Of a stretch of DNA of 64,000 bases, positions 1 to 64,000 are shown in pieces (positions within the stretch are counted from its first letter, which is position 1; every line of letters begins with the position of its first letter). A program made the position numbers and the translations under genes. The notes below the pieces were generated by a model. That model saw only the letters and a program-made list of their open reading frames with translations. It was not told the origin of the DNA and ran no database searches. Source of the stretch: Promethearchaeota archaeon (GTDB taxonomy: Archaea; Asgardarchaeota; Lokiarchaeia; Sigyniarchaeales; SOKP01); contig JAHPZJ010000030.1 in the NCBI GenBank assembly GCA_019058245.1, forward strand, positions 128,001 through 192,000, given 5' to 3'.

Positions 1-462
1 GAAATATATGAAATTCCCGCGGCGTTAATTTTAATTAAAGCACATAAAGATCTTGAAAAATTTGTTTGTACCAAGCATGAGAATTCGTTTAAAACGATAG
101 TAGACCAAAGATGGACAGAATTAGCTTATGAAGGATTATGGGTAGATCCATTAAGAGATGCTTTGGAAGCATTTATTAATGTTATAAATGAAAAAGTAAC
201 AGGAGAAGTAAAAGTGAAACTTTTCAAAGGGAGTGCTAGTGTGGTTTCAAGGGAATCTCCTTATGGCCTCTATGATATAAATTTAGCTACATATGATACC
301 AAGAGTACATTCAATCAAAAATTGAGTTATGGATTCATTCCAATATGGGGATTACAAAGTGAGATTGGTTTTCAAGTCAGAAATACTGCTAAATCAATAA
401 CAGGATCTACAAATAATGACCAAATGGAGGAGGTAATAAAATATGAAACTAAAAAAGAATAA
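1..462 (+). CDS. argG: Argininosuccinate synthase, C-terminal part (5' truncated by window edge)
   Basis: Frame open from base 1: EIYEIPAALILIKAHKDLE...WTELAYEGLWVDPLRDALEAF...VTGEVKVKLFKG...GFIPIWGL, the typical ArgG C-terminus. Confidence 0.93.
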   Translation, partial: EIYEIPAALILIKAHKDLEKFVCTKHENSFKTIVDQRWTELAYEGLWVDPLRDALEAFINVINEKVTGEVKVKLFKGSASVVSRESPYGLYDINLATYDTKSTFNQKLSYGFIPIWGLQSEIGFQVRNTAKSITGSTNNDQMEEVIKYETKKE

Positions 463-781
463 TAAAGATGTTAAAAATAATAAAAATACATATAAATTGT
501 ATTATAGAGGGTATATCCTAATTCGCTTAAAAGTGATTGGTTCTGAATGGAAAGTTGTTGATAAACTCAAGGGCTTAAAATCAACAGATCCAGGAGAAGA
601 TTGGAATATAACATATGCTACTCCAGTTTATGGGGGATGGGATGTTATGGTAGAATGCTCATTTAGTAGACTGAGAGATTTAGATAAAATTGTTACCTTT
701 TGTAGAGTTGATAAAGATTTATCTCAATGGATTGAAGAAACAACTACTCTAATGGGTTCTAAAAATGATTACCCTGGGTAG
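443..781 (+). CDS. Stand-alone Lrp/AsnC ligand-binding (RAM)-like domain protein
   Basis: Pattern YILIR...VVDKLKGL...ATPVYGGWDVMVE...LDKIV...IEETTTL matches the AsnC C-terminal domain. No HTH. Overlaps argG by 20 nt. Confidence 0.6.
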   Translation: MKLKKNNKDVKNNKNTYKLYYRGYILIRLKVIGSEWKVVDKLKGLKSTDPGEDWNITYATPVYGGWDVMVECSFSRLRDLDKIVTFCRVDKDLSQWIEETTTLMGSKNDYPG

Positions 782-942
782 CTTTCTTTTATTATTGTCA
801 TTAAACATATGATAAATTATCAAATGAATCAGTATCAAAACTCAAATCTGTTTCAGATACAATTTTATATACAAAAAAAAAGATGAAAAATTAAAAAGTA
901 TTATAAATATAAATAGAGAAACAGAATTGCTTTTCCATTCAA

Positions 943-2277
943 TTATTTTATAATAGCCTGTTTTTTAAACTCCTCGATCTCATTTTCACTATAACCAAAC
1001 TGTTCTAAAACAGAAACCGAATCCTCTCCTAAAGTTGGGGCACCTTTTCTGGGTTTAACCGGGGTTTTTGAGAACCTAATCGGGGTACTGATCATCTTAT
1101 AAGCACCATGTTCACTATTTTCAAGATTGCACATCATATTCATGGCCTTCACTTGAGGATCATAGAATAGATCCACACTGTAATTTACTTGTCCACAAGG
1201 AACACCAGCGCTTTCCAGAGCTTCGATCCATTCCTGATTTGTTTTTTCTCGAAAACGTCTTTCAATCTGATGTGTTAGATCCTTTTGATGATTGATAATC
1301 TCATCAGTTATTTCACTAAAGTCAACCCCAGCTCCCTTATCATAAATATCTATTACTTTATTTACAATTTTTCTCTGCCGGCTGGTGACCGCAGCAATGC
1401 TAATAAAACCATTAGCAGTTTCGTAAATCCGATAGTAGGGAAAAAAATACCTGTCTGCGGGTCTATGATTACAATCTGGAACATCAATTATTCTGGTTGA
1501 ATCAGGTCTATCATATCGTCGTTTTAAGTATACTAACGCGTCAATAATTTCTGTATGTGACTTTTCCTCCTGAAAAGCGTTGCTTAAAAGATCCAATTCT
1601 TCTTTATATCTTTCCTTATCTAATTTTTCGATGTTCACGACGCTTGTGAGCTGTAAAGCCAAAGCAGTGGTAAAAAGTGATGTTTCAATTTTTTGACCCT
1701 CGCCAGTCTTTATTCTGGTAAAAAGAGCAGCCACAGCGCTAAGGGTATTGAGTATAGCAGTACAGATATCAATGTACGCAATTCCTCCTGGTCCCTTAGG
1801 ATTACCGTCTTCATCTGCATAATAAGCCATAATGCCAGAAGCTGCATGTGCAATAAGATCTAATCCTCTACGATTTTTATAGGGTCCAATTTCTCCAAAT
1901 GCCGTACTTGAGATGAAAATCAACTTTTTATTAATGGTTGATAGAGTATCATAATCAATCCCAAGTTTTTTAGCGACTCCAGGGGTGTAATTTTGAAGTA
2001 CAACATCAGCTTTTTCAACAAGCCGATAGATAATCTTTTTAGCTGCTTTCTTTCTAATATCCAGGCAAAGACTTTTCTTATTCCTATTCATCGTCAAGGA
2101 AGATCTTGTATTACCTTTATAAATTTTAGAAGGCCCCCATCTTCTTTCTTCGGATCCATCAGGAGGTTCGATTTTTATTACCTCTGCACCCAAATCCCCA
2201 AGGAGGCCTCCACAATATGGACCGGCAATGTATTCAGAAAAATCTAAGACAATTATACCATCTAAAATCCCACTCAT
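943..2277 (-). CDS. Family III CoA-transferase (CaiB/BaiF)
   Basis: LDGIIVLDFSEYIAGPYCGGLLGDLGAEVIKIEPP, NRNKKSL, ADVVLQNY, and catalytic Asp in YIDIC. Confidence 0.92.
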   Translation of the reverse strand: MSGILDGIIVLDFSEYIAGPYCGGLLGDLGAEVIKIEPPDGSEERRWGPSKIYKGNTRSSLTMNRNKKSLCLDIRKKAAKKIIYRLVEKADVVLQNYTPGVAKKLGIDYDTLSTINKKLIFISSTAFGEIGPYKNRRGLDLIAHAASGIMAYYADEDGNPKGPGGIAYIDICTAILNTLSAVAALFTRIKTGEGQKIETSLFTTALALQLTSVVNIEKLDKERYKEELDLLSNAFQEEKSHTEIIDALVYLKRRYDRPDSTRIIDVPDCNHRPADRYFFPYYRIYETANGFISIAAVTSRQRKIVNKVIDIYDKGAGVDFSEITDEIINHQKDLTHQIERRFREKTNQEWIEALESAGVPCGQVNYSVDLFYDPQVKAMNMMCNLENSEHGAYKMISTPIRFSKTPVKPRKGAPTLGEDSVSVLEQFGYSENEIEEFKKQAIIK

Positions 2278-2469
2278 TTACTATCTTCTCTTTTATTAAT
2301 AAAAATCATATTTAATAGATTGTTCAAAGAGTAGATTATATATTCTTTCTCTTCAAAGTTCCTCTTTTTTAATTTTCTAAAAGTCCTAAAAGAGTTATAA
2401 AATAAAATTTTTTTATATTTTTTCTTTTTATATCATTGTTAAAGATTAAAGAGGCAAGACTCTTTAAAT

Positions 2470-3543
2470 TTAAGATAATTTCTTATCTTCAATTATTTTT
2501 AATTTACTTTTAGCTCCAATCTTTTTAAATTCACTAGGACTGATTTCTATATCTTTTCCGGTCAAAGCATTTACAATTGTTGCTGTTAATATTCCCCAAG
2601 GACAAATCGAATTAGATAATTCTTCTGGTCTCATATAAGACCGAACTATTGCGGTGGAACAATTAACAGATTCCACAGTAAATTCATTTTCAGAGATCCA
2701 CTCTAATTTAAGATTTTCAGCCATACCTATTTCAGAAAATTTTTCCATCGCAATTTCTAAAGCTTCGTTTAGATTATATTTTTTTAATTCGTTCAGATCA
2801 AGTCCAATTTGTTTAGAATATCTTTCCAAGAATTCATAAGTTTTAGGAAAAACGTACTTATATAAAACAGGAGTTCCAACAAGTTCTTTTGCACTTCCTT
2901 CATAACCAAATGTTATTCCGTGTAAAATCATAGCAACACCATGAAGGCTTGTCCTTTTTGTGGGTTCTCCATAAGTTTTATATTTAAATGCTTTTACTAA
3001 GATCAAAAGACATAAACCAATGAAAATTGAAATAATTATTGACACTAAATAATTTGGCATTATAAACGGATATGGAATCTTATTTATTGGATTTACATAA
3101 AAATAGAAATCAATATTACTAGTAAAATAACTTAATGCCCATCCCGCAAATCCAATTGGACCGATAATCTTTCCATATTCATATATAAAATCTTTTTTGA
3201 ATCTAGCAATAATAAACTTGATTGTAAACAATACAAATGCTATAATACCACCTAAAAATGTATGCCAAAATACAGTATTAATAAAAAATACTTCAAAATC
3301 ACTTGGATTTAACCGGGGTATTACTCCAAAGTAAATACAAAGTATTGTCAATAAGTAAAAAATTAATGCTGCAGTCCATCCAAACCTTTTATGTGCTTTT
3401 ACTTCTAACAAGGTTAATTCTTTTAAATTCCTTATATGTGAAAGTCCAATAAAAAAATTAGCTAAAGCTAGCCCAAATCCAATTGTCGAAAGATACAGCA
3501 TAAAATGATTTAGGAATTCCATAAATGGTATTTGTAATATCAT
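2470..3543 (-). CDS. Multi-pass membrane protein with C-terminal V4R-like domain
   Basis: About 5 hydrophobic helices with His residues (HKRFG, WHTFLGG). Soluble C-terminus has V4R-like FTVESVNC...ICPWG...ALTGK. Confidence 0.55.
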   Translation of the reverse strand: MILQIPFMEFLNHFMLYLSTIGFGLALANFFIGLSHIRNLKELTLLEVKAHKRFGWTAALIFYLLTILCIYFGVIPRLNPSDFEVFFINTVFWHTFLGGIIAFVLFTIKFIIARFKKDFIYEYGKIIGPIGFAGWALSYFTSNIDFYFYVNPINKIPYPFIMPNYLVSIIISIFIGLCLLILVKAFKYKTYGEPTKRTSLHGVAMILHGITFGYEGSAKELVGTPVLYKYVFPKTYEFLERYSKQIGLDLNELKKYNLNEALEIAMEKFSEIGMAENLKLEWISENEFTVESVNCSTAIVRSYMRPEELSNSICPWGILTATIVNALTGKDIEISPSEFKKIGAKSKLKIIEDKKLS

Positions 3544-3664
3544 TTTAATATCCCATTTAATTTATTAAAAATTATTATTATTAACTTGTTTAATTAAAAT
3601 TTAAGAATAATTTCCATTATAATATTATTGTATTTAAAACTAATGCTTAAATGGTAAAGATAAA

Positions 3665-4771
3665 CTACTTAACTTGAAGGAATATTTTATAGCAGATATC
3701 TTGTATTATTTCAAATGTATTTATTTCATTAATATTTCCTATCATAGTTAAAACCATATTATTAAAATTCATACAGATCGTAGTTATTTTTTCTCCTCCA
3801 AGAGAGGTGTTAAATAAAGCTCTATTATAGGTTTCTTCACTTACTTTTTTTGCAGATGTTAAAACACTAATTGTTTCAGGAATATAATCTGTACAGTCAT
3901 ATTTATCATCAAATATTTTTGAGTAAAGTATTTTACCAACCAAATCTACAAGAAAGATTTGCTTAATCCTGGAATCCCATATCAAATTCTCAAATTTTTC
4001 TACTATTTTCTTTGGTTTTTTAATATATTTATCTTTTGTCTTGAAGAAATCTAATGCCAAGAAATCATTCTCAATGTTTTCTGGTAATTGATATTGTTTA
4101 ACAATAATTATTTTGCTTCTAATTTCTACCACTATATTTTCATTTCTAATTGTCGTTAATAGTATCCAATTTACATTCTCATTGAGGTTATTTTTGTATA
4201 ATAATTGCCCGGAATTAACTATTAGCGGAATAAGGAAACTTATTTTTTCTTTATTTACAAATTGTTTCGCATGAATATAATAAATATTTCCTCCTTTTGG
4301 GTCAAGAAAAACAATTGATTTAAGGGCTTCTCCATCATCAATTTGTTTAATAGAATCGTTTAAGGAATCCAGTCCTCGAGAATAAATAACTTTTCTTAAA
4401 ATTTCATGAAAGATTTTATATTTTGAAACTTCACCATCAAATTCTATATTTAAATATTCTTTAAAAGTCGTAGTGAATATATCCATAATATCATGAACAA
4501 TTGAATGTAATAATTCTATTAATTCTTCATTTTTAGTAGTAACTACAAAAGTAAGTTTCTGTACGAGGTTGGAACTTTTCTCAAAAATAATATGGGTTTC
4601 CTTTAATTGGAGGGATTTTATATCTTCTCCTCTTTCAATACTCGCAAAACTATTTATAGCTGTAAGGAATCCACTAATAAGATCATCATCTTTAATTTCT
4701 GCACTTTCTTCCCAATGCCAACTAAATAGTAATTGCCCTGTATCGTTAATTATAAATAAATCATCTAGCAT
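3665..4771 (-). CDS. Multi-domain longin/roadblock-like protein
   Basis: N-terminal longin pattern LFIINDTGQLLFS...LISGFLTAINSFA...IKSLQL. Two further similar modules start at IVFLDPKGG and IFLVDLVGKILYS. Confidence 0.65.
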   Translation of the reverse strand: MLDDLFIINDTGQLLFSWHWEESAEIKDDDLISGFLTAINSFASIERGEDIKSLQLKETHIIFEKSSNLVQKLTFVVTTKNEELIELLHSIVHDIMDIFTTTFKEYLNIEFDGEVSKYKIFHEILRKVIYSRGLDSLNDSIKQIDDGEALKSIVFLDPKGGNIYYIHAKQFVNKEKISFLIPLIVNSGQLLYKNNLNENVNWILLTTIRNENIVVEIRSKIIIVKQYQLPENIENDFLALDFFKTKDKYIKKPKKIVEKFENLIWDSRIKQIFLVDLVGKILYSKIFDDKYDCTDYIPETISVLTSAKKVSEETYNRALFNTSLGGEKITTICMNFNNMVLTMIGNINEINTFEIIQDICYKIFLQVK

Positions 4772-5088
4772 ATTTAGAAATATTAATTTTTAAGTTAATA
4801 ATTAAATCTCTATTTAATTGTATAATTATAGAATTTTTTTAAGATTTGTAAGTTTTTTCCTTTATTGAAGTCAATCATCTTTCAATACTATTATTAAAAT
4901 TCTCAATATGAAATATTTATTTAAACTTTATCCTTTATTTTCAAACATCTATTTTTAGGTTGTAAAATTTCGTAAAAAAAAAGCTTAAATATAATTTCTA
5001 CTATAAAGTAGATAAAATAATTCTTAATGAATTGCTAAAGAATTTAAATTAACTAACTTCTGAATTTTTATTGAATTAATTTAATAAA

Positions 5089-5784
5089 ATGAGAAAGGAA
5101 AGAGGTGTAATATTTATTTCTCAAGATGATATGGAAGATCTAACAACAAACCTAGATAATAAGGTTGTAAAAGCTTTACAGAACAAGGTTGATTCATATG
5201 AAAAAGAGATCGGCGAATTAAAAGGGATCTTGGAAAAGAAAGATGAAGAATACGCAAATTTAGCAAAAACTAAAGAAAAACTGAATTCTGAATTAGAGGA
5301 ACTTCGAGGAAAACTTACAGATTTAAAAAGTAAATCCGCTAACCTTGAAAAATTAAATAGTGAAGTGTACGATTTAAAGAAAACAATTACTTTGAAAGAT
5401 GACGAAATCAATAAATTAAAAACTGAAGTGGATGAATCTAAACCTAAAGTTACAGAATTAACCAAAAACAATGAAGCGTTAAATAATAGTATTGCTGAAA
5501 AGGAATCTAAAATTAAAGAATTAACGGATACTATAGCAGAAAAAGAAAATGCACTTAATGAACAAAACAGTAGATTAGAAAAAGTAGAAACGGAATTATC
5601 AGCTCTACAGCCAACAGCACCAGTTGATTATTCAACTGAGGAACGATTAGTCTGTCCAAGTTGTGGTGCGAGAGGAAAGGATCTAAAGGTTGAAGAAGAT
5701 AAAAGTAAAATCCTAAGCTATATTGGACATTCCCCCATGTATTCTAAAACCAATGTCTGTAAGAAATGTGGTTATAAGTTTTAA
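5089..5784 (+). CDS. Coiled-coil protein with C-terminal Zn ribbon
   Basis: About 150 aa of heptad-rich K/E/L sequence followed by CPSC...CKKC. Start position uncertain. Confidence 0.75.
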   Translation: MRKERGVIFISQDDMEDLTTNLDNKVVKALQNKVDSYEKEIGELKGILEKKDEEYANLAKTKEKLNSELEELRGKLTDLKSKSANLEKLNSEVYDLKKTITLKDDEINKLKTEVDESKPKVTELTKNNEALNNSIAEKESKIKELTDTIAEKENALNEQNSRLEKVETELSALQPTAPVDYSTEERLVCPSCGARGKDLKVEEDKSKILSYIGHSPMYSKTNVCKKCGYKF

Positions 5785-5966
5785 TTAATTTTAAGTTAAA
5801 CTCGTATTTGAGCAAAAAGGTGCAAGATATATAAAAAAGAATTTCTTTTTTTATTTTTTTTATCTAATACGAGATAATGCTAAAATTTAGAATTTTTTAT
5901 TAAATAAAACTAGAAAAATTATATTTCAGTTAGAATTTATTAAAACTCTGCTATCTATGAAATCTA

Positions 5967-7469
5967 CTAAAATCGAACTTTTATATCTCTCTTATGAAGA
6001 TAAGATTTTAAATCCTTGATTTTTATTGTCTTTGTATGGAACAAAGATGCTGCTAAGACCGCTTCTGCCCCAGCTTTAATAGCTTCATAAAAATGTTCAT
6101 AATTACCTGCTCCACCCGAAGCAATTAATGGTACTGATATCACATTGGTGAGATTTTGAATTAATTTAAAGTCATAACCTAATTGAGTCCCATCTCGATC
6201 CATACTAGTAACAAGTAGTTCCCCTGCACCCCTTTCAACAACTTCTTTTGCCCATTCTATTGCATCTAATCCTGTTGATTCTGTACCCGCCTTTATATAT
6301 ACTTCCCAAGTATCTGCTTTTTTCTTTACGTCAATTGCACACACAATAGACTGACTTCCAAACTTTTGAGCACCTTCAGTTATAACTTTGGGATTATCTA
6401 CGGCAGCAGTGTTAATACTTACTTTTTCTGCCCCTGTATTAATGATATTTGTTATATCATTCAAATTTCTAATACCGCCTCCTACTGTAAAAGGAATATA
6501 TACTTCTTCAGCAACCTTTCTCAAAGTTTGATACAATATTGATCGTTTTTCTAAGGTTGCAGAAATGTCTAGAAATACTAATTCATCCGCACCTTCTGAA
6601 TTATAGAATCTAGATAATTCTACAGGGTCTCCACTATCCTTCAAGTTGAGGTATTGTACACCCTTTACTACTCTTCCATCTTTAATATCAAGGCATGGCA
6701 CTATCCTTTTTGCTAAATTGGTTGGGTCATACTTTTTTGTTAAATCTCTTAAATTTTTATTACTTAATTTATTACTATAAAACGCTTTTCCAATAATAAC
6801 ACCATCTGCATAGTGTAGAACTTGATTAATATCATTTAAATTGCTTATTCCACCAGAAGCAATTACTTTGGTGTCTGGATGTTTAATATTTGAAATATTC
6901 TTGTATATCTCAAAATTAGGGCCTTCTAAAGTTCCATCACGTGATACATCGGTTATTATAAAGTTTGAAACACCTTGTTCTTCTAAATTCTTAAACTGAG
7001 ATTCTAAAGTAATATTTGTATCTTCAAGCCAACCCTTTATCCTCAAATTACCATTGAGAACATCTAGTGCAACTATTATATCATTATTATATTTTTTCAT
7101 TAAATTCCTAAAAAGAGTTTGATTTTCAATAGCAATAGTCCCAATAATAACCTTATAAAGCCCTAGACCTAATAATTCTCTAATAGTTCTTTCAGTCCTG
7201 ATTCCCCCTCCTAGTTGAATTTTTGAGCCCCATTTCTTACTTTCTTCTATCAAAGATCTTATAACTTCATAATTTGGTCCATTCTCAAATTCACCTGATT
7301 TTGCTCCATTTAAATTTATAACGTGTATCTGCTCGATCCCTTGATTAAAAAAATTCTTAAGTAATTCAACAGGTCTTTTAGAATAATTATTAATTTTATC
7401 AAAATCTCCTTTATATAACCTAACAACATTACCATTTAACAAATCAATAGCAGGAATTATTTTTTTCAT
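5967..7469 (-). CDS. hisAF: HisA-HisF fusion (ProFAR isomerase plus imidazole glycerol phosphate synthase cyclase)
   Basis: N-half [35 protein letters not shown] (HisA). C-half [30 protein letters not shown] (HisF). Single ORF with no internal stop. Confidence 0.95.
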
Positions 7470-7476
7470 ATTATAA

Positions 7477-8070
7477 TCACCTCTTTATCAAGGAAATGAA
7501 ATATTTAATAATTCTATCACCTGCATCTTGACTTTTTTCTGGATGAAATTGGGTAGCTATTACGTGATCTTTTAGGATTATAACTGGAATAGAGATCCCA
7601 TGATTTACATAAGAGATTATAGTATTTTTATCATTGGGATTACAATAATATGAATGGTTAAAATAAACATAACCATAAAAATATGGTTTTGAAGATGGGA
7701 TTAATCTATTCCATCCAGTATGAGGAATTCTAATAGATTGATTTGGGGTTAATCTAATTACCTTTCCAGGGATGATATCTAATCCACTAATATCTAAAGA
7801 TTCTTCAGAATTTGAAAATAATAGTTGCATGCCTAAGCAGATACCCATTGTTGGAACAGTAAGAATAGAATCTTTTAATGGGGAGAACAATCCATTTTGT
7901 TTAAGTTCTTTAACAGCATCACCAAAAGCGCCTACTCCAGGGAGAATCAAACCTTTAGATTTCTCTATTAAATCTAGATCTCTTGAAATAATGACATCCG
8001 GATAAAATCTTTGAACACTTTTTTGAATCGACCGAAGATTGCCACTACCATAATCTATTATAGTAATCAT
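7477..8070 (-). CDS. hisH: Imidazole glycerol phosphate synthase glutaminase subunit
   Basis: MITIIDYGSGNLRSI, LPGVGAF, GICLGMQ, QFHPEKS. Start moved to the ATG at 8070, which removes the overlap with hisB. Confidence 0.95.
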   Translation of the reverse strand: MITIIDYGSGNLRSIQKSVQRFYPDVIISRDLDLIEKSKGLILPGVGAFGDAVKELKQNGLFSPLKDSILTVPTMGICLGMQLLFSNSEESLDISGLDIIPGKVIRLTPNQSIRIPHTGWNRLIPSSKPYFYGYVYFNHSYYCNPNDKNTIISYVNHGISIPVIILKDHVIATQFHPEKSQDAGDRIIKYFISLIKR

Positions 8071-8083
8071 GTTAAATACCAAA

Positions 8084-8689
8084 TTACAATATTCCTTTAC
8101 TTGAAGGAAGTTTTCGATTCCCTTTTGAATCAATTCTAGTGCTATAATCCAATGCTTTACCTAGAGATTTAAATATTGCTTCTGCAATATGATGGTTATT
8201 TTTACCATAGAGAACTCTAACATGGAGTGTTATTTGGGCATTAATTGAAAATGTATATAAAAAATGCTCTATTAAATCGACTGGGATTAAATTATCCTCC
8301 TTCGATCCTATAAACGGATTTGTCCAATTGATTTGCTTTTTAAAAAATGGTCTTGAAGAGATATCGATGGCAACAAATGCGAGGCACTCATCCATAGGAA
8401 AAAAACAATGTCCAACTCGTGTAATTCCAATTTTATTTCCTAAGGCTTTATTAAAAACTTTACCTAATACAATGGAGGTATCTTCAATGAGGTGATGATT
8501 ATCAACATTAAGATCACCCTCCGCAAAAATATTCATATCAAATTTTCCGTGAATAGCAATTTGGGTAAGAAGATGATCAAAAATACCGATTGAAGTCTCA
8601 ATTTTACAATCACCAACTCCATCAATATTAATTTCAATATTAATGCTTGTTTCCTTGGTTTTTCTTTCTAATTTAGCTTTTCTTTCCAT
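8084..8689 (-). CDS. hisB: Imidazoleglycerol-phosphate dehydratase (monofunctional)
   Basis: RKTKETSI, FDHLL, DNHHLIED, PMDE, NNHHIAEAIFK, PSSKG. Likely start is MERKAK at 8689. Confidence 0.95.
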   Translation of the reverse strand: MERKAKLERKTKETSINIEINIDGVGDCKIETSIGIFDHLLTQIAIHGKFDMNIFAEGDLNVDNHHLIEDTSIVLGKVFNKALGNKIGITRVGHCFFPMDECLAFVAIDISSRPFFKKQINWTNPFIGSKEDNLIPVDLIEHFLYTFSINAQITLHVRVLYGKNNHHIAEAIFKSLGKALDYSTRIDSKGNRKLPSSKGIL

Positions 8690-8690
8690 T

Positions 8691-9824
8691 TTAATTCTCC
8701 TCAAAATATGATTTTAATATTTCTATTACCTTTTTCATTTGTAAACTTGTACCTATTGAGATTCTCAAGCAATTTGAGAGTTCTGCTGTATAATTTCTTA
8801 CTTTAATTTTATTATTCAATAAATATTGATAAACTGAATCTGAAATTTCAGATGATTCAAATCTTAATAAAATAAAATTTGTCTGACTTGGATGTATATA
8901 AAAAATCTTATTATTCTTTCTTAAATTAAGAAGGTCCTTAAAAAATTCTTCTCGAATAGATATGATTTTTTTAATATTTGCTGAAATTTCATCTTTTTTA
9001 TCTAATAATAATAAACCATATTGCAAAGCTACATTATTTACATTAAAAGGGCTTTTTATACGAATTAATATTTCATTAATGGAAGGATTTGATATTGTAT
9101 AACCTAATCTTAATCCTGCGAGAGAATAAGACTTGCTAAATGATCGAGAGATAATTAAATTATCATAAGATTTGATTAAATCTACTGCACTCAGACCATC
9201 ACTGAAATCAATATAAGCTTCATCAATAATTACTAATTTTTTCAACATTAAAAGTTGTTTAATAAAATCAAGAGAGATTAACATTCCATCTGGATTATTT
9301 GGTCTAGATAAGATAATAATATTTGATGATTTAGCCCTCTTCATAAAATTGAGTTGATCTAAATCATATTCTGCAATACCCGTTGTTTCATTTATTGATA
9401 ATCTTAGCGGAAATGATTCATACTTTGCACCATTTATATTCGCAAAAAATTTATACATTGAAAACGTTGGATCAATGCTTAAAATAGTGGTTTTAGGTGT
9501 GGCATAGATCTTAATGATAAGACCTATAATTTCATTAGAGCCTGTTCCTGCTAAGAGATATGAAATAGGTAATTCTAGATCCTTTGATAGCTTATCTAAA
9601 AATGTATTAGCATTCAAATCTGGATAATTTTTTAAAATATTTAATGATTTTAAATTTGCTAAATCTCCTAAAGGTGGTACAAAAGGACTTTCATTTTTAT
9701 CTAAAAATATCATCTCATTTTCCTGGCTCGATTTATCTAAATATGAAAGTGAATCAAAATTTTGAGAATCTAAGTACTTCCTAATAATTTTAGAAGGCTT
9801 AATAGTGTAATTTTTTTTATCCAA
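8691..9824 (-). CDS. hisC: Histidinol-phosphate aminotransferase
   Basis: LDKNESP, YPD, PNNPDG, IDEAY and PLP-lysine motif RSFSKSYSLAGLRLG. TTG start. Confidence 0.93.
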   Translation of the reverse strand: MDKKNYTIKPSKIIRKYLDSQNFDSLSYLDKSSQENEMIFLDKNESPFVPPLGDLANLKSLNILKNYPDLNANTFLDKLSKDLELPISYLLAGTGSNEIIGLIIKIYATPKTTILSIDPTFSMYKFFANINGAKYESFPLRLSINETTGIAEYDLDQLNFMKRAKSSNIIILSRPNNPDGMLISLDFIKQLLMLKKLVIIDEAYIDFSDGLSAVDLIKSYDNLIISRSFSKSYSLAGLRLGYTISNPSINEILIRIKSPFNVNNVALQYGLLLLDKKDEISANIKKIISIREEFFKDLLNLRKNNKIFYIHPSQTNFILLRFESSEISDSVYQYLLNNKIKVRNYTAELSNCLRISIGTSLQMKKVIEILKSYFEEN

Positions 9825-11156
9825 TTAACGCCCCTCCTTTACATTTTTATTTAAAGCTGTCCTTAAAGCTGCCGCATTTGCATGTCCTGTTAGGTCTTCA
9901 GATTTTGCTATTATTTCAGCATGTTCAGATAATCTAAAAGCTGTTTCTTCATTTAAATAGACATAACTAATCCTTTTAATAAAATCATAAACTGATAAAG
10001 CAGATGAAAAGCGAGCTGTGCCATTTGTCGGCATCACATGACTAGGTCCTGCTATATAGTCACCTAAAACTTCAAAGGAGTTTTCTCCTATAAAAATCCC
10101 TCCTGCATTTTCTATTTTATCTAAAACTGTCATAGGCTCTTTAATCATAAGAGATAAATGTTCAGGTGCAAATTCATTTGAAATTTGTATTGATTCTTCT
10201 ATTGAATTTGTTAAAACAATACCACCATTGCTTTGAATTGATTCTTTAATAATAGATTTTCCTTTCAGAGTTATAATTTGCCTTTCTAACTCTTTTTTCA
10301 CAGATGAAATTAAATTTTCAGATGAAGTAACTAAGATAGGAATAGCTAAAATATCGTGTTCTGCTTGTGCTAATAGATCTGAAGCAACTAATGAGGGATT
10401 TGCTGTTTCATCAGCAATTACCAATGCTTCAGTAGGTCCATATATCCCATCAATTCCCACTGTTCCATAAACTTCCTTCTTTGCTAAATTTACATAGATA
10501 TTTCCAGGTCCTACGATTTTATCCACTCTAGGAATTTGTTCCGTTCCAAATGCCATAGCTGCAATAGCTTGAGCTCCACCTATCCTAAAAATTCTTATAT
10601 TGATATCATACTTCTTGATTAACCCAAAAGTTGCGAGGATAATGTTTGGTAAAGTACCTTGCTTATTGGGAGGAGAAGTAAATATTATATTTTTAACTCC
10701 TGCTACTATGGCTGGTATAGTTGCCATTAAAATTGAAGAAAATAGAGGAGCTATTCCTCCTGGAATATATATTCCAACTGTTTCAATAGGTTTTATGATT
10801 TGACCTATTTGACCGCCAAGGTTATAATTCATCCAAGAGATGATAGGTTGAAATTTATGAAAATTATAAATTCTCTCACATGCAATTTCTAAAGCTTTTC
10901 TTAACTTAGGATTAATAGAACTCAGATATTTTTCAAAATCAACATCTAATAATTCAAATTGTTCAATATCTACTTTATCTAACTTTAATGTCCAATCTTT
11001 AAGTGCTGCGTCTTTTCTTTCCTTGACATCTTTTACAATGACTTTTACACTTTCCTCTGGAGTAATATCTTCACTTTTAGACATTTCATTTAAAGTAGTA
11101 AAATATCTATTTAATATAGTATTTCTAGCTTCATCAACTGTATAAGTTTTAATCAT
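9825..11156 (-). CDS. hisD: Histidinol dehydrogenase
   Basis: GGAQAIAAMAFG, KIVGPGN, DLLAQAEHD, APEHL, GDYIAGPSHVMPT. Confidence 0.96.
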   Translation of the reverse strand: MIKTYTVDEARNTILNRYFTTLNEMSKSEDITPEESVKVIVKDVKERKDAALKDWTLKLDKVDIEQFELLDVDFEKYLSSINPKLRKALEIACERIYNFHKFQPIISWMNYNLGGQIGQIIKPIETVGIYIPGGIAPLFSSILMATIPAIVAGVKNIIFTSPPNKQGTLPNIILATFGLIKKYDINIRIFRIGGAQAIAAMAFGTEQIPRVDKIVGPGNIYVNLAKKEVYGTVGIDGIYGPTEALVIADETANPSLVASDLLAQAEHDILAIPILVTSSENLISSVKKELERQIITLKGKSIIKESIQSNGGIVLTNSIEESIQISNEFAPEHLSLMIKEPMTVLDKIENAGGIFIGENSFEVLGDYIAGPSHVMPTNGTARFSSALSVYDFIKRISYVYLNEETAFRLSEHAEIIAKSEDLTGHANAAALRTALNKNVKEGR

Positions 11157-12168
11157 TATACATCCCCAAATTCTTTAATAATTTAATATATCTCAAAGGT
11201 TCTTCCTCAAAAATATAGAGTGTGGGAGCGACAACTACACCACTTCCTCCAATTGCTCTTAAACTTCTTATTGCTTTTTGTAATTTTTCCTTCTCAACTA
11301 TTACATGAATAGCATACATTTTTTCTCCACTTTTTGTAAAGACTGATGAGATTGTAGGTCCTTGAAGGCCTTCAAGTCCCTTTTTAGAAAAGACATTATT
11401 AGCAATTTCCTCTGGGCTTTCTCCTCTCATGTTTACAAAAACTGATACAAAATTTTGAGCTCTTAAAGTAGCTTCAATAAATTCAATCAATTGACGAGCA
11501 ACTTTTAAAACAGTCTCATTTTTTAAAGCAGTTTGATTTCCAATAAGTACCGACTCAGATGTCATTATTTTTCCACCATTAATTCTTTTTAAACGATTAT
11601 CCTTTAAAGTTTGTCCTGTTGATACAAGATCAACTATGATATCACTATAACCTAGCTCAGGATATACCTCAATAGAGCCATTACCTTTAATTAACTCATA
11701 CTCAATATCAAGGGAACTCAAAAACTGTTTAGTAAGTTTTGTAAATTTAGTAGCGACTCTAAGTGATTTCTTATTTATCTTTATCTCTTCAATTGATTCT
11801 TCTGTCCAATCTTCAGGAACTGCTATTTCAAGGCTGCATTTTCCAAAATTTAATGCATTGTGCATAATTACTAACTCATTTTCATTTAAAGGTGTATATT
11901 CAAGCACTAGATCATAACCAACTATACCCATTTCTAAAGACCCATTCAACACGCCTCTAACAATATCTACTTGTCGTTGATAAACCAATTGAAGATTAAT
12001 GAGTCCTTGGATTGATCCGATATATTGTCTATTGTTTCTTTGTATATTAAAGCCGCAACTTCTTAAAAATTCTTGAGTTTCGATTTCCATTCTTCCCTTC
12101 GAAGGAATTGCTAATCTTACTTGACGAGATTTATATTTTGGAAATATTTTTTGTAGATCTTCTTTCAT
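11149..12168 (-). CDS. hisG: ATP phosphoribosyltransferase, long form
   Basis: [30 protein letters not shown] and a C-terminal regulatory domain containing GLQGPTIS. Confidence 0.94.
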
Positions 12169-13073
12169 CTATTTCTCCTCCTTAATTCGGTGATTATTTC
12201 TTCAGGTTTAATTTTTTTGGTAGCCATTAATACAAGAATAAAATAAGTTACGTCAGCTATTTCCCAAATTAAGTTGTCCCTATCGGTATAATTTATCACT
12301 TCGGTACACTCTTCCTCAATTTTAGACATTAATAATTCATTATTTTCTGCAAGTTTTTTACTATAAGATTCATTTACACTATAATTTTCAATTCTATCAA
12401 TTATTAAATCATAGAGAAATTTTATAGAAAATTTCTGATCCTGAAAACAAGAATAAGAACCTTTATGACAAGCAAAACCTTTTTGTTTTACTCTAAATAA
12501 TAAAGTATCTGCATCACAATCGTATAAAATTTTCTTTATAATTTGATAATTCCCTGATTCTTCGCCTTTTATCCATAGTCGGTTTCTTGATCTGCTGAAG
12601 TAAGTTGATCTTCTAGTTTTGATTGTTTGTTTCAAAGACTCTTTTGATGAATATGCGAGCATTAGAACATTATCATCGAGATCTTGAACTATTGTTGGAA
12701 TCAATCCATTTCCTTTATCAAAATCTAAAATATTAAACAAAATATTATCTATCAATGAATAATCTTTAATTGAGTTAAAACTTAAAATTTCATCATTTTT
12801 ATGAGATTGTGGATTATATTTTATCATTCCCTTTTCTGTTATTAAATCATTCAATTCTTTTTGATTAATTTCTGAATCATTCCATATTTTAACCTTTTTA
12901 GAAACTCTCTTAAGCATATCACTCTTTATCAGTGCAATAAGACTTTCCTTACTAGCTTCAAGAACAAGAATCATAAACAGATCCCAATTTCGTTTTATAT
13001 ATACTCCATCTATAAACTCTTTTAAGCTTCCAAGCGTTTTCATATCCTTCATATTAATTTTTAATATTATCAT
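12165..13073 (-). CDS. hisIE: Bifunctional PR-AMP cyclohydrolase / PR-ATP pyrophosphatase with N-terminal extension
   Basis: [39 protein letters not shown] (HisI); SY..KL, KIEEE, WEIAD (HisE). About 110 extra N-terminal aa. Confidence 0.92.
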
Positions 13074-13084
13074 AATTATTCCCC

Positions 13085-13162
13085 CAAACTAAAATTGAAT
13101 TTAGTTTGATTTAAATCCGATGAATAAAAGATACCTTATACTATATTAATTCATCGGAATTA
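13085..13162 (-). promoter_or_regulatory. Two stem-loops between the His-rich leader ORF and the hisIE ribosome-binding site
   Basis: TCCGATGAAT (13116-13125) pairs with ATTCATCGGA (13149-13158). CAAACTAAA (13085-13093) pairs with TTTAGTTTG (13100-13108), abutting GGGGGA before the hisIE ATG. Confidence 0.6.
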
Positions 13163-13222
13163 TTCATGATGTAGCCAATGATGCAAGTATGAATTACGGG
13201 TTTTAAAACAATCACCTCTCAC
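13160..13222 (-). CDS. Putative his operon leader peptide (MRGDCFKTRNSYLHHWLHHE)
   Basis: GTG at 13222 to TAA at 13160, with 4 CAT codons in the last 7 sense codons, ending 86 nt upstream of hisIE. The frame is also open from ATG 13324 (54 aa). Confidence 0.6.
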   Translation of the reverse strand: MRGDCFKTRNSYLHHWLHHE

Positions 13223-13231
13223 ATCATTCGA

Positions 13232-13255
13232 TTTAATAACAAGATTGTTATTAAA
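13232..13255. promoter_or_regulatory. Perfect 11-bp inverted repeat, candidate operator of the his operon
   Basis: TTTAATAACAA-GA-TTGTTATTAAA, just downstream of a TTATAAAT TATA-like box (13266-13259) on the minus strand. Confidence 0.45.
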
Positions 13256-13571
13256 GTTATTTATAATAAAGAAACTCAATTTAGAAAGACATTGGTTAAG
13301 AACATTTTTTCTATTAAAATCCATACCAAATTCACTTTTATTGAGTTCTTTTTATCAAAGCCAGAGTTATTCGGCTTATATCAATTTATTATATAATTTA
13401 TGGAAAAGAACCTAAAAAAGTTTTCTATTATTTAGTTCTAAAAAAATCAAGGTTTTGTTTGATCTTGTTAAATTTTTTCAATTCTCAAGCAGAAATATAA
13501 ATTTTAACATATAAAAGGATCTAATAAAATAAAATCTTATTTCAATAAGGGAAATTATAAGAACTGTAAAC

Positions 13572-14009
13572 TTAGATTCTCATTTTATATAATTCTTTAT
13601 CTGGAATATAACTCATCATAATTAAATCGTCTCGGATTTCCCATCCTAAATTCTGATAAAATTCAACGACATTTTTATTGTATTTTTCGATAAATAAATG
13701 GATTTTATGTACTCGTAATTCACGAAATTTCTCGATTAATGCATCCATTATTTTTTTCCCATATCCCTTTTTTTGATAATCTGGATCTACAGCAAGATGA
13801 TGGACATAACCTCTCCTTCCATCGAACCCTCCAATCACAACGCTAATTATTTTATTGTTAATCTTTCCAATTAAGAAAAGATCAGGATTACGTTGAAGCA
13901 TTTTGTTAATTTCTTCTAATATATCAGAAGAGCCTACATTGATTCCAGCTTTTCTCCAGAGTGCCACAATTTCCTCATAATAATCTATAGTAAATTTTTC
14001 AATCTTCAT
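13572..14009 (-). CDS. GNAT family acetyltransferase (YpeA-like)
   Basis: GGFDGRRGYVHHLAVDPDYQKKGYGK and N..VVEFYQNLGW. Confidence 0.9.
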   Translation of the reverse strand: MKIEKFTIDYYEEIVALWRKAGINVGSSDILEEINKMLQRNPDLFLIGKINNKIISVVIGGFDGRRGYVHHLAVDPDYQKKGYGKKIMDALIEKFRELRVHKIHLFIEKYNKNVVEFYQNLGWEIRDDLIMMSYIPDKELYKMRI

Positions 14010-14204
14010 TTTGAATAATATTGGGTGTTAGTTTTTAGTTAATTTATCAAATTAAATTTATGATTTAAAACATTTTAAAGAAGGTTTTTCACAAAATATT
14101 TGGCAAATAAGAGAATCATCCAAGAAAAAAAAAAATCAACCTTTATTAATTTCTTGAACTATCTTACAATATAACAAATTTAATAAAAAAAACTGGTGTA
14201 ATAA

Positions 14205-15878
14205 ATGAGTGATGATTTAAAAGCAATTAAAGAAATCTCAAAACTTACAGGAAAGGAATTAAAAAAAATTCACGACGATTTTTATGAACGTAATTTAGAT
14301 AATGCTGAATTTGTTTATTATCTTCAAGAAGATAATGTAATATATATAGGTATTAATTTCTATTATTTAGATTTGTCTGAGAAAGATCTACAAAAAGTAT
14401 ATGACTCTGTGAGCAATCTTAAATCTCTAAAGGGTTTAAGTCTTAAATATAAAGTGATTGATAAAGTTCCAGATTTTATTAGAAATTTCAAAGATTTAGA
14501 ATCATTAAACCTTTCGGACAACCATTTAAAATCATTACCTGAATGGATGGGAGAGCTTAAAAATTTGAACATTCTTAATCTAGAATCTAATGAATTAGCA
14601 TCTATACCTGATTGGATGAAGGAACTTAACAACTTATCTCATCTTAATGTGCAAAATAATAATTTGAATTTTTTACCAGAATGGTTAGGAAATTTAGAGA
14701 ATCTAAAAACCTTGAAAGTGGTATTTAATAATCTTGAATGGAATGATATGAGTCTCAATGTATTAAAAAGTGTTTTTAAAAGAGGAGGTACCATATTCGC
14801 ACCAAATATACTTCAGTTTCAAGCAATACATGATCTCCCTAAAGAAAAGATTGAGATCATACGTGAAATTGAAAAAGATACCATTGAAGATGAAAAAAAG
14901 GGTAGGATATCTAGGTTACCAATAAAAGTAGAAGATGGCAAAGTTACGGAGTGGAAATTTGTTGGGTATGGCATTAAATCCTTACCAGAGAATTTTGGAA
15001 TTTTTAATAATCTAAAATCATTGATAATTTCGCGTAATCAAATCGAAGCGTTGCCAGAGTCTTTTGGAGAATTAAAAGATTTAGAGTTTCTCGATTTATC
15101 TAGTAATAAATTAACTACTTTGCCAGAATCTTTTGTTAATTTAACGTCGATTAATAATCTTAATCTTAATAATAACCAATTTATTGAGATCCCTACACAA
15201 TTATGGGCACTTAAAGAACTTACTGATTTAGATTTATCCAACAATCCTCTTAATCCTGAAGAAATGGTTGTTTCACAAAAAGTTCCAGATTTAATTAGAG
15301 AATACCTTAGAGTGAAAGCTACAATAATAGTTTTTATATCTCACGCAGTTCTCGATTTTGAGCCTTATCGCATAGAAGAGCTTGTAAAATACTTGGAAAA
15401 ACAAAAAGAAATATCTCAAGTATTTTTTTGTGAGTCAGATCTTGCTGGTAATATTGATGAGTGGATGCTAAATGCTGTGCAAAAGAGTCAACTAATTTTA
15501 TTTATTGGAACTAATAAATCAGTTTTTAATTCCGTAGATTGTACCAATGAACTGCAACTCGCTGATAAATTCTCTATTCCAGTCATTCCCCTAAAAGGTA
15601 AAGATATAAACTGGCCAGATTTAGCGGATATAAACCTTTCTCGGGAATTAGGATTAGAATATGATATTGATAACTTCGACCAATTTTGCTCTGATGTATA
15701 CAAGTACATAGAAAATTTCAAGCGGGAAATAAACCTAATGGAAAAAGAGGAACGTCGATTAGGTATTATAGATATTTATGAACGATTTCGGTTAATTTTA
15801 GATGATAGTCTAAGTGATATCAAAAGAAAATTGGATGAATTAGAAAAGAGAATTGCTCAACTTGAAACCAAGAATTAA
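14205..15878 (+). CDS. Leucine-rich-repeat protein with C-terminal TIR domain and coiled coil
   Basis: Two blocks of LxxLxLxxNxLxxLP repeats, then VFISHA...IDEWM..AVQKSQLILFIGT..SVFNSVDCTNEL..A..FSIPVIPL (TIR, catalytic Glu position retained), then a heptad tail. Confidence 0.85.
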   Translation: MSDDLKAIKEISKLTGKELKKIHDDFYERNLDNAEFVYYLQEDNVIYIGINFYYLDLSEKDLQKVYDSVSNLKSLKGLSLKYKVIDKVPDFIRNFKDLESLNLSDNHLKSLPEWMGELKNLNILNLESNELASIPDWMKELNNLSHLNVQNNNLNFLPEWLGNLENLKTLKVVFNNLEWNDMSLNVLKSVFKRGGTIFAPNILQFQAIHDLPKEKIEIIREIEKDTIEDEKKGRISRLPIKVEDGKVTEWKFVGYGIKSLPENFGIFNNLKSLIISRNQIEALPESFGELKDLEFLDLSSNKLTTLPESFVNLTSINNLNLNNNQFIEIPTQLWALKELTDLDLSNNPLNPEEMVVSQKVPDLIREYLRVKATIIVFISHAVLDFEPYRIEELVKYLEKQKEISQVFFCESDLAGNIDEWMLNAVQKSQLILFIGTNKSVFNSVDCTNELQLADKFSIPVIPLKGKDINWPDLADINLSRELGLEYDIDNFDQFCSDVYKYIENFKREINLMEKEERRLGIIDIYERFRLILDDSLSDIKRKLDELEKRIAQLETKN

Positions 15879-15925
15879 GTGATTTCTATTATTTTTTTTT
15901 TTGAAATAAATCATTATTAAAATGA

Positions 15926-18013
15926 TCAACTGACAAATTGCATGTCTATTGATAACCTACTTATCCTTTTTCTAATTTCTGTCTTATCCTCTATAATTTT
16001 CTTAATATAACTAGAGATTTCCTTTCTTTTACCCTTATCAGTAGGAATTGGTAAAACTATATCCATGACACGATTTCCTATAGTAGCGATTGTACCTTGT
16101 ACAAATGTAATTGCTTGAATTTGTTTTTGAACTACGTCTAAATTCAATAAATATAGAAGTAAATAAGAATCAATATTTTCTTCATTTTCTATTGCTTTTA
16201 TCTGGAAAATATGACTTTGGATTATTATCTGTGTATCTAACTCAGTAACGTAGGCAGTTTTTCCTATTAAATTAGGACCACCGTCCTTAACCAAAAGTAT
16301 ATCTCCAACTTCAATATTTTGTTTCTCTTTATATTGGTTGTACACTTCTATACTAGTCTTCTTATATGAATCTAGATTTATTTCCCAATTATTTAATTCA
16401 CTTGTCCGAATAAAAGGGATATCACCTAAACCATATACATTTGAACCTATTTCATCTCCTCGCGGGAGATATCTCCCTCTATTTGAATAAATGATATTTT
16501 TATCAATTAGATCTTTTATAGTTAGAAGAATAAAGTTCTGATCATCTGAAAGCTTTTTTAAAGTTTTCTCAACTCCAATATAGTAGAGGGGGATGAAAAC
16601 CTTATTCTTTATTTGACTAAATTTTATTTTAAAGATTTTTTGGTCTTTTAAATGATTAAATTCTTCAGATTCTTTTATTTTTATATATAATTTTGAAAGA
16701 TCGTCATTAACTATTGGATTTCCAATAGAATCTAATTTATAGCTTCCATCTTTATTCAATTTGTATAGAACTTTTCCATCTTTATCGTGTCCAACGTTTT
16801 CTACAATTGCAAAATCAATTATGTAATCTTCTGGAATTTGATTTAATTTTTGAAAAAATAGAATACTTGTTTTGTTACATGTGTAAGGTTGGAATGTATT
16901 TTGATCTAAGGAAATTATCCCTAGAATTTTGCCATGAGAAGTTAAAAATTCCCATATATAGCGATCTGTTATGTTTCCAAATATCCCTTCTGGTAAAACA
17001 ATCCCCAGTTTACCACCATTCTTGAGTAATTGAACACATCTTTCAATAAATAAAATTTGGGGAGGTTGTTGCTTTACTAGGTTTTTTTGCATTTCCCATT
17101 TATCATTGATGTTTTTCCAAACATGTGCTAATTGATAATTCTTTAAAATATTTTTATCAGTTATAGGGATTTTAACTCCAAACGGAGGATTAGTAAAGAT
17201 ATAATCAAAACCATCATTCTTTATCAATTCCTTTGCTGGAGATCTATAACTTTTTGGATCTAATGAGTCTTCGCAAAATATTTTTGCTTTTCCATTACTT
17301 AGTATTTCTAAATATAATTTACTTATTTTAGCTAAAAAAAGATCCTTATCAATGCCATATAAATTCGAAATATAGTCAATTCTTTTTTCCTTCGATTTTA
17401 TATTTGACCAGATAAGATCTTTAGTTTCAAGAAGAAAACCACCATGACCACAGGCAGGATCTAAAACTTTTGATTCATAAGGAGGATTTAAATAATTAAC
17501 CATGAAATTTACGACATTGGGAGGTGTAAAAAACTGTCCTCCCTCATCTTTTAAGATTTTGCTAACAAAAATTTCGAACGCATCACTTAAAATATCTTTA
17601 GATGATCGAAGAAGTGAAATCTCCTGTAATTCTTTAACAACCATATAAACAAGTTCTTTTGTTAACGTTATTTGCTCATTTTGATTCATAACATCGTTAA
17701 ATTTTTCTCTTACATTCTCATTGAAAAAAATTTCAATTCTTTTAAGTAAGTCTTGATTAGATTCTCCAACTTTTAAGCAAAATTCTACTTCCTCTTCATC
17801 TTCTTTAGACATTTCATCAACTAATTTACAAAGTAAGAGATTTACTATTTGCTTGGATCTAGCTCTAGTATCTGTATCGGTATATTTTAATTTTCCATAT
17901 AGATGCTGATTAATTGATGTAAATACCTGTTTTAAATTAGTTGTTTTCTTTAAATCTTTTTTCCTTATAATACTAGATTTTTTCTCTAAAAAATTAGTAA
18001 TATTAATTGGCAT
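15926..18013 (-). CDS. N6-adenine DNA methyltransferase fused to an HsdS-like target recognition domain
   Basis: GQFFTP, VLDPACGHGGFL (motif I), IFTNPPF (motif IV), GIVLPEG. C-terminal IPFIRTS...GDILLVKDG...IGK TRD. Confidence 0.9.
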   Translation of the reverse strand: MPINITNFLEKKSSIIRKKDLKKTTNLKQVFTSINQHLYGKLKYTDTDTRARSKQIVNLLLCKLVDEMSKEDEEEVEFCLKVGESNQDLLKRIEIFFNENVREKFNDVMNQNEQITLTKELVYMVVKELQEISLLRSSKDILSDAFEIFVSKILKDEGGQFFTPPNVVNFMVNYLNPPYESKVLDPACGHGGFLLETKDLIWSNIKSKEKRIDYISNLYGIDKDLFLAKISKLYLEILSNGKAKIFCEDSLDPKSYRSPAKELIKNDGFDYIFTNPPFGVKIPITDKNILKNYQLAHVWKNINDKWEMQKNLVKQQPPQILFIERCVQLLKNGGKLGIVLPEGIFGNITDRYIWEFLTSHGKILGIISLDQNTFQPYTCNKTSILFFQKLNQIPEDYIIDFAIVENVGHDKDGKVLYKLNKDGSYKLDSIGNPIVNDDLSKLYIKIKESEEFNHLKDQKIFKIKFSQIKNKVFIPLYYIGVEKTLKKLSDDQNFILLTIKDLIDKNIIYSNRGRYLPRGDEIGSNVYGLGDIPFIRTSELNNWEINLDSYKKTSIEVYNQYKEKQNIEVGDILLVKDGGPNLIGKTAYVTELDTQIIIQSHIFQIKAIENEENIDSYLLLYLLNLDVVQKQIQAITFVQGTIATIGNRVMDIVLPIPTDKGKRKEISSYIKKIIEDKTEIRKRISRLSIDMQFVS

Positions 18014-18347
18014 TTACTATTATCCAAATACTTATATGCTTTCTTTCAAGTAATATTTCTCTATAATTCATTTATAATTAATCAAATTATTATTATTTTT
18101 TATTAATTGAAAATTAAAGCAATTTTTATCTTTGAATAATAGATACTATAGAGATTTTATTGTTTTTTTAATTGTAAAGAAAATTAAAATTACACAACAT
18201 TAAAAACTAAACTTCGTTTATAACACATAGTTGTCTATAGATAACGTAACATAGATAAACTGCAATTAAGGAAAACAAAAGAATTTAACTATAAAAAAGA
18301 AAAAAAAAGCTATACAGTGAAAAAAGCTGAAAAATGGGTGAGTATAT

Positions 18348-18629
18348 TTGCCTAAAGGAGATGATTCAAAAGTTTATATCGGCAGAAAGAAATCAATGAG
18401 CTATGTTATGGCTGCTATGGTGGTATTGAATGATAAACCAGTTACTTTATTAGCGCGAGGGCGTTCTATTTCTCGTGCTGTGGATGTAGCTGAAATTTTA
18501 ATTAACAAGTTTATTTCTGGGTCGAGTTATGGCGAAATAAAAATCGATACAGAGACAATTACAAATACCGATGGCACTAATAGCAATGTCTCTTCAATAG
18601 AGATTGAAATTCTTCCGCCAAAGAGGTAA
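18348..18629 (+). CDS. albA: DNA/RNA-binding protein Alba
   Basis: VYIGRKKSMSYV...LLARGRSISRAVDVAE...NVSSIEI. Confidence 0.95.
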   Translation: MPKGDDSKVYIGRKKSMSYVMAAMVVLNDKPVTLLARGRSISRAVDVAEILINKFISGSSYGEIKIDTETITNTDGTNSNVSSIEIEILPPKR

Positions 18630-18654
18630 GTAAGAAAACTATAAAATTTAACAG

Positions 18655-18696
18655 GAGAAAATCAGGAGACTTTCTCGCTTCTTTTTTTTATTTTTT
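18655..18696 (+). terminator. Putative terminator after alba
   Basis: GAGAAA/TTTCTC short stem followed by T-tracts. Confidence 0.4.
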
Positions 18697-18705
18697 GAAA
18701 ACGCA

Positions 18706-18873
18706 TTATTTTGAAATAAATTTATAGTGGTTTTCATCAATCACAGGACGATACCCTATTTTTTGATATATACTATTAGAGGTTGGATTACTTAAATCAG
18801 TATCTTTTTTAAGCAAAAAAGGAAATACCAGATCATAGAATTTTTCAACAACTTCATAGCATCGTGCTTTCAT
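18706..18873 (-). pseudogene. Internally deleted GNAT acetyltransferase remnant (55 aa)
   Basis: MKARCYEVVEKFYDLVFPFLLKK is joined directly to TDLSNPTSNSIYQKIGYRPV, a characteristic GNAT C-terminal motif. Confidence 0.7.
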
Positions 18874-18967
18874 ATTTTTTCAAAGAAGTGTGATAATATC
18901 TTAACTAATTAAATCTTATTAAAAACCTAGTAAAAAATATAAATAATTAAATGCACTCTTCACATAG

Positions 18968-20731
18968 ATGAAATTTAAAAATCCAATATTATTAATTTTG
19001 ACCTTTTTTTTGGTGAGTTGCATTACCAAATTTGATTTAAATGATACTACCTACAATTTTACCTCTTCAAAAGAATTAAAGTTAGGAAATGTTAACACAA
19101 ATGGAGAGGTAGATTACTTAATCATTACTACCGAGATTTTTGAATCTATCCTTGAGCCTTTGGCGATTTGGAAAACACAAAAAGGTATAATTTCTAAAAT
19201 TGAACTTGTCAGCGATATTGACCAAACATACGAAGGGATGAACCTTCCTGAAAAAATAAAAAACTGTATTTCAGACTATCACAGCAATAACTGTACGCAA
19301 TGGGTTCTTTTAGCAGGTGATCATAATCACATTCCAACAAAATACATAACTTGCTATGATGGATATTCTAACGATGGTGATGTTGTTTGTTGTGATTCAT
19401 ATTATGGAGATATAAATAACGATTGGACTCAAACTAATTTCGATTATAAAATGGAGCTTTATGTAGGACGCTTAACAGCTAATAATAAAAATGAAATGCA
19501 ATCTTTGGTTCAAAGGATATTAAATTACGAGAAAAATCCACCTATCGGAGCATGGATGTCTCATGCTTTATTAGCTGGTGCTATTCTTCAATTTGATCAA
19601 GATTGGAATGATGATAATCTTTTAGATTATGCAGAATGTGATGCTAATCGATTTAATAATTATATTAATGATACTATATTACCTAATGGGTGGTCTAGTG
19701 TCCTTCTTGCCCAAAATCTAGGTATTAAAGGAAGTGATTATCAAAATGATTTTAATTTAGATTACGTTCATCTTAAAGATGCAATTAATCAAGGTTGTAG
19801 TATTGGTAATATTTATGTTCACGGTAGACCTCAAAGTATGAGTATTGGTAAATGGACTGAAGACTTAGACGGAGATATGTTAGTTGATTATACTGAAGAT
19901 CCTTATTTAGGTGGTGTAGCGATTGATAATATATCATGGGAAATCCTTTTCGATACAAGTTTTACAGATCTGCTGCAAGAAGATAAATTAGGTTTATATT
20001 TTTTAGGTAGTTGCTCTGTTGGAACTTTTGATGATGAGAACGATTGTATTGCGGAATACTTTCTAAAAAATTTAGCAATTGGCTGCGTTGCTGAAAGTTA
20101 TGTAGCCTGGGGGGAAGATCAATGGTATGAACGTGAACATGGGGGTTGGTTTATTGAAGGATTGGGATTTCGCTTTTTAGAACAAATTTTTAAATACAAT
20201 CAGCCTGGAAAAGCTTTAGCATTAGCTAAAGCAGATTATGTTGCAGATAGAATTGTCTCTCCTGAAAAGAATGAATATACTGAATGGGGAAATAAAACAC
20301 TCAAACAATATAATTTATTGGGTGATCCTGAATGCCCAATTTGGTTTTCAGTTCCTAAACAACTTAATGTAACTATTGACCAGCCATTTGATGATATTAG
20401 AAATACTATGATCCTTAAGGTGACCGCTGATGATGTTCCAGTTCAAAATGTTACTATTACCTATACTGAGAATAATATTCTCATTTGGAAAGGCAAAACT
20501 AATGAAAATGGAACGATCGAAATACCTTTCTCTCAAATAAAAATGAATAATTATGTTTTTACAGCAAGTAATAATGGATATCTCCCATTTCAAGATAATA
20601 TTCCACAAATTACAGATTCAAGAGCAATACCAGGATTTCATGCCATTATAATTTCATTTATTATACTATCCTTTATTGGTCTTATCTCTATTTATTATAC
20701 ATATCCTCAAATGAAGAGAGAGTATGATTAA
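18968..20731 (+). CDS. Peptidase C25 (gingipain-like), secreted, with IPGF-TM C-terminal anchor
   Basis: Signal peptide, DYLIIT, WVLLAGD, VGRL, catalytic HG and SC, YNLLGDP; ends in IPGF plus a hydrophobic helix. Confidence 0.88.
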   Translation: MKFKNPILLILTFFLVSCITKFDLNDTTYNFTSSKELKLGNVNTNGEVDYLIITTEIFESILEPLAIWKTQKGIISKIELVSDIDQTYEGMNLPEKIKNCISDYHSNNCTQWVLLAGDHNHIPTKYITCYDGYSNDGDVVCCDSYYGDINNDWTQTNFDYKMELYVGRLTANNKNEMQSLVQRILNYEKNPPIGAWMSHALLAGAILQFDQDWNDDNLLDYAECDANRFNNYINDTILPNGWSSVLLAQNLGIKGSDYQNDFNLDYVHLKDAINQGCSIGNIYVHGRPQSMSIGKWTEDLDGDMLVDYTEDPYLGGVAIDNISWEILFDTSFTDLLQEDKLGLYFLGSCSVGTFDDENDCIAEYFLKNLAIGCVAESYVAWGEDQWYEREHGGWFIEGLGFRFLEQIFKYNQPGKALALAKADYVADRIVSPEKNEYTEWGNKTLKQYNLLGDPECPIWFSVPKQLNVTIDQPFDDIRNTMILKVTADDVPVQNVTITYTENNILIWKGKTNENGTIEIPFSQIKMNNYVFTASNNGYLPFQDNIPQITDSRAIPGFHAIIISFIILSFIGLISIYYTYPQMKREYD

Positions 20732-20737
20732 TCTAAT

Positions 20738-21040
20738 TTATTTTAAATTTTTTTTTAATTCTTCAACCTTTCTTATAAATTCATCAAATTGAGTTTGTTT
20801 TATGGTTTGAGAGCTTATATTTAAAATTAGATCTAAAAAATCTTTGATAAGAGGATGTTGCAATATCACACATTTTTGATTTAGCGTATTTACTTCTAAA
20901 ATTAAAGCAGAATCTAATTTATCTCCCATACCTAATACATCTTTAAAAACTAATTCATGAGTGTCTGTATAAGATATAACCAAAATATCTTCTGCTATTT
21001 GAGAGTTATCACTTTTATTTATTATTTTAAATTCACACAT
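20738..21040 (-). CDS. cooT: CooT family nickel-binding protein
   Basis: N-terminal MCE and EDI...KDVLG pattern; divergent from cdhB. Confidence 0.75.
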   Translation of the reverse strand: MCEFKIINKSDNSQIAEDILVISYTDTHELVFKDVLGMGDKLDSALILEVNTLNQKCVILQHPLIKDFLDLILNISSQTIKQTQFDEFIRKVEELKKNLK

Positions 21041-21184
21041 TAATCTATTTTCACATCTCTGAAATTCATAAAATGATTAATTTTAAGTTAAATTTAATAA
21101 AAACAATTTTTTTAAATTGTCCTTAATAATTCTAAGTATAACAACTATTTTAAAAGTTCTAGCTAAAAATAAAAACAGAGGAAA

Positions 21185-21724
21185 TTGAGTGAAATGGCAC
21201 GTCCATATCAAAAAGCTAACATCCCAGGCCCTGAAATGGGTACTTCTGTCTCAGATCCGATAGTAATGGCTAATTTACTTAAAACACCTAAGAAGGCTAT
21301 TTTCGTTATTGGTGCTGAATCATTAACTTGGGAACTTGATGGCAAAAAACTTGCAGATTATTTTATAGAAATTGCAAACAAAATTGACTGTCATGTAGTG
21401 TCTACAGGACATGCATATAGTTATCTAAAAGATAAAATCACTGATAATAAATTATATGATATGTCCTTGATAAATATTACAAACCGTTTATCCGATAAAG
21501 ATTGGGCAGGATTAGATGGAGAAGGACAATATTCAATGGCCATATTTGGGGGACATATAGTATTTTATGTATCTCAAACATTGTCAAGGCTTAAAAATTT
21601 TACAAATTGGTTAAGAACAATTGATTTAGATAAATATTCTCATCCAAATGCTAGATTTAGTTTACCAAATCTAAGCGAAGAAGATTGGAAAAGATTTCTA
21701 GAAAATTTGATTAAAAATTTATAA
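21185..21724 (+). CDS. cdhB: CODH/acetyl-CoA synthase complex epsilon subunit
   Basis: PYQKANIPGP, WAGLDGEGQY, LSRLKNF, HPNARFSLPNL. Confidence 0.92.
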   Translation: MSEMARPYQKANIPGPEMGTSVSDPIVMANLLKTPKKAIFVIGAESLTWELDGKKLADYFIEIANKIDCHVVSTGHAYSYLKDKITDNKLYDMSLINITNRLSDKDWAGLDGEGQYSMAIFGGHIVFYVSQTLSRLKNFTNWLRTIDLDKYSHPNARFSLPNLSEEDWKRFLENLIKNL

Positions 21725-21759
21725 ATATAATAAAGAAAAAATGTGAGGAGATTTAATAT

Positions 21760-23199
21760 ATGAGTTTTAGTGACATTCCTGTAGATGTTGGACCTGTATA
21801 CGAAGGTGAACGTATTAGAGGTAATCAGATGTACGTCGAACTTGGGGGTCCAAAAATAGAAAAACATTTTGAGCTTGTAAGAGTGAAAGCAGAAAAAGAA
21901 ATTGAGGATGGAAAAGTTACTCTTATCGGTCCAGATATAAAAGATATGGAATTAGGTTCTAGACATCCAATCGGTATTTTAGTTGAAGTAGCTGGCCCTG
22001 AGCTTGAGGAGGACCTAGAAGCCGTATTTGAGCGAAGGGTTCATGAGTTCTGCAATTTCGTGAATGGAATTATGCATTTGAACCAAAGGTATACGAACTG
22101 GATGAGGCTTTCTAAAACAGCTGTTGAAAAAGGATTTAATTCTTTTCAACTGCTTGGAACTGTCTTAATTAGATTGTATAAAGCTGAACTACCAATTATA
22201 AAAAAAGCTCAAGTCACCATCTATACTGATCCGAAAAAAATAGAAGAGCCTTATGAAATGGCAATGAAGATTTACGAGAAACGGGATGAAAGAGCTCGTA
22301 GTATAAATGATGAAGATGTAGATATGTTCTATGGCTGTGTTTTGTGTCAGAGTTTTGCTCCAACTCATGCTTGTTGTATTACACCAAATCGAATGAGTTT
22401 ATGTGGCTCCATTTCATGGTTTGATGCCAGAGCTGCAGCACGTGTAGACCCAAAGGGGCCTCTTTATGAAGTACCTCCTGGTGAAACAATAAATGAATTA
22501 GCAGGTGAATTTTCTGGAGTTAATGAAATGATTAAAAAACGTTCACTAGGAGAGATCGATAGAATTTATCTTTATTCTGGAATGGAGTTCCCTCATACTA
22601 GTTGTGGTTGTTTTGAAGCAATTGACTTCTTTCTTCCTGAAACTGGTGCGGGTCACGGAATTATTGATCGAAATTTTGATGGGGTCGCTATTAATGGTCT
22701 TCCTTTTAGTGCAATGGCTAATCAGACTGGTGGAGGAAAACAAATGCCAGGGTTTAATGGTATAAGTATACAATACATTACATCACCCAAATATCAAAAG
22801 TATGATGGAATTAAAGCAGGACTTAAGTCAGGAATTTACACCATAGTATGGATGGGTAAAGGTGTTAAAGAACGAGTTTATGAATACCTTCCAGAAGACT
22901 TACGAGATAAAATTGCAACTGAAGAAGAAGTTTCTGATTTAAGTGAATTACCGGCATGGTTAGAAAATGTTGGGCATCCAATTGTAGAAACTGAGGAATA
23001 TAAAGTTGCAGTAGGTGGAATAGAGGAAGAAGAGGAGGAATGGGAAGAAGAAGGCGCTATGGTTCCTATGGGAACTGTTGGAATGACTATTCCTGGAGTT
23101 GGTGGAGCGGGTGGATTTAAAGTAATCTTAAAGAATTGCAAAATTCATGCTGAATCAATAACAATTAAAAAAATTGAACCTAAACGAAAGAAAAAATAA
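21760..23199 (+). CDS. cdhC: Acetyl-CoA synthase (ACDS beta subunit)
   Basis: VGPVYEGERIR, FYGCVLCQSFAPTH, SLCG, PHTSCGCFE, followed by an acidic linker and the ILKNCKIHAE tail. Confidence 0.96.
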   Translation: MSFSDIPVDVGPVYEGERIRGNQMYVELGGPKIEKHFELVRVKAEKEIEDGKVTLIGPDIKDMELGSRHPIGILVEVAGPELEEDLEAVFERRVHEFCNFVNGIMHLNQRYTNWMRLSKTAVEKGFNSFQLLGTVLIRLYKAELPIIKKAQVTIYTDPKKIEEPYEMAMKIYEKRDERARSINDEDVDMFYGCVLCQSFAPTHACCITPNRMSLCGSISWFDARAAARVDPKGPLYEVPPGETINELAGEFSGVNEMIKKRSLGEIDRIYLYSGMEFPHTSCGCFEAIDFFLPETGAGHGIIDRNFDGVAINGLPFSAMANQTGGGKQMPGFNGISIQYITSPKYQKYDGIKAGLKSGIYTIVWMGKGVKERVYEYLPEDLRDKIATEEEVSDLSELPAWLENVGHPIVETEEYKVAVGGIEEEEEEWEEEGAMVPMGTVGMTIPGVGGAGGFKVILKNCKIHAESITIKKIEPKRKKK

Positions 23200-23460
23200 A
23201 TTACTTACTTATTTTTATTCTTTTTTTTTGAGATTCTTAATTTAACTACAAAATTGGTTTTAAGTTAATTTAATTAATTAATAATCAATTTGTAGAAATA
23301 TTTAAAGAGAAATAAATATTGTTTATAATATTCAATTATTGCATTAGTTAAAGTTTTCATATTTAATTATAGGTTGAGGATATTATAGATCTATAAGGTC
23401 TAAGATTATTTTATATTAATTTCTTCTTAATTATAAGAATTAGAAATGAAAGTGTAGGTT

Positions 23461-23994
23461 ATGGGAGAGTTAGCTTATAAGATTTGCATTTTTGGAGAAA
23501 CTTGTGTAGGTAAAACTACATTAGCTCGAAGGTATCTAAAGGGATATTTTGAGGAAAATATTCTAATTACTATGGGAGCAGAGATTTTTGTTAAATTTAT
23601 AGAAATAGAAGATACTAAAATTGTATTACAAATATGGGATTTTGGAGGGGAAACTATATTTAATTTTTTATTGCCTTTATATTCAAGAGGTGCTTCTGGA
23701 GGAATCTTTATGTTTGATCTTTCCAGATCTGAGACCTTAGAGAGAATTGGAGAATGGATAGAGTGTTTTAAGCGGGACTTACCTACTGAAAAACAAGAAG
23801 TTCCAATTTTATTGGTTGGAGGTAAATCTGATCTTAAAGATCAAACAAGTATTTCCCAGGAAGAGGCAAATAGAACAGCTCAACGATATAATCTATTAGA
23901 ATATATTGAATGTTCATCCAAAACAGGAGAAAATGTTGAAAAAATATTTGATACTTTAGTAAGAAGGATATTAGGAAATATTTATTTAACATAA
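23461..23994 (+). CDS. Rab-like small GTPase
   Basis: G1 GETCVGKTT, G2 TMG, G3 LQIWDFGGE, G4 GKSD, G5 CSSK. No C-terminal prenylation Cys. Confidence 0.93.
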   Translation: MGELAYKICIFGETCVGKTTLARRYLKGYFEENILITMGAEIFVKFIEIEDTKIVLQIWDFGGETIFNFLLPLYSRGASGGIFMFDLSRSETLERIGEWIECFKRDLPTEKQEVPILLVGGKSDLKDQTSISQEEANRTAQRYNLLEYIECSSKTGENVEKIFDTLVRRILGNIYLT

Positions 23995-24108
23995 ATGGTT
24001 AAATACTCTGTTTAAATATTTATTATTAAATTCATTTTTCTCCAAGGAGAATAATATTAGAAAATTTAAATTCAGTTAATAAAAATCTTTTTTATCTGTT
24101 ATATAAAT

Positions 24109-25254
24109 ATGTTTTCTCAAATTCAAATTGATAAAGAAATTCAATTTATAGCTTATTTATTACCTGTGATGATAGGGGTTCAATTAGCAATTTACTTTTT
24201 TTTCCAATATCAAAAAACGCGAGATAAAAACCTTCCATTAAATAGAATTTTATTAGCATTTGGTTCATTTATATTATTTATAATATTAGGTCCATTGTTG
24301 ATACAAATATCAAGAAATTTTATTGAAAATCATATATTACATGAAATAGTTACCAGAATAGGTTGGTTTTTTAGTTTTTTTTCAACCATAAGTGTTTCTT
24401 TTTTTATAATTACCAAAGAATTTTCAACAATAATCAATATAAAAATCGCTAGAGCGTTAATGATTTTAAATTTTGTACCGATTGTAATTCTTTTTTTAGT
24501 ACCATCTCTGCTTTCACCCTTTTTTATCAGCAGTATTTTTTTTGCTATATTAAATGGTTTTTATATAATACGATTTCAAATAATTATGATTAGTAAGTCA
24601 GTGGGAAGTATAAAGAAAAAATTTAAACTGTTTCTATTCGGTACACTAATAAGTTTTTTTGCTTTAATCTTTGCCGTTTTTGTAGGATTAGGTGTTTTAC
24701 CATCAGTTATTAATGAAATATTCTATTTCACTGGAATTTGTGAATTAGGTATTGGATTTATTATTATATCATTTTCTGTATATAATTTTCCTCCTTTTTA
24801 TGAATTTGAATGGAGGAATAATCTCCTTAAATTATTTATTATTGATCAAAAAAATAAGAATTGCCTTTATAGTTATGATTTCATTGAAAAATTAAAGGAA
24901 AGAAATGATCAGAATCAAGACCTTCTCTATGAATTTAATAAACTATTTTCTAAAGGTATTCTTGGAATCGACACAATTATTAAAACAATAACAGACACTA
25001 AAGATAAGAGTATAAATAAAATTGAAAAAGGCGAGTCTCATATTTTTTTGGAGTATGGGCAACCACCATTCTCTTTAACTTTTGTTTTAATTGTTAAAGT
25101 TGATTTGATTAGCACTCACCACCTTCTTAAATCAATAAAAAGTAGGTTTGAATCATTTTTTAAAGAAATTTTATTAAATTTAAATATCTTGAATGAAGAA
25201 TCTTCACAATTATTTAGAAGTTTTGACAATATTATGAATCAAATCTTACAATAG
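24109..25254 (+). CDS. 7TM membrane protein with C-terminal longin-like domain
   Basis: Seven hydrophobic segments, then PPFYEFEW followed by LFIID...CLYSYDF...LFSKGILGI...F..FF (longin-like pattern). Confidence 0.65.
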   Translation: MFSQIQIDKEIQFIAYLLPVMIGVQLAIYFFFQYQKTRDKNLPLNRILLAFGSFILFIILGPLLIQISRNFIENHILHEIVTRIGWFFSFFSTISVSFFIITKEFSTIINIKIARALMILNFVPIVILFLVPSLLSPFFISSIFFAILNGFYIIRFQIIMISKSVGSIKKKFKLFLFGTLISFFALIFAVFVGLGVLPSVINEIFYFTGICELGIGFIIISFSVYNFPPFYEFEWRNNLLKLFIIDQKNKNCLYSYDFIEKLKERNDQNQDLLYEFNKLFSKGILGIDTIIKTITDTKDKSINKIEKGESHIFLEYGQPPFSLTFVLIVKVDLISTHHLLKSIKSRFESFFKEILLNLNILNEESSQLFRSFDNIMNQILQ

Positions 25255-25263
25255 TAAAGAAAA

Positions 25264-26382
25264 ATGATGTATATCGAATTTCCAATAACAGGTCCATTTA
25301 GATTTATATTATTAATAATGGAATCGATTTTTGCTTTTTTTTCTCTTGAAATTGGGATAATTTTTTTAATTAAATATAAAAAGCAACCCAAAAATCTTAA
25401 AAACTCACAAGATTTAGCATTTGCTTCTTTATTTTTTGGATTTTCAGTATCAAAAATTTTATTTATAATTGCTAGCTACTATTTATCCGAGAATAGAATT
25501 TCTCCTTTTTTGATTTGGGCAGAGGGGAGTTATCGACAACTTTTATTTAATTTTGGGTTTTTTTCAATACTTATAAGTAATTTAATGTTTTCATTTTTTA
25601 TAGAAAAAAATAAAAAATTCTTTTTTAAGAAGTATTTTTTTACAATAAGTTTTATTATCCTGTTATTTTTGTTTTCTGTTTTATTTTTCAATAATTTATT
25701 ATTTATTCATTCACTTTCAGCTGTTTCATGGCCTTTATTTACTATTTTATTTATGCTATATGTAAGAGATCTTGGTAGAAAATCAAGAAAACAAGAAATT
25801 CTTTCAAAGAGTTTCTTAAAAGGCACAATAATTATACTGCTTATTTTGATAGGATACGTTTTTTCGATGGATTTAATTCTTCAAGTTTTTGGTCTTATAA
25901 TAAGATTTATTGGAATTACCTTCCAACTAATAGCGATTGCTCTAATATTCATTTTTTTTAGAAAAATCCCCCCTTTCTTTGAATTTGACTGGGAAGATAA
26001 AATTGAAGACATTTATATATTAAATAATACAGGGATATGTTTATTTGCTTATTCCTTTTCAAGTAAGACTAAGATCTTAGAAAATCAAATCGTCACAGGA
26101 ACGTTAGCTTCAATGAATATAATGCTTAATGAACTAATTAAAAGCAAATCTAATGAAATTTCTATTATAAAGAAATATGAGAAAATTGTAATTCTTTTTT
26201 CGGGCAATTTTACAACTGGAGTATTAATTTGTAAAGAAGATTTGAAATTTTTTATTCATAATCTTAGGAAATTAATTTTAAAGATTGAAGAAATTTATGG
26301 TAGTATCTTTACTAAATGGAAAGGAGATCTAACTATATTTTATCCAGTAAAAAATATTATAGAAGAGATTTTTTCGACATAA
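25264..26382 (+). CDS. 7TM membrane protein with C-terminal longin-like domain (paralogue of the preceding gene)
   Basis: Seven hydrophobic segments, PPFFEFDW, then IYILNNTGICLFAYSF...VTGTL...WKGD..F. Confidence 0.7.
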   Translation: MMYIEFPITGPFRFILLIMESIFAFFSLEIGIIFLIKYKKQPKNLKNSQDLAFASLFFGFSVSKILFIIASYYLSENRISPFLIWAEGSYRQLLFNFGFFSILISNLMFSFFIEKNKKFFFKKYFFTISFIILLFLFSVLFFNNLLFIHSLSAVSWPLFTILFMLYVRDLGRKSRKQEILSKSFLKGTIIILLILIGYVFSMDLILQVFGLIIRFIGITFQLIAIALIFIFFRKIPPFFEFDWEDKIEDIYILNNTGICLFAYSFSSKTKILENQIVTGTLASMNIMLNELIKSKSNEISIIKKYEKIVILFSGNFTTGVLICKEDLKFFIHNLRKLILKIEEIYGSIFTKWKGDLTIFYPVKNIIEEIFST

Positions 26383-26687
26383 ACATTGATGTGAAGGAAT
26401 AACTCTCATATAACATATTTCTAATTGTATATTGTATTCTTTAATATGAAAATGAAAAAAAATTCAATAATTTATATGAAAGCATGAATTAGATTATTTA
26501 TTAGCGATGAAATCTGAACTTAAGATTAATTTTTCAAAAGTCAAAATCGTATAAATTCATTTTCAAATTATATATTCATTTCGAGATCATAATTAAAAAC
26601 GACAATAATAAATAGAAAATCAAAGACAATTGTATTATCTAATTTAATTTTTTTTCAAAATTGATAATATGATGTTGGGATATTAAA

Positions 26688-27407
26688 ATGTCGTTTTATC
26701 AACTGAGTATTCCAAGATTTTTTACAGTATATATTGCTCAAGGAGCAATGTTTTTTTATTTTATTTTTTTAATCTATAAAATTCTTAAGCGCGATACAAA
26801 ACGATTGAACGTAATATTTACTGGATTTTATCTTGGTAACGTTATCGGATTTTTTGTAAATTTTATCTATGCTCCTATGACAGATGCAGATCTTGTCCTT
26901 ATAATGCATGGTATAACGACATTTTTTGCTTTTTATTCACCAATTTTTATTTTAGTATTTGAATTAATGTTGCTGAAACCAGAAAAAGTTATTAATACTA
27001 AAAAGCAACTTGCAATATTAGGTGCCTACGCGATTGTTCTTTCTTTTATGTGGATTTTCCTCTTCACAGAAGGATGGGGTGTAGAAATTGGACCTCCAAA
27101 TTGGACACCTCATTGGATGTTTCCTTTTTTTCTTTTTTTTGTGTCTATTGTAACTATATGTGTAGTGGTACCATCTTTTTATATTTCATATAAAATATTT
27201 AAGAAATTTGAAGATGTCCAATTGAAAAGAAAATGGAAATCTTTTATAATCGGATTAGGGGCTTTTTATATTTGTGGATATAGTGTTTTTATTTCTAATT
27301 TTTTAGATGAACCAATTTTTAGAGCTGTAATAGGAATAACAGATTTGATTCTGATTATTTCTGGGGCTTATTTAATGTATATCGGTGTAGGACGTCAATT
27401 AGAGTGA
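26688..27407 (+). CDS. Stand-alone 7TM membrane protein (HisKA_7TM-like)
   Basis: Seven hydrophobic helices; shares YKILKR..RLN, PxW and LK.KWK motifs with 29697-30449. Confidence 0.75.
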   Translation: MSFYQLSIPRFFTVYIAQGAMFFYFIFLIYKILKRDTKRLNVIFTGFYLGNVIGFFVNFIYAPMTDADLVLIMHGITTFFAFYSPIFILVFELMLLKPEKVINTKKQLAILGAYAIVLSFMWIFLFTEGWGVEIGPPNWTPHWMFPFFLFFVSIVTICVVVPSFYISYKIFKKFEDVQLKRKWKSFIIGLGAFYICGYSVFISNFLDEPIFRAVIGITDLILIISGAYLMYIGVGRQLE

Positions 27408-27608
27408 ATAAATTTAGAGCATATTATAGCGCCATTATCTGCGGGAACACATCATATAAAATTTTTATTGTGGTCAGAGGGAAAAGTAGCCCAAGACCTT
27501 AAGTTTATAGCTTCATCTCCCACAACAAGTCGCACTTATAATATAAATCGTATGTTAATTGTACAAGAAAATGTTCACTGTCAATTATTCGCTCCAATAG
27601 GTTCTTAA
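27408..27608 (+). pseudogene. Start-less fragment resembling the C-terminus of a beta-sandwich surface protein
   Basis: INLEHIIAPLSAGTHHIKFLLWS...NRMLIVQE resembles LSTGSHTVTVQ...NCLLLVN in 49680-50219. In frame after the upstream TGA. Confidence 0.4.
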
Positions 27609-27920
27609 AGAATCCAGCTTAATAATCAATAATATAAATTTTTTATTTATTTAGCCTTCTCTAACCTAAATTATTGTCGTTATCTTTGAATAGAAAATTC
27701 TATTATTTTTAATTTTTATTTCTTTTTTATTTAAATAATAATTTATAGAAACACTTTAAGTGTTTGACTAATTCATTTTTAAGGTCTTTGTTGTACTATT
27801 AAAACGAATTATCTCCAGAAATGAATAAATTTAAATACTAAGATTTTGTCGTTTGTTACTGTCATTCTACTAAGGATATACATTCATTATATTATAAGCT
27901 ATTTAACTCCATAGTTTAAA

Positions 27921-28376
27921 ATGCTAATTAGAGAAGCTGGTATAATCTTTCAAGGAATTCCAATTATTTTTACTAGTTATCATAGGGCTAGTAAGGAAAA
28001 AACAAATTTAACTTGTTCAAGTGGATTATTAGGTGGACTTCTTAATTTTGCTGAATGCCTAATGGAACCGATAGAATATTTTGAAAGTGATAAATATTCC
28101 ATAATTTTTAAAAAAGGAACGATAAGGGATTTCTTTGGGGATCTCCAGGAAATTATTGCTTATATTGTTATAGATAAGGACGAAAGACTTGAAAAATATT
28201 TAAATAAAACAATTTTTCCTTTGTTAAAGAAAATATTAAAAAAATTCATTTCTCATTTTAATGGGTGCAATTTGACTAAATCAAACCAATTTGAAAGTTT
28301 TAAAAATATCCTTGACAAGTTGTTTAATGTTAGTACGTTGACTTTTGAAGAAAGGGTTGTGTCTTTACTAACTTGA
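27921..28376 (+). CDS. Small longin-like domain protein
   Basis: IREAGIIFQGIPI...SGLLGGLLNFAE...IEYFE...ILKKFISHF..C..F pattern. Confidence 0.55.
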   Translation: MLIREAGIIFQGIPIIFTSYHRASKEKTNLTCSSGLLGGLLNFAECLMEPIEYFESDKYSIIFKKGTIRDFFGDLQEIIAYIVIDKDERLEKYLNKTIFPLLKKILKKFISHFNGCNLTKSNQFESFKNILDKLFNVSTLTFEERVVSLLT

Positions 28377-28428
28377 ATATTACTCTAACTTAAGTAATAA
28401 TATACAATAAGACGAAGTATCTAAAATT

Positions 28429-29529
28429 TTAATTTTGAAATTGTTGCTTTATTCTATTGAAAAGTGGTTTATTTCTATCTATACAGTTTACATCTGATAA
28501 TTTCCAATTTCCATTAGGATAATAGACTAAAATAGTTGAATCAAATAATTTCCAATTTATATTATTAAACCCAATATCATAACCCACCACTTTAAATCCT
28601 TTTTTCAAAGCAAGAGACATTGAGTTTATTCCATTATCTGTAGTTGGAATGTTCCATAGAATTATTCTCCAATTTTTATATCTCTTTAATAAATTGTTAA
28701 GAGATTTTTCGTTAATATAACCATATAATTTCAAATTCGCCATATAATAATCTTTAGAGACACCATAGAGTTCATAACTTTTGCTCGTATCTACTTTTTT
28801 AGTAATTAAGGTATCACATTTCATCTTCTTAGATTGATCCTTAATAAATTCATAAGTAGAGATTATATATTCATTATCTAATAGAAAAACAGTATTATCC
28901 CTTTTTTTCCATAAATTTTTAAAAATTATTGAATATAATATGGCAGATTCTTCTATTTGGGGGGGACTTGGATTGTTATCATTTAATTCAATATACCTTT
29001 TATCTCCAAAATTGATATACGAAGGAATTATACTTTGTAATATTGCCCCGGCATTTTGAGCAGCGATTTGAACATTAGCCTTAGGACCACGAACCTCAGT
29101 ATCAACCCTCAATACATTTTTAAAACGTGGCATTTTTAAGATAGTTATAAGTCCTGCTCCTACTATTCTTGTAGTAATTCCTTGACCTTGAAAATCTTTC
29201 CTTACTATCAAACTACCAGCATGACCGATATATCTCTCTTTTTCAACTAAAGCACAACCAACAGTTACTTTGTTTTCTAATAAATCACATAGAACCCATA
29301 ATTTATTTGGATTTACGATATCTTTTTTTAAAAGTTCAATATCATAGACAATAGGATTAATGTAATTATAATTATATACTTCTCTAAACATAGATGAGAT
29401 ATTTTTTGCATCTTTTAGGGTGGCAAATCTTATTCCATATTCATTTTCACCTTTAAGAATGAATTTTTGAAAATATCTCTCTTTCTCTTTTTTTGCGTTT
29501 TTTAACTCTATTTTACTAATTGCAGCCAC
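28429..29529 (-). CDS. GNAT-domain protein
   Basis: IRFATLKDA and acetyl-CoA motif IVRKDFQGQGI. Confidence 0.65.
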   Translation of the reverse strand: MAAISKIELKNAKKEKERYFQKFILKGENEYGIRFATLKDAKNISSMFREVYNYNYINPIVYDIELLKKDIVNPNKLWVLCDLLENKVTVGCALVEKERYIGHAGSLIVRKDFQGQGITTRIVGAGLITILKMPRFKNVLRVDTEVRGPKANVQIAAQNAGAILQSIIPSYINFGDKRYIELNDNNPSPPQIEESAILYSIIFKNLWKKRDNTVFLLDNEYIISTYEFIKDQSKKMKCDTLITKKVDTSKSYELYGVSKDYYMANLKLYGYINEKSLNNLLKRYKNWRIILWNIPTTDNGINSMSLALKKGFKVVGYDIGFNNINWKLFDSTILVYYPNGNWKLSDVNCIDRNKPLFNRIKQQFQN

Positions 29530-29696
29530 TGTACTAATCCCCTTGCCTTTATCGACAAAAATTTGGTTAAGTAATTGTTTTTAATAAGATATTTAAAATT
29601 TTCTAAAATTTCATAGGAAAAAAAAGAAAATTTGTCAAGATATAAAATGATTAGATTTATGAAAAGTCAATCTCTTTAAATTAGAGAAGTATTTTA

Positions 29697-30449
29697 TCAT
29701 AATTTTAATTTGGCACCAATTCCGTTATACATAAGATAACCCCAAAGTATTACTGAAACAGAAAGAATACTAATTAATATTCTAAAATTATAATCTTTTA
29801 CCGGATCCAAGAGATTATATACACACAACGAATAAAAAATATAAGCCACTCCTAAAAAACCCACTAAATGATATTTCCACTTTTTTTTTAATGCACTTGA
29901 TTCGAACTGAAAATAGATTTTAAAATTTGTATAAATAACTGGAATATTTGTAAAACAGCTTATTACTGTAATTACATACATAAAAAAAATCAAACCCCAT
30001 TTAGGTGCTCCATTAATTATTTGAATTCCCAAAAATGGTTCTAATGAATTATCAAGAATTTCTCCTAGCAGAACTAGTATTATCATACCTGCTAATAACA
30101 CAGTTCCATATAGTAAAATAAATTTCAATTGTCGTTTAACAGAATAAACGAGAGTTGATTCTAGTATTATCATATTTACAATAAGAAGAAAAATTGGACC
30201 TAAAAAAAAAAAGTAATTAGTCAAGAAATTTAGAATTAAAATTGCTAATCTATTACTTATACCAGCATATACCATATTTAAAACAAAACCAATTGAATAA
30301 CAAATAAAAAATCCACTAGCAACAATATTTAGCCGTTGTCTATTTCTTTTTAGAATTTTATAAGCTATCATTGAAAAATAGACAAATGAAATAGTAAAAA
30401 CTATATAAATTATTATAGTTCTTGTAAGATCAATCTGAAAAAATACTAT
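29697..30449 (-). CDS. Stand-alone 7TM membrane protein, probably starting at a non-canonical ATA
   Basis: Paralogue of 26688-27407. The frame extends 26 codons upstream of ATG 30371, supplying TM1 and aligning without gaps to the paralogue's Met1. Confidence 0.72.
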   Translation of the reverse strand: MVFFQIDLTRTIIIYIVFTISFVYFSMIAYKILKRNRQRLNIVASGFFICYSIGFVLNMVYAGISNRLAILILNFLTNYFFFLGPIFLLIVNMIILESTLVYSVKRQLKFILLYGTVLLAGMIILVLLGEILDNSLEPFLGIQIINGAPKWGLIFFMYVITVISCFTNIPVIYTNFKIYFQFESSALKKKWKYHLVGFLGVAYIFYSLCVYNLLDPVKDYNFRILISILSVSVILWGYLMYNGIGAKLKL

Positions 30450-30671
30450 TATGTTGCACCAAATATTTGTTAATTAGTTATTTATTTTAGAATTCTTTTT
30501 TCGTCTATAAATAAATTTCTTATTAATTTATTACAAATAATTATTTGACAATAATGTTATGATAAAAAAATGGCTCTGTTTTCAAAATAATTAAATTAAC
30601 TAAATATAAATTCTCTTTTACTTTATAAAAATTAGAGAAAATTAATTAGTATTTAAAAAGCAAAACTAATT

Positions 30672-31247
30672 TTACATAAAACTTAATTTCTTTAATCTAA
30701 GAGGAATATCCCATTGTTTCAAGAATTTTACAACACTATAAGGTAAAAATTGTTCCCATTCCTTATCTTGAATTATAGCTTCACGAATATCACTTGAGCT
30801 TAACCCTTTCTTCTCAGGCGTAACTTCCCATAGAATGTGAATTTTCAATCCTAATAACTCAAATTTTTTTTTTTTTTCTCTACCCCAATCATCATAAATT
30901 GTGAGAAAGAATACCGCGTCTATTGGTACATAGTATTTAATTAGTTCTGGTACATTTATAGGGAATGGGACAATAGAAAAATCAGTAAAGTGTAAGTTTT
31001 GTTCTAAAAGAGCTTCTTGTAACATTCTATAACGTTCATAGTATGTTAAGGGATTGGCAATAGGGGTACTCCTATGAGGATTTGTCTCTGAATCTCTGGT
31101 TAGGGAAGGATCCGGATTGGTAATACCTACTATAAGATGGTTGCATAATTGTTTTCCTGCTAAGAGGTATTTTATATGATCATTATGTAAAATTTGGAAT
31201 CTTCCATGAATCACGCCAATATCGTATTTAGGTTCTTTACTATCCAT
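30672..31247 (-). CDS. Nicotinamide/nicotinate-nucleotide adenylyltransferase
   Basis: GVIHGRFQILHNDH (HxGH-like), LIVGITNPD, NPLTYYER, SSSDIR. Confidence 0.85.
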   Translation of the reverse strand: MDSKEPKYDIGVIHGRFQILHNDHIKYLLAGKQLCNHLIVGITNPDPSLTRDSETNPHRSTPIANPLTYYERYRMLQEALLEQNLHFTDFSIVPFPINVPELIKYYVPIDAVFFLTIYDDWGREKKKKFELLGLKIHILWEVTPEKKGLSSSDIREAIIQDKEWEQFLPYSVVKFLKQWDIPLRLKKLSFM

Positions 31248-31439
31248 TTTATTTATAATTTATAGATAGATTATTGTAAGTTAAATAATTCAAAAACCAT
31301 TATAATGTTTTTTTTATTATTATGATTTCTAGTTACCTTTTTAGTACTTCGAACAGTTAAAAAGCTGGTTACGATTTAAAATTATTAAATGACAAATTAT
31401 TTTTAAATAAAAGAAAGAAAGTATAATCAAATAAAGAGT

Positions 31440-31907
31440 TTAAATATAGTATCCCGTGTTATCTTCTTTATATTTATCCTTGTCGTCATCCTTGTCATCA
31501 TCATCATTTCCTAGCAATTTTTTATAGAAATATTTCATCATTTTCTCAGGATCACCTTCAAAATCTTTAAGATCTTTTAAATCACGAGGATCAATTCGTA
31601 TAATACCCCCTTTTTTCAAGGGAATAATTTTATTACGAAATGTTTTTTCCATTCTTTCTTGTTCTCTCTCATTTTGAAGTAGTTCTTTTTTCATTAAATC
31701 TTTCAATTCATTTACGACAAGTTTATCCAAATAACTCGGATCAAATTCAAGAAGTTCTTCTGTACTGTAGAATTTACTAATTCTTTTAATAGCTCTATCT
31801 TTTTTGAATTCAGGGATTTGACTAATGCTTTCAAGATTGAGCAATGATAAAATATTTAACCAATCAAGTTTAGTAGTCCAACAGTATTGTTTATCGTCTT
31901 CTTCCAT
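31440..31907 (-). CDS. Hypothetical protein with acidic C-terminal tail
   Basis: 155-aa ORF ending DDDDKDDDKDKYKEDNTGYYI. Confidence 0.7.
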   Translation of the reverse strand: MEEDDKQYCWTTKLDWLNILSLLNLESISQIPEFKKDRAIKRISKFYSTEELLEFDPSYLDKLVVNELKDLMKKELLQNEREQERMEKTFRNKIIPLKKGGIIRIDPRDLKDLKDFEGDPEKMMKYFYKKLLGNDDDDKDDDKDKYKEDNTGYYI

Positions 31908-32125
31908 TTTTAATACAATTTTTTAGCTAATTGATAAAATGCATTGAATAAAATAAACTTTTTTTAAAAAATACTATTTTGCAAACAACAATAGAACTTA
32001 ATAAATTTATTTATTTTAGTATATAATTTTCAGAGATAATGTAATTCATAAATCGCTTGCTCCTTTTTGAATTATTGAACAGAGATTTTTTGATTATAAA
32101 ATAAAAGGAATAATTATAAGAAAAA

Positions 32126-32962
32126 CTAACTCCGGATGAAATCTAGAATTTTTGAAGCTACAAACTCAGGAGCATCATGAGTAATCCAATGAGTAGATTT
32201 TTCATGTTTTTCTATTCGCAAATCCTTGACATAATCAGATAATCCTTCCAATAATTGTGGTCTTAGCGCTAGATCCTTCATACCCCAGAGAACTAAGGTT
32301 GGAACTTCAATTATTCCAGTCCAATCACTATAATCATTTTTTGCTCTATAATAATTCACCCCTCCTAATATTGCCCCCGGTTGAGACCATGCTTCAATAT
32401 ATTTCTTCTTATCTAATTCACTAAAATTATCATTGAAGACTACACTTTTCAATGCTTTATAGTTATTTTCTATTAAATACTTCTCACCATTTAGTTGTTG
32501 AAATCTTAAAATATAAGAACTTGCTTTTTGTTGCTCTTTACTTGTTCTTAGAATTTGTGCGAATATTTTATTGTGTGGAGCATTTAATATAATTAATTTT
32601 TCTAAAAGTTCTGGATATTTTTCAGCAAATAACCAAGATATTACTCCTCCCCAATCATGTCCTGCTAATGAAAATTTTCCTAATTTTAACTTTTCGCTTA
32701 AACCTTTAATGTCCTCTAATATAATTTCTGTTTTATAATTTTCAGCACCCTCTGGTTTATCAGACAAATTATATCCTCTCATATCAGGGATTACTAATTT
32801 AAAGTTGTCCTTAAGGAGAGGAATAATTCTTGACCAACAATACCAGAATTCTGGAAATCCATGTAATAAGATCAGCGGCTTTCTAGATCCAGCAATTATA
32901 GTATGAAGTTTTATCCCATTAGTTTCAATATATTTCTCTTCTATTCCATTTAGGATTGTCAT
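32126..32962 (-). CDS. Alpha/beta hydrolase (epoxide hydrolase-like)
   Basis: LLHGFPEFWYCW, DMRGYNLSDKP, GHDWGG, NYYRA, catalytic HW. Confidence 0.93.
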   Translation of the reverse strand: MTILNGIEEKYIETNGIKLHTIIAGSRKPLILLHGFPEFWYCWSRIIPLLKDNFKLVIPDMRGYNLSDKPEGAENYKTEIILEDIKGLSEKLKLGKFSLAGHDWGGVISWLFAEKYPELLEKLIILNAPHNKIFAQILRTSKEQQKASSYILRFQQLNGEKYLIENNYKALKSVVFNDNFSELDKKKYIEAWSQPGAILGGVNYYRAKNDYSDWTGIIEVPTLVLWGMKDLALRPQLLEGLSDYVKDLRIEKHEKSTHWITHDAPEFVASKILDFIRS

Positions 32963-33431
32963 AGTTGTTAAAATGTAAACAATTATTAAATATTTAATGA
33001 AATAGGATTAAGTTAAGGATAAATAAATTGAAAATAAGAGAAGAGTTAGAAATTCTAATCAATAAATATATTGATTTTAGAATTCGAAATAATTCAAAAA
33101 TGATTCTTTAAAATCCTTTATATATGAATTGTCAATTTCACCGAATTTATAGTGTCCATGTGGTAATTTAACCTTTCCTGAAAGGTATTTTTTTAAGGCA
33201 AGTTCATAATCATTAATCGCTAAACTATTTTGTTCAGCGAACTTGATTTCACCAAAATATTTTATTAAGAAATCTGGTTCAAATATAATCACTTTAGCAA
33301 GTTCACCATTATTAAGTATTATTCAAATGTTTTTTTAATTAAATAGTTATTTCGATTATTAAAGATAGGTAAGTATATAAATCTTTTCCTACACTTACAA
33401 TGGATAAAGTTACTTAGTTTTCACCGAATCC

Positions 33432-33455
33432 TCATTCACTGAATGAACGTTCATT
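33432..33455. promoter_or_regulatory. Overlapping palindromes, candidate TetR operator
   Basis: AATGAACGTTCATT (33442-33455) is a perfect palindrome and overlaps TCATTCA-C-TGAATGA (33432-33446), upstream of the TetR gene. Confidence 0.5.
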
Positions 33456-33780
33456 TATTAAGTTCTTATCTTTATTATACAAGAAAATAATAGAAAAAGA
33501 TAAGATTTTAATACTATTTTAATAATTTGATACATTGAATAAATTTCTAAAATAGTTTCTTTTTATTAATTCCTTATTTTATTTTTATGATTTTACGTCT
33601 TAGGGGTAATATTCAATAAATAAAGAAAAAAAAACTCCAGAACTCTAAGATGCGTGATAGAACAATTTAAATTGAAAATTAAAAAGTAATAAATTATAAC
33701 ATAATTTCTTAAAATGTAATAATAATTTTAATGAATTTTGATATAATATAAACTATTTATTATTTTTGAGTTGACTAGAA

Positions 33781-34395
33781 TTGTCGGTGAGGGCTAGAAA
33801 ATCTGAAATTATTAAAAAAGAAAAACGCAATTTGTTTATTATATCTTCTCTCTCAGTTTTTGAAGAGAAAGGATTTAATAACGCTCGTATAAAAGATATC
33901 ACAAAAAAGGCAGGAACGTCTGTAGGGAACTTCTATAATTATTTTAAAAGTAAAGAGGATGTTATCGAAGTTATAATTAGTGGACTAACTGAGCTTATGG
34001 TTAATAAATTTAAAAGATTATTTATTTATTTTCAGGAAAATAGATTTCCCCCTATTTCTGCGGTCAAGAATCTTTTTCGAGGATATGCTAAAATGTTTAA
34101 AGAAAAAAAAGAAAGTTTTTTAATTTTCTTTGAGCAGATGGGAGGAATGGATCAGAAATATCGAGACAAAAGAAATGAGATTCTTGACAATTTTACAAAT
34201 GAAGTAGAAAAACTTATCTTGAGACTTATAGAATTTGGAGCTCGTAATCAAAATCCTAAAATAACGGCAAGAATCTGGACCTCTACGGTACTTGGAGTTT
34301 TTATTTGGTGGATTCGGAGTGATTTTGAAATTGAAGAAGAAGAACTTATAGAAAATTTAACAGAAGTACTTGTTAAAGGGACTATGTCAAATTAA
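33781..34395 (+). CDS. TetR/AcrR family transcriptional regulator
   Basis: VFEEKGFNNARIKDITKKAGTSVGNFYNYFKSKE HTH. Confidence 0.93.
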   Translation: MSVRARKSEIIKKEKRNLFIISSLSVFEEKGFNNARIKDITKKAGTSVGNFYNYFKSKEDVIEVIISGLTELMVNKFKRLFIYFQENRFPPISAVKNLFRGYAKMFKEKKESFLIFFEQMGGMDQKYRDKRNEILDNFTNEVEKLILRLIEFGARNQNPKITARIWTSTVLGVFIWWIRSDFEIEEEELIENLTEVLVKGTMSN

Positions 34396-34569
34396 TTATT
34401 TTCAAGATATTCTTTTTTTTGATTTAAAATATTTATTTTGGATATTTTTATATTTTTAGTAGGAGTCTTAATATTCTAAAAATAGTCTTACAATAGTTAT
34501 AATTATAAACAATAAATTTAATTAATACTTGGAGAATTCACATTTTAAAATTATAGGGCTTAAAATTAA

Positions 34570-35517
34570 ATGAATAGAGAAATTGATGATAGAACTTACT
34601 TGAATTTTCTTTTACAATCTTTAAATGTTGATGATTTGAAACAAATTTGCCGAGATTTTGAGATAAAAGGATTTTCAAAATTCAAGAAATCTGAGTTAAT
34701 TGATTATATACTTGATTCATTAGCAGAAGAAGAGTTTAAAGATCTTATACAAAAAAAAGAACTTGAAATTGTAACTGAAGGAATCAATTTAGCTTTTAAA
34801 AAGATTAATGGGGAAGATAGAGAAAGTATTTTAGAAATTAAAATTGTAAATCCTGATAAACATGAAATAGAATTGTTGTTTAAAGGTTTTAGTTGGGAAG
34901 TTCAATCATACTTATCTATTACTCCAAAAAATATTCAAAATCCTGAACGTGATTGTGATTGTCGAATAGGGGCAAATATGGGATTCTGCAGTCATTTTTG
35001 GATAGGTTTTATCTATTCATTAAAACAGAAATGGTTTAGACTAAAAGATTGGTCTCTAACAGCTCTACCTAATGATTTTGAAGAAAAAATTACGTCAATT
35101 AAATTAGCTGAAAGTCATATAGGCGAAAAAGGAGATAAAATAAAGGAATCAGTAATATTAATCGATGAATCCTCATCAAGAGTGGAACTCATGAGTTATT
35201 TAAACACATCAATAACTGTATATGAATGCGAAATAACAGATATTCTTGAAAGAGAATCTGACTTTCAGGGGAATATCACGAAGTTTTTTATAGTTTCGCT
35301 TAAAGATTTGAATATTGGTCCAAAATTGAAAAAAAAAAGCGATTTCACTGAAAAAGATATTAAGAATGTTGAAAATTTGAAAGTGAGAATATCTGAAAAA
35401 ATTCAATATGAAAATAATTTAATAAACGGAGATAAGATTAATTTCAGTGGAAAGTTAGTAAAAGATAATTATTTAGGGTTTATAATCAAGAATGTTCGAA
35501 AGGTTTCGAGGATATAA
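34570..35517 (+). CDS. HeH (Rho-N/SAP-like) plus SWIM Zn-finger plus OB-fold-like protein
   Basis: LNVDDLKQICRDFEIKGFSKFKKSELIDYI; CDC-x9-CSH; C-terminal beta-rich GDKINFSGKL. Confidence 0.6.
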   Translation: MNREIDDRTYLNFLLQSLNVDDLKQICRDFEIKGFSKFKKSELIDYILDSLAEEEFKDLIQKKELEIVTEGINLAFKKINGEDRESILEIKIVNPDKHEIELLFKGFSWEVQSYLSITPKNIQNPERDCDCRIGANMGFCSHFWIGFIYSLKQKWFRLKDWSLTALPNDFEEKITSIKLAESHIGEKGDKIKESVILIDESSSRVELMSYLNTSITVYECEITDILERESDFQGNITKFFIVSLKDLNIGPKLKKKSDFTEKDIKNVENLKVRISEKIQYENNLINGDKINFSGKLVKDNYLGFIIKNVRKVSRI

Positions 35518-35675
35518 TTTATTATTAAATATTTTTTTAATATATTTAGCTATAAAATTGCCCTCCTTAGGAGATTATTAATATAGGAAGTAGATTTTAT
35601 TAATACTAATTTATTCTCTTATATAAACTCCTTCTATGAAATAAGAGTTTAATATTTAGCTGTGGGATATCAATA

Positions 35676-36557
35676 ATGACTAAAACTATGAAATATAAAC
35701 CTAAAATCATGAAAGAAAAGATCTGTATGATTACAGGAGCTAATTCGGGCATTGGTAAAGCAACTGCTATTGAATTAGCACATCTAGGAGCTACATTAAT
35801 TTTAGTATGTCGTAGTCAAATCCGCGCAGAAAAATCTATAAATGAAATAAAAAAGAAAACTGGGAATGAATCAATTGATTTAATATTAGCTGACTTATCT
35901 TCTCAGAGAGAGATACATAATCTTGTATCAGAATTTAAAAGTAGATATAATAAATTACATGTGCTAATTAATAATGCTGGAGTAAATCTAAGCAAACGGA
36001 TAATGACTATAGATGGGATTGAAGCCACCTTTGCTGTAAACTATTTATCTCAATATATTTTATGTAATTTATTGTTTAATACTTTAAAAAATAGTGCTCC
36101 AGCTAGAATAATAAATGTAGCGTCAAGTTATCAAGCTAAAGCTATTAATTTTGAAGATTTAAATGGAGAAAAACATTATAAACAAATGAAAGCATATATG
36201 CAATCCAAATTGGCAGTTGTTCTTTTTACTTATGAATTTGCTAGAAGAATTAGGGAAAGTGGAGTTTCAGTGAATTGCTTACATCCTGGAATTATAAAAA
36301 CAAATATAGTACGTAATTTTCGACCTTTCGTTAAATATTTTTACCCTTTGATTGGTTTATTTATGAAAAGTCCTAAGCGTGGAGCTAAAACTTCGGTTTA
36401 TTTAGCATCTAATCCTGAAGTTGATGGAATAACTGGACAATACTTTAAAAGAAGAAAAAAAGCAAAATCTGTTAAAATTTCATATGATGTAGCGTTAGCA
36501 GAACAGTTATGGGATGTTAGCGTTCAATTAACTAATGTGGATCTCAAAAATAACTAA
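35676..36557 (+). CDS. Short-chain dehydrogenase/reductase (retinol dehydrogenase-like)
   Basis: ITGANSGIG, LINNAG, YMQSK (YxxxK), LHPG. Confidence 0.93.
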   Translation: MTKTMKYKPKIMKEKICMITGANSGIGKATAIELAHLGATLILVCRSQIRAEKSINEIKKKTGNESIDLILADLSSQREIHNLVSEFKSRYNKLHVLINNAGVNLSKRIMTIDGIEATFAVNYLSQYILCNLLFNTLKNSAPARIINVASSYQAKAINFEDLNGEKHYKQMKAYMQSKLAVVLFTYEFARRIRESGVSVNCLHPGIIKTNIVRNFRPFVKYFYPLIGLFMKSPKRGAKTSVYLASNPEVDGITGQYFKRRKKAKSVKISYDVALAEQLWDVSVQLTNVDLKNN

Positions 36558-36574
36558 TTTAAATAAAAAAGGGA

Positions 36575-37960
36575 TTATTTGTTAATATAATTCATTTTTA
36601 GTGTATCTGTAAGCTGTTGCAGTTTTTTTGAAACCTTTACATTAGGAACCACAATTTTTTCTAACTTTTTATAAAAATCAGGTAGTTTCTTAATATTATC
36701 TAAATAGAAGTTTTGGATTTCATTGATATTCGGTATTTTCGATAAAATTTTACCATTTTTCATAACTGGAATTAATAATGGTTCAGCATTAGGAGGAATA
36801 AGTTCATTTTCAAGTGATAGTAAATCCTCTTTGAACATTCCATTTTTATCATAAATTCTATATACTTGTTTTTTCCCAGGATAGGTAATTTTTTCTTCAC
36901 TAAACTTTATTTTAGGGATATTATTATATTCTATTATTTTATATACACCAGAGATAGTTGGATCATCTCTAGAGGTAGCTAATTCCGTTCCTACACCAAA
37001 AGCATCGATAGGGGTGTTTTTATCAATCATTTCTTTAATCTTATATTCATTTAAATCTGAACTTGCTACAATTATTACTTTATCACATCCATTTTTATCC
37101 AAAATCTCTCGAACCCTCTTAGCATGTTCAATGAGATCTCCTGAATCAATTCTAACTCCTTTAATATTATTTCCAAATTTGCACGATTTTTTCGCTCCAA
37201 TTTCAGTATCATATGTATCTATGAGAAGTATTGAATCCTTATCATATATTTTATAATATGAATTAAAACTCTCTAACTCATCATCGAATTTTTGTACAAA
37301 GCTATGAGCCATAGTACCTGTAGAATTAATTGCTAATTCTAGATCTGCAATAACATTGCTAGTTCCATTAAATCCAGCAATATAGCTTGCTCTTGCGGCA
37401 TAGACTCCCGCAAGAGGGCTGTGAGACCGTCTCGTACCAAATTCAAGAAGAACTTTATTAAGAGCAACATTTTTAATTCGTGACGCTTTGGATGCAACAA
37501 GAGTTTGAAAATTAATTACATTAAGTAAATATGTTTCTGCAATCTGAGCATGGAAAATAGGACCTTGTATTCTCACTATTGGTTCATTTGGGAAGAAAAA
37601 GTTTCCTTCTTTCATCGCCCATACATCCACATCAAATTTAAATTTTGGTAGGTACTCATCAAAAAAACTCGAATCAATATTTTTAAATACTGGTTTTTTT
37701 CTCAAAAACTCGATCGTTCGTTCTGAAAATTTAGCATTCTGTAAAAAATGTAGAACCTGTTCTAATCCCGCAAATATTAAATAATTACGATTTCTTGGAA
37801 ATTTTCTGATAAATAGTTCAAAAGTAGCTATATCATTCTCATTTTCTGTCTTATTATCAAGATAATACTGATAGTATGCCGCACCCATTGTTAATTGATA
37901 GAAATCTGTGGCTAAAATCATATTACTATCATTAACAAACCCTGAGTTAAAATCATTCAT
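36575..37960 (-). CDS. pncB: Nicotinate phosphoribosyltransferase
   Basis: TDFYQLTM, EFGTRRSH, GTMAHSFV, LIDTYD, GVRIDSGD, FGVGT. Confidence 0.95.
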   Translation of the reverse strand: MNDFNSGFVNDSNMILATDFYQLTMGAAYYQYYLDNKTENENDIATFELFIRKFPRNRNYLIFAGLEQVLHFLQNAKFSERTIEFLRKKPVFKNIDSSFFDEYLPKFKFDVDVWAMKEGNFFFPNEPIVRIQGPIFHAQIAETYLLNVINFQTLVASKASRIKNVALNKVLLEFGTRRSHSPLAGVYAARASYIAGFNGTSNVIADLELAINSTGTMAHSFVQKFDDELESFNSYYKIYDKDSILLIDTYDTEIGAKKSCKFGNNIKGVRIDSGDLIEHAKRVREILDKNGCDKVIIVASSDLNEYKIKEMIDKNTPIDAFGVGTELATSRDDPTISGVYKIIEYNNIPKIKFSEEKITYPGKKQVYRIYDKNGMFKEDLLSLENELIPPNAEPLLIPVMKNGKILSKIPNINEIQNFYLDNIKKLPDFYKKLEKIVVPNVKVSKKLQQLTDTLKMNYINK

Positions 37961-39741
37961 TATTTAAAACCATAAACTTTACCTATATGTACTATCCATT
38001 CTTTCGCCATCTTTTCTTTATTCAAATTTGGTAAATTAAACCAATCTAAACTTTTTATCCCCCAAAGATTCTGAAAGTTCCAATCCTTTCTAATTTCTTT
38101 TCCAACCACGGACTTTGAAAGATCTCTTCTGAATTCATAGATTTTTGGTACTTTATAAGTTGCCAAATTTTTGCTACAAAAGTTTTTTATTTTGGTTTTT
38201 ATTTCTTCTGTTACTTTAAAACCATATTTTAATAGAATAAAAGCTTTAACTTCCTCACTTCCGAGTTCTTCAGGATCAGGATTACCAATAACAGCTGCTT
38301 TTTCAATAATTTCATTTTTTAATAATAAATCTTCAACTTCTCGTGGAAATACTTTATATCCATTCATATTAATTATATAATTCTTCCTCTCTATGATGTG
38401 AAAATATCCTTCCTCATCCATTGTTGCGATATCACCAGTAAGAAGCCATCCATCTTTCAATTGATTAGCGTTAGCCTCAAGATTATTCCAGTACCCTTTA
38501 AAAACCTGAGGACCTTTAATCATTATTTCACCATATTCACCTTGAGGTACAATTTTTGTATGATCATCAACATCAACTAATTTTACTTCAGTATTGGGAT
38601 ATGGCAGTCCTACAGATCCAATCTTTCTTTTTCCCGCAATAGGATTACTCATTACTAATGCTGAGGTTTCTGTCATTCCATATCCCTCTAATAATATAGA
38701 TCCTGTCCTTTTCTCAAATTCTTTAAAAACCTCTAAAGGTATTGCAGCTGCTCCTGTATTGCAAACCTTTAAAGATTTAAGATCATTTAAAAAACCTTCA
38801 AGGTTCTCTCGATCTATTAAACGCATAAACATTGAAGGTACACCAGGGAAAAACGTAGGATGAGTTTCTTTAAATGTTGCAAATAATATTCTTTCATTCC
38901 CAGGTTCGAGGAGCATAGCTATTGTTGAACCATTATATATATGTAGATTCATACAAACTATTTGGGCATATATGTGATCTAAAGGTAAACAAGTGAGAAT
39001 AGTTTCTTTACCTTTTCTCATTCCTGAACCTAACCACTTTTTAATTGCTATAACATTTGATGCAATATTGTAATGAGTAAGCATTGCACCTTTAGGTTTT
39101 CCAGTAGTACCTGGTGTGTATTGAAGGCAAACTAAATCTTCCTTTGCTTTTGTTTCAAATTTAGGAGGATTTGGTTTAGTGTTATTAATCAAATTAAGAA
39201 ATTGAAAACTTTTTGCAATTTTAGGAGGATCACTATTCCCCAATGGATTAGCTTTAGAAGCAAAATCAAATAGATTTGTAAAAATTATTTGATTAAGACA
39301 TGTTCTTTCTACTATGTTATCTATTCTATTTATGTATTTATCCCAAGCAATTAATATTTTGGCTCCAGCATCATTTAATTGATAAGTTAATTCACGTTCA
39401 GTGGAAAGAATACTAAGTGATGTAACAATACCTCCAGCTTTCAAGATACCAAAATAACTGATTATATATTGCGGAAAATTTGGTATCATAATGGCAATAA
39501 CATCTCCTTTTTTAACCCCTATATTTACTAGGGCTGTAGCAAGCCTATCAGTAAAATTTTTTAATTTTTCATAGGAAATTTTCTCTGTTATAAACCAAAT
39601 AGCTGTTCTGTCTCCAAATTCTTTTGCTGAATTATCCAGAAACTCATAAATATTCATTTCGGGATAATTAATAGTAGCAGGAAGGCCCTCATCATAATAA
39701 CTTAACCAAGGCTTTAGCGTGTATGGATCCTTTTCGCTCAT
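37960..39741 (-). CDS. Long-chain fatty acid--CoA ligase
   Basis: YTPGTTGKPKG, EGYGMTET, GPQVFKGYW, GWLLTGD, VFPREVE, YKVPK. Stop overlaps the pncB start (TAATG). Confidence 0.9.
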   Translation of the reverse strand: MSEKDPYTLKPWLSYYDEGLPATINYPEMNIYEFLDNSAKEFGDRTAIWFITEKISYEKLKNFTDRLATALVNIGVKKGDVIAIMIPNFPQYIISYFGILKAGGIVTSLSILSTERELTYQLNDAGAKILIAWDKYINRIDNIVERTCLNQIIFTNLFDFASKANPLGNSDPPKIAKSFQFLNLINNTKPNPPKFETKAKEDLVCLQYTPGTTGKPKGAMLTHYNIASNVIAIKKWLGSGMRKGKETILTCLPLDHIYAQIVCMNLHIYNGSTIAMLLEPGNERILFATFKETHPTFFPGVPSMFMRLIDRENLEGFLNDLKSLKVCNTGAAAIPLEVFKEFEKRTGSILLEGYGMTETSALVMSNPIAGKRKIGSVGLPYPNTEVKLVDVDDHTKIVPQGEYGEIMIKGPQVFKGYWNNLEANANQLKDGWLLTGDIATMDEEGYFHIIERKNYIINMNGYKVFPREVEDLLLKNEIIEKAAVIGNPDPEELGSEEVKAFILLKYGFKVTEEIKTKIKNFCSKNLATYKVPKIYEFRRDLSKSVVGKEIRKDWNFQNLWGIKSLDWFNLPNLNKEKMAKEWIVHIGKVYGFK

Positions 39742-40111
39742 TTTTTAATATAATCCTAATTGTTTTGTACTGATGTTAAATTTAAAAGTTTTAATATTTA
39801 ATATATTGGGTAATTTATATAATAACTTAAACTACTAGGAATTCGAGATTAACTTGAATCCAATTAGAAAGAATACTTCTCTCCGCATTAATCGTCCTAA
39901 TTATGAAAAGAAACTTTCTTTCTACGTTATTATCTAATTCAAGTAATAATTCTATAATATATAGAGCTTTTAGTAGCATTAAATATCTACTTTTGATTTT
40001 ATTAACAAATAATATTATCAAAAGTAGGAAAAGTAGAATAATGTTTAAAAATCATTAAAGTAATTTTTGTATAAATGATCTTTTAACTAAATTTTATAAA
40101 AAAGTGATAAT

Positions 40112-41851
40112 ATGTACCATTTAGATGATGATGAATATTTAAACGTTCCATACTATAGAAAGACTCGGAGTATTTGCCCAGAATGTTTAGAACCAATTGG
40201 TGCTGAAGTCTATGAGGAAAATGATGAGATTTGGATGAGAAAAACATGCGAAGAACATGGTGATTTCAAAGATAAAATTAGTAGTTCTGCTAAGTATTAT
40301 AAATGGACCCATTGGGCAATAAAAGATAAAGATGGGAAGGTTGTATGGCAATTTGAAAAAAATGGAGAAGCTAATCCTCCAGATTGCGCAATTGAAGACC
40401 CGAGAGGGTGTCCCTATAACTGTGGTTTATGTCCAGAACATTTGTCAACTTGCTCACTGGCTCTAATAGATCTAACAAACCGCTGCAATTTTAATTGTAA
40501 CTTCTGTTATGCGAATGTACAAAAATCTGGCTATTTAATTGAACCTTCTCTTGAAGAAATTGATCGAATTATGAAGCATTTCAGAAGTAAACCAATCCCT
40601 GCTATTGCAATCATGTTTACAGGTGGAGAACCAACAGTAAGAAAAGATTTTCCCGAAATTTGTAAAATGGCAAAAGATAATGGATTTAAAGAAGTCATAG
40701 TTGCAACAAATGGTTATGGATTCCAAAAGAAAACTGGAGGCCTTGAATGGACTAAAAAAGTAAAAGAAGCTGGCTTGGATACCTTATATTTCCAATTTGA
40801 TGGTATTAATAATACAACTTATGAGAAAACTCGGGGAATCAAAAATCTTATGTCATATAAACAAAGAGTAATAGAAAATTGTCGTAAAGCAAAACTTGAT
40901 TCAATTGTTTTAGTAGCAACGATTGCGAAGGGAGTTACTGATATTGAAGTTGGTAATATTATTCAATATGCTATTGATAATGTTGACGTGGTTCGGGGAA
41001 TTACTTTTCAACCAGTATCTCTATGTGGTCGAATAGCATTTGAAGAACGACAAGACTTAAGAATCACTAATGCAGATGTGCTCAAGATTATAGAAGAACA
41101 AACAAAAGGTAAAATTAGCATGGAAAATGCCTGGTATCCTTTGAGTACCATCGTAGAATTTGGCAGAGTTATTGCATATTTATCAGATGTTGAGCCTATA
41201 GAATTTACTTGCCATCCCGACTGTGGTTTTGCAAGTTATATGGTAATTGATCCTGATAGTGGTGAAATGATGCCCATTATGGACTATTTTGACCCTCTAA
41301 AAGTTATAGATTTTGCTAACCGCTTTTGGGAGAAAATCAAACATAAAGAAAAGAAACAACTTAGATTATTCGAAGATTTATTAGGAGATTTTGGTAAAAC
41401 ACTTGATAAAGGATTAAACTTTTTAGATAAAACACAATTACGTGCTAGGTTCCTATTGGGCGTATTGCAGTATATGAAAAAGCCAGGAAAGCTTATGGAG
41501 ATGTTTTCAAGACTTTTGATGCAAGGAGATTGGGAAAGTGTTAGTTCCTTTAGTTATGGGGCGCTTTTACTATCTAGTATGCATTTTCAAGATGCTTATA
41601 ACATGGATATTGAAAGAACAAAAAGATGTATTGTACACTTTGGTGTTGCAATGCCTGATGGTAGTGTAAAGGAATGCTCTTTTTGCACTATGAACACACT
41701 TCATAGACCTCATATTGAGAAGCAAGTCGCTAAAAAACTTACCGCTAAGGTAAAGAATGAATTTGACACAACCACTGGTCAACCTGCAGAACAAATTCAA
41801 CAAGTAGTAGCTCATAATGGGGGTATTAAAAAAGAGGAGGAAGAATCATAA
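40112..41851 (+). CDS. tes: Radical SAM tetraether lipid synthase (Tes/GDGT-MAS family)
   Basis: N-terminal CPEC...CEEHG metal site, GCPYNCGLC..H, CNFNCNFC radical SAM motif, CHPDCG, MHFQDAYN.D.ER..RC..H, FC. Confidence 0.88.
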   Translation: MYHLDDDEYLNVPYYRKTRSICPECLEPIGAEVYEENDEIWMRKTCEEHGDFKDKISSSAKYYKWTHWAIKDKDGKVVWQFEKNGEANPPDCAIEDPRGCPYNCGLCPEHLSTCSLALIDLTNRCNFNCNFCYANVQKSGYLIEPSLEEIDRIMKHFRSKPIPAIAIMFTGGEPTVRKDFPEICKMAKDNGFKEVIVATNGYGFQKKTGGLEWTKKVKEAGLDTLYFQFDGINNTTYEKTRGIKNLMSYKQRVIENCRKAKLDSIVLVATIAKGVTDIEVGNIIQYAIDNVDVVRGITFQPVSLCGRIAFEERQDLRITNADVLKIIEEQTKGKISMENAWYPLSTIVEFGRVIAYLSDVEPIEFTCHPDCGFASYMVIDPDSGEMMPIMDYFDPLKVIDFANRFWEKIKHKEKKQLRLFEDLLGDFGKTLDKGLNFLDKTQLRARFLLGVLQYMKKPGKLMEMFSRLLMQGDWESVSSFSYGALLLSSMHFQDAYNMDIERTKRCIVHFGVAMPDGSVKECSFCTMNTLHRPHIEKQVAKKLTAKVKNEFDTTTGQPAEQIQQVVAHNGGIKKEEEES

Positions 41852-42139
41852 ATGCCTGAAGAATACGTTGAAGATAAAGATGGAATGAAAATTCGTAAAC
41901 TGACAGAGCTAAAAACAGTTACAGATAAGGACTATGAAGACGCTATGCTTAGACGCGTAGAAGAATTCAAAACCACCAAAGGAAAAGATTCTCAATTTAA
42001 CGACGTTCTTCAAAATACGGTGTTTAAAGCACTAAGCTCTGCCTTAGATTTAAAAGTCCAGGTCGATAAAGCTCTAGGTAAAGATAATTTAAAAAAACTA
42101 CATAAAGCGATTGATGATATCCTTCTATTAGGATTATAA
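41852..42139 (+). CDS. Small hypothetical protein, translationally coupled to tes
   Basis: ATG immediately follows the tes stop; 95-aa helical-looking protein. Confidence 0.7.
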   Translation: MPEEYVEDKDGMKIRKLTELKTVTDKDYEDAMLRRVEEFKTTKGKDSQFNDVLQNTVFKALSSALDLKVQVDKALGKDNLKKLHKAIDDILLLGL

Positions 42140-42223
42140 TTATATTTTTCTTTTTAATTTTAGAATTTACTAAGTAATTTTACATAACTTATTTTTTAAT
42201 TCATTATTTAGTTTAGTTATACT

Positions 42224-43309
42224 ATGGTTTATAATGCCTTCACCATACCAGTTATGATTTTTTATATTGGGAACGGATTGGCACATTTATATTTTGCTAT
42301 TAAGTTAAAACAAAAATTTGCCCTAGAGCATAATTTTACTAATTCTTTTTTGATATCTCTATTATGGATTATTGCTGGTGTTTTATATCCCTTTTTTTTT
42401 ATAAGAGATACGAATCAAACAAGATTTTTTCAAGGATTGGCCCTTCAAATTATATGTATATACGCCCCATTGTTAATATTTTTTATTTTATACTACCAAT
42501 CTCAATTTGTATTAAAAAGAGACCCCCAAATAAGAGAAACTCGTACAATTGAAAAGTTTACAAAACAATTTACTTTGATGGATACGAAAAATCTCGATAA
42601 TAGAAAAGCTGCTTTAAGAACTGATATTCATCGGAAAGCATTTCATTTATTGCCTGCTATAATAATTATTTTATTATGGCTTTTTGCAGTTTATATTTGG
42701 GATAATATATGGCAAGCTGATGAATTTTGGGGAATTTCAGGAAAGGAGTACGGCATCTTTTTAATATTAACAGTTGGTTATACAGGTGTCATCATATTTG
42801 CTGCTTTAGATTATATTCGGTTATCCCATATATTCAATAGAGGAAATATTTTTCATTTACTTCCGACATGTATTTTCAATACATTGGGCAAAACTTTAAA
42901 AAAAAATGAGATCTATGAATTCACTCGACCCGTAGCATTAATATTATCTCTTGTACCTACGCTTTTCCTACCATTTGGACTATTTACAGCCACCGCATTA
43001 ATCGCTACTCTAGGTGATGGCGCAGCGTCAATATTTGGACTCAAATTCGGAAAGATCCATATACCAAAATCTTCAAACAAGACCTTAATTGGGTATATTT
43101 CTGGATTTATGGTTTCTTTTTTGATCAGTTTTTTAGTTTTATGGCTTTTTGAACAAAAAACTTATAATATTTCACAAATCGTCGTTATTGGATTTATTGG
43201 AGCACTAACCTTTTTAATTATAGATATTCTAAATCTTAAAATAGATGATAATATTTTAAATCCTATATTTTGTGGATATTTAATGTTCTTGATAACGTTA
43301 ATAATATAA
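42224..43309 (+). CDS. CTP-dependent polyprenol/diacylglycerol kinase family membrane protein
   Basis: HRKAFH, GDGAASIFG.KFGK, KTLIG, IDDNILNP. Extra N-terminal TM helices. Confidence 0.82.
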   Translation: MVYNAFTIPVMIFYIGNGLAHLYFAIKLKQKFALEHNFTNSFLISLLWIIAGVLYPFFFIRDTNQTRFFQGLALQIICIYAPLLIFFILYYQSQFVLKRDPQIRETRTIEKFTKQFTLMDTKNLDNRKAALRTDIHRKAFHLLPAIIIILLWLFAVYIWDNIWQADEFWGISGKEYGIFLILTVGYTGVIIFAALDYIRLSHIFNRGNIFHLLPTCIFNTLGKTLKKNEIYEFTRPVALILSLVPTLFLPFGLFTATALIATLGDGAASIFGLKFGKIHIPKSSNKTLIGYISGFMVSFLISFLVLWLFEQKTYNISQIVVIGFIGALTFLIIDILNLKIDDNILNPIFCGYLMFLITLII

Positions 43310-43885
43310 ATGTGTGAATATGTGTTTGGAATGAGTGAAATTCGAATAAGGCCTCCAGAAGAAGTTGCAAAGAGAGTAGTAGTATTATTAGGGATATTTC
43401 AAGCTGCTACCGGTAGAGAAAAAAAAGAAATTATAGAAATTTTAAAGGGTAATAATTTATGGGAAAAAACTTCTGAGATTGAAAAAAAATTTTTGTTAAG
43501 TCATAGTGAAGACACAAAATTCGAGGCCATACAATTTGGTTGGCGTTCTGAGACTGTTTTTATATTATTGTGGGCTCTTAAATTAGTTGAGCAAGAAGAA
43601 ATCCCTGTAGATGAGACAAATTTAGATTTGATTATTGATCTTTTGAAGGATAGTGAATATTACAAAAAAATAGATATAAAAAATGCTCAATTAAGAAATA
43701 GCGATGAAATTTTAAGATTATTAGATCAAATTCAAATCATTAACTCGGAATTGAGAGATGCTTCAATTAATAACAAGAAACCACCATATAACTATCATCC
43801 TTCCATTATATACGAATGGAACTATGCTCTAAATTGGTTGGTAAGAATCAATGAAAGCTGGGACTATATAACGACAGATTCATAG
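43310..43885 (+). CDS. DUF4272-like protein
   Basis: WRSE..FILLWAL, LR..DEIL..LD, E..YALNWL...WD. Start may be the Met at 43331. Confidence 0.65.
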   Translation: MCEYVFGMSEIRIRPPEEVAKRVVVLLGIFQAATGREKKEIIEILKGNNLWEKTSEIEKKFLLSHSEDTKFEAIQFGWRSETVFILLWALKLVEQEEIPVDETNLDLIIDLLKDSEYYKKIDIKNAQLRNSDEILRLLDQIQIINSELRDASINNKKPPYNYHPSIIYEWNYALNWLVRINESWDYITTDS

Positions 43886-43920
43886 AAAATTGAAATGAAA
43901 TTATGTAAGATTTTCAATAA

Positions 43921-43987
43921 AATAAAAAATTATGGGACTGTTATTTTAGTTTTTAATGAAAAATTCTAAATGAGGAAATTTAATGGC
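43921..43987 (+). repeat. Diverged direct repeat, copy 1 (second copy at 45210-45276)
   Basis: 43951-43987 matches 45240-45276 at 33/37 nt, including an identical ATGAGGAAATTTAATGGC; weaker similarity extends 30 nt upstream. Confidence 0.75.
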
Positions 43988-44103
43988 ATTCCTAATATTA
44001 ATACTCTAACTTCAGAAATAGATGATTTAATGCTCTTAAATTAAGCATTTTTTCTCATTTATAAAGAATTTTTTTAATAATCAAGTAGGAATAAATCTCA
44101 TCC

Positions 44104-45054
44104 TTATATATTCTTTGTAAAATTTTTATGGAGATTGTTTTTTCCCACTATATAAATAATACTCAATATCATAATACTAAATATTAACAGCAAAAGGCCA
44201 AGATTTATTCCAGGTATTCTTGGAGTTTCATCTTCACTATGTCTGTTTTCATTTCCACAAACCCAAAGCATCTCGTTAAATTCAAAATTAATAGCTTTTT
44301 CTGTAATTGGTAAATTAGTTTGATTAATTTCACTGTAGAGATTAAAGTGCAAGTTATCTCCATAATCTAAACCTACTATCGCTTGATTACTAGATATACT
44401 AAGCACATCTTTATATTGAAATTTGATATCACCAGCGCCAGAGTGAAAAAATAGAATTGCCTCAAAAGATCCTACATATGATGGTCTTGACTTATTATAG
44501 GTATATACATCTTTATATTCAATTATTAAGCGATTCGGTGATGTAAAAAATTCATAATATACTGTTCCACCTCCTCCTAAACTCTCTGAAGTTGTTAAGT
44601 TATCTACAAATAAAGCTATAGTAGGAGAAATATGAAAGTCTAATGAAGGTATATGCACGCTCATCGAAGTTATGTTTCTACTAGGAAACACCAAATAACC
44701 ATTACTTACTACAGTACAGCTGCTATAGTCTCTATCATATATTCTATAATCCCAAGGAAAGAGTAGACTTTGATAATTGAAAGACGTATCTGAGATTTTC
44801 TCTAAAATTGTTCCTGTCTCATTAATCTCAATCCATGAATAAATAGCTTCAGTATCCATAAGATATCCCGCACCACATGAAGAAGAAGCGTTAATTTTTT
44901 CTTTTTCAATTAAAAACTCATCTTCAAATGATTTATTGATATAAAGTAAATATGAGAAATTAATTGAGAAAATCAGAAAAATAAATACTGTAAATATAAT
45001 ATTGTTTTTTTTCAAAGATATACCAAGAAATTTGAAATTATTATAATCTACCAA
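44104..45054 (-). CDS. Secreted/surface protein with IPG-TM C-terminal anchor
   Basis: N-terminal hydrophobic helix, YSWIEI..G, VSNGYL, FEAIL...GDIKFQY beta-rich domain, RIPGINLGLLLL tail. Confidence 0.75.
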   Translation of the reverse strand: MVDYNNFKFLGISLKKNNIIFTVFIFLIFSINFSYLLYINKSFEDEFLIEKEKINASSSCGAGYLMDTEAIYSWIEINETGTILEKISDTSFNYQSLLFPWDYRIYDRDYSSCTVVSNGYLVFPSRNITSMSVHIPSLDFHISPTIALFVDNLTTSESLGGGGTVYYEFFTSPNRLIIEYKDVYTYNKSRPSYVGSFEAILFFHSGAGDIKFQYKDVLSISSNQAIVGLDYGDNLHFNLYSEINQTNLPITEKAINFEFNEMLWVCGNENRHSEDETPRIPGINLGLLLLIFSIMILSIIYIVGKNNLHKNFTKNI

Positions 45055-45271
45055 TCAGATTTAGTATATAAATAAACCTTTTTTAAAAATTAAGTCAATA
45101 GTTTTTATGTGTGAGTTATTTGCTATTGAATTTTGACAAGGATTAATTTTTAATTTTGAAAAGTATCTAAATGAGTTAAAAAAAATATTTTTGGCCTTTA
45201 TTTTAATACAATAAAAATTTAAGTAATAACTATTTTATCTTTTAATGAAAGAATATACATGAGGAAATTTA

Positions 45272-45763
45272 ATGGCTCAATCAGAAGATGATAAAAATTT
45301 CTGTTGTCCCAAGTGCGGTAAAATTGGTACCATTACCTTTTTAAAAGCAAATGGGGATAAAATTATGGTAAAACAAAAATGTTCACAACATGGAATAAAA
45401 AGTTTTAAGGTGCCTCTATTACAAAAAGATAGTTTTATTCCTCATTTTCGCAAAGGAGTTTTTCGTTGCCCTGAATGTGGACAAAATACTATAGTGGAAA
45501 GCGCCAAAATGTCAGGACCTTGGATGATTGTAAAAAGTGCTTGTCCAACTCATGGTAATAATTTACCAGAACAAAGAATTTGGAGTACCTTATATGTTGA
45601 TATTTCTAACTATACAGATATATTCAAGAAAGAAATTTCAAAAAAACAAACAGACCAACCCCAACCTACTCTTAGTGATGAAAAAAAGTTTTGTCCTAAT
45701 TGCGGAACACCACTAAAAGAAGGTGGTGAATTTTGTGATACATGCGGGGCTAAAATCGTTTAG
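45272..45763 (+). CDS. Multi-Zn-ribbon protein
   Basis: Two CP.C...C..HG units plus a C-terminal CPNCG...FCDTCG double zinc ribbon. Confidence 0.8.
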   Translation: MAQSEDDKNFCCPKCGKIGTITFLKANGDKIMVKQKCSQHGIKSFKVPLLQKDSFIPHFRKGVFRCPECGQNTIVESAKMSGPWMIVKSACPTHGNNLPEQRIWSTLYVDISNYTDIFKKEISKKQTDQPQPTLSDEKKFCPNCGTPLKEGGEFCDTCGAKIV

Positions 45764-45873
45764 ATAAATAATTTTTATGTTCACCTTTCTTTTTTCAAAG
45801 TATAATAAGAATTATTCAAAACAAAAGATTGATATGATTTTTTACTTTCATTTCAAGGAATTAATATTTATCA

Positions 45874-48789
45874 TTAAAAAAACGCATCCATTTTTTTAAT
45901 ACCTTTTATCTCTTCATATGTTATACCTAGAGCATCTAAAACCTGTTCTAACGCTGAAATTAGAAGATCTTTGTATTTTTTAGTATCTATATCTTGGAGT
46001 TTAGCTAAGTCAATAGCTTTTGTTCCAATTGATCCCTTACTTTTAATAAAACTTATGGTTTCTCCTTTTTGAAATTCTTTTCCAGTTGCCGCTTTTAATT
46101 CTAATGCTGCTCTTACATGTTGAGGAATAACTTTTGTATAACTCTTAAGATCTTTTTGCAAAGCAATGTTTATAACATAATCTTCTAACTTGAAAGCATC
46201 TGGTTTTCCTATCTTTTTTAGATTGTTCCTTACAATTTCTTTAATCCTATCTTTAGCTTTCAAAAATTCATCATTAGTGGTGATCTGCTTCAATATTTCG
46301 ATCATTTCACTAAAAGCTTTTTTAATAAAGTTAGGTGTGTTTTTCTTCTTAGCAACAAGACCTTTTATATCTACATATTTAGTATTTTTATAAATTCCAA
46401 TATAGTTTTTCTTTCTATCAGAAAGTGCAAGAAACTGATAGGTCTTTTCCTCTTCTAAGTCAAGATCTAATTCTTTTCTGCTCCATTCTGATATTATTTT
46501 CATCTGATCATTAGTTGGATTTAAAAGAAAAACGCTATCAGTATCCCCATAGAGAACTTTCACACCTATATCTTCCGACTTCTTAATGGTTTGTTTTATT
46601 GAATATTGACCTATTGAAGTAGTACTTTCTGCAACAGGAAGACAAAATAGAGGAAAATTCTGAGAGCCAAAAACACCATAACTTCCATTAATAAAAACTT
46701 TAAGAGCTTGCTGAATCGTATGATAATAACTTCTTTGTTTTTCTGTTAAATTTTTATCGGTTGATTTGGGTTTAAAATATTTAACTCTGATATCTCTAAA
46801 AAAGCCTACAACATAAGCAAAGATTCCCATTTTTTTAGTACATATATGATAAGGGGTTCCTTTTACAAGATTATCTTCATCTTCTTTATGAGGACATAAT
46901 ACTGTTTCGTATGATAAGTTATATTCTTTGATAATAGAAGGGTAAAGTGAAGCAAAATCCATCACTACGACGTCAAAATGAATTCCAGGAACAGGTGGGA
47001 TAACATAAGCCCCTGCAAATGTTTTTCCTTCAATAACCGCTTTTGAATAGCCTCCAGTTTTTAATTCAGCGATTTCTGATCTACGAGGTATTAAATAATT
47101 TTTTCTTCTATGTTCAAAATAAAAAATATTTTGAATCCATGTTGATATTTGGCGCCTTACTGTTTCATGAATAGGCATTTTGGTAATTCGACATAATAAT
47201 ACAATTAAATTCCAGACAAGTGAGTTATTAAATTTTGTTAATTCTAATGTAAGTATTGAATCTTTTAAATTATACCACGTTAGAACATCATATTCCATTT
47301 CATGTATTTCTTCTTCATGCGCATATTTCATTTCTCCCAATAATGCATCGCTAATCGCGTTTAATGAACTACTTTCATATGCACCTCCAAAAGCATATCC
47401 AGAAATACTTCGATTAAAGAAAAAATTAAATAGGTCAATATGGATTCCCTTTCTCAAGTCACAATCAGATCTTGATAAGAACCCAAAACCTCTCTTAATA
47501 TGGATAGGATTTAAATCTTTATCAATTTTCAATTTATTTGCTCTATGAAACATATAAGTTAGATCAAAATTATCTCCGTTGAAGGTAATAACTACAGGAT
47601 ATTCCCATAATAAACGAAAAGTCTCTATTAATAATTCTTTTTCACTTTTAAAGAAAACTAATTTGGCGTCTGACGGAAATCTCTTATGTAGTCCATGAAA
47701 AAGGAATCCTTCTCTTTCTAAAACATATACTAATTTTAATCCATCTGATGCTACAAAAGAAATGCTAATAATTGCTTGTTTTGCCTGACGAGGATCTGGG
47801 ATAACAAAATCTTCTGATCCTAAATTTACTTCGATATCCATAGCTATCCGTTTTACATCTGGAATCGGTGTAAGAAATATATCTAAAAACTTTTCCGAAA
47901 ACTCTTGAAGTTCTGACGATTCATTTTTGAACAGATTCCGTAATTCTTTTGCCATATTTTTAGATTCTTCTGAATCCTCTTCAAAACTCAACTTTTTGAT
48001 TTGACCACCTTCAATAGAATATATTAATCCAGGAATTAGTTGTCTATCGAAAATATAGTTCAAATGATATCTAATATCTGCTTCCCATGCTTTTTTATTG
48101 TTTTTACTTAAAATATTTCTAATATTTGTACCAGAACCACCAATATCTGACGGTGTTTTACCATATATTTTTGTCATCGATATTTCTGTATCTTTTAGCA
48201 GATCAATTCTCTTAATTTCTTCAAATCTAGTAAAACCTTCATAATCTGTTAATTCTATAATATTCTGTAAATCTGCTATTGATTCCTTACTTAAGCAATA
48301 AGGTTCATGATCAGTAGTATCAATCCATATTCTTATATCATCAGTTTTAAGATCATAAAATTTACAGTATGCTTTATTTTGACTTCCATCATAATCAACA
48401 TCAAGCAATATACCTCTTTCCATATCTTCAACGATTTCTCCTTTTTCAATAAGATAACGAATATATTTTGAAGAAAAATTTTCTCTTAAAACTTTTGGTA
48501 ATTTAATATTTCCTTCTTTTAAGCCAAATTGTTTGTCATTCCCTTCAAAAAATAAGTTTGAAGGAATCTCCTCTGAAATAGGCTCTAATTGAGGCTTTGA
48601 TTCTTTAGCTTTATGTTCTTTTATAGCTTTCGGTTTATCTTTTGGGCTTTTTTCTGGAGTTTTATCAATTTTTGGTTTCTTTTCTGATTCTGACTTCTTT
48701 TTTTTCTTTTTTGTATCTTTATCATCAACAAATGAAAATAATGATGTTTGGGATTTATCATCGGGTTTCTTCTTTTTTGAAGGTGGCAT
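45874..48789 (-). CDS. polB: Family B DNA polymerase (PolB1-type)
   Basis: Exonuclease DIE and TFNGDNFD; polymerase DFASLYPSII, QQALKVFINGSYGVFG, YGDTDS, KKNY. Confidence 0.96.
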   Translation of the reverse strand: MPPSKKKKPDDKSQTSLFSFVDDKDTKKKKKKSESEKKPKIDKTPEKSPKDKPKAIKEHKAKESKPQLEPISEEIPSNLFFEGNDKQFGLKEGNIKLPKVLRENFSSKYIRYLIEKGEIVEDMERGILLDVDYDGSQNKAYCKFYDLKTDDIRIWIDTTDHEPYCLSKESIADLQNIIELTDYEGFTRFEEIKRIDLLKDTEISMTKIYGKTPSDIGGSGTNIRNILSKNNKKAWEADIRYHLNYIFDRQLIPGLIYSIEGGQIKKLSFEEDSEESKNMAKELRNLFKNESSELQEFSEKFLDIFLTPIPDVKRIAMDIEVNLGSEDFVIPDPRQAKQAIISISFVASDGLKLVYVLEREGFLFHGLHKRFPSDAKLVFFKSEKELLIETFRLLWEYPVVITFNGDNFDLTYMFHRANKLKIDKDLNPIHIKRGFGFLSRSDCDLRKGIHIDLFNFFFNRSISGYAFGGAYESSSLNAISDALLGEMKYAHEEEIHEMEYDVLTWYNLKDSILTLELTKFNNSLVWNLIVLLCRITKMPIHETVRRQISTWIQNIFYFEHRRKNYLIPRRSEIAELKTGGYSKAVIEGKTFAGAYVIPPVPGIHFDVVVMDFASLYPSIIKEYNLSYETVLCPHKEDEDNLVKGTPYHICTKKMGIFAYVVGFFRDIRVKYFKPKSTDKNLTEKQRSYYHTIQQALKVFINGSYGVFGSQNFPLFCLPVAESTTSIGQYSIKQTIKKSEDIGVKVLYGDTDSVFLLNPTNDQMKIISEWSRKELDLDLEEEKTYQFLALSDRKKNYIGIYKNTKYVDIKGLVAKKKNTPNFIKKAFSEMIEILKQITTNDEFLKAKDRIKEIVRNNLKKIGKPDAFKLEDYVINIALQKDLKSYTKVIPQHVRAALELKAATGKEFQKGETISFIKSKGSIGTKAIDLAKLQDIDTKKYKDLLISALEQVLDALGITYEEIKGIKKMDAFF

Positions 48790-48955
48790 AACAAACCAAT
48801 AAAGTATAATATTTTAATTTCTAATATAAATAATTATTGTCTTATTTATTTTAATACTCTCTAATCATTCTTTAATATTTAATTTGAAACTCTGGAGTAA
48901 AGATACTCTGCAAAGAAAGAAGTTCTAGTAATTAGATAAATATAAAAATTCGATA

Positions 48956-49303
48956 CTAATTTCTATTACTTATGATATTCTTTATTTCTTCCAAAAGAAG
49001 GTGCTTTTCAGCGATATACCAATTTATCTGACTTCTACTAGGATTTTCATGATATATTATCTCAGCGACTTTCTTAATTTCATTTTTCGAAGGAGGAATT
49101 AGTTGCCCATTAACATCATCTCTTAATAATAAGATAAGATTATCTGTTTCTAATGGTTTAATATCAAATCCATCCTTGATGTTATTATTAATTGTCACGC
49201 AAAGTTCTGCGAGCCTCCAGACGCTTTTTTCAACGCTTTGGTTCTCTTTATAAATTTTGAATGCTAATTTTGTTACATCTTCTTTTGTAAACATTTTGTT
49301 CAT
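48956..49303 (-). CDS. Protein with two DUF2934-like repeats
   Basis: EDVTKLAFKIYKEN...VWRLAE and NEIKKVAEIIYHEN...NWYIAE. Confidence 0.6.
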   Translation of the reverse strand: MNKMFTKEDVTKLAFKIYKENQSVEKSVWRLAELCVTINNNIKDGFDIKPLETDNLILLLRDDVNGQLIPPSKNEIKKVAEIIYHENPSRSQINWYIAEKHLLLEEIKNIISNRN

Positions 49304-49460
49304 TCAGAAACCTTATTTACACTAGAATTATTAATATGTTAATTAATCAACAAAAAGATAAATAACCTTTTAATTATTACGATTGGTTATTTCACTGGTC
49401 TAAAACCACAAAATTAAAAATTTATAATAGTTTCATATAAAATAATAATTATTAAAAAAT

Positions 49461-49564
49461 GCCTCCGTGGCTTAGTGGTAGAGCAGCAGACAGGGGTTCA
49501 TTATTCAACCAACCCTGCATTTGTAATCTGCCGGTCGTGGGTTCAAGTCCCACCGGGGGCTCCA
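49461..49564 (+). tRNA. tRNA-Thr(UGU) with a 29-nt intron at position 32/33 (49492-49520) and encoded CCA
   Basis: Acceptor stem GCCTCCG/CGGGGGC, D arm GCTT-AGTGGTA-GAGC, anticodon stem GCAGA/TCTGC, T arm GTGGG-TTCAAGT-CCCAC. A BHB motif predicts the spliced loop CT-TGT-AA. Confidence 0.92.
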
Positions 49565-49679
49565 TTATTAGTTATTCAATTATAATTCGTCCTATTCTCG
49601 ATTTACTAATTATTAATAGAACTGCACCTCTACCTATTCAGAAATAAAAATAAAAAAATAGTTTTTGGTTTGATTTATA

Positions 49680-50219
49680 TTAAATAACTATTATAACTGA
49701 AGATTCAAAATCAGTTGAAATCATACAATTTACTAATAAAAGACAGTTATAAATTTCTCCATCGCATTCTCTCAGAGTTTGAACAGTAACAGTATGAGAT
49801 CCTGTGGATAATGAATAATCCGCATATTGTAATGCTACTGAATAAATAAGAGAATTAGCAGAGGAACTTGTTGCTCCTACAGTAGTACTAGCATTATCAT
49901 ATGGAACACTATCAATTACTAGACGAAAATGCATATAAGCAACTGAACTAACTGGAACTACATCTGCTGTACATGTGAATAGAAAATATACGCTTTCTCC
50001 CTCTTTTACATCAAAATTAATACTTATACCAGTGATGGTGTACCATGCATCTTCTGCTGTAGATGTGAAATCCGCTTCTCTAAAATCCGTATAGGTTCGC
50101 TTGACTGCTGAACTTGAATCTGAATCTGGACTGAATGTGATAAATGTGAAAACACCAAGACCTATTGCACCAACAGCTACTATTAAAGCAAGAATACCTA
50201 TTCCTGATCCTTTTCCCAT
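49680..50219 (-). CDS. Membrane-anchored protein with a Ser/Thr-rich beta-sandwich domain
   Basis: N-terminal TM GIGILALIVAVGAIGLGVF followed by a beta-strand-rich domain. Confidence 0.72.
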   Translation of the reverse strand: MGKGSGIGILALIVAVGAIGLGVFTFITFSPDSDSSSAVKRTYTDFREADFTSTAEDAWYTITGISINFDVKEGESVYFLFTCTADVVPVSSVAYMHFRLVIDSVPYDNASTTVGATSSSANSLIYSVALQYADYSLSTGSHTVTVQTLRECDGEIYNCLLLVNCMISTDFESSVIIVI

Positions 50220-50512
50220 ATTAAATCCTTTCTTTTTATAATTAGATTCTATTTATCTAAAAAAAATTATTAGTTTAATGGTCATTTATAGATATAAATA
50301 TAAGTAATTTCACTAAACAAAATTGTAAAAAGTTTAAAAAAATTAAATAACAAATTATCCAAATTGATGCTGATGAATTCAGAATTCCTAAATTTGTTAT
50401 TTACCTAATTTTAAATCTAATAGATTAAGACAATTTAATTTAACTTAAATATTCTATTTATTATATTCGAAGAATAAATAAATATAACCTAAATTATGTA
50501 TGATGAAGATTA

Positions 50513-52087
50513 ATGAATAAGATCAATAGGATTATTCTTTGTATCATTGATGATGTTAGGGCTGGGCATTTTTTTGATTTTATTAATAGGGGTTTACTTC
50601 CTAATATAAAGAAATTGATGGAAAATGGAATTTATTCAGAGAATTGCATTACCGATTTTCCTCCTATTACCTATCCTACCCAAGTTTCGTTGTTAACGGG
50701 AACTTACACAGGTAATTATAAAAAGGAATTATGTCATGGGGTTCCTCTCCTTAATTGGATGGATCGTGACATAGTACCACCAATATTGCGAGAATATGCC
50801 GCTTTAGATTTACAAATATATAAAATCAATGATGATATTGGAAATAACTGTCAAACAATTCTAGAAATGATTGGAGATGAGAATACAGCGAGTATCGCAC
50901 AGTTTATTAATAGAGGTTCCAATTATATTTTTCCTAATAGAAAAACGAAACTTGCAATGTTCTACCTTCTATTAAAATATTATCCTAGTGTTAAGAAAAG
51001 ATTTATTAGAGCCAATTCTGTAATTGCCCAGAAATTAATTGAAGTTTTTAAAACACCAAAAAAATTCTTTGATAATGCAGAGCCTCCTATCGCTTCTTTG
51101 ATATGGTTTATGTCCTCTGATCTCATAATGCATAAGTATGGATTCGATTCAAATATATATAAATTGAATTTACTTCACATTGATAAGGTTATTGGAGTTG
51201 TAATTAAAAGTTTAGAGAAAATGGGTTATTTGGAAGAGACAGCAATAGCAATTACTTCAGACCATGGAAATTATAAAGCTAAACAAAGAAGTAGTCTAAA
51301 TGATTTTTTAAAACAAAATAGGTTAACCAATTATCATCCTCTCAAAAATTTAAAAGGGAATATGGATCTTGCTTATTATTCTGGAGTAGGTTTTTTTTAT
51401 TTTAAAGGGAAGAACAATTCAAATAGTATAAATAAGTGGATTCGTCCTACTATTGAAGAACTTAAGAAGTATGGGCCCAAGAGTAAAAATCTATTGGAAG
51501 AACTTTTTAAAATTCAGGGAAGTCATTTAATGTATTATAGAGACGATAATAACACATATAATAAAGGAGTAATTCATCTTAAAAGAAAGATTGAATCTAC
51601 AGGCAAAATTATAACAGGAAGGATTGAATATGAAGGAAAAGGGATTGATTATAAAACACGTTATATTTTAGATAATGATAATAAGGATATATTTGATTTT
51701 ATCAATGATAAGCAAGCAAGTAAGTTATTAGATAATAAATTTCACTCACCTCAAGAATGGTTAGAAGCAACTTATCATTTGGATTACCCTATCTATCCCG
51801 ATTTAATACCAAGACACTTTAAAAATCCTAGAAGTGCAGATATTATCCTTAGTAATAATGAATCTGTAAAATTTGGAATACATCATGGAAAGCATAAAAG
51901 CAAAAGCTTGTATGATCACGATATAGGTTTTCGAAAATGTATGGTTGTTCCTTTAATTATAGGTGGTTCGTTAGAAATTCCTCATGAGCACATTCAATAT
52001 TGTAAAATAACAGATATTGTTCCTACGTTATTAAAACTTATTGGAAAAAAACCTCACAACAGTGTAATTGGTTCAAGTTTAGTATAA
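50513..52087 (+). CDS. Alkaline-phosphatase superfamily phosphodiesterase/nucleotide pyrophosphatase
   Basis: IIDD, PITYP..VSLLTG (Thr nucleophile), D..MH..G, TSDHG, ITDIVPTLL. Confidence 0.88.
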   Translation: MNKINRIILCIIDDVRAGHFFDFINRGLLPNIKKLMENGIYSENCITDFPPITYPTQVSLLTGTYTGNYKKELCHGVPLLNWMDRDIVPPILREYAALDLQIYKINDDIGNNCQTILEMIGDENTASIAQFINRGSNYIFPNRKTKLAMFYLLLKYYPSVKKRFIRANSVIAQKLIEVFKTPKKFFDNAEPPIASLIWFMSSDLIMHKYGFDSNIYKLNLLHIDKVIGVVIKSLEKMGYLEETAIAITSDHGNYKAKQRSSLNDFLKQNRLTNYHPLKNLKGNMDLAYYSGVGFFYFKGKNNSNSINKWIRPTIEELKKYGPKSKNLLEELFKIQGSHLMYYRDDNNTYNKGVIHLKRKIESTGKIITGRIEYEGKGIDYKTRYILDNDNKDIFDFINDKQASKLLDNKFHSPQEWLEATYHLDYPIYPDLIPRHFKNPRSADIILSNNESVKFGIHHGKHKSKSLYDHDIGFRKCMVVPLIIGGSLEIPHEHIQYCKITDIVPTLLKLIGKKPHNSVIGSSLV

Positions 52088-52132
52088 ATTATTTAAAACT
52101 AAACCTTTACCTTCTTTTATTTAAAAATAGCA

Positions 52133-52161
52133 TCTATATAGAATATATAAGATATATAGAG
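52133..52161. promoter_or_regulatory. TATATA repeats at 9-bp spacing, candidate phosphate-regulon box
   Basis: TCTATATAGAATATATA (52133-52149) matches TCTATATAAAATATATA (62836-62852, upstream of pstCA) at 16/17 nt. Confidence 0.4.
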
Positions 52162-52270
52162 ATGTTAGTCAGATTTTATTAAATAAATATAATAAATAGA
52201 AGATTATATTTTATCACAAACTATAATTTAATTTAGTTTTGATTCATTTACAAAAGAGTAAGGCAATTCT

Positions 52271-52369
52271 ATGGAAAGAAAACTACTATATATTATCGCT
52301 TTGTCAATTGGTTTATTATGTGGTATAATTTTAGCTTTTATTGATCATTTTATTAGATCTTTCATATAG
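52271..52369 (+). CDS. Putative 32-aa single-pass membrane protein
   Basis: MERKLLYIIALSIGLLCGIILAFIDHFIRSFI*, ending 27 nt before the solute-binding protein gene. Confidence 0.5.
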   Translation: MERKLLYIIALSIGLLCGIILAFIDHFIRSFI

Positions 52370-52396
52370 ATAAAATCTTATTAAAATCTGTTAATT

Positions 52397-53521
52397 ATGA
52401 AACACACACGTAAAGTAAAAAGAGATAGTAAATTTGGAGTTATTTCTGTATTTATAATAGGATTTCTAATAGGGACATTTTCTACTAATTTTGTACTTCA
52501 AAGCAGAGGGGAAAGAACACATATAACAATAATTTATAGTTCTGAAAAGGCAAGTTGGATGACAGTTGCTTATTCTGATTTTATGGATGAGTGGCAAAAT
52601 ATTCATCCTGATGAACCAATCAGTATTGATATGCATCCTTATGGCTCTTCAAATTCAATCATTAGTATTCTTAATAGAGAAATTTATCCTACTATATGGA
52701 GTCCTGCAAGTTCTCTTTGGATGCCATTTTTAAACTCTAAATGGGCAGATTTAACAAATAGAAACGATCCAATAGTAAATATTAGTGCAGCAGTTAAAAT
52801 AATATATTCTCCCATAGTAATTGCTACTTGGGAATCGTTTAATAATACCTATAATATTAAGGGATTTAATGATGTACATAATCTGACAATAGATCCAGAT
52901 GTGAACATTAGAATGGCTCACACGGATCCCCGTTTGTCAAATTCAGGATTTATGACGGTGATTATGGCATTATCAGCAGCCTCTGGTATCTCTTCGGAGA
53001 ATTTATCAATGTCTGATCTACAAGATTTAACTAATCAAAAATGGCTCAGAGAATTTGAATCCAGCGCTGTGGTATATGGGACTTCTACTGGTTTCTTAGC
53101 GCGTTATATGAAAAATGAGGGACCAACTGCTTTAAATATTGCTTTTTTATATGAAAATTTAATAAGAGATATTTCCAGTACTGCTACAGGAGGAAAAATT
53201 ATTGCTGTTTATCCAGAGGAAGGAACATTATATAGCGACCATCCTTTTTGTATATTAAATGCTGATTGGATAACTGATCAGCAGAGAGTCGTAGCTGAAG
53301 CATTCCTTAATTTTTTAAATGAGAATGAAACAGTTTATTCTGCAATGGAATATGGATTTAGACCAATTAATCCTTCAATTGCATTAGATCCTGAAGTTTT
53401 TAATTATGAAACTAATGGAATTGCCTATGATCTTAATGTTCCTGAGTTACATATACCATTAGATGAACAAGTATTAATCAAAATCCCTGATTTATGGCAA
53501 TTGTGTAAAGCTACAGCATAA
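52397..53521 (+). CDS. ABC transporter solute-binding protein
   Basis: N-terminal TM anchor; SSEK, WSPASS, SPIVIA, HTDP..SNSG, YPEEGT..SDHP, GFRP. Confidence 0.85.
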   Translation: MKHTRKVKRDSKFGVISVFIIGFLIGTFSTNFVLQSRGERTHITIIYSSEKASWMTVAYSDFMDEWQNIHPDEPISIDMHPYGSSNSIISILNREIYPTIWSPASSLWMPFLNSKWADLTNRNDPIVNISAAVKIIYSPIVIATWESFNNTYNIKGFNDVHNLTIDPDVNIRMAHTDPRLSNSGFMTVIMALSAASGISSENLSMSDLQDLTNQKWLREFESSAVVYGTSTGFLARYMKNEGPTALNIAFLYENLIRDISSTATGGKIIAVYPEEGTLYSDHPFCILNADWITDQQRVVAEAFLNFLNENETVYSAMEYGFRPINPSIALDPEVFNYETNGIAYDLNVPELHIPLDEQVLIKIPDLWQLCKATA

Positions 53522-53539
53522 AAAGAAATAATAATTAAA

Positions 53540-55216
53540 ATGATAAAGAAAAATTATAAAAGAAATCAATATTTGAAAGAAAGTTCTCAAGAAGAAGAGT
53601 TGAATTTACCTTTAAGTTTAAAATTAGATAGATTCTTTTCTAAGTCAATATACAGAAAAAGTCTAGATTCTATAGTAATTCTCTTTTTTATTTTGGTTAT
53701 TATAGGTCCGATAATCAACATTTTTTCAACGATTTTTCTAAATATTCCTGCTATAAATAAAGATGTTTTTAACGACCCATTGTTGGGAGATTTACAATGG
53801 CATAATATGTTGAGAGCTTTAGGATCCTCCTTTTCAATTGCATCAATAGCCGTAGGGGTCGATATTATTATTGCTTTTCCCATATCAATCATATTAACGA
53901 GATATAATTTTAGAGGTAAAAAAATACTTGATGCATTGGTAGATCTGCCAATGGCTGTACCTACTAGTGCATTAGGTTTTTCTATAATGTTATTTTGGGG
54001 AATATTTGGAATATATCCGGGATTTACATTGATTGTGCTTGGACACATAGTATTCACATTCCCATATATCGTGCGAAACATGAAGATTGTATTAGAAAAA
54101 TCCGCTGTTCTATATGAAGATGCCGCTCAAACCCTAGGAGCACCAGGATTCACAGTATTTCGAACTATTACGCTTCCATTGATGAAGGAGGGATTAATAG
54201 CTGGGGCTATCCTTGCATTTACGAGAAGTTTAGGTGAAACTGGTGCAACAATTATACTTTCAGGTTTAATAGAAACAGCCCCAATTCTGATTGTGGGATA
54301 TAGAAGGCAATTAGATTTACCCTCTGCTTCTCTATTAGCTGGAATACTAATAGTAATTTCTCTTTTACTACTCTTTTCAATTAAATTTATAACTCGGAAA
54401 ATAGGATTTCCAGTTAGTTCAGTATGGCCTAGAATAGAAAGATTTTTAAGTAAAAAGAATCTAAGACATATAAGAGATTTTTTAGCTTTAGGAATCCTTT
54501 TTGTTGTAATTCTTATCCCTGCTTTTTATATTATAGTAGAAATAATTGGTGCAAATTTTGTAGAGGAAGTTTTCTTAGGAAAAGATTATAAGTGGGCATT
54601 TTTATATACGAGTTTTATTTACTCAATTGAAATAGGAGCTTTAGCTGTTTTTATAAATTTAATTTTTGGAATACCTTTTGCATTTATAATTACAAAACGA
54701 AAGTGGGGAAAAGTAATCACCATTTTAGATACTATTTTAGATATCCCGATTGCAATTCCTTCAGCAGCTTTAGGATTTGCAACATTTTTATTTTGGGGTC
54801 CATCAGGCCTTGGTTTGTTTCAATCTGGATTTTTTATGATATTATTTGTACATATTGCTTTTACATTTCCATATATGGTTCGTCCAATTATTGGAGTTTT
54901 AGAATCTTCAAATAAGGGAGTTGAAGAAGCTGCTCGAACTTTAGGTGCTTCGAATATGACCGTTTTTAGGAAAATTACTCTTCCCAACATAAAGCAAGGG
55001 ATTATTGCAGGATGTATAATGACTTTCACTCGCTCATTAGGAGAGACAGGTGCAACTATTGTTGTAATGGGGGGTATAAGAACCATTCCTGTGCTTATCG
55101 TAGATTTTGTTGAGGCAAATGCCTATGCCTCAGCAATATTTGCGAGTGTAATTATTATGATTTTTAGTGCATTCTTAATTTTTGCATTACGAACAGTATC
55201 AAAAAAAAGAGGATAG
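53540..55216 (+). CDS. ABC importer permease with two fused TM domains (FbpB/CysTW-like)
   Basis: Two EAA loops (EDAAQTLGA, EEAARTLGA) and two FTRSLGETGAT motifs. Confidence 0.92.
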   Translation: MIKKNYKRNQYLKESSQEEELNLPLSLKLDRFFSKSIYRKSLDSIVILFFILVIIGPIINIFSTIFLNIPAINKDVFNDPLLGDLQWHNMLRALGSSFSIASIAVGVDIIIAFPISIILTRYNFRGKKILDALVDLPMAVPTSALGFSIMLFWGIFGIYPGFTLIVLGHIVFTFPYIVRNMKIVLEKSAVLYEDAAQTLGAPGFTVFRTITLPLMKEGLIAGAILAFTRSLGETGATIILSGLIETAPILIVGYRRQLDLPSASLLAGILIVISLLLLFSIKFITRKIGFPVSSVWPRIERFLSKKNLRHIRDFLALGILFVVILIPAFYIIVEIIGANFVEEVFLGKDYKWAFLYTSFIYSIEIGALAVFINLIFGIPFAFIITKRKWGKVITILDTILDIPIAIPSAALGFATFLFWGPSGLGLFQSGFFMILFVHIAFTFPYMVRPIIGVLESSNKGVEEAARTLGASNMTVFRKITLPNIKQGIIAGCIMTFTRSLGETGATIVVMGGIRTIPVLIVDFVEANAYASAIFASVIIMIFSAFLIFALRTVSKKRG

Positions 55217-55220
55217 TCTA

Positions 55221-56366
55221 TTGCCAACTATAGAACTAATAAACGTTACAAAAACTTTTAATGAAGGTAAGGTTCTAGCTGTTGATAATATCTCTGTGAA
55301 AATTGAGCATGGGGAATATGTTTTTTTGATAGGACCTACTGGATGTGGGAAAACCACAACACTTAGAATGATTGCGGGACTTGAAGATCCTACTAAAGGT
55401 AAATTTTTGATTGATGGAAAAGACGTTAAAGGCATCCCACCAGAAGATAGAGATATGGGTTTTATTTTTCAACATTTTGAAATTTTTGATCATTTGACTA
55501 TATGGGAAAATGTAACCTTTGGTTTAGAAATGCGAGGTTATAACGATAATTATATTATTAAGGAAGCTGAGAAAGCTCTCAAAACAGTTGATTTATTACA
55601 ATATGCTGATGAATATCCATCAATTTTTGGAAATCCAGGTTTACAAAAATTAGGAATAGCAAGAGCAATAGCAACAGGTGCTAAAATTTTGATTATGGAT
55701 GAGCCATTAGGATCTTTAGATCCTAAAGTATCCAAAGTTTTTCGTCATGAATTAAGAAATTTAGTAAAAGATTTAGGTCTCACAGCTATACATGTCACTC
55801 ATAATCAAGAAGAAGCGATGGCTATAGCCGATAAAATTATAATTATGAGAGGAGGAAAATTACTTCAGATGGGATCTCCTTATGAGTTATATGAAAATCC
55901 AAATAGTATATTTGTTGCAAATTTTTTAGGAGAAACTAATTTTCTTCAAGGATTTGTTTTAAAATTACTTGAAAATGAAGAAATGGAGATTAGAATACGT
56001 TTAGGAGGTCCAAAATTAAAAACGCATAATTTTGGTAACAAATTTGATTTAGATGATAATATAGTAATCGCTTATCGATTTGAAGATGTATATTTATTTC
56101 CAGAAGACTATAATTTTAAAAATAGTCAATATGATTGGTCTCAAATGGAATTATTTGAAGTAATTTTAGAAACATCAAGATTTATTGGGGCAACAAAAAG
56201 ATTTTACTTAACATTGGATAACAATGAGAAGTTTATTTCGGTAAAACCAGGAAATTTTGAGGAAAATTTCATCTCTGGAAAAAAATTGATAGTTGGAATT
56301 CACAAAGATGATATTCATGTATTTAAAGCCCCTGATAACTTATTATCTGAACTTTCTTTATCGTAG
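55221..56366 (+). CDS. ABC ATP-binding subunit with degenerate signature motif
   Basis: GPTGCGKT, FQ Q-loop, ILIMDEP and VTHN are intact, but LSGGQ is replaced by FGNPG. Start at TTG 55221 after GAGGA. Confidence 0.9.
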   Translation: MPTIELINVTKTFNEGKVLAVDNISVKIEHGEYVFLIGPTGCGKTTTLRMIAGLEDPTKGKFLIDGKDVKGIPPEDRDMGFIFQHFEIFDHLTIWENVTFGLEMRGYNDNYIIKEAEKALKTVDLLQYADEYPSIFGNPGLQKLGIARAIATGAKILIMDEPLGSLDPKVSKVFRHELRNLVKDLGLTAIHVTHNQEEAMAIADKIIIMRGGKLLQMGSPYELYENPNSIFVANFLGETNFLQGFVLKLLENEEMEIRIRLGGPKLKTHNFGNKFDLDDNIVIAYRFEDVYLFPEDYNFKNSQYDWSQMELFEVILETSRFIGATKRFYLTLDNNEKFISVKPGNFEENFISGKKLIVGIHKDDIHVFKAPDNLLSELSLS

Positions 56367-56377
56367 GTGAGAAACTA

Positions 56378-57601
56378 TTGGTAAATATTAAACTTAAATG
56401 CATCTTTAAAAAGTTTAGAAATTTCACAGCTTTAGAAAATATTTCACTAGAGATAAAAGATAAAGAATATTTTATTATTTTAGGCCCTACTGGTGCTGGT
56501 AAAACTACTTTACTTAAACTTATTGCTGGTCTTCTTAAGCCTGATTCGGGAAAGATATTTTTCGATGAGCAGGATGTTACTAAGAAATCACCTGGAGAAA
56601 GAAATATAGGTTTTATGTTTGAAAACTATGCATTATTTCCTCATATGAATGTTGTCGAAAACATTTCTTACAGTGGAAGAGTTCATGCTAGAGATTCTCA
56701 AACAACCAAATCATTAGTTGAACAAGTATTAATGATGACTTTATTAACAAGAAGAGACGATGCATACCCAGATGAGCTTAGTGGGGGAATGAAACAGAGA
56801 GTTGCATTATGTCGGTCTTTACTCAATCTAGAACAAACTAAATTATTGATATTAGATGAACCTCTAAAAGCACTTGATGCCGGACTTAGAATGAGTTTAA
56901 GAAGAGAATTACTTTTAATGGCAAAATCTAAAGAATTAGGATTAACAGTAATTCATGTTACCAATGACGAAAGAGAGGCCATGATGGTAGCTGATAGAAT
57001 AGCTGTAATTAATGAAGGAAAACTTATTCAAGTAGGAAGTCCTCATGAGATATATTACCATCCAATTAATCTTTTTGTCGCAAACTTTATGAGTGAAATC
57101 AATTATTTTGATGGAATTTGTGTTAAAAATAAAAAGCTAGAATGGGATATTCACAGTAAATCTAAACAGGGGGATAAATTCTTCAATGAGATTCAAGAAG
57201 AATCTGTTCCAATGCCAATAGATATTGGTTTTGAAAATACTTTCGCAGGTTATTTAAAAGAATCATTGTATAATAAAATTCAAGATAATGATAAAGTATT
57301 ATTAGTTGTTCGAACTAACCACATGAAAATTCGATTGGGTAATCGCGTCAGTGAAAAAAGAAATGCAATACTGGGAACAATACTCCGTCGTAAATTTATG
57401 GGAGTATTTTACCGATTCGAAATACTTGCAAAGGTAGATCATAAAGATAAAGTGATTATTGTTACTAGATCAGCCACTTATGAAATCCATAATGCATTTT
57501 TAGAGAATTCTGAGGTAACCGTATATTTTCCTAAAGAATTGGGAATAATATTTGAGCACCCAGGTGATGAAATAATAAGAGAAGTATTAAAATTAGAATA
57601 A
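56378..57601 (+). CDS. ABC ATP-binding subunit with degenerate Q- and H-loops
   Basis: GPTGAGKT, LSGGM and LILDEP are intact; the Q-loop reads FE and the H-loop reads VTND. Confidence 0.9.
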   Translation: MVNIKLKCIFKKFRNFTALENISLEIKDKEYFIILGPTGAGKTTLLKLIAGLLKPDSGKIFFDEQDVTKKSPGERNIGFMFENYALFPHMNVVENISYSGRVHARDSQTTKSLVEQVLMMTLLTRRDDAYPDELSGGMKQRVALCRSLLNLEQTKLLILDEPLKALDAGLRMSLRRELLLMAKSKELGLTVIHVTNDEREAMMVADRIAVINEGKLIQVGSPHEIYYHPINLFVANFMSEINYFDGICVKNKKLEWDIHSKSKQGDKFFNEIQEESVPMPIDIGFENTFAGYLKESLYNKIQDNDKVLLVVRTNHMKIRLGNRVSEKRNAILGTILRRKFMGVFYRFEILAKVDHKDKVIIVTRSATYEIHNAFLENSEVTVYFPKELGIIFEHPGDEIIREVLKLE

Positions 57602-57653
57602 AAATATTAAATAATATTGAAATAAATAAGAAATTTAAAAAAAAAGAGTTCTC

Positions 57654-58337
57654 ATGAGTTCTTTAATGGAATGGTTTAAATCGCGTAATGAAGAAAACGC
57701 AATGAATTTAACATTAGTTCATACTCAGAAAGTACTTGAATGTATTGTCGAATTTGATAAAGGATTATCCTTCTTACTTGAAGAAAAAAACATAGACCTC
57801 GCATTAAAGGTTTTTTTTAGAGTCGATGAATTAGAACATCAGGCAGATGGGATTCGAAGAAATATTCTTAACATGTTATCACAGGCAGAACTTCCATCTA
57901 AAATTCGAGAGAATTTAACGCATCTTGTTAAAAGAATTGATGATATTGCAAATGCAGCCAACACGAGTTCAAGAATTCTTATCTCTATGAATCATAAGGA
58001 TTTTATGAATTTAGGAGAGGTTATCCATAAAAATATCTTAGAAATTTCAAAAATTTCGGTAGAAGCTATTAAAAAAGTAAATCTTATGGTAAATGAACTT
58101 TTAAAAGCAGAAGAAGAAAAAACACAACAGCTAGGGCAAGAAGTTAACCTTTTAGAACACCAATGTGATGAAAAACATTACGCAATCAGTCGAAGTTTGG
58201 TATCAAATAATCTTGATATAAATCCATTTAGTGCAATAGTGATTTATAATTGTATATCAGCTATGGAAGCTATTAGTGACAATGCTGAAGACGTTGCGGA
58301 TTATATCATTATGTTGACAGTAGCAAAAAAAATGTAA
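57654..58337 (+). CDS. DUF47 (PhoU-like) phosphate transport regulator
   Basis: LEHQADGIRR, RE.L..L...IDDIA, LEHQCDE, EAISDNAEDVAD. Confidence 0.88.
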   Translation: MSSLMEWFKSRNEENAMNLTLVHTQKVLECIVEFDKGLSFLLEEKNIDLALKVFFRVDELEHQADGIRRNILNMLSQAELPSKIRENLTHLVKRIDDIANAANTSSRILISMNHKDFMNLGEVIHKNILEISKISVEAIKKVNLMVNELLKAEEEKTQQLGQEVNLLEHQCDEKHYAISRSLVSNNLDINPFSAIVIYNCISAMEAISDNAEDVADYIIMLTVAKKM

Positions 58338-58344
58338 TTCTAGT

Positions 58345-58953
58345 TTACATGTTTTTTTGCTTTTTTACATTATCCTTTAGAAGAATAATCGATTCCTCTC
58401 TCGCTTTCAGAAGAGATCTCTCTTTAATTCCTGCCATTTCTTTAGAGGGTAAGATTTTTTCCTTAATTACTTTTTTAAGAAGTAGATACTCATCTTTTCT
58501 GCTAATAAAAGGATCTACTTTTTCCTCATGAATAAGTTCTTCAATAGTTGTATTTTTTCCATTACAATTGCCTTCTGTTAGATCAAATCTAAAATTATTA
58601 TATACCAAAAAGCAATGTACCATTGGTACATAAGGAATATTATATTTTTTTAAAATTTCATTAGTTCCATTTGAGATTTCTTCCGTAAATTTGTAAACCC
58701 CTACATGCTTATAGAGGGGAATGTCAAGTTCTTCAGCCAAACCTGCAATTATTGCATGCTTAGTTGTACAAGTACCTATATTTTCTTTAAACAAAATCAT
58801 CCTATCCTCATAATCGGTATTATATCCATATTCAATATTATGGACAAAATCACAGGCTTCTCTAAATGATTTAATTCCAAGATCTATAAATTTTTTTGAT
58901 ATTTGTCCAATAGGTTTAATTTGAACATCAGGTAAATTAGAATATGTGTCCAT
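58345..58953 (-). CDS. Hypothetical protein, possibly transglutaminase-like
   Basis: GTCTTKHA, HCFL and FDLT give a candidate Cys-His-Asp triad. Confidence 0.6.
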   Translation of the reverse strand: MDTYSNLPDVQIKPIGQISKKFIDLGIKSFREACDFVHNIEYGYNTDYEDRMILFKENIGTCTTKHAIIAGLAEELDIPLYKHVGVYKFTEEISNGTNEILKKYNIPYVPMVHCFLVYNNFRFDLTEGNCNGKNTTIEELIHEEKVDPFISRKDEYLLLKKVIKEKILPSKEMAGIKERSLLKAREESIILLKDNVKKQKNM

Positions 58954-59096
58954 TATAATCTGATTGATTATTTAAATAACTTTTATTCTTATCACTTAAT
59001 TATTATTTATTAAATTAATTCCTAAAAAATATAAGTAAAATTTAAGGAGTAATTTTTTACAAATCTAGATTTTACTCACTAGAGAGAAAAAAAAAA

Positions 59097-59750
59097 TTAA
59101 GAAATCTCTTTATGTTCTCCAGTTACCATGTAATGAACTTTCTCAGCAATTTTACATGCATGATCAGCACTCCTTTCTAAAAATCGTGCAATCATACCAA
59201 AAAAGGCACAAGATGTTATTGTTTTAGGATCTTCCATCATATATGTTAAACATTCTCTGAATATTGACCATCTCATTTTATCGATTTCATTATCCCTCTC
59301 CTCAAATTTATCGATGTATTTAATATCCGACTCATCAAAAGCTTTAAGTGCATCTTCAATCATTAGTTTTGTATGTTCCCACATATGCTGTAAATTTACA
59401 AATGGGGCAGGATAAGGTTGTTTTTTTGAAATTTCCTCCACAACTGATGCAATATCTTTTCCATATCTCCCTATCCTTGCAAGATAAGTAATCATTTTTA
59501 ATATTGTTGCTAACCTTCTGAGATCTATTGCCATGGGTTGATAAAGAGCTATTAATTTCAAAGCCTTCGCTTCAATATTAGCATCCATCTCTCTTATCTT
59601 ATGTTTTCTTTTCTCTGTAATTTTAGCTAATTCTATATCCTGAGTAGATAACGCCTTCATTGAATCATCTAACATTCCTAAAGCTAAATTACCCATATCA
59701 AGAACTTCTTTTTTTAATTCAAAAATTTCTCTATGTAATTCTTTAGCCAT
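59097..59750 (-). CDS. phoU: Phosphate signalling complex protein PhoU
   Basis: IALYQPMAIDLR, RIGRY, DNEID, ARFLERSADHA..IAE. Confidence 0.93.
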   Translation of the reverse strand: MAKELHREIFELKKEVLDMGNLALGMLDDSMKALSTQDIELAKITEKRKHKIREMDANIEAKALKLIALYQPMAIDLRRLATILKMITYLARIGRYGKDIASVVEEISKKQPYPAPFVNLQHMWEHTKLMIEDALKAFDESDIKYIDKFEERDNEIDKMRWSIFRECLTYMMEDPKTITSCAFFGMIARFLERSADHACKIAEKVHYMVTGEHKEIS

Positions 59751-59760
59751 AATAATTCAC

Positions 59761-60594
59761 CTAACCAAATCTTCCAGTTATATAATTTTCTGTTAATTGA
59801 TTGTTTGGATTTTCGAAAATTTGCTCAGTATTTCCAAATTCTATCAATTTTCCTAAATACATAAAACCTGTATAATCACTGATTCTTGCTGCTTGTTGCA
59901 TATTATGAGTTACAATTATCATTGTCCATTGTTTCTTCAACTCAAGTATTAATTCTTCTATCTTTTGTGTTGCGATTGGATCAAGTGAAGCAGTTGGTTC
60001 GTCCATTAAAAGAATTTCAGGTTCAACTGCTAAAGCTCTTGCGATACATAATCTTTGTTGCTGACCTCCTGATAATCCCATCGCAGATTCATCTAATCTA
60101 TCCCGAACCTCATCCCATAAGACGGCTCTCCTAAGGTTTTTCTCTGTAATTTCAGTTAAGATTTTATCGTCAATGATTTTATGAATTTTTGGACCATATG
60201 TAATATTATCATATACAGACATTGGAAACGGATTAGGTTTTTGAAAGATCATTCCGATTTTTTTCCTATTCAACCTTATGTCTGCATTTTTCGAATATAG
60301 ATTCTCTCCTTGAAATAAGACTTCACCCTCAATTCTGCATCCCTCAATTACATCATTCATGCGATTTAGGCAACGTAGTAAGGTACTTTTTCCGCATCCC
60401 GATGGTCCAATGATTGCTGTAACTTCATTCCGTTTGAATTTCATATTTATATCCATTAAGGCTTGAGATTCTTCATACCATAGATTCAAATTTCTGCATT
60501 CAATTACAGTATCATCTTGGTACATATTTGAATCATTTAAATTGTTCTTGTGTTCAATTTCTAACTTATTTTTATTTTTACTTTTAAAGACCAA
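59761..60594 (-). CDS. pstB: Phosphate ABC transporter ATPase
   Basis: [52 protein letters not shown]. Confidence 0.96.
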
Positions 60595-60600
60595 AACAAA

Positions 60601-62736
60601 TCACCATTGTTTTCTTTTTTCATATCTAGATCTTATAACAAATGCTACTCCATATAATATTAATACTAGTAATAATAATGTCAAGGCTGTACCAGCAGCT
60701 TCTTCTACAGAGAATAATGCTTCAGTGAGTAATCTATATAAATGGTAAGTTAGAGCCATTACTGGTTGAAAAATAGACAAGGTAATAATATATCTAGAAG
60801 TTGTTCTAACAGCCGTAAACATAATTGGAGCCGTTTCTCCTGCACTTCTTCCCATTCCTAAGACGGCACCTGTAACAATTCCTGGTAATGCAGCAGGTAA
60901 TACAATTTTACTTATTCCCTGCCATTTACTTGATCCTAAAGCTAAACTTCCTTCTCTAAACGACGGGGGAATTGCTTTAACTGCTTCTTCTGTAGTTCTT
61001 ATTATTGTAGGAAGAATCATTAGACCTAAAGTTAACATTCCTGCTATTAGTGACTTTTGTAGTCCAAAAACTACTAGAAAGAGCACAACTCCAAATAAAG
61101 CAAATACTATTGAAGGGGTACCATTTAAATTATCAATTCCAGAACGTATAATTTTTGTAACTTTGTTATCCCTTGCATATTCAGAAAGATAAATCCCAGC
61201 ACACATACCAAGGGGTAAAGCAAAAGCAATAGATCCTAAGGTAAGTTGAATAGTACCTGTGATTGCTGGGAGTATTCCTCCTTCCATTGAACTAGCCGTA
61301 AGAAAATTAGGTCGATATGAGTCTTCCATTCCAGGAATTCTTATTAATACAGGAATACCGTTAGCGATAATATAATACAAGAGTGTTCCTACAGCAATTA
61401 CAGCAAATGAAGAACATAAATATACAATTATAAACCAAAATTTTTCTTGACCAACAGTAGAAATTCTTTTAAATATAAGCCTAGTTCCAATAATTAATGC
61501 AATTACAATAACAGTTAGAAATATTCCAATCCAAGTACTAAGTACCCATCCTGCAAATAACAAAATTACTCCATATAGTATCCATTTCTTTTGATTTTTT
61601 GGTACTATAGTATACATTTGGAAAGTTAACCCTAATCCTATACAAATTATTGCTCCGACAACTTTAGAAATCATATCAGGTAATATGATAGCTATAAAGA
61701 CAGAGATAATTAAAGCTATTAGCAAAATTCTATATTTTAAAACTTGACTATATATCTTAGATTCTTTAAGATTCACATGTTTTTCTTTTACTTTTTCTCC
61801 TGTAAATTTTCTCTGAATTCTATTTAAAATAACATTTGCAATTGTATTTACCATCAATGTCATTATAAATAATGTTATTCCTAATGCAAAATAACTCCTC
61901 CATTCTATGCTACCAGTCTCAGTTGGTCCCAAACCTAATCCAATAGTTGAAGTAATTACCGCCACACATGAGAACATGTTTGTTAATGGTTCAGGGAAAA
62001 CTTTACAATTACCGATTACTAACATCATTGCCATAGTTTCACCTAAAGCTCTACCGATACCTAAAACTAGGGCAGCTGTAATACCAGACATACCTGCAGG
62101 TATCACTACCTTACGAATAGTTTGCCATTTTGTTGCTCCCATAGCATATGAAGCCTCTCTATAATAATCTGGAACTGCCCTGATTGAATCTTCACAGACC
62201 GATACAATTGTAGGTAAAGCCATTATTGCTAATATTAAAGATCCTGATAACCATGTATTTCCATGATGTAAACCAAATAAATCTCTTATTATTATATTCA
62301 AGACCACAAGACCAAAGAAACCAAAGACAATTGAAGGAATACCAGCAAGAATTTCTATGGTAAATTTAAGAACTTTCCTAAGTTTTGGTGGAGCTAACTC
62401 AGCAAGAAATATGGCAGTCATTAATCCCAGGGGTAATGCGATGATTATAGCTCCGAAAGTAACTAAAAGAGTATCAACAATGATAGGTAAAGCACCAAAA
62501 TCTCCATGCGAAGGAAGCCAATTTGTCCCTAAAAGAAATTCTGTGAGAGATACTTCAGTAAAGAAAGGGCCTCCAATCACAAATAAAAAAATTATTATTA
62601 AAAAAACAAAAATAGTTGCAATGGAGGCAATGAAAAATAGAATTATCTTGATAAGTTTATCTCTGTCTTTTTTTAAATAAGAATAATCTTCATCCTCTAT
62701 AAACACCTCATTTTCGAAAGTAGTTTCTGTGGACAT
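60601..62736 (-). CDS. pstCA: Fused PstC-PstA phosphate ABC permease
   Basis: N-half PstC (ILAGIPSIVFG, GRALGETMA) and C-half PstA (GIYLSEY, PSIVFALFG, GRSAGETAP) in one ORF with extra linker helices. Confidence 0.92.
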   Translation of the reverse strand: MSTETTFENEVFIEDEDYSYLKKDRDKLIKIILFFIASIATIFVFLIIIFLFVIGGPFFTEVSLTEFLLGTNWLPSHGDFGALPIIVDTLLVTFGAIIIALPLGLMTAIFLAELAPPKLRKVLKFTIEILAGIPSIVFGFFGLVVLNIIIRDLFGLHHGNTWLSGSLILAIMALPTIVSVCEDSIRAVPDYYREASYAMGATKWQTIRKVVIPAGMSGITAALVLGIGRALGETMAMMLVIGNCKVFPEPLTNMFSCVAVITSTIGLGLGPTETGSIEWRSYFALGITLFIMTLMVNTIANVILNRIQRKFTGEKVKEKHVNLKESKIYSQVLKYRILLIALIISVFIAIILPDMISKVVGAIICIGLGLTFQMYTIVPKNQKKWILYGVILLFAGWVLSTWIGIFLTVIVIALIIGTRLIFKRISTVGQEKFWFIIVYLCSSFAVIAVGTLLYYIIANGIPVLIRIPGMEDSYRPNFLTASSMEGGILPAITGTIQLTLGSIAFALPLGMCAGIYLSEYARDNKVTKIIRSGIDNLNGTPSIVFALFGVVLFLVVFGLQKSLIAGMLTLGLMILPTIIRTTEEAVKAIPPSFREGSLALGSSKWQGISKIVLPAALPGIVTGAVLGMGRSAGETAPIMFTAVRTTSRYIITLSIFQPVMALTYHLYRLLTEALFSVEEAAGTALTLLLLVLILYGVAFVIRSRYEKRKQW

Positions 62737-62985
62737 AGATTTGCGAAATTCTCATTTCTAGTATTTAATTTTTATAGAAGTGAAATTTAGACTTAATATA
62801 TTGATAATCCTCATAGAATATATTCGAATATTTACTCTATATAAAATATATAGTATTTTACAAATGGGACAAAATATCTATTTAGTGATTTATAGAATTA
62901 AGCCTAAATTGTGTAAAAAACAAATTATCTAAAAAAAATAATAAAAAAAATAAAGAATTAAGACCTTCTTATTTAAAATGCGATT

Positions 62986-63885
62986 TTATTTCCAAATTCG
63001 GATAAACCCTTCGGCTGCTACTTCTGCTTGTCCATGTGGACCATAAACAAAATCGATAAAAGCTTTAACCCATCCAGAAGCTGGTCCATTTGTGGTCAGA
63101 TGTAGAGATCTTGAAATTGGATAAGAACCATCCAATATAGTAGTTTCACTAGATGCAACTCCATTTATAGGAACTGCTATTACACTAGAATCAACATAAC
63201 CTAACCCACAATATCCAAAACCATATTGATTTGCCGCAACAGTTGTGACCATAACAATATTAGAAGCTACTTCTGTAAATCCAATAACTGAACTTTCATA
63301 TCCAGCATCATCTCCTAATTCTACATCAGTATCAGATAAAACTAATTCTTCAAATGTTGCTCTTGTTCCAGAACCATCAGCTCGGGTATGAACATCAATT
63401 GTCTCAGATGATAAAGAAACATCAATATCATTCCATGTATCATAAGTACCATTGTAGATTAAAAAGACCTGTTGCATAGTAAGACCATTTGTTTGTAACC
63501 ATAGAGCATCTGGATTACTAGCGTCTATAATCACTGCAATACCATCTTTCGCAAACTTATAATCTGTTAAATCATTACCTGCAGTTGTATTTTCGCTCGG
63601 TTTTATATTACGGGATGACATACCAATGTCATTTTGCCCGTCAATTGTGTCAGAGATACCATCTCCAGATCCTGTACCTGAAACAGAAATATCAACATTA
63701 GAATTTATCTCCATAAAATCGGCAGCACATGCAGTTATTATAGGCTCACATGTAGTGGAACCCGTGATAATGATCGATGATGTTCCTGCTCCAGAAGGAG
63801 TGACAAGGCTAGTAACTCCCCAACCGACGAAAAACATGGCAATCATACCAACAACAGCAATAATCCATATACCATTTTTTTCCAT
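62986..63885 (-). CDS. pstS: Phosphate ABC transporter substrate-binding protein
   Basis: GSTT, GTGSGDG, DIGMSSR, RADGSGTR, YPISRSL; N-terminal TM anchor. Confidence 0.94.
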   Translation of the reverse strand: MEKNGIWIIAVVGMIAMFFVGWGVTSLVTPSGAGTSSIIITGSTTCEPIITACAADFMEINSNVDISVSGTGSGDGISDTIDGQNDIGMSSRNIKPSENTTAGNDLTDYKFAKDGIAVIIDASNPDALWLQTNGLTMQQVFLIYNGTYDTWNDIDVSLSSETIDVHTRADGSGTRATFEELVLSDTDVELGDDAGYESSVIGFTEVASNIVMVTTVAANQYGFGYCGLGYVDSSVIAVPINGVASSETTILDGSYPISRSLHLTTNGPASGWVKAFIDFVYGPHGQAEVAAEGFIRIWK

Positions 63886-64000
63886 TTAATTTCACAAATT
63901 TTTATTTAAAGACTTTTTTTTTAAATTGTTTAATTAGAGGTATTACTGGGAAAATATAAGAAATCACGACATAGATTATGTAGCATTATTTACCCTATAT

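Follow-up and report, generated by a model that had tools for sequence, protein, structure and literature searches.

The histidine operon in the window (the whole 64,000-nucleotide stretch of DNA analysed here) is preceded by a short reading frame whose last codons are rich in histidine, and this leader very probably acts as a ribosome-mediated histidine sensor, built around a hisL-like frame and coupled to an output unlike the bacterial one; its function is deduced from the logic of attenuation. Comparison of related loci finds the same set of predicted parts, namely a promoter-like element, a ribosome-binding site, an open frame of 36–62 codons, His codons just before its stop, and a hairpin, H3, at that stop. 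For the reading in which the leader senses histidine and H3 is the switch, taken jointly, we estimate a probability of about 0.65. That the leader is a translated His sensor seems highly likely from its pattern of conservation, and that H3 is a switch operated by the ribosome is likely according to the folding models. The output, which we propose to be termination or cleavage of the aCPSF1 type, is put forward tentatively, at slightly less than even odds. The features on which the argument draws, in window coordinates, are as follows.

13572–14009, minus strand: GNAT acetyltransferase gene upstream of the leader (Pfam).
13412–13425, minus strand: conserved element, A-rich and then CTTTTTTAG, a probable BRE/TATA promoter and possibly an operator (upstream alignment).
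13273–13347, minus strand: hairpin H0, with arms 13347–13340 and 13280–13273 and a loop that holds the ribosome-binding site and start codon of the leader (alignment).
13332–13335, minus strand: GUGA, Shine-Dalgarno-like site of the leader ORF (kept in the alignment).
13160–13324, minus strand: leader ORF of 54 codons ending HHWLHHE*, from ATG 13324 to TAA 13162–13160.
13232–13255, minus strand: hairpin H1, inside the ORF (85% paired, 4 pairs with two-sided changes).
13176–13229, minus strand: hairpin H2, formed between an upstream arm containing GAUG and the first His-His pair (folding).
13166–13183, minus strand: His codon cluster, His-His-Trp-Leu-His-His, the proposed sensor (conserved among 27 loci).
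13113–13162, minus strand: hairpin H3, beginning at the stop codon, the proposed ON structure (covariation).
13085–13108, minus strand: hairpin H4, immediately 5' of the ribosome-binding site of hisIE (alignment).
13081–13085, minus strand: G-rich ribosome-binding site of hisIE (sequence; G-run kept in the alignment).
5967–13073, minus strand: operon hisIE-hisG-hisD-hisC-hisB-hisH-hisAF, with ORFs that overlap or abut (Pfam).

A first-pass annotation of this DNA had described a minus-strand frame ending YLHHWLHHE* 86 nt before hisIE, with its His codons confined to the last seven sense codons. Both statements hold: the frame lies at 13324–13160, its four His codons are all CAT and all fall among the final seven sense codons, and 86 nt separate its stop from the hisIE ATG at 13073. 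The three starts considered at that time are indeed in frame, as is a TTG giving 39 aa that had gone unmentioned; of the three, GTG 13222 (20 aa) and TTG 13186 (8 aa) were rejected for lack of conservation across orthologs, and the conserved open frame, start codon and GUGA site, the last found ahead of the start in most aligned loci, fix the beginning of the leader at ATG 13324. The sequence GTGA is about 10-fold enriched 10–14 nt before ATGs genome-wide, and the leader's GUGA starts 11 nt before its ATG. In a scan of this genome (G000) for small ORFs ending 20–260 nt upstream of a gene, this was the only one of 3,010 with at least four His among its last nine codons; the genome-wide His frequency is 1.6%. 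Its singularity, together with the recurrence of the cluster in 27 of 27 related loci, argues against a chance origin.

The comparison covered 135 genomes of the family, 27 of which have this type of hisIE; 16 of these, from three genera, belong to the lineage of this operon. In all 16, hisIE is preceded at 75–92 nt by the stop of an ORF whose last 12 codons include 4–8 His, and the same leader, with 3–6 His, precedes the operon in 11 of 11 further metagenome contigs. The lineage thus comprises 27 loci (16 genomes and 11 contigs), every one with a cluster of 3–8 His in the last 12 codons before a stop 75–92 nt upstream of hisIE, a count in which the loci are related and hence not independent, two of them being near-identical. 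Relatives have His, Cys, Tyr, Arg or Phe where the cluster here has Trp. Each of the 26 sequences tested keeps the frame open over 36–62 codons (shuffle probability 0.01–0.08 each), with indels that preserve it, and the other two frames contain 2–13 stops. The interior of the peptide drifts, with a dN/dS of 0.58 (six independent pairs) versus 0.42 for the weakly constrained N-terminus of HisIE. The clusters present in every locus, the preserved frame, start and ribosome-binding site and the covarying hairpins lend comparative support to the earlier proposal of a His-sensing uORF or attenuator. The accompanying suggestion that His clusters upstream of orthologous operons should be conserved with synonymous variation was borne out in its first half, and the variation proved small, at 109 CAU to 7 CAC (94% CAU, versus 85% genome-wide). 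Few synonymous changes fit a role of these codons in RNA pairing, which by itself accounts for part of their conservation.

The leader is missing from nine loci of a sister clade of the operon (HisIE of 397–404 aa). Two loci, L064 (G148) and L066 (G113), combine the leader and short HisIE of the present lineage with a HisG only 55–56% identical, like that of the leaderless clade, which suggests recombination between operon types.

The leader region folds far better than shuffled sequences (z = -4.4). Across 23 aligned leaders, its five helices have 89.8% of cells paired, versus 26–46% when partners are slid, and two-sided changes occur at 18 of 43 pairs, versus 4–9 with slid partners; this control is inflated by the relatedness of the leaders and does not amount to a probability. 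Support is strongest for H3, with two-sided changes at 8 of 11 pairs, 91–96% pairing and many G-U wobbles. H4 (93% paired) and H0 (86% of cells paired in the 23 sequences) each have three such pairs, H4 with a loop of variable length and H0 with a loss in the subgroup L067/L120/L121/L123. H2 is 91% paired with an invariant core, and hence gains no support from covariation. The frequent G-U wobbles and variable loops indicate RNA hairpins rather than DNA palindromes, and on the same grounds H3 and H4 are disfavoured as DNA operators. The His-Trp codons repeat the sequence of the H3 3' arm; a duplex between them and the 5' arm would span 7 bp in the window. This pairing is available in 17 of 23 loci (85% paired) and shows no covariation. 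A search with an RNA model of the leader found no second copy in this genome and no match in the sister clade or in the hisC-first leaders described below.

How might such a leader work? When charged His-tRNA is scarce, a ribosome would stall on the His codons with its leading edge short of H3; H3 and H4 could then fold back to back, and the operon would be expressed. We take folded H3 as the likely ON structure since a biosynthetic operon has to be expressed when the ribosome stalls. With plentiful histidine, the ribosome would reach the stop codon and cover the core of the H3 5' arm, opening the hairpin, exposing about 40 nt of A/U-rich RNA and leaving the freed His-Trp codons able to pair with the H3 5' arm. 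The exposed RNA would be acted on by aCPSF1/FttA, so that transcription would end before hisIE; this step and its effector are what we infer most freely. The ribosome-dependent part agrees with predicted geometry. In constrained folding, H3 stays intact until the ribosome front has moved 3–6 nt beyond the stop's first base, and melts at 6–9 nt, in most loci by 9, so that its predicted folding depends on ribosome position and it melts only with the ribosome at the stop. Archaeal ribosomes have a 27-nt footprint whose 5' edge lies 12 nt before the P site (PMC7261190), so that, with the stop in the A site, about 12 nt from the stop on, the core of the H3 5' arm, should be covered. The site covered by the terminating ribosome is thus where H3 collapses in silico, and a ribosome at the first His pair leaves the H3 arm uncovered. 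A first footprint model (plus or minus 15 nt) gave no switch in the opening energy of the start region.

With regard to the OFF state, no terminator-like site was found in a search for intrinsic terminators (0 sites), and H4 is followed by a G-run, not by U. The missing bacterial terminator, together with the failure of the anti-Shine-Dalgarno pairing in the swap test described below, makes termination by aCPSF1/FttA, which is encoded in this genome, the lead candidate. Archaea are not known to have Rho. The nuclease aCPSF1/FttA is discussed as its archaeal functional counterpart, prefers U-rich RNA, and has been proposed, still hypothetically, to compete with coupled ribosomes (PMC11616081); a Lokiarchaeota aCPSF1 orthologue is functional in Methanococcus (PMC13675443). 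The case for the termination step is weakened by the scarcity of U4 tracts, which occur in the exposed segment of only 7 of 23 leaders.

The same sensor could instead act by translational attenuation, the freed 3' arm of H3 reaching over H4 onto the hisIE ribosome-binding site, with polarity and translational coupling silencing the downstream genes. The layout would suit such a block: H4 abuts that site, the stop-to-start spacing is tightly kept, the his genes overlap or abut, and variants of this kind are known in bacteria (PMC9413887). Once the ribosome front passes stop+9, the G-run is also predicted to be less accessible (mean 0.48, down from 0.75), and native duplexes of 8–10 bp form in three loci (L063, L064, L066). 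However, in most loci the duplexes are no better than those of shuffled sequences, and across 23 loci native pairs are no better than swapped ones (-4.05 versus -3.81 kcal/mol, permutation p = 0.25). Since the p value of 0.06 obtained with 13 loci weakened in this way with 23, we have demoted the anti-Shine-Dalgarno model to a rival that we regard as unlikely. Termination–reinitiation from the leader stop to hisIE was rejected on logic, as it would raise expression when histidine is plentiful.

An untranslated structured RNA, riboswitch-like or protein-binding, in which the CAU repeats are kept only for pairing with AUG and GAUG arms, could draw on the 94% CAU usage, on the first His pair forming the 3' arm of H2, and on Trp-Leu codons that are fixed at the nucleotide level in many loci. 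It is nonetheless very improbable: conservation extends to the open frame, its start codon, the GUGA site and indels that keep the frame, the His count varies from 3 to 8 while always staying in frame and including CAC codons, and unrelated leaders and other amino-acid operons follow the same cognate-codon rule. Least plausible of all is a small His-rich protein co-transcribed with the operon and acting in trans, for example in metal binding, which could claim the interior dN/dS below 1 (0.58), a constraint explained by hairpins H0–H2 within the ORF, and annotation by gene callers in some contigs, but which is opposed by the lack of any Pfam or ESM Atlas match to the leader peptide, a length varying over 36–62 aa, a sequence widely divergent except for the terminal His run, and non-homologous His leaders at the same position.

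Leader-peptide attenuation is a textbook bacterial mechanism, and a ribosome-operated His sensor would place the Asgard leader beside several known systems. Rho-dependent forms include tnaC of E. coli and mgtL of Salmonella, in which the position of a ribosome on a uORF controls access of the termination factor to unstructured RNA; the logic of ribosome position would be alike here, whereas the sensor is a cognate codon cluster and a factor is only presumed to take part. The leader shares with the functional class a cluster of end-product codons near the stop and a conserved start, ribosome-binding site and frame. It is longer than E. coli HisL, at 54 codons versus 16. The enterobacterial hisL attenuator likewise combines a short uORF, in which tandem His codons closely precede the stop, with alternative hairpins and a downstream his operon (PMC9413887); it differs in its G+C-rich terminator hairpin with a U-tail, which is absent here, and the host and its machinery are archaeal in the present case. 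The Rfam model RF00514 (His_leader) had no match in 12900–13700 at E up to 10 and none genome-wide, with the E. coli control found, and the Rfam search returned only chance snoRNA matches outside the leader. The missing U-tailed hairpin and missing RF00514 match indicate that the leader is no copy of the hisL attenuator of bacteria and that its output step differs. Comparative genomics has identified independently evolved His-leader attenuators with 3–5 His codons in Firmicutes (Bacillus cereus group, Peptostreptococcaceae, Erysipelotrichales); like the present leader, these are unmatched by RF00514, but they have predicted terminator and antiterminator hairpins, none of which were found here (PMC9413887). 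In Archaea, ribosome profiling has revealed translated small ORFs in 5' UTRs of Haloferax volcanii and Methanosarcina mazei, and the excerpts of these reports used here assign them no amino-acid-sensing or attenuation function (PMC7261190, PMC10117724, PMC11456600). Our literature search, which left most subscription papers outside its reach, found no report or demonstration of an archaeal leader-peptide attenuator. A two-codon trp leader has reportedly been proposed in Methanothermobacter.

Are there similar leaders elsewhere? The small-ORF scan of this genome detected four further leaders rich in Arg, Leu or Trp, each with a hairpin at its stop, so that the arg, leu and trp operons have cognate leaders of their own; the names leuA, argJ and trpD are read from the sequences.

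Contig C30, 122484–122591, plus strand: Arg-rich leader ORF before argJ.
Contig C10, 40915–41016, plus strand: Leu-rich leader ORF before leuA.
Contig C6, 120951–121052, minus strand: Trp-rich leader ORF before trpD.
Contig C6, 112169–112246, minus strand: Trp-rich leader ORF before a GNAT-led gene.

The arg leader is also kept in genome G024. The aCPSF1/FttA model would expect spacers poor in G with U/C-rich tracts, and the arg and trp spacers are of this kind; those of the arg and second trp leaders share a short U/C-rich motif. It is conceivable, if somewhat doubtful, that these leaders belong to a genome-wide Asgard set of cognate-codon leaders (his, arg, leu, trp) in which ribosome-positioned hairpins gate aCPSF1/FttA, a CPSF73-type nuclease.

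Other his operons tell a comparable story. Rearranged, hisC-first operons in G055 (another family), G063 and G061 are preceded by leaders that end in 4–7 His, 150–167 nt before the first hisC ATG, and that are His-rich yet unmatched by the RNA model built on the window's leader. In G209, which belongs to another class, the genes stand in the same order behind a leader of 33 codons, seven of them His. The G055 leader, also with seven His (L106:6191–6319, plus strand), has no in-frame ATG, and its His codons pair with AUGAUG just past the stop. In 18 regions around more distant, archaeal-type his genes, no comparable leader with at least three His was found, so the leader appears to follow one type of his operon. 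Locus L172 (genome G193, minus strand) has, 61 nt before the earliest possible start of hisG, an ORF of nine codons whose last residues are two His and Asp.

The his leader is very probably a variant of leader-peptide attenuation in Asgard archaea, with an output that, judging by its sequence, differs from those of bacteria. If ribosome-positioned hairpins in such leaders do gate aCPSF1/FttA, attenuation would here be built from a eukaryote-like translation and 3'-end-processing machinery without a bacterial terminator. The leader would show that codon-specific uORF control operates in Asgard archaea. Conserved in the lineage closest to eukaryotes, it would also be a natural reporter of transcription–translation coupling and of competition between the ribosome and FttA. 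It may be possible to test the idea in culture, as G055, a closed genome of 6,035,313 bp with a His-rich leader of its own, is presumably that of the cultured Ca. Lokiarchaeum ossiferum.

Upstream of the leader, the element ending in CTTTTTTAG may be a putative promoter of leader and operon. It lies 71–101 nt before the uORF start in most of 26 upstream sequences, despite differing neighbour genes. The 12-mer of the element occurs only six times in the genome, without enrichment about 26 nt before genes, which makes a promoter role tentative. A link between the leader and the upstream GNAT gene was rejected, as the neighbouring genes vary among related loci.

The identification of the downstream genes as a histidine operon, made in the first-pass annotation, agrees with their Pfam domains (PRA-CH/PRA-PH, HisG, HisD, aminotransferase, IGPD, GATase and His_biosynth); the operon has seven genes, of which hisIE is the first and hisA-hisF a fusion. 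A metagenome scan with HisIE gave no match. The closest named relatives are mostly labelled Promethearchaeota or Lokiarchaeota (Lokiarchaeia), with one same-genus record labelled Odinarchaeota. The named close relatives of HisG are all archaeal and mostly Asgard, which gives no sign of a transfer of the operon from bacteria. HisIE (window 12165–13073, minus strand) has about 110 extra N-terminal residues without a Pfam match; relatives have forms of 385–407 aa, the N-terminal part of which aligns with the HisA-like domain of the G055 fusion, so that the extension looks like a decaying, internally deleted HisA remnant. For HisG (window 11149–12168, minus strand), 6czl, a plant enzyme, is by a wide margin the top PDB match (E 3.6e-75), and the next solved HisG structure follows at E 3e-31. 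A second, distant HisG-like gene is present in several relatives and in this genome, suggesting that Asgard archaea have two lineages of his genes.

What the first reader, a model, noticed from the sequence alone, without database searches (positions are those of the whole stretch)
14205..15878. Soluble LRR-TIR protein with Toll-like-receptor domain order
Seen: two LRR blocks separated by a non-LRR island, followed directly by a TIR domain (VFISHA; SVDCTNEL with the Glu at the NADase catalytic position) and a coiled-coil tail. No TM helix, Roc-COR or NB-ARC domain intervenes. Known: LRR-then-TIR is the TLR order, and TIR domains with this Glu cleave NAD+ in Thoeris, SARM1 and plant TNLs. Inference: a single-chain pattern-recognition immune receptor in an Asgard archaeon.
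Basis: partly seen in the sequence, partly recalled or inferred. Interest (0 to 1): 0.8.

Follow-up and report, generated by a model that had tools for sequence, protein, structure and literature searches.

The report
Asgard archaeal LRR-TIR sensor enzyme
This Lokiarchaeia-type archaeon encodes a soluble protein with a variable leucine-rich-repeat binding surface joined directly to a well-conserved TIR domain of the NAD-cleaving type; it belongs to a large family that no searched paper describes, and it resembles animal Toll-like receptors in domain order but not in membrane layout or, as far as tested, ancestry.

Summary
The 557-aa ORF has two LRR blocks, a TIR fold (Pfam TIR_2 above cut-off on the isolated segment; best structural matches RPS4, TIR-1, SARM1), Glu449 invariant in 120 homologues, a helical tail, and no TM helix or P-loop. 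Corrections: (1) it is not a TLR; its LRR cap is the Roco-type hinge and I found no special TLR affinity. (2) The WxxxE Trp is Asp445, which predicts plain NAD+ hydrolysis rather than cADPR isomers. (3) Neighbourhoods are housekeeping, so defence association is weak. Additions: this is one member of a large TIR clade found only in Promethearchaeia (about 92 LRR-TIR clusters, plus membrane-receptor forms), patchy among relatives (19/54 genomes of the genus), repeatedly lost or exchanged, with variable concave LRR faces. Some members carry integrated GTPase domains. A paralogous live/dead TIR pair sits beside nadA and nicotinamidase-family genes. Best reading: an LRR-gated NADase sensor, probably of foreign or perturbed proteins (0.45); non-immune signalling is a close rival (0.3). 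Nothing is tested experimentally. Bacterial LRR+TIR clusters also exist. The scan noted this family before in other genomes.

The parts
14205..15878 (+). LRR-TIR-coiled-coil gene, 557 aa (P0001)
   Evidence: 135 homologues
14205..14390 (+). N-terminal cap (helix plus beta-hairpin), res 1-62; same kind of cap starts other LRR proteins of this lineage
14391..14744 (+). LRR block 1, res 63-180, five repeats; most variable part, repeat number differs among homologues
14745..14972 (+). Non-LRR segment, res 181-256: helical C-cap of block 1, then a probable second N-cap
   Evidence: weak profile match
14973..15248 (+). LRR block 2, res 257-348
15249..15320 (+). Hinge helices, res 349-372, colinear with the LRR-to-Roc linker of an LRR-Roc protein
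   Evidence: ungapped, 37% identity over 99 residues to P0281
15321..15728 (+). TIR domain, res 373-508; the most conserved part
15537..15539 (+). Asp445 at the position of the WxxxE tryptophan
   Evidence: invariant in 120 homologues; never Trp in 150 clusters
15549..15551 (+). Glu449, predicted catalytic glutamate
   Evidence: 120/120; 148/150 clusters
15729..15875 (+). C-terminal long helix / predicted coiled coil, res 509-557
13572..14009 (-). GNAT acetyltransferase, left flank of the variable site (context, not part of the system)
15926..18013 (-). N6 DNA methyltransferase with specificity domain, right flank; near-core in the genus, so not a defence-island marker

Best explanation
A cytoplasmic one-chain sensor-enzyme. 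The LRR solenoids bind a protein ligand on their variable concave faces (inferred). Binding clusters or releases the TIR domains, which self-associate, perhaps helped by the C-terminal helix (inferred from how characterised TIR NADases work). Glu449 then cleaves NAD+ to nicotinamide and mostly linear ADP-ribose, not cADPR isomers (predicted from Glu present, Trp absent). The output is NAD+ drain or an ADPR/nicotinamide signal. The most likely trigger is a foreign or tampered protein (virus, mobile element, epibiont), so it would work like a minimal intracellular immune receptor without an NTPase switch. Shown: anatomy, fold, conserved residues, variation pattern, distribution. Inferred: ligand, activation, catalysis, immune role.
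For: TIR fold and invariant Glu. TIR is under strong constraint (entropy 0.58 bits; pN/pS 0.18) while LRR concave positions are more variable than convex non-consensus positions (2.45 vs 1.73 bits, nominal p about 1e-5, kin not independent). About 92 LRR-TIR clusters at 50% identity among the best 150 hits, with widely differing LRR counts. Patchy presence: 19/54 genomes of the genus, 57/135 of the family, 1-7 copies; 6 changes on a marker tree. The site is filled in 9 and empty in 21 of 30 genomes. dS to two relatives is about 0.1 and 0.2-0.4 against 0.55-0.70 for both flanking genes, pointing to recent exchange. A live/dead TIR pair occurs in 11 genomes, and some members carry intact or degenerate GTPase domains in front of the LRRs, both recalling paired NLRs and integrated decoys (my knowledge). 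The pair sits beside nadA and a nicotinamidase-family gene in 10 loci, and beside an extra nicotinamidase in 3 genomes; that gene is in 21/135 genomes, 19 of which hold the TIR clade.
Against: No PADLOC model matches the protein. Neighbours are housekeeping or metabolic; the few PADLOC hits among 128 neighbours are mostly to generic enzyme families. No adjacent effector. No site class has pN/pS above 1 (pS is near saturation), and in block 1 the convex positions are not lower than the concave ones in the 17-gene set (0.82 vs 0.68). The same site is used in a second genus, so this is an old resident gene, not a fresh island. The Glu does not guarantee activity (PMC7075850; bioRxiv 10.64898/2026.04.20.719644). 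The NAD-gene link concerns a paralogue; many genomes of genus g20 carry this orthologue without it, and the tree-aware test is not significant (p 0.125-0.25).
Confidence: 0.45

Rival explanations
1. Non-immune intracellular signalling. The LRRs bind a host protein (small GTPase, longin/roadblock or similar) and the TIR turns that into an NAD-derived signal or tunes NAD+ levels, as the soluble arm of a lineage-specific TIR network that also has membrane receptors.
For: The same TIR clade carries single-pass ectodomain receptors (beta-propellers) and polytopic membrane domains nested among the LRR forms. Housekeeping neighbourhoods with 5 small GTPases among 128 neighbours. GTPase-LRR-TIR fusions. 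LRRs are of the SHOC2/Roco type. NAD-supply genes beside the paralogue pair.
Against: Missing from about two thirds of near-complete genomes of the genus, repeated loss and exchange, and the concave LRR face is the least conserved surface, which fits a fixed host partner poorly.
Confidence: 0.3
2. The TIR is a non-enzymatic scaffold that recruits other TIR proteins, as in most animal TLR/MyD88 signalling.
For: Some TIRs keep the Glu without activity. The Trp is missing. Several paralogues per genome, including a Glu-less one, could be partners. The TIR surface is unusually conserved.
Against: Glu is kept in 148/150 clusters together with Ser379, His380, Asp445, Cys446, and is lost only with wholesale decay of the pocket in the paired paralogue. 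Many genomes hold a single member.
Confidence: 0.12
3. A Roco derivative that lost Roc-COR and is now of little selective value, drifting in and out.
For: Hinge colinear with an LRR-Roc protein; LRR-Roc-COR is the common prokaryotic Roco layout (PMC11378527); frequent loss.
Against: Strong purifying selection on the TIR, large radiation, open frames without stops in nearly all matches. No COR-A domain in 54 genomes of the genus, control rang. A Roco origin of the LRR-hinge module may still be true as history.
Confidence: 0.05
4. A true forerunner of animal Toll-like receptors, inherited by eukaryotes from Asgard archaea.
For: LRR-before-TIR order; membrane-anchored relatives with TLR topology exist in the clade; Hydra TRR-2 ties among the top structural matches.
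Against: No TM helix, signal peptide or Cys cap. Plant and SARM1-type TIRs match as well or better. The clade was found only in the host's class and in none of 190 genomes of 25 other families drawn from the phylum. None of the membrane forms examined has an LRR ectodomain. LRR-TIR or Ig-TIR pairing arose more than once even in animals (PMC2858798).
Confidence: 0.03

Closest known systems
Animal Toll-like receptors
   Same: LRR solenoid N-terminal to a TIR domain; sensor-plus-signalling layout; some TLR TIRs also keep an active Glu (bioRxiv 10.64898/2026.04.20.719644).
   Different: No signal peptide, TM helix or Cys-rich cap; LRRs and TIR are in the same compartment; bacterial/SHOC2-type 23-aa repeats; no special TIR similarity.
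Plant TIR-NLRs (RPS4, RPP1, ROQ1) and the RPS4/RRS1 pair
   Same: Cytoplasmic LRR sensor plus TIR with the alphaC Glu; best structural match (Z 14.4); paired live/dead paralogues and integrated domains occur in this family too.
   Different: Reverse order, no NB-ARC switch, WxxxE Trp replaced by Asp.
Prokaryotic TIR NADases: SPARTA TIR-APAZ, AbTir/TcpC, Thoeris ThsB; animal SARM1
   Same: TIR fold and catalytic Glu; top Foldseek hit is SPARTA; AbTir is regulated by a coiled coil (bioRxiv 10.64898/2026.10.06.757174).
   Different: Sensor is an LRR solenoid; coiled coil is C-terminal; no Argonaute, ThsA or other effector adjacent; not in defence islands.
Prokaryotic Roco proteins (LRR-Roc-COR)
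   Same: LRR type and the LRR-to-next-domain hinge.
   Different: No Roc GTPase or COR; the TIR starts where Roc would.
Uncharacterised bacterial LRR+TIR_2 clusters (Bacteroidota, Bacillota, Chloroflexota; ESM Atlas)
   Same: LRR and TIR_2 in one 309-640 aa protein with no Roc or NB-ARC family listed.
   Different: Domain order and relationship not determined; they were not among the named hits of the searches with this TIR, so probably a separate TIR lineage.

Membership tests
TIR domain | Five-stranded parallel sheet with flanking helices; Pfam TIR-clan match | tested here: met
   TIR_2 31.9 bits, cut-off 28; Foldseek and VIA-align top hits are TIRs
Enzymatic TIR NADases | Glu on helix alphaC between strands C and D | tested here: met
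   Glu449 on helix 444-455, invariant; position as in PMC7075850. Equivalence rests on motif spacing and secondary structure, not a residue-level superposition
Enzymatic TIR NADases | NAD+ cleavage dependent on the Glu and on TIR self-association | not testable with these tools
   needs biochemistry
cADPR-isomer-producing TIRs | Aromatic residue four positions before the Glu (WxxxE) | tested here: not met
   Asp445, invariant; no aromatic W/Y/F in 150 clusters; requirement from bioRxiv 10.1101/2022.05.07.491051
Toll-like receptors | N-terminal LRRs, C-terminal TIR | tested here: met
Toll-like receptors | Signal peptide and single TM helix between LRRs and TIR | tested here: not met
   best hydropathy 1.32; highest in 120 homologues 1.65; charged N-terminus
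Toll-like receptors | Cys-rich LRR C-cap | tested here: not met
   no Cys before res 409; cap is Roco-like
Toll-like receptors | TIR within the animal TLR/IL-1R clade | tested here: inconclusive
   no tree with TLR sequences could be built; structural scores do not favour TLRs
NLRs (plant TNL, bacterial NACHT/Avs) | NB-ARC/NACHT STAND NTPase | tested here: not met
   no P-loop in 120 homologues; no Pfam match
Roco proteins | Roc-COR tandem after the LRRs | tested here: not met
   absent from the protein; COR-A found in 0 of 54 genomes of the genus, control rang
Roco proteins | LRR C-cap/hinge leading into the next domain | tested here: met
   ungapped alignment to LRR-Roc protein P0281; one comparison only
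Thoeris | ThsB TIR next to a ThsA-type effector (SIR2-SLOG, TM-Macro etc.) | tested here: not met
   flanks are GNAT and a methyltransferase; no PADLOC match for this protein; no recurrent effector in 24 neighbourhoods. An effector elsewhere in the 76%-complete genome is not excluded
Anti-viral defence systems in general | Protection against infection | not testable with these tools
   needs a challenge experiment

The most novel reading that the evidence does not exclude
Promethearchaeia independently built a repertoire of innate-immune receptors on one NAD-cleaving TIR clade: soluble LRR-TIR sensors with diversifying binding faces (this gene), sensor/executor pairs, decoy-like integrated GTPases and surface receptors with TLR topology, linked to nicotinamide metabolism. 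It would be a prokaryotic parallel to the NLR and TLR systems of plants and animals, working without an NTPase switch.
Probability: 0.3. Interest if true: 0.85.

Novelty: new variant of a known kind. Interest (0 to 1): 0.6.

Why it matters
Surveys of Asgard defence rely on known system models, and this protein matches none of them; the most recent Asgard defensome paper never mentions LRRs (PMC13700489). If the family is an LRR-gated NADase, it shows that LRR recognition can be wired straight to a TIR enzyme without a membrane or NTPase, in archaea related to eukaryotes, and that receptor-style immunity or signalling was assembled there independently. It is directly testable: one soluble protein, one point mutant, one predicted product profile. 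It does not show that TLRs came from Asgard archaea.

Tried and rejected
Complex prediction on two copies of res 355-557 with NAD gave no answer (score 0.02); not used as evidence. No RNA holder was listed for the stretch; no evidence on expression. A contig joint skipping 14148-15881 in run X7 would be an empty allele in the same sediment, but only 22 letters support one side; not relied on. Sequence searches of the TIR against the PDB found no TIR. No match in phages or plasmids. STALD/SLOG search of the own genome found nothing but no control rang. Rejected: the adjacent methyltransferase as a defence-island sign (48/54 genomes). Rejected: a recent insertion at this site, since a second genus has it there too. 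Rejected: formal positive selection. The TIR tree is a quick tree on 138 columns with many open forks. The domain order of the bacterial LRR+TIR clusters could not be retrieved. Nine literature searches found no paper on this family (one search was for the Trp rule); subscription papers are not covered.

Full report
1. Observation. The ORF at 14205-15878 (+) encodes 557 aa. It has an N-cap, five LRRs (63-180), a non-LRR segment (181-256), four to five more LRRs (257-348), two hinge helices (349-372), a TIR domain (373-508) and a long C-terminal helix (mean pLDDT 87.6). Pfam misses the TIR in the whole protein but finds it above cut-off in the isolated segment, and in 16 of 19 family members at some level. 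A model of the C-terminal part (pLDDT 67.5) matches TIR domains first in both structure searches: SPARTA, MyD88, ROQ1 and SARM1 in Foldseek; RPS4 Z 14.4, TIR-1 13.5, RPP1 13.3, Hydra TRR-2 13.3, SARM1 13.2 in VIA-align. There is no TM helix and no P-loop in the protein or 120 homologues.

2. Active site. Glu449 lies on the helix after strand C, the place of the catalytic Glu (PMC7075850), and is invariant in 120 homologues with Ser379, His380, Asp445 and Cys446. It is kept in 148 of the 150 best 50%-identity clusters. Four residues before it, where AbTir has Trp204, the family has Asp (or Ala/Pro), never Trp. All cyclase TIRs examined by Manik et al. have an aromatic residue there (bioRxiv 10.1101/2022.05.07.491051). 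The prediction is NAD+ hydrolysis to nicotinamide and linear ADPR. The Glu alone does not prove activity.

3. Family. Named homologues are Promethearchaeota/Lokiarchaeia. A profile of the TIR finds the clade in 27/54 genomes of the family and 2/5 of a sister family in a phylum-wide draw, and in none of 190 genomes of 25 further families; other orders of the class have members. It is in 19/54 genomes of the genus and 57/135 of the family, with 1-7 copies. The own genome has four members plus one more distant TIR. Among the 150 best clusters about 92 are soluble LRR-TIR, about 20 are ectodomain-TM-TIR (LVIVD, WD40 or other beta-propellers) and about 10 are polytopic TM-TIR. The membrane forms fall in at least two groups among the LRR forms on a poorly resolved tree. 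None of those examined has an LRR ectodomain. Some soluble members carry an N-terminal small GTPase, intact in P0261 and degenerate in P0328 and P0330. ESM Atlas lists bacterial clusters of 309-640 aa with both LRR and TIR_2, so the domain pairing is not unique to Asgard archaea; their order is unknown.

4. Variation. The TIR is the most conserved part (entropy 0.58 bits) and block 1 and the caps the least (1.8-2.2). Within repeats, the concave variable positions exceed the convex ones (2.45 vs 1.73 bits). In 17 genes pN/pS is 0.18 for the TIR, 0.56 and 0.68 for concave sites, 0.44 and 0.82 for convex sites; none exceeds 1 and pS is near saturation. So the binding face is relaxed or diversifying; positive selection is not shown.

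5. Context. The gene sits between a GNAT gene and a methyltransferase, on the opposite strand. The methyltransferase is near-core (48/54). The site is filled in 9 and empty in 21 of 30 genomes, is also used in a second genus, and two relatives have a second LRR-TIR in tandem. Presence needs 6 changes on a methyltransferase tree. Synonymous distance to two relatives is well below that of both flanking genes, though some other nearby genes are also low in one comparison. This is an old accessory gene that is repeatedly lost and sometimes exchanged. Neighbours of 24 family loci are metabolic or housekeeping; there is no defence island and no adjacent effector.

6. NAD link through a paralogue. 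On contig C20 a 794-aa LRR-TIR with a decayed pocket (no FISH motif, Ile for Glu) overlaps an 800-aa LRR-TIR with an intact pocket. The pair is in 11 genomes of the genus. It is flanked by a WD40-TM gene, a nicotinamidase-family gene whose catalytic Cys appears replaced, and nadA; three genomes add a second true nicotinamidase. The altered nicotinamidase-family gene is in 21/135 genomes, 19 with the TIR clade. Twelve of 15 genomes with the window's orthologue have it, but the tree-aware test is not significant and genus g20 mostly has the orthologue without it. This supports NAD+ chemistry for the clade, not a required partner for this gene. The lead came from an earlier scan note and was checked here.

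7. Origin. The hinge aligns without gaps to the LRR-to-Roc linker of an LRR-Roc protein, and the TIR starts where Roc would. No COR domain was found in 54 genomes of the genus. The LRR-hinge module is therefore Roco-like, but deletion of Roc-COR is not demonstrated. The likeness to TLRs is best read as convergence.

8. Mechanism and verdict. Most likely the LRRs bind a protein ligand and thereby switch on TIR assembly and NAD+ cleavage. I put enzymatic activity at about 0.75 and an anti-invader role at about 0.5, giving 0.45 for the combined reading, 0.3 for non-immune signalling, 0.12 for a scaffold, 0.05 for a relic and 0.03 for TLR ancestry. No searched paper describes the family. It works like a sensor-TIR receptor, fails membership of TLRs, NLRs, Roco and Thoeris, and is scored as a new variant of a known kind, interest 0.6. 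The scan's first readers noted the same protein type in other genomes; those notes are not independent support.

Noticed in passing
L001:4422-14527 (own genome, contig C20): Cluster nadA, altered nicotinamidase-family gene, WD40-TM gene, Glu-less LRR-TIR, intact LRR-TIR, extra nicotinamidase; the core recurs in about 10 genomes; G018 and G064 keep the left half without the TIR pair.
   Followed up: partly
window:15926-18013: Single-chain N6 methyltransferase with a fused specificity domain and no nuclease next to it, present in 48/54 genomes of the genus at 68-85% identity: looks like a conserved orphan methyltransferase, usually upstream of the GNAT gene.
   Followed up: partly
P0184, P0197, P0207, P0222, P0241, P0262, P0269, P0188; L090:6004-13600, L091:3100-10000: Single-pass receptors (signal peptide, beta-propeller ectodomain, TM, TIR of this clade) and polytopic TM-TIR genes, some in tandem arrays of three next to a NUDIX-domain gene; one subgroup shares a distinct tail of about 100 aa.
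   Followed up: partly
P0261, P0328, P0330, P0130, P0125: LRR-TIR members with an extra N-terminal domain: an intact small GTPase, degenerate GTPases, or a possible longin/roadblock-like domain (by eye).
   Followed up: partly
L064, L061 (between methyltransferase and GNAT): In some genomes lacking the LRR-TIR, the same site holds a short coiled-coil ORF resembling the N-terminus of a proteasome ATPase (by eye), so the site takes different cargo.
   Followed up: no
L003:6969-7718 (own genome, contig C13): Stand-alone TIR_2 protein of another clade (VPVKKEW motif); the stop-to-stop frame is 312 aa but the first start gives 249 aa.
   Followed up: no
G000:C4:28419-28778, C20:56160-56543, C19:78584-78943: Three large proteins (821, 846, 1832 aa) with a SIR2_2 domain, possible NADase effectors; one is about 20 kb from the TIR pair.
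   Followed up: no
L004:6233-7966, L005:6750-7694, L006:6630-8768, L007:6518-7243: Four LRR-only proteins in the own genome, some with the same N-cap and no effector domain; possible stand-alone sensors.
   Followed up: no
P0122, P0157, P0165, P0121, P0227: Proteins with two LRR-TIR units in one chain, or with three to four tandem TIR domains.
   Followed up: no
window:5967-13073 and 21185-23199: Complete-looking histidine operon and acetyl-CoA decarbonylase/synthase genes flank the region: ordinary core context.
   Followed up: no
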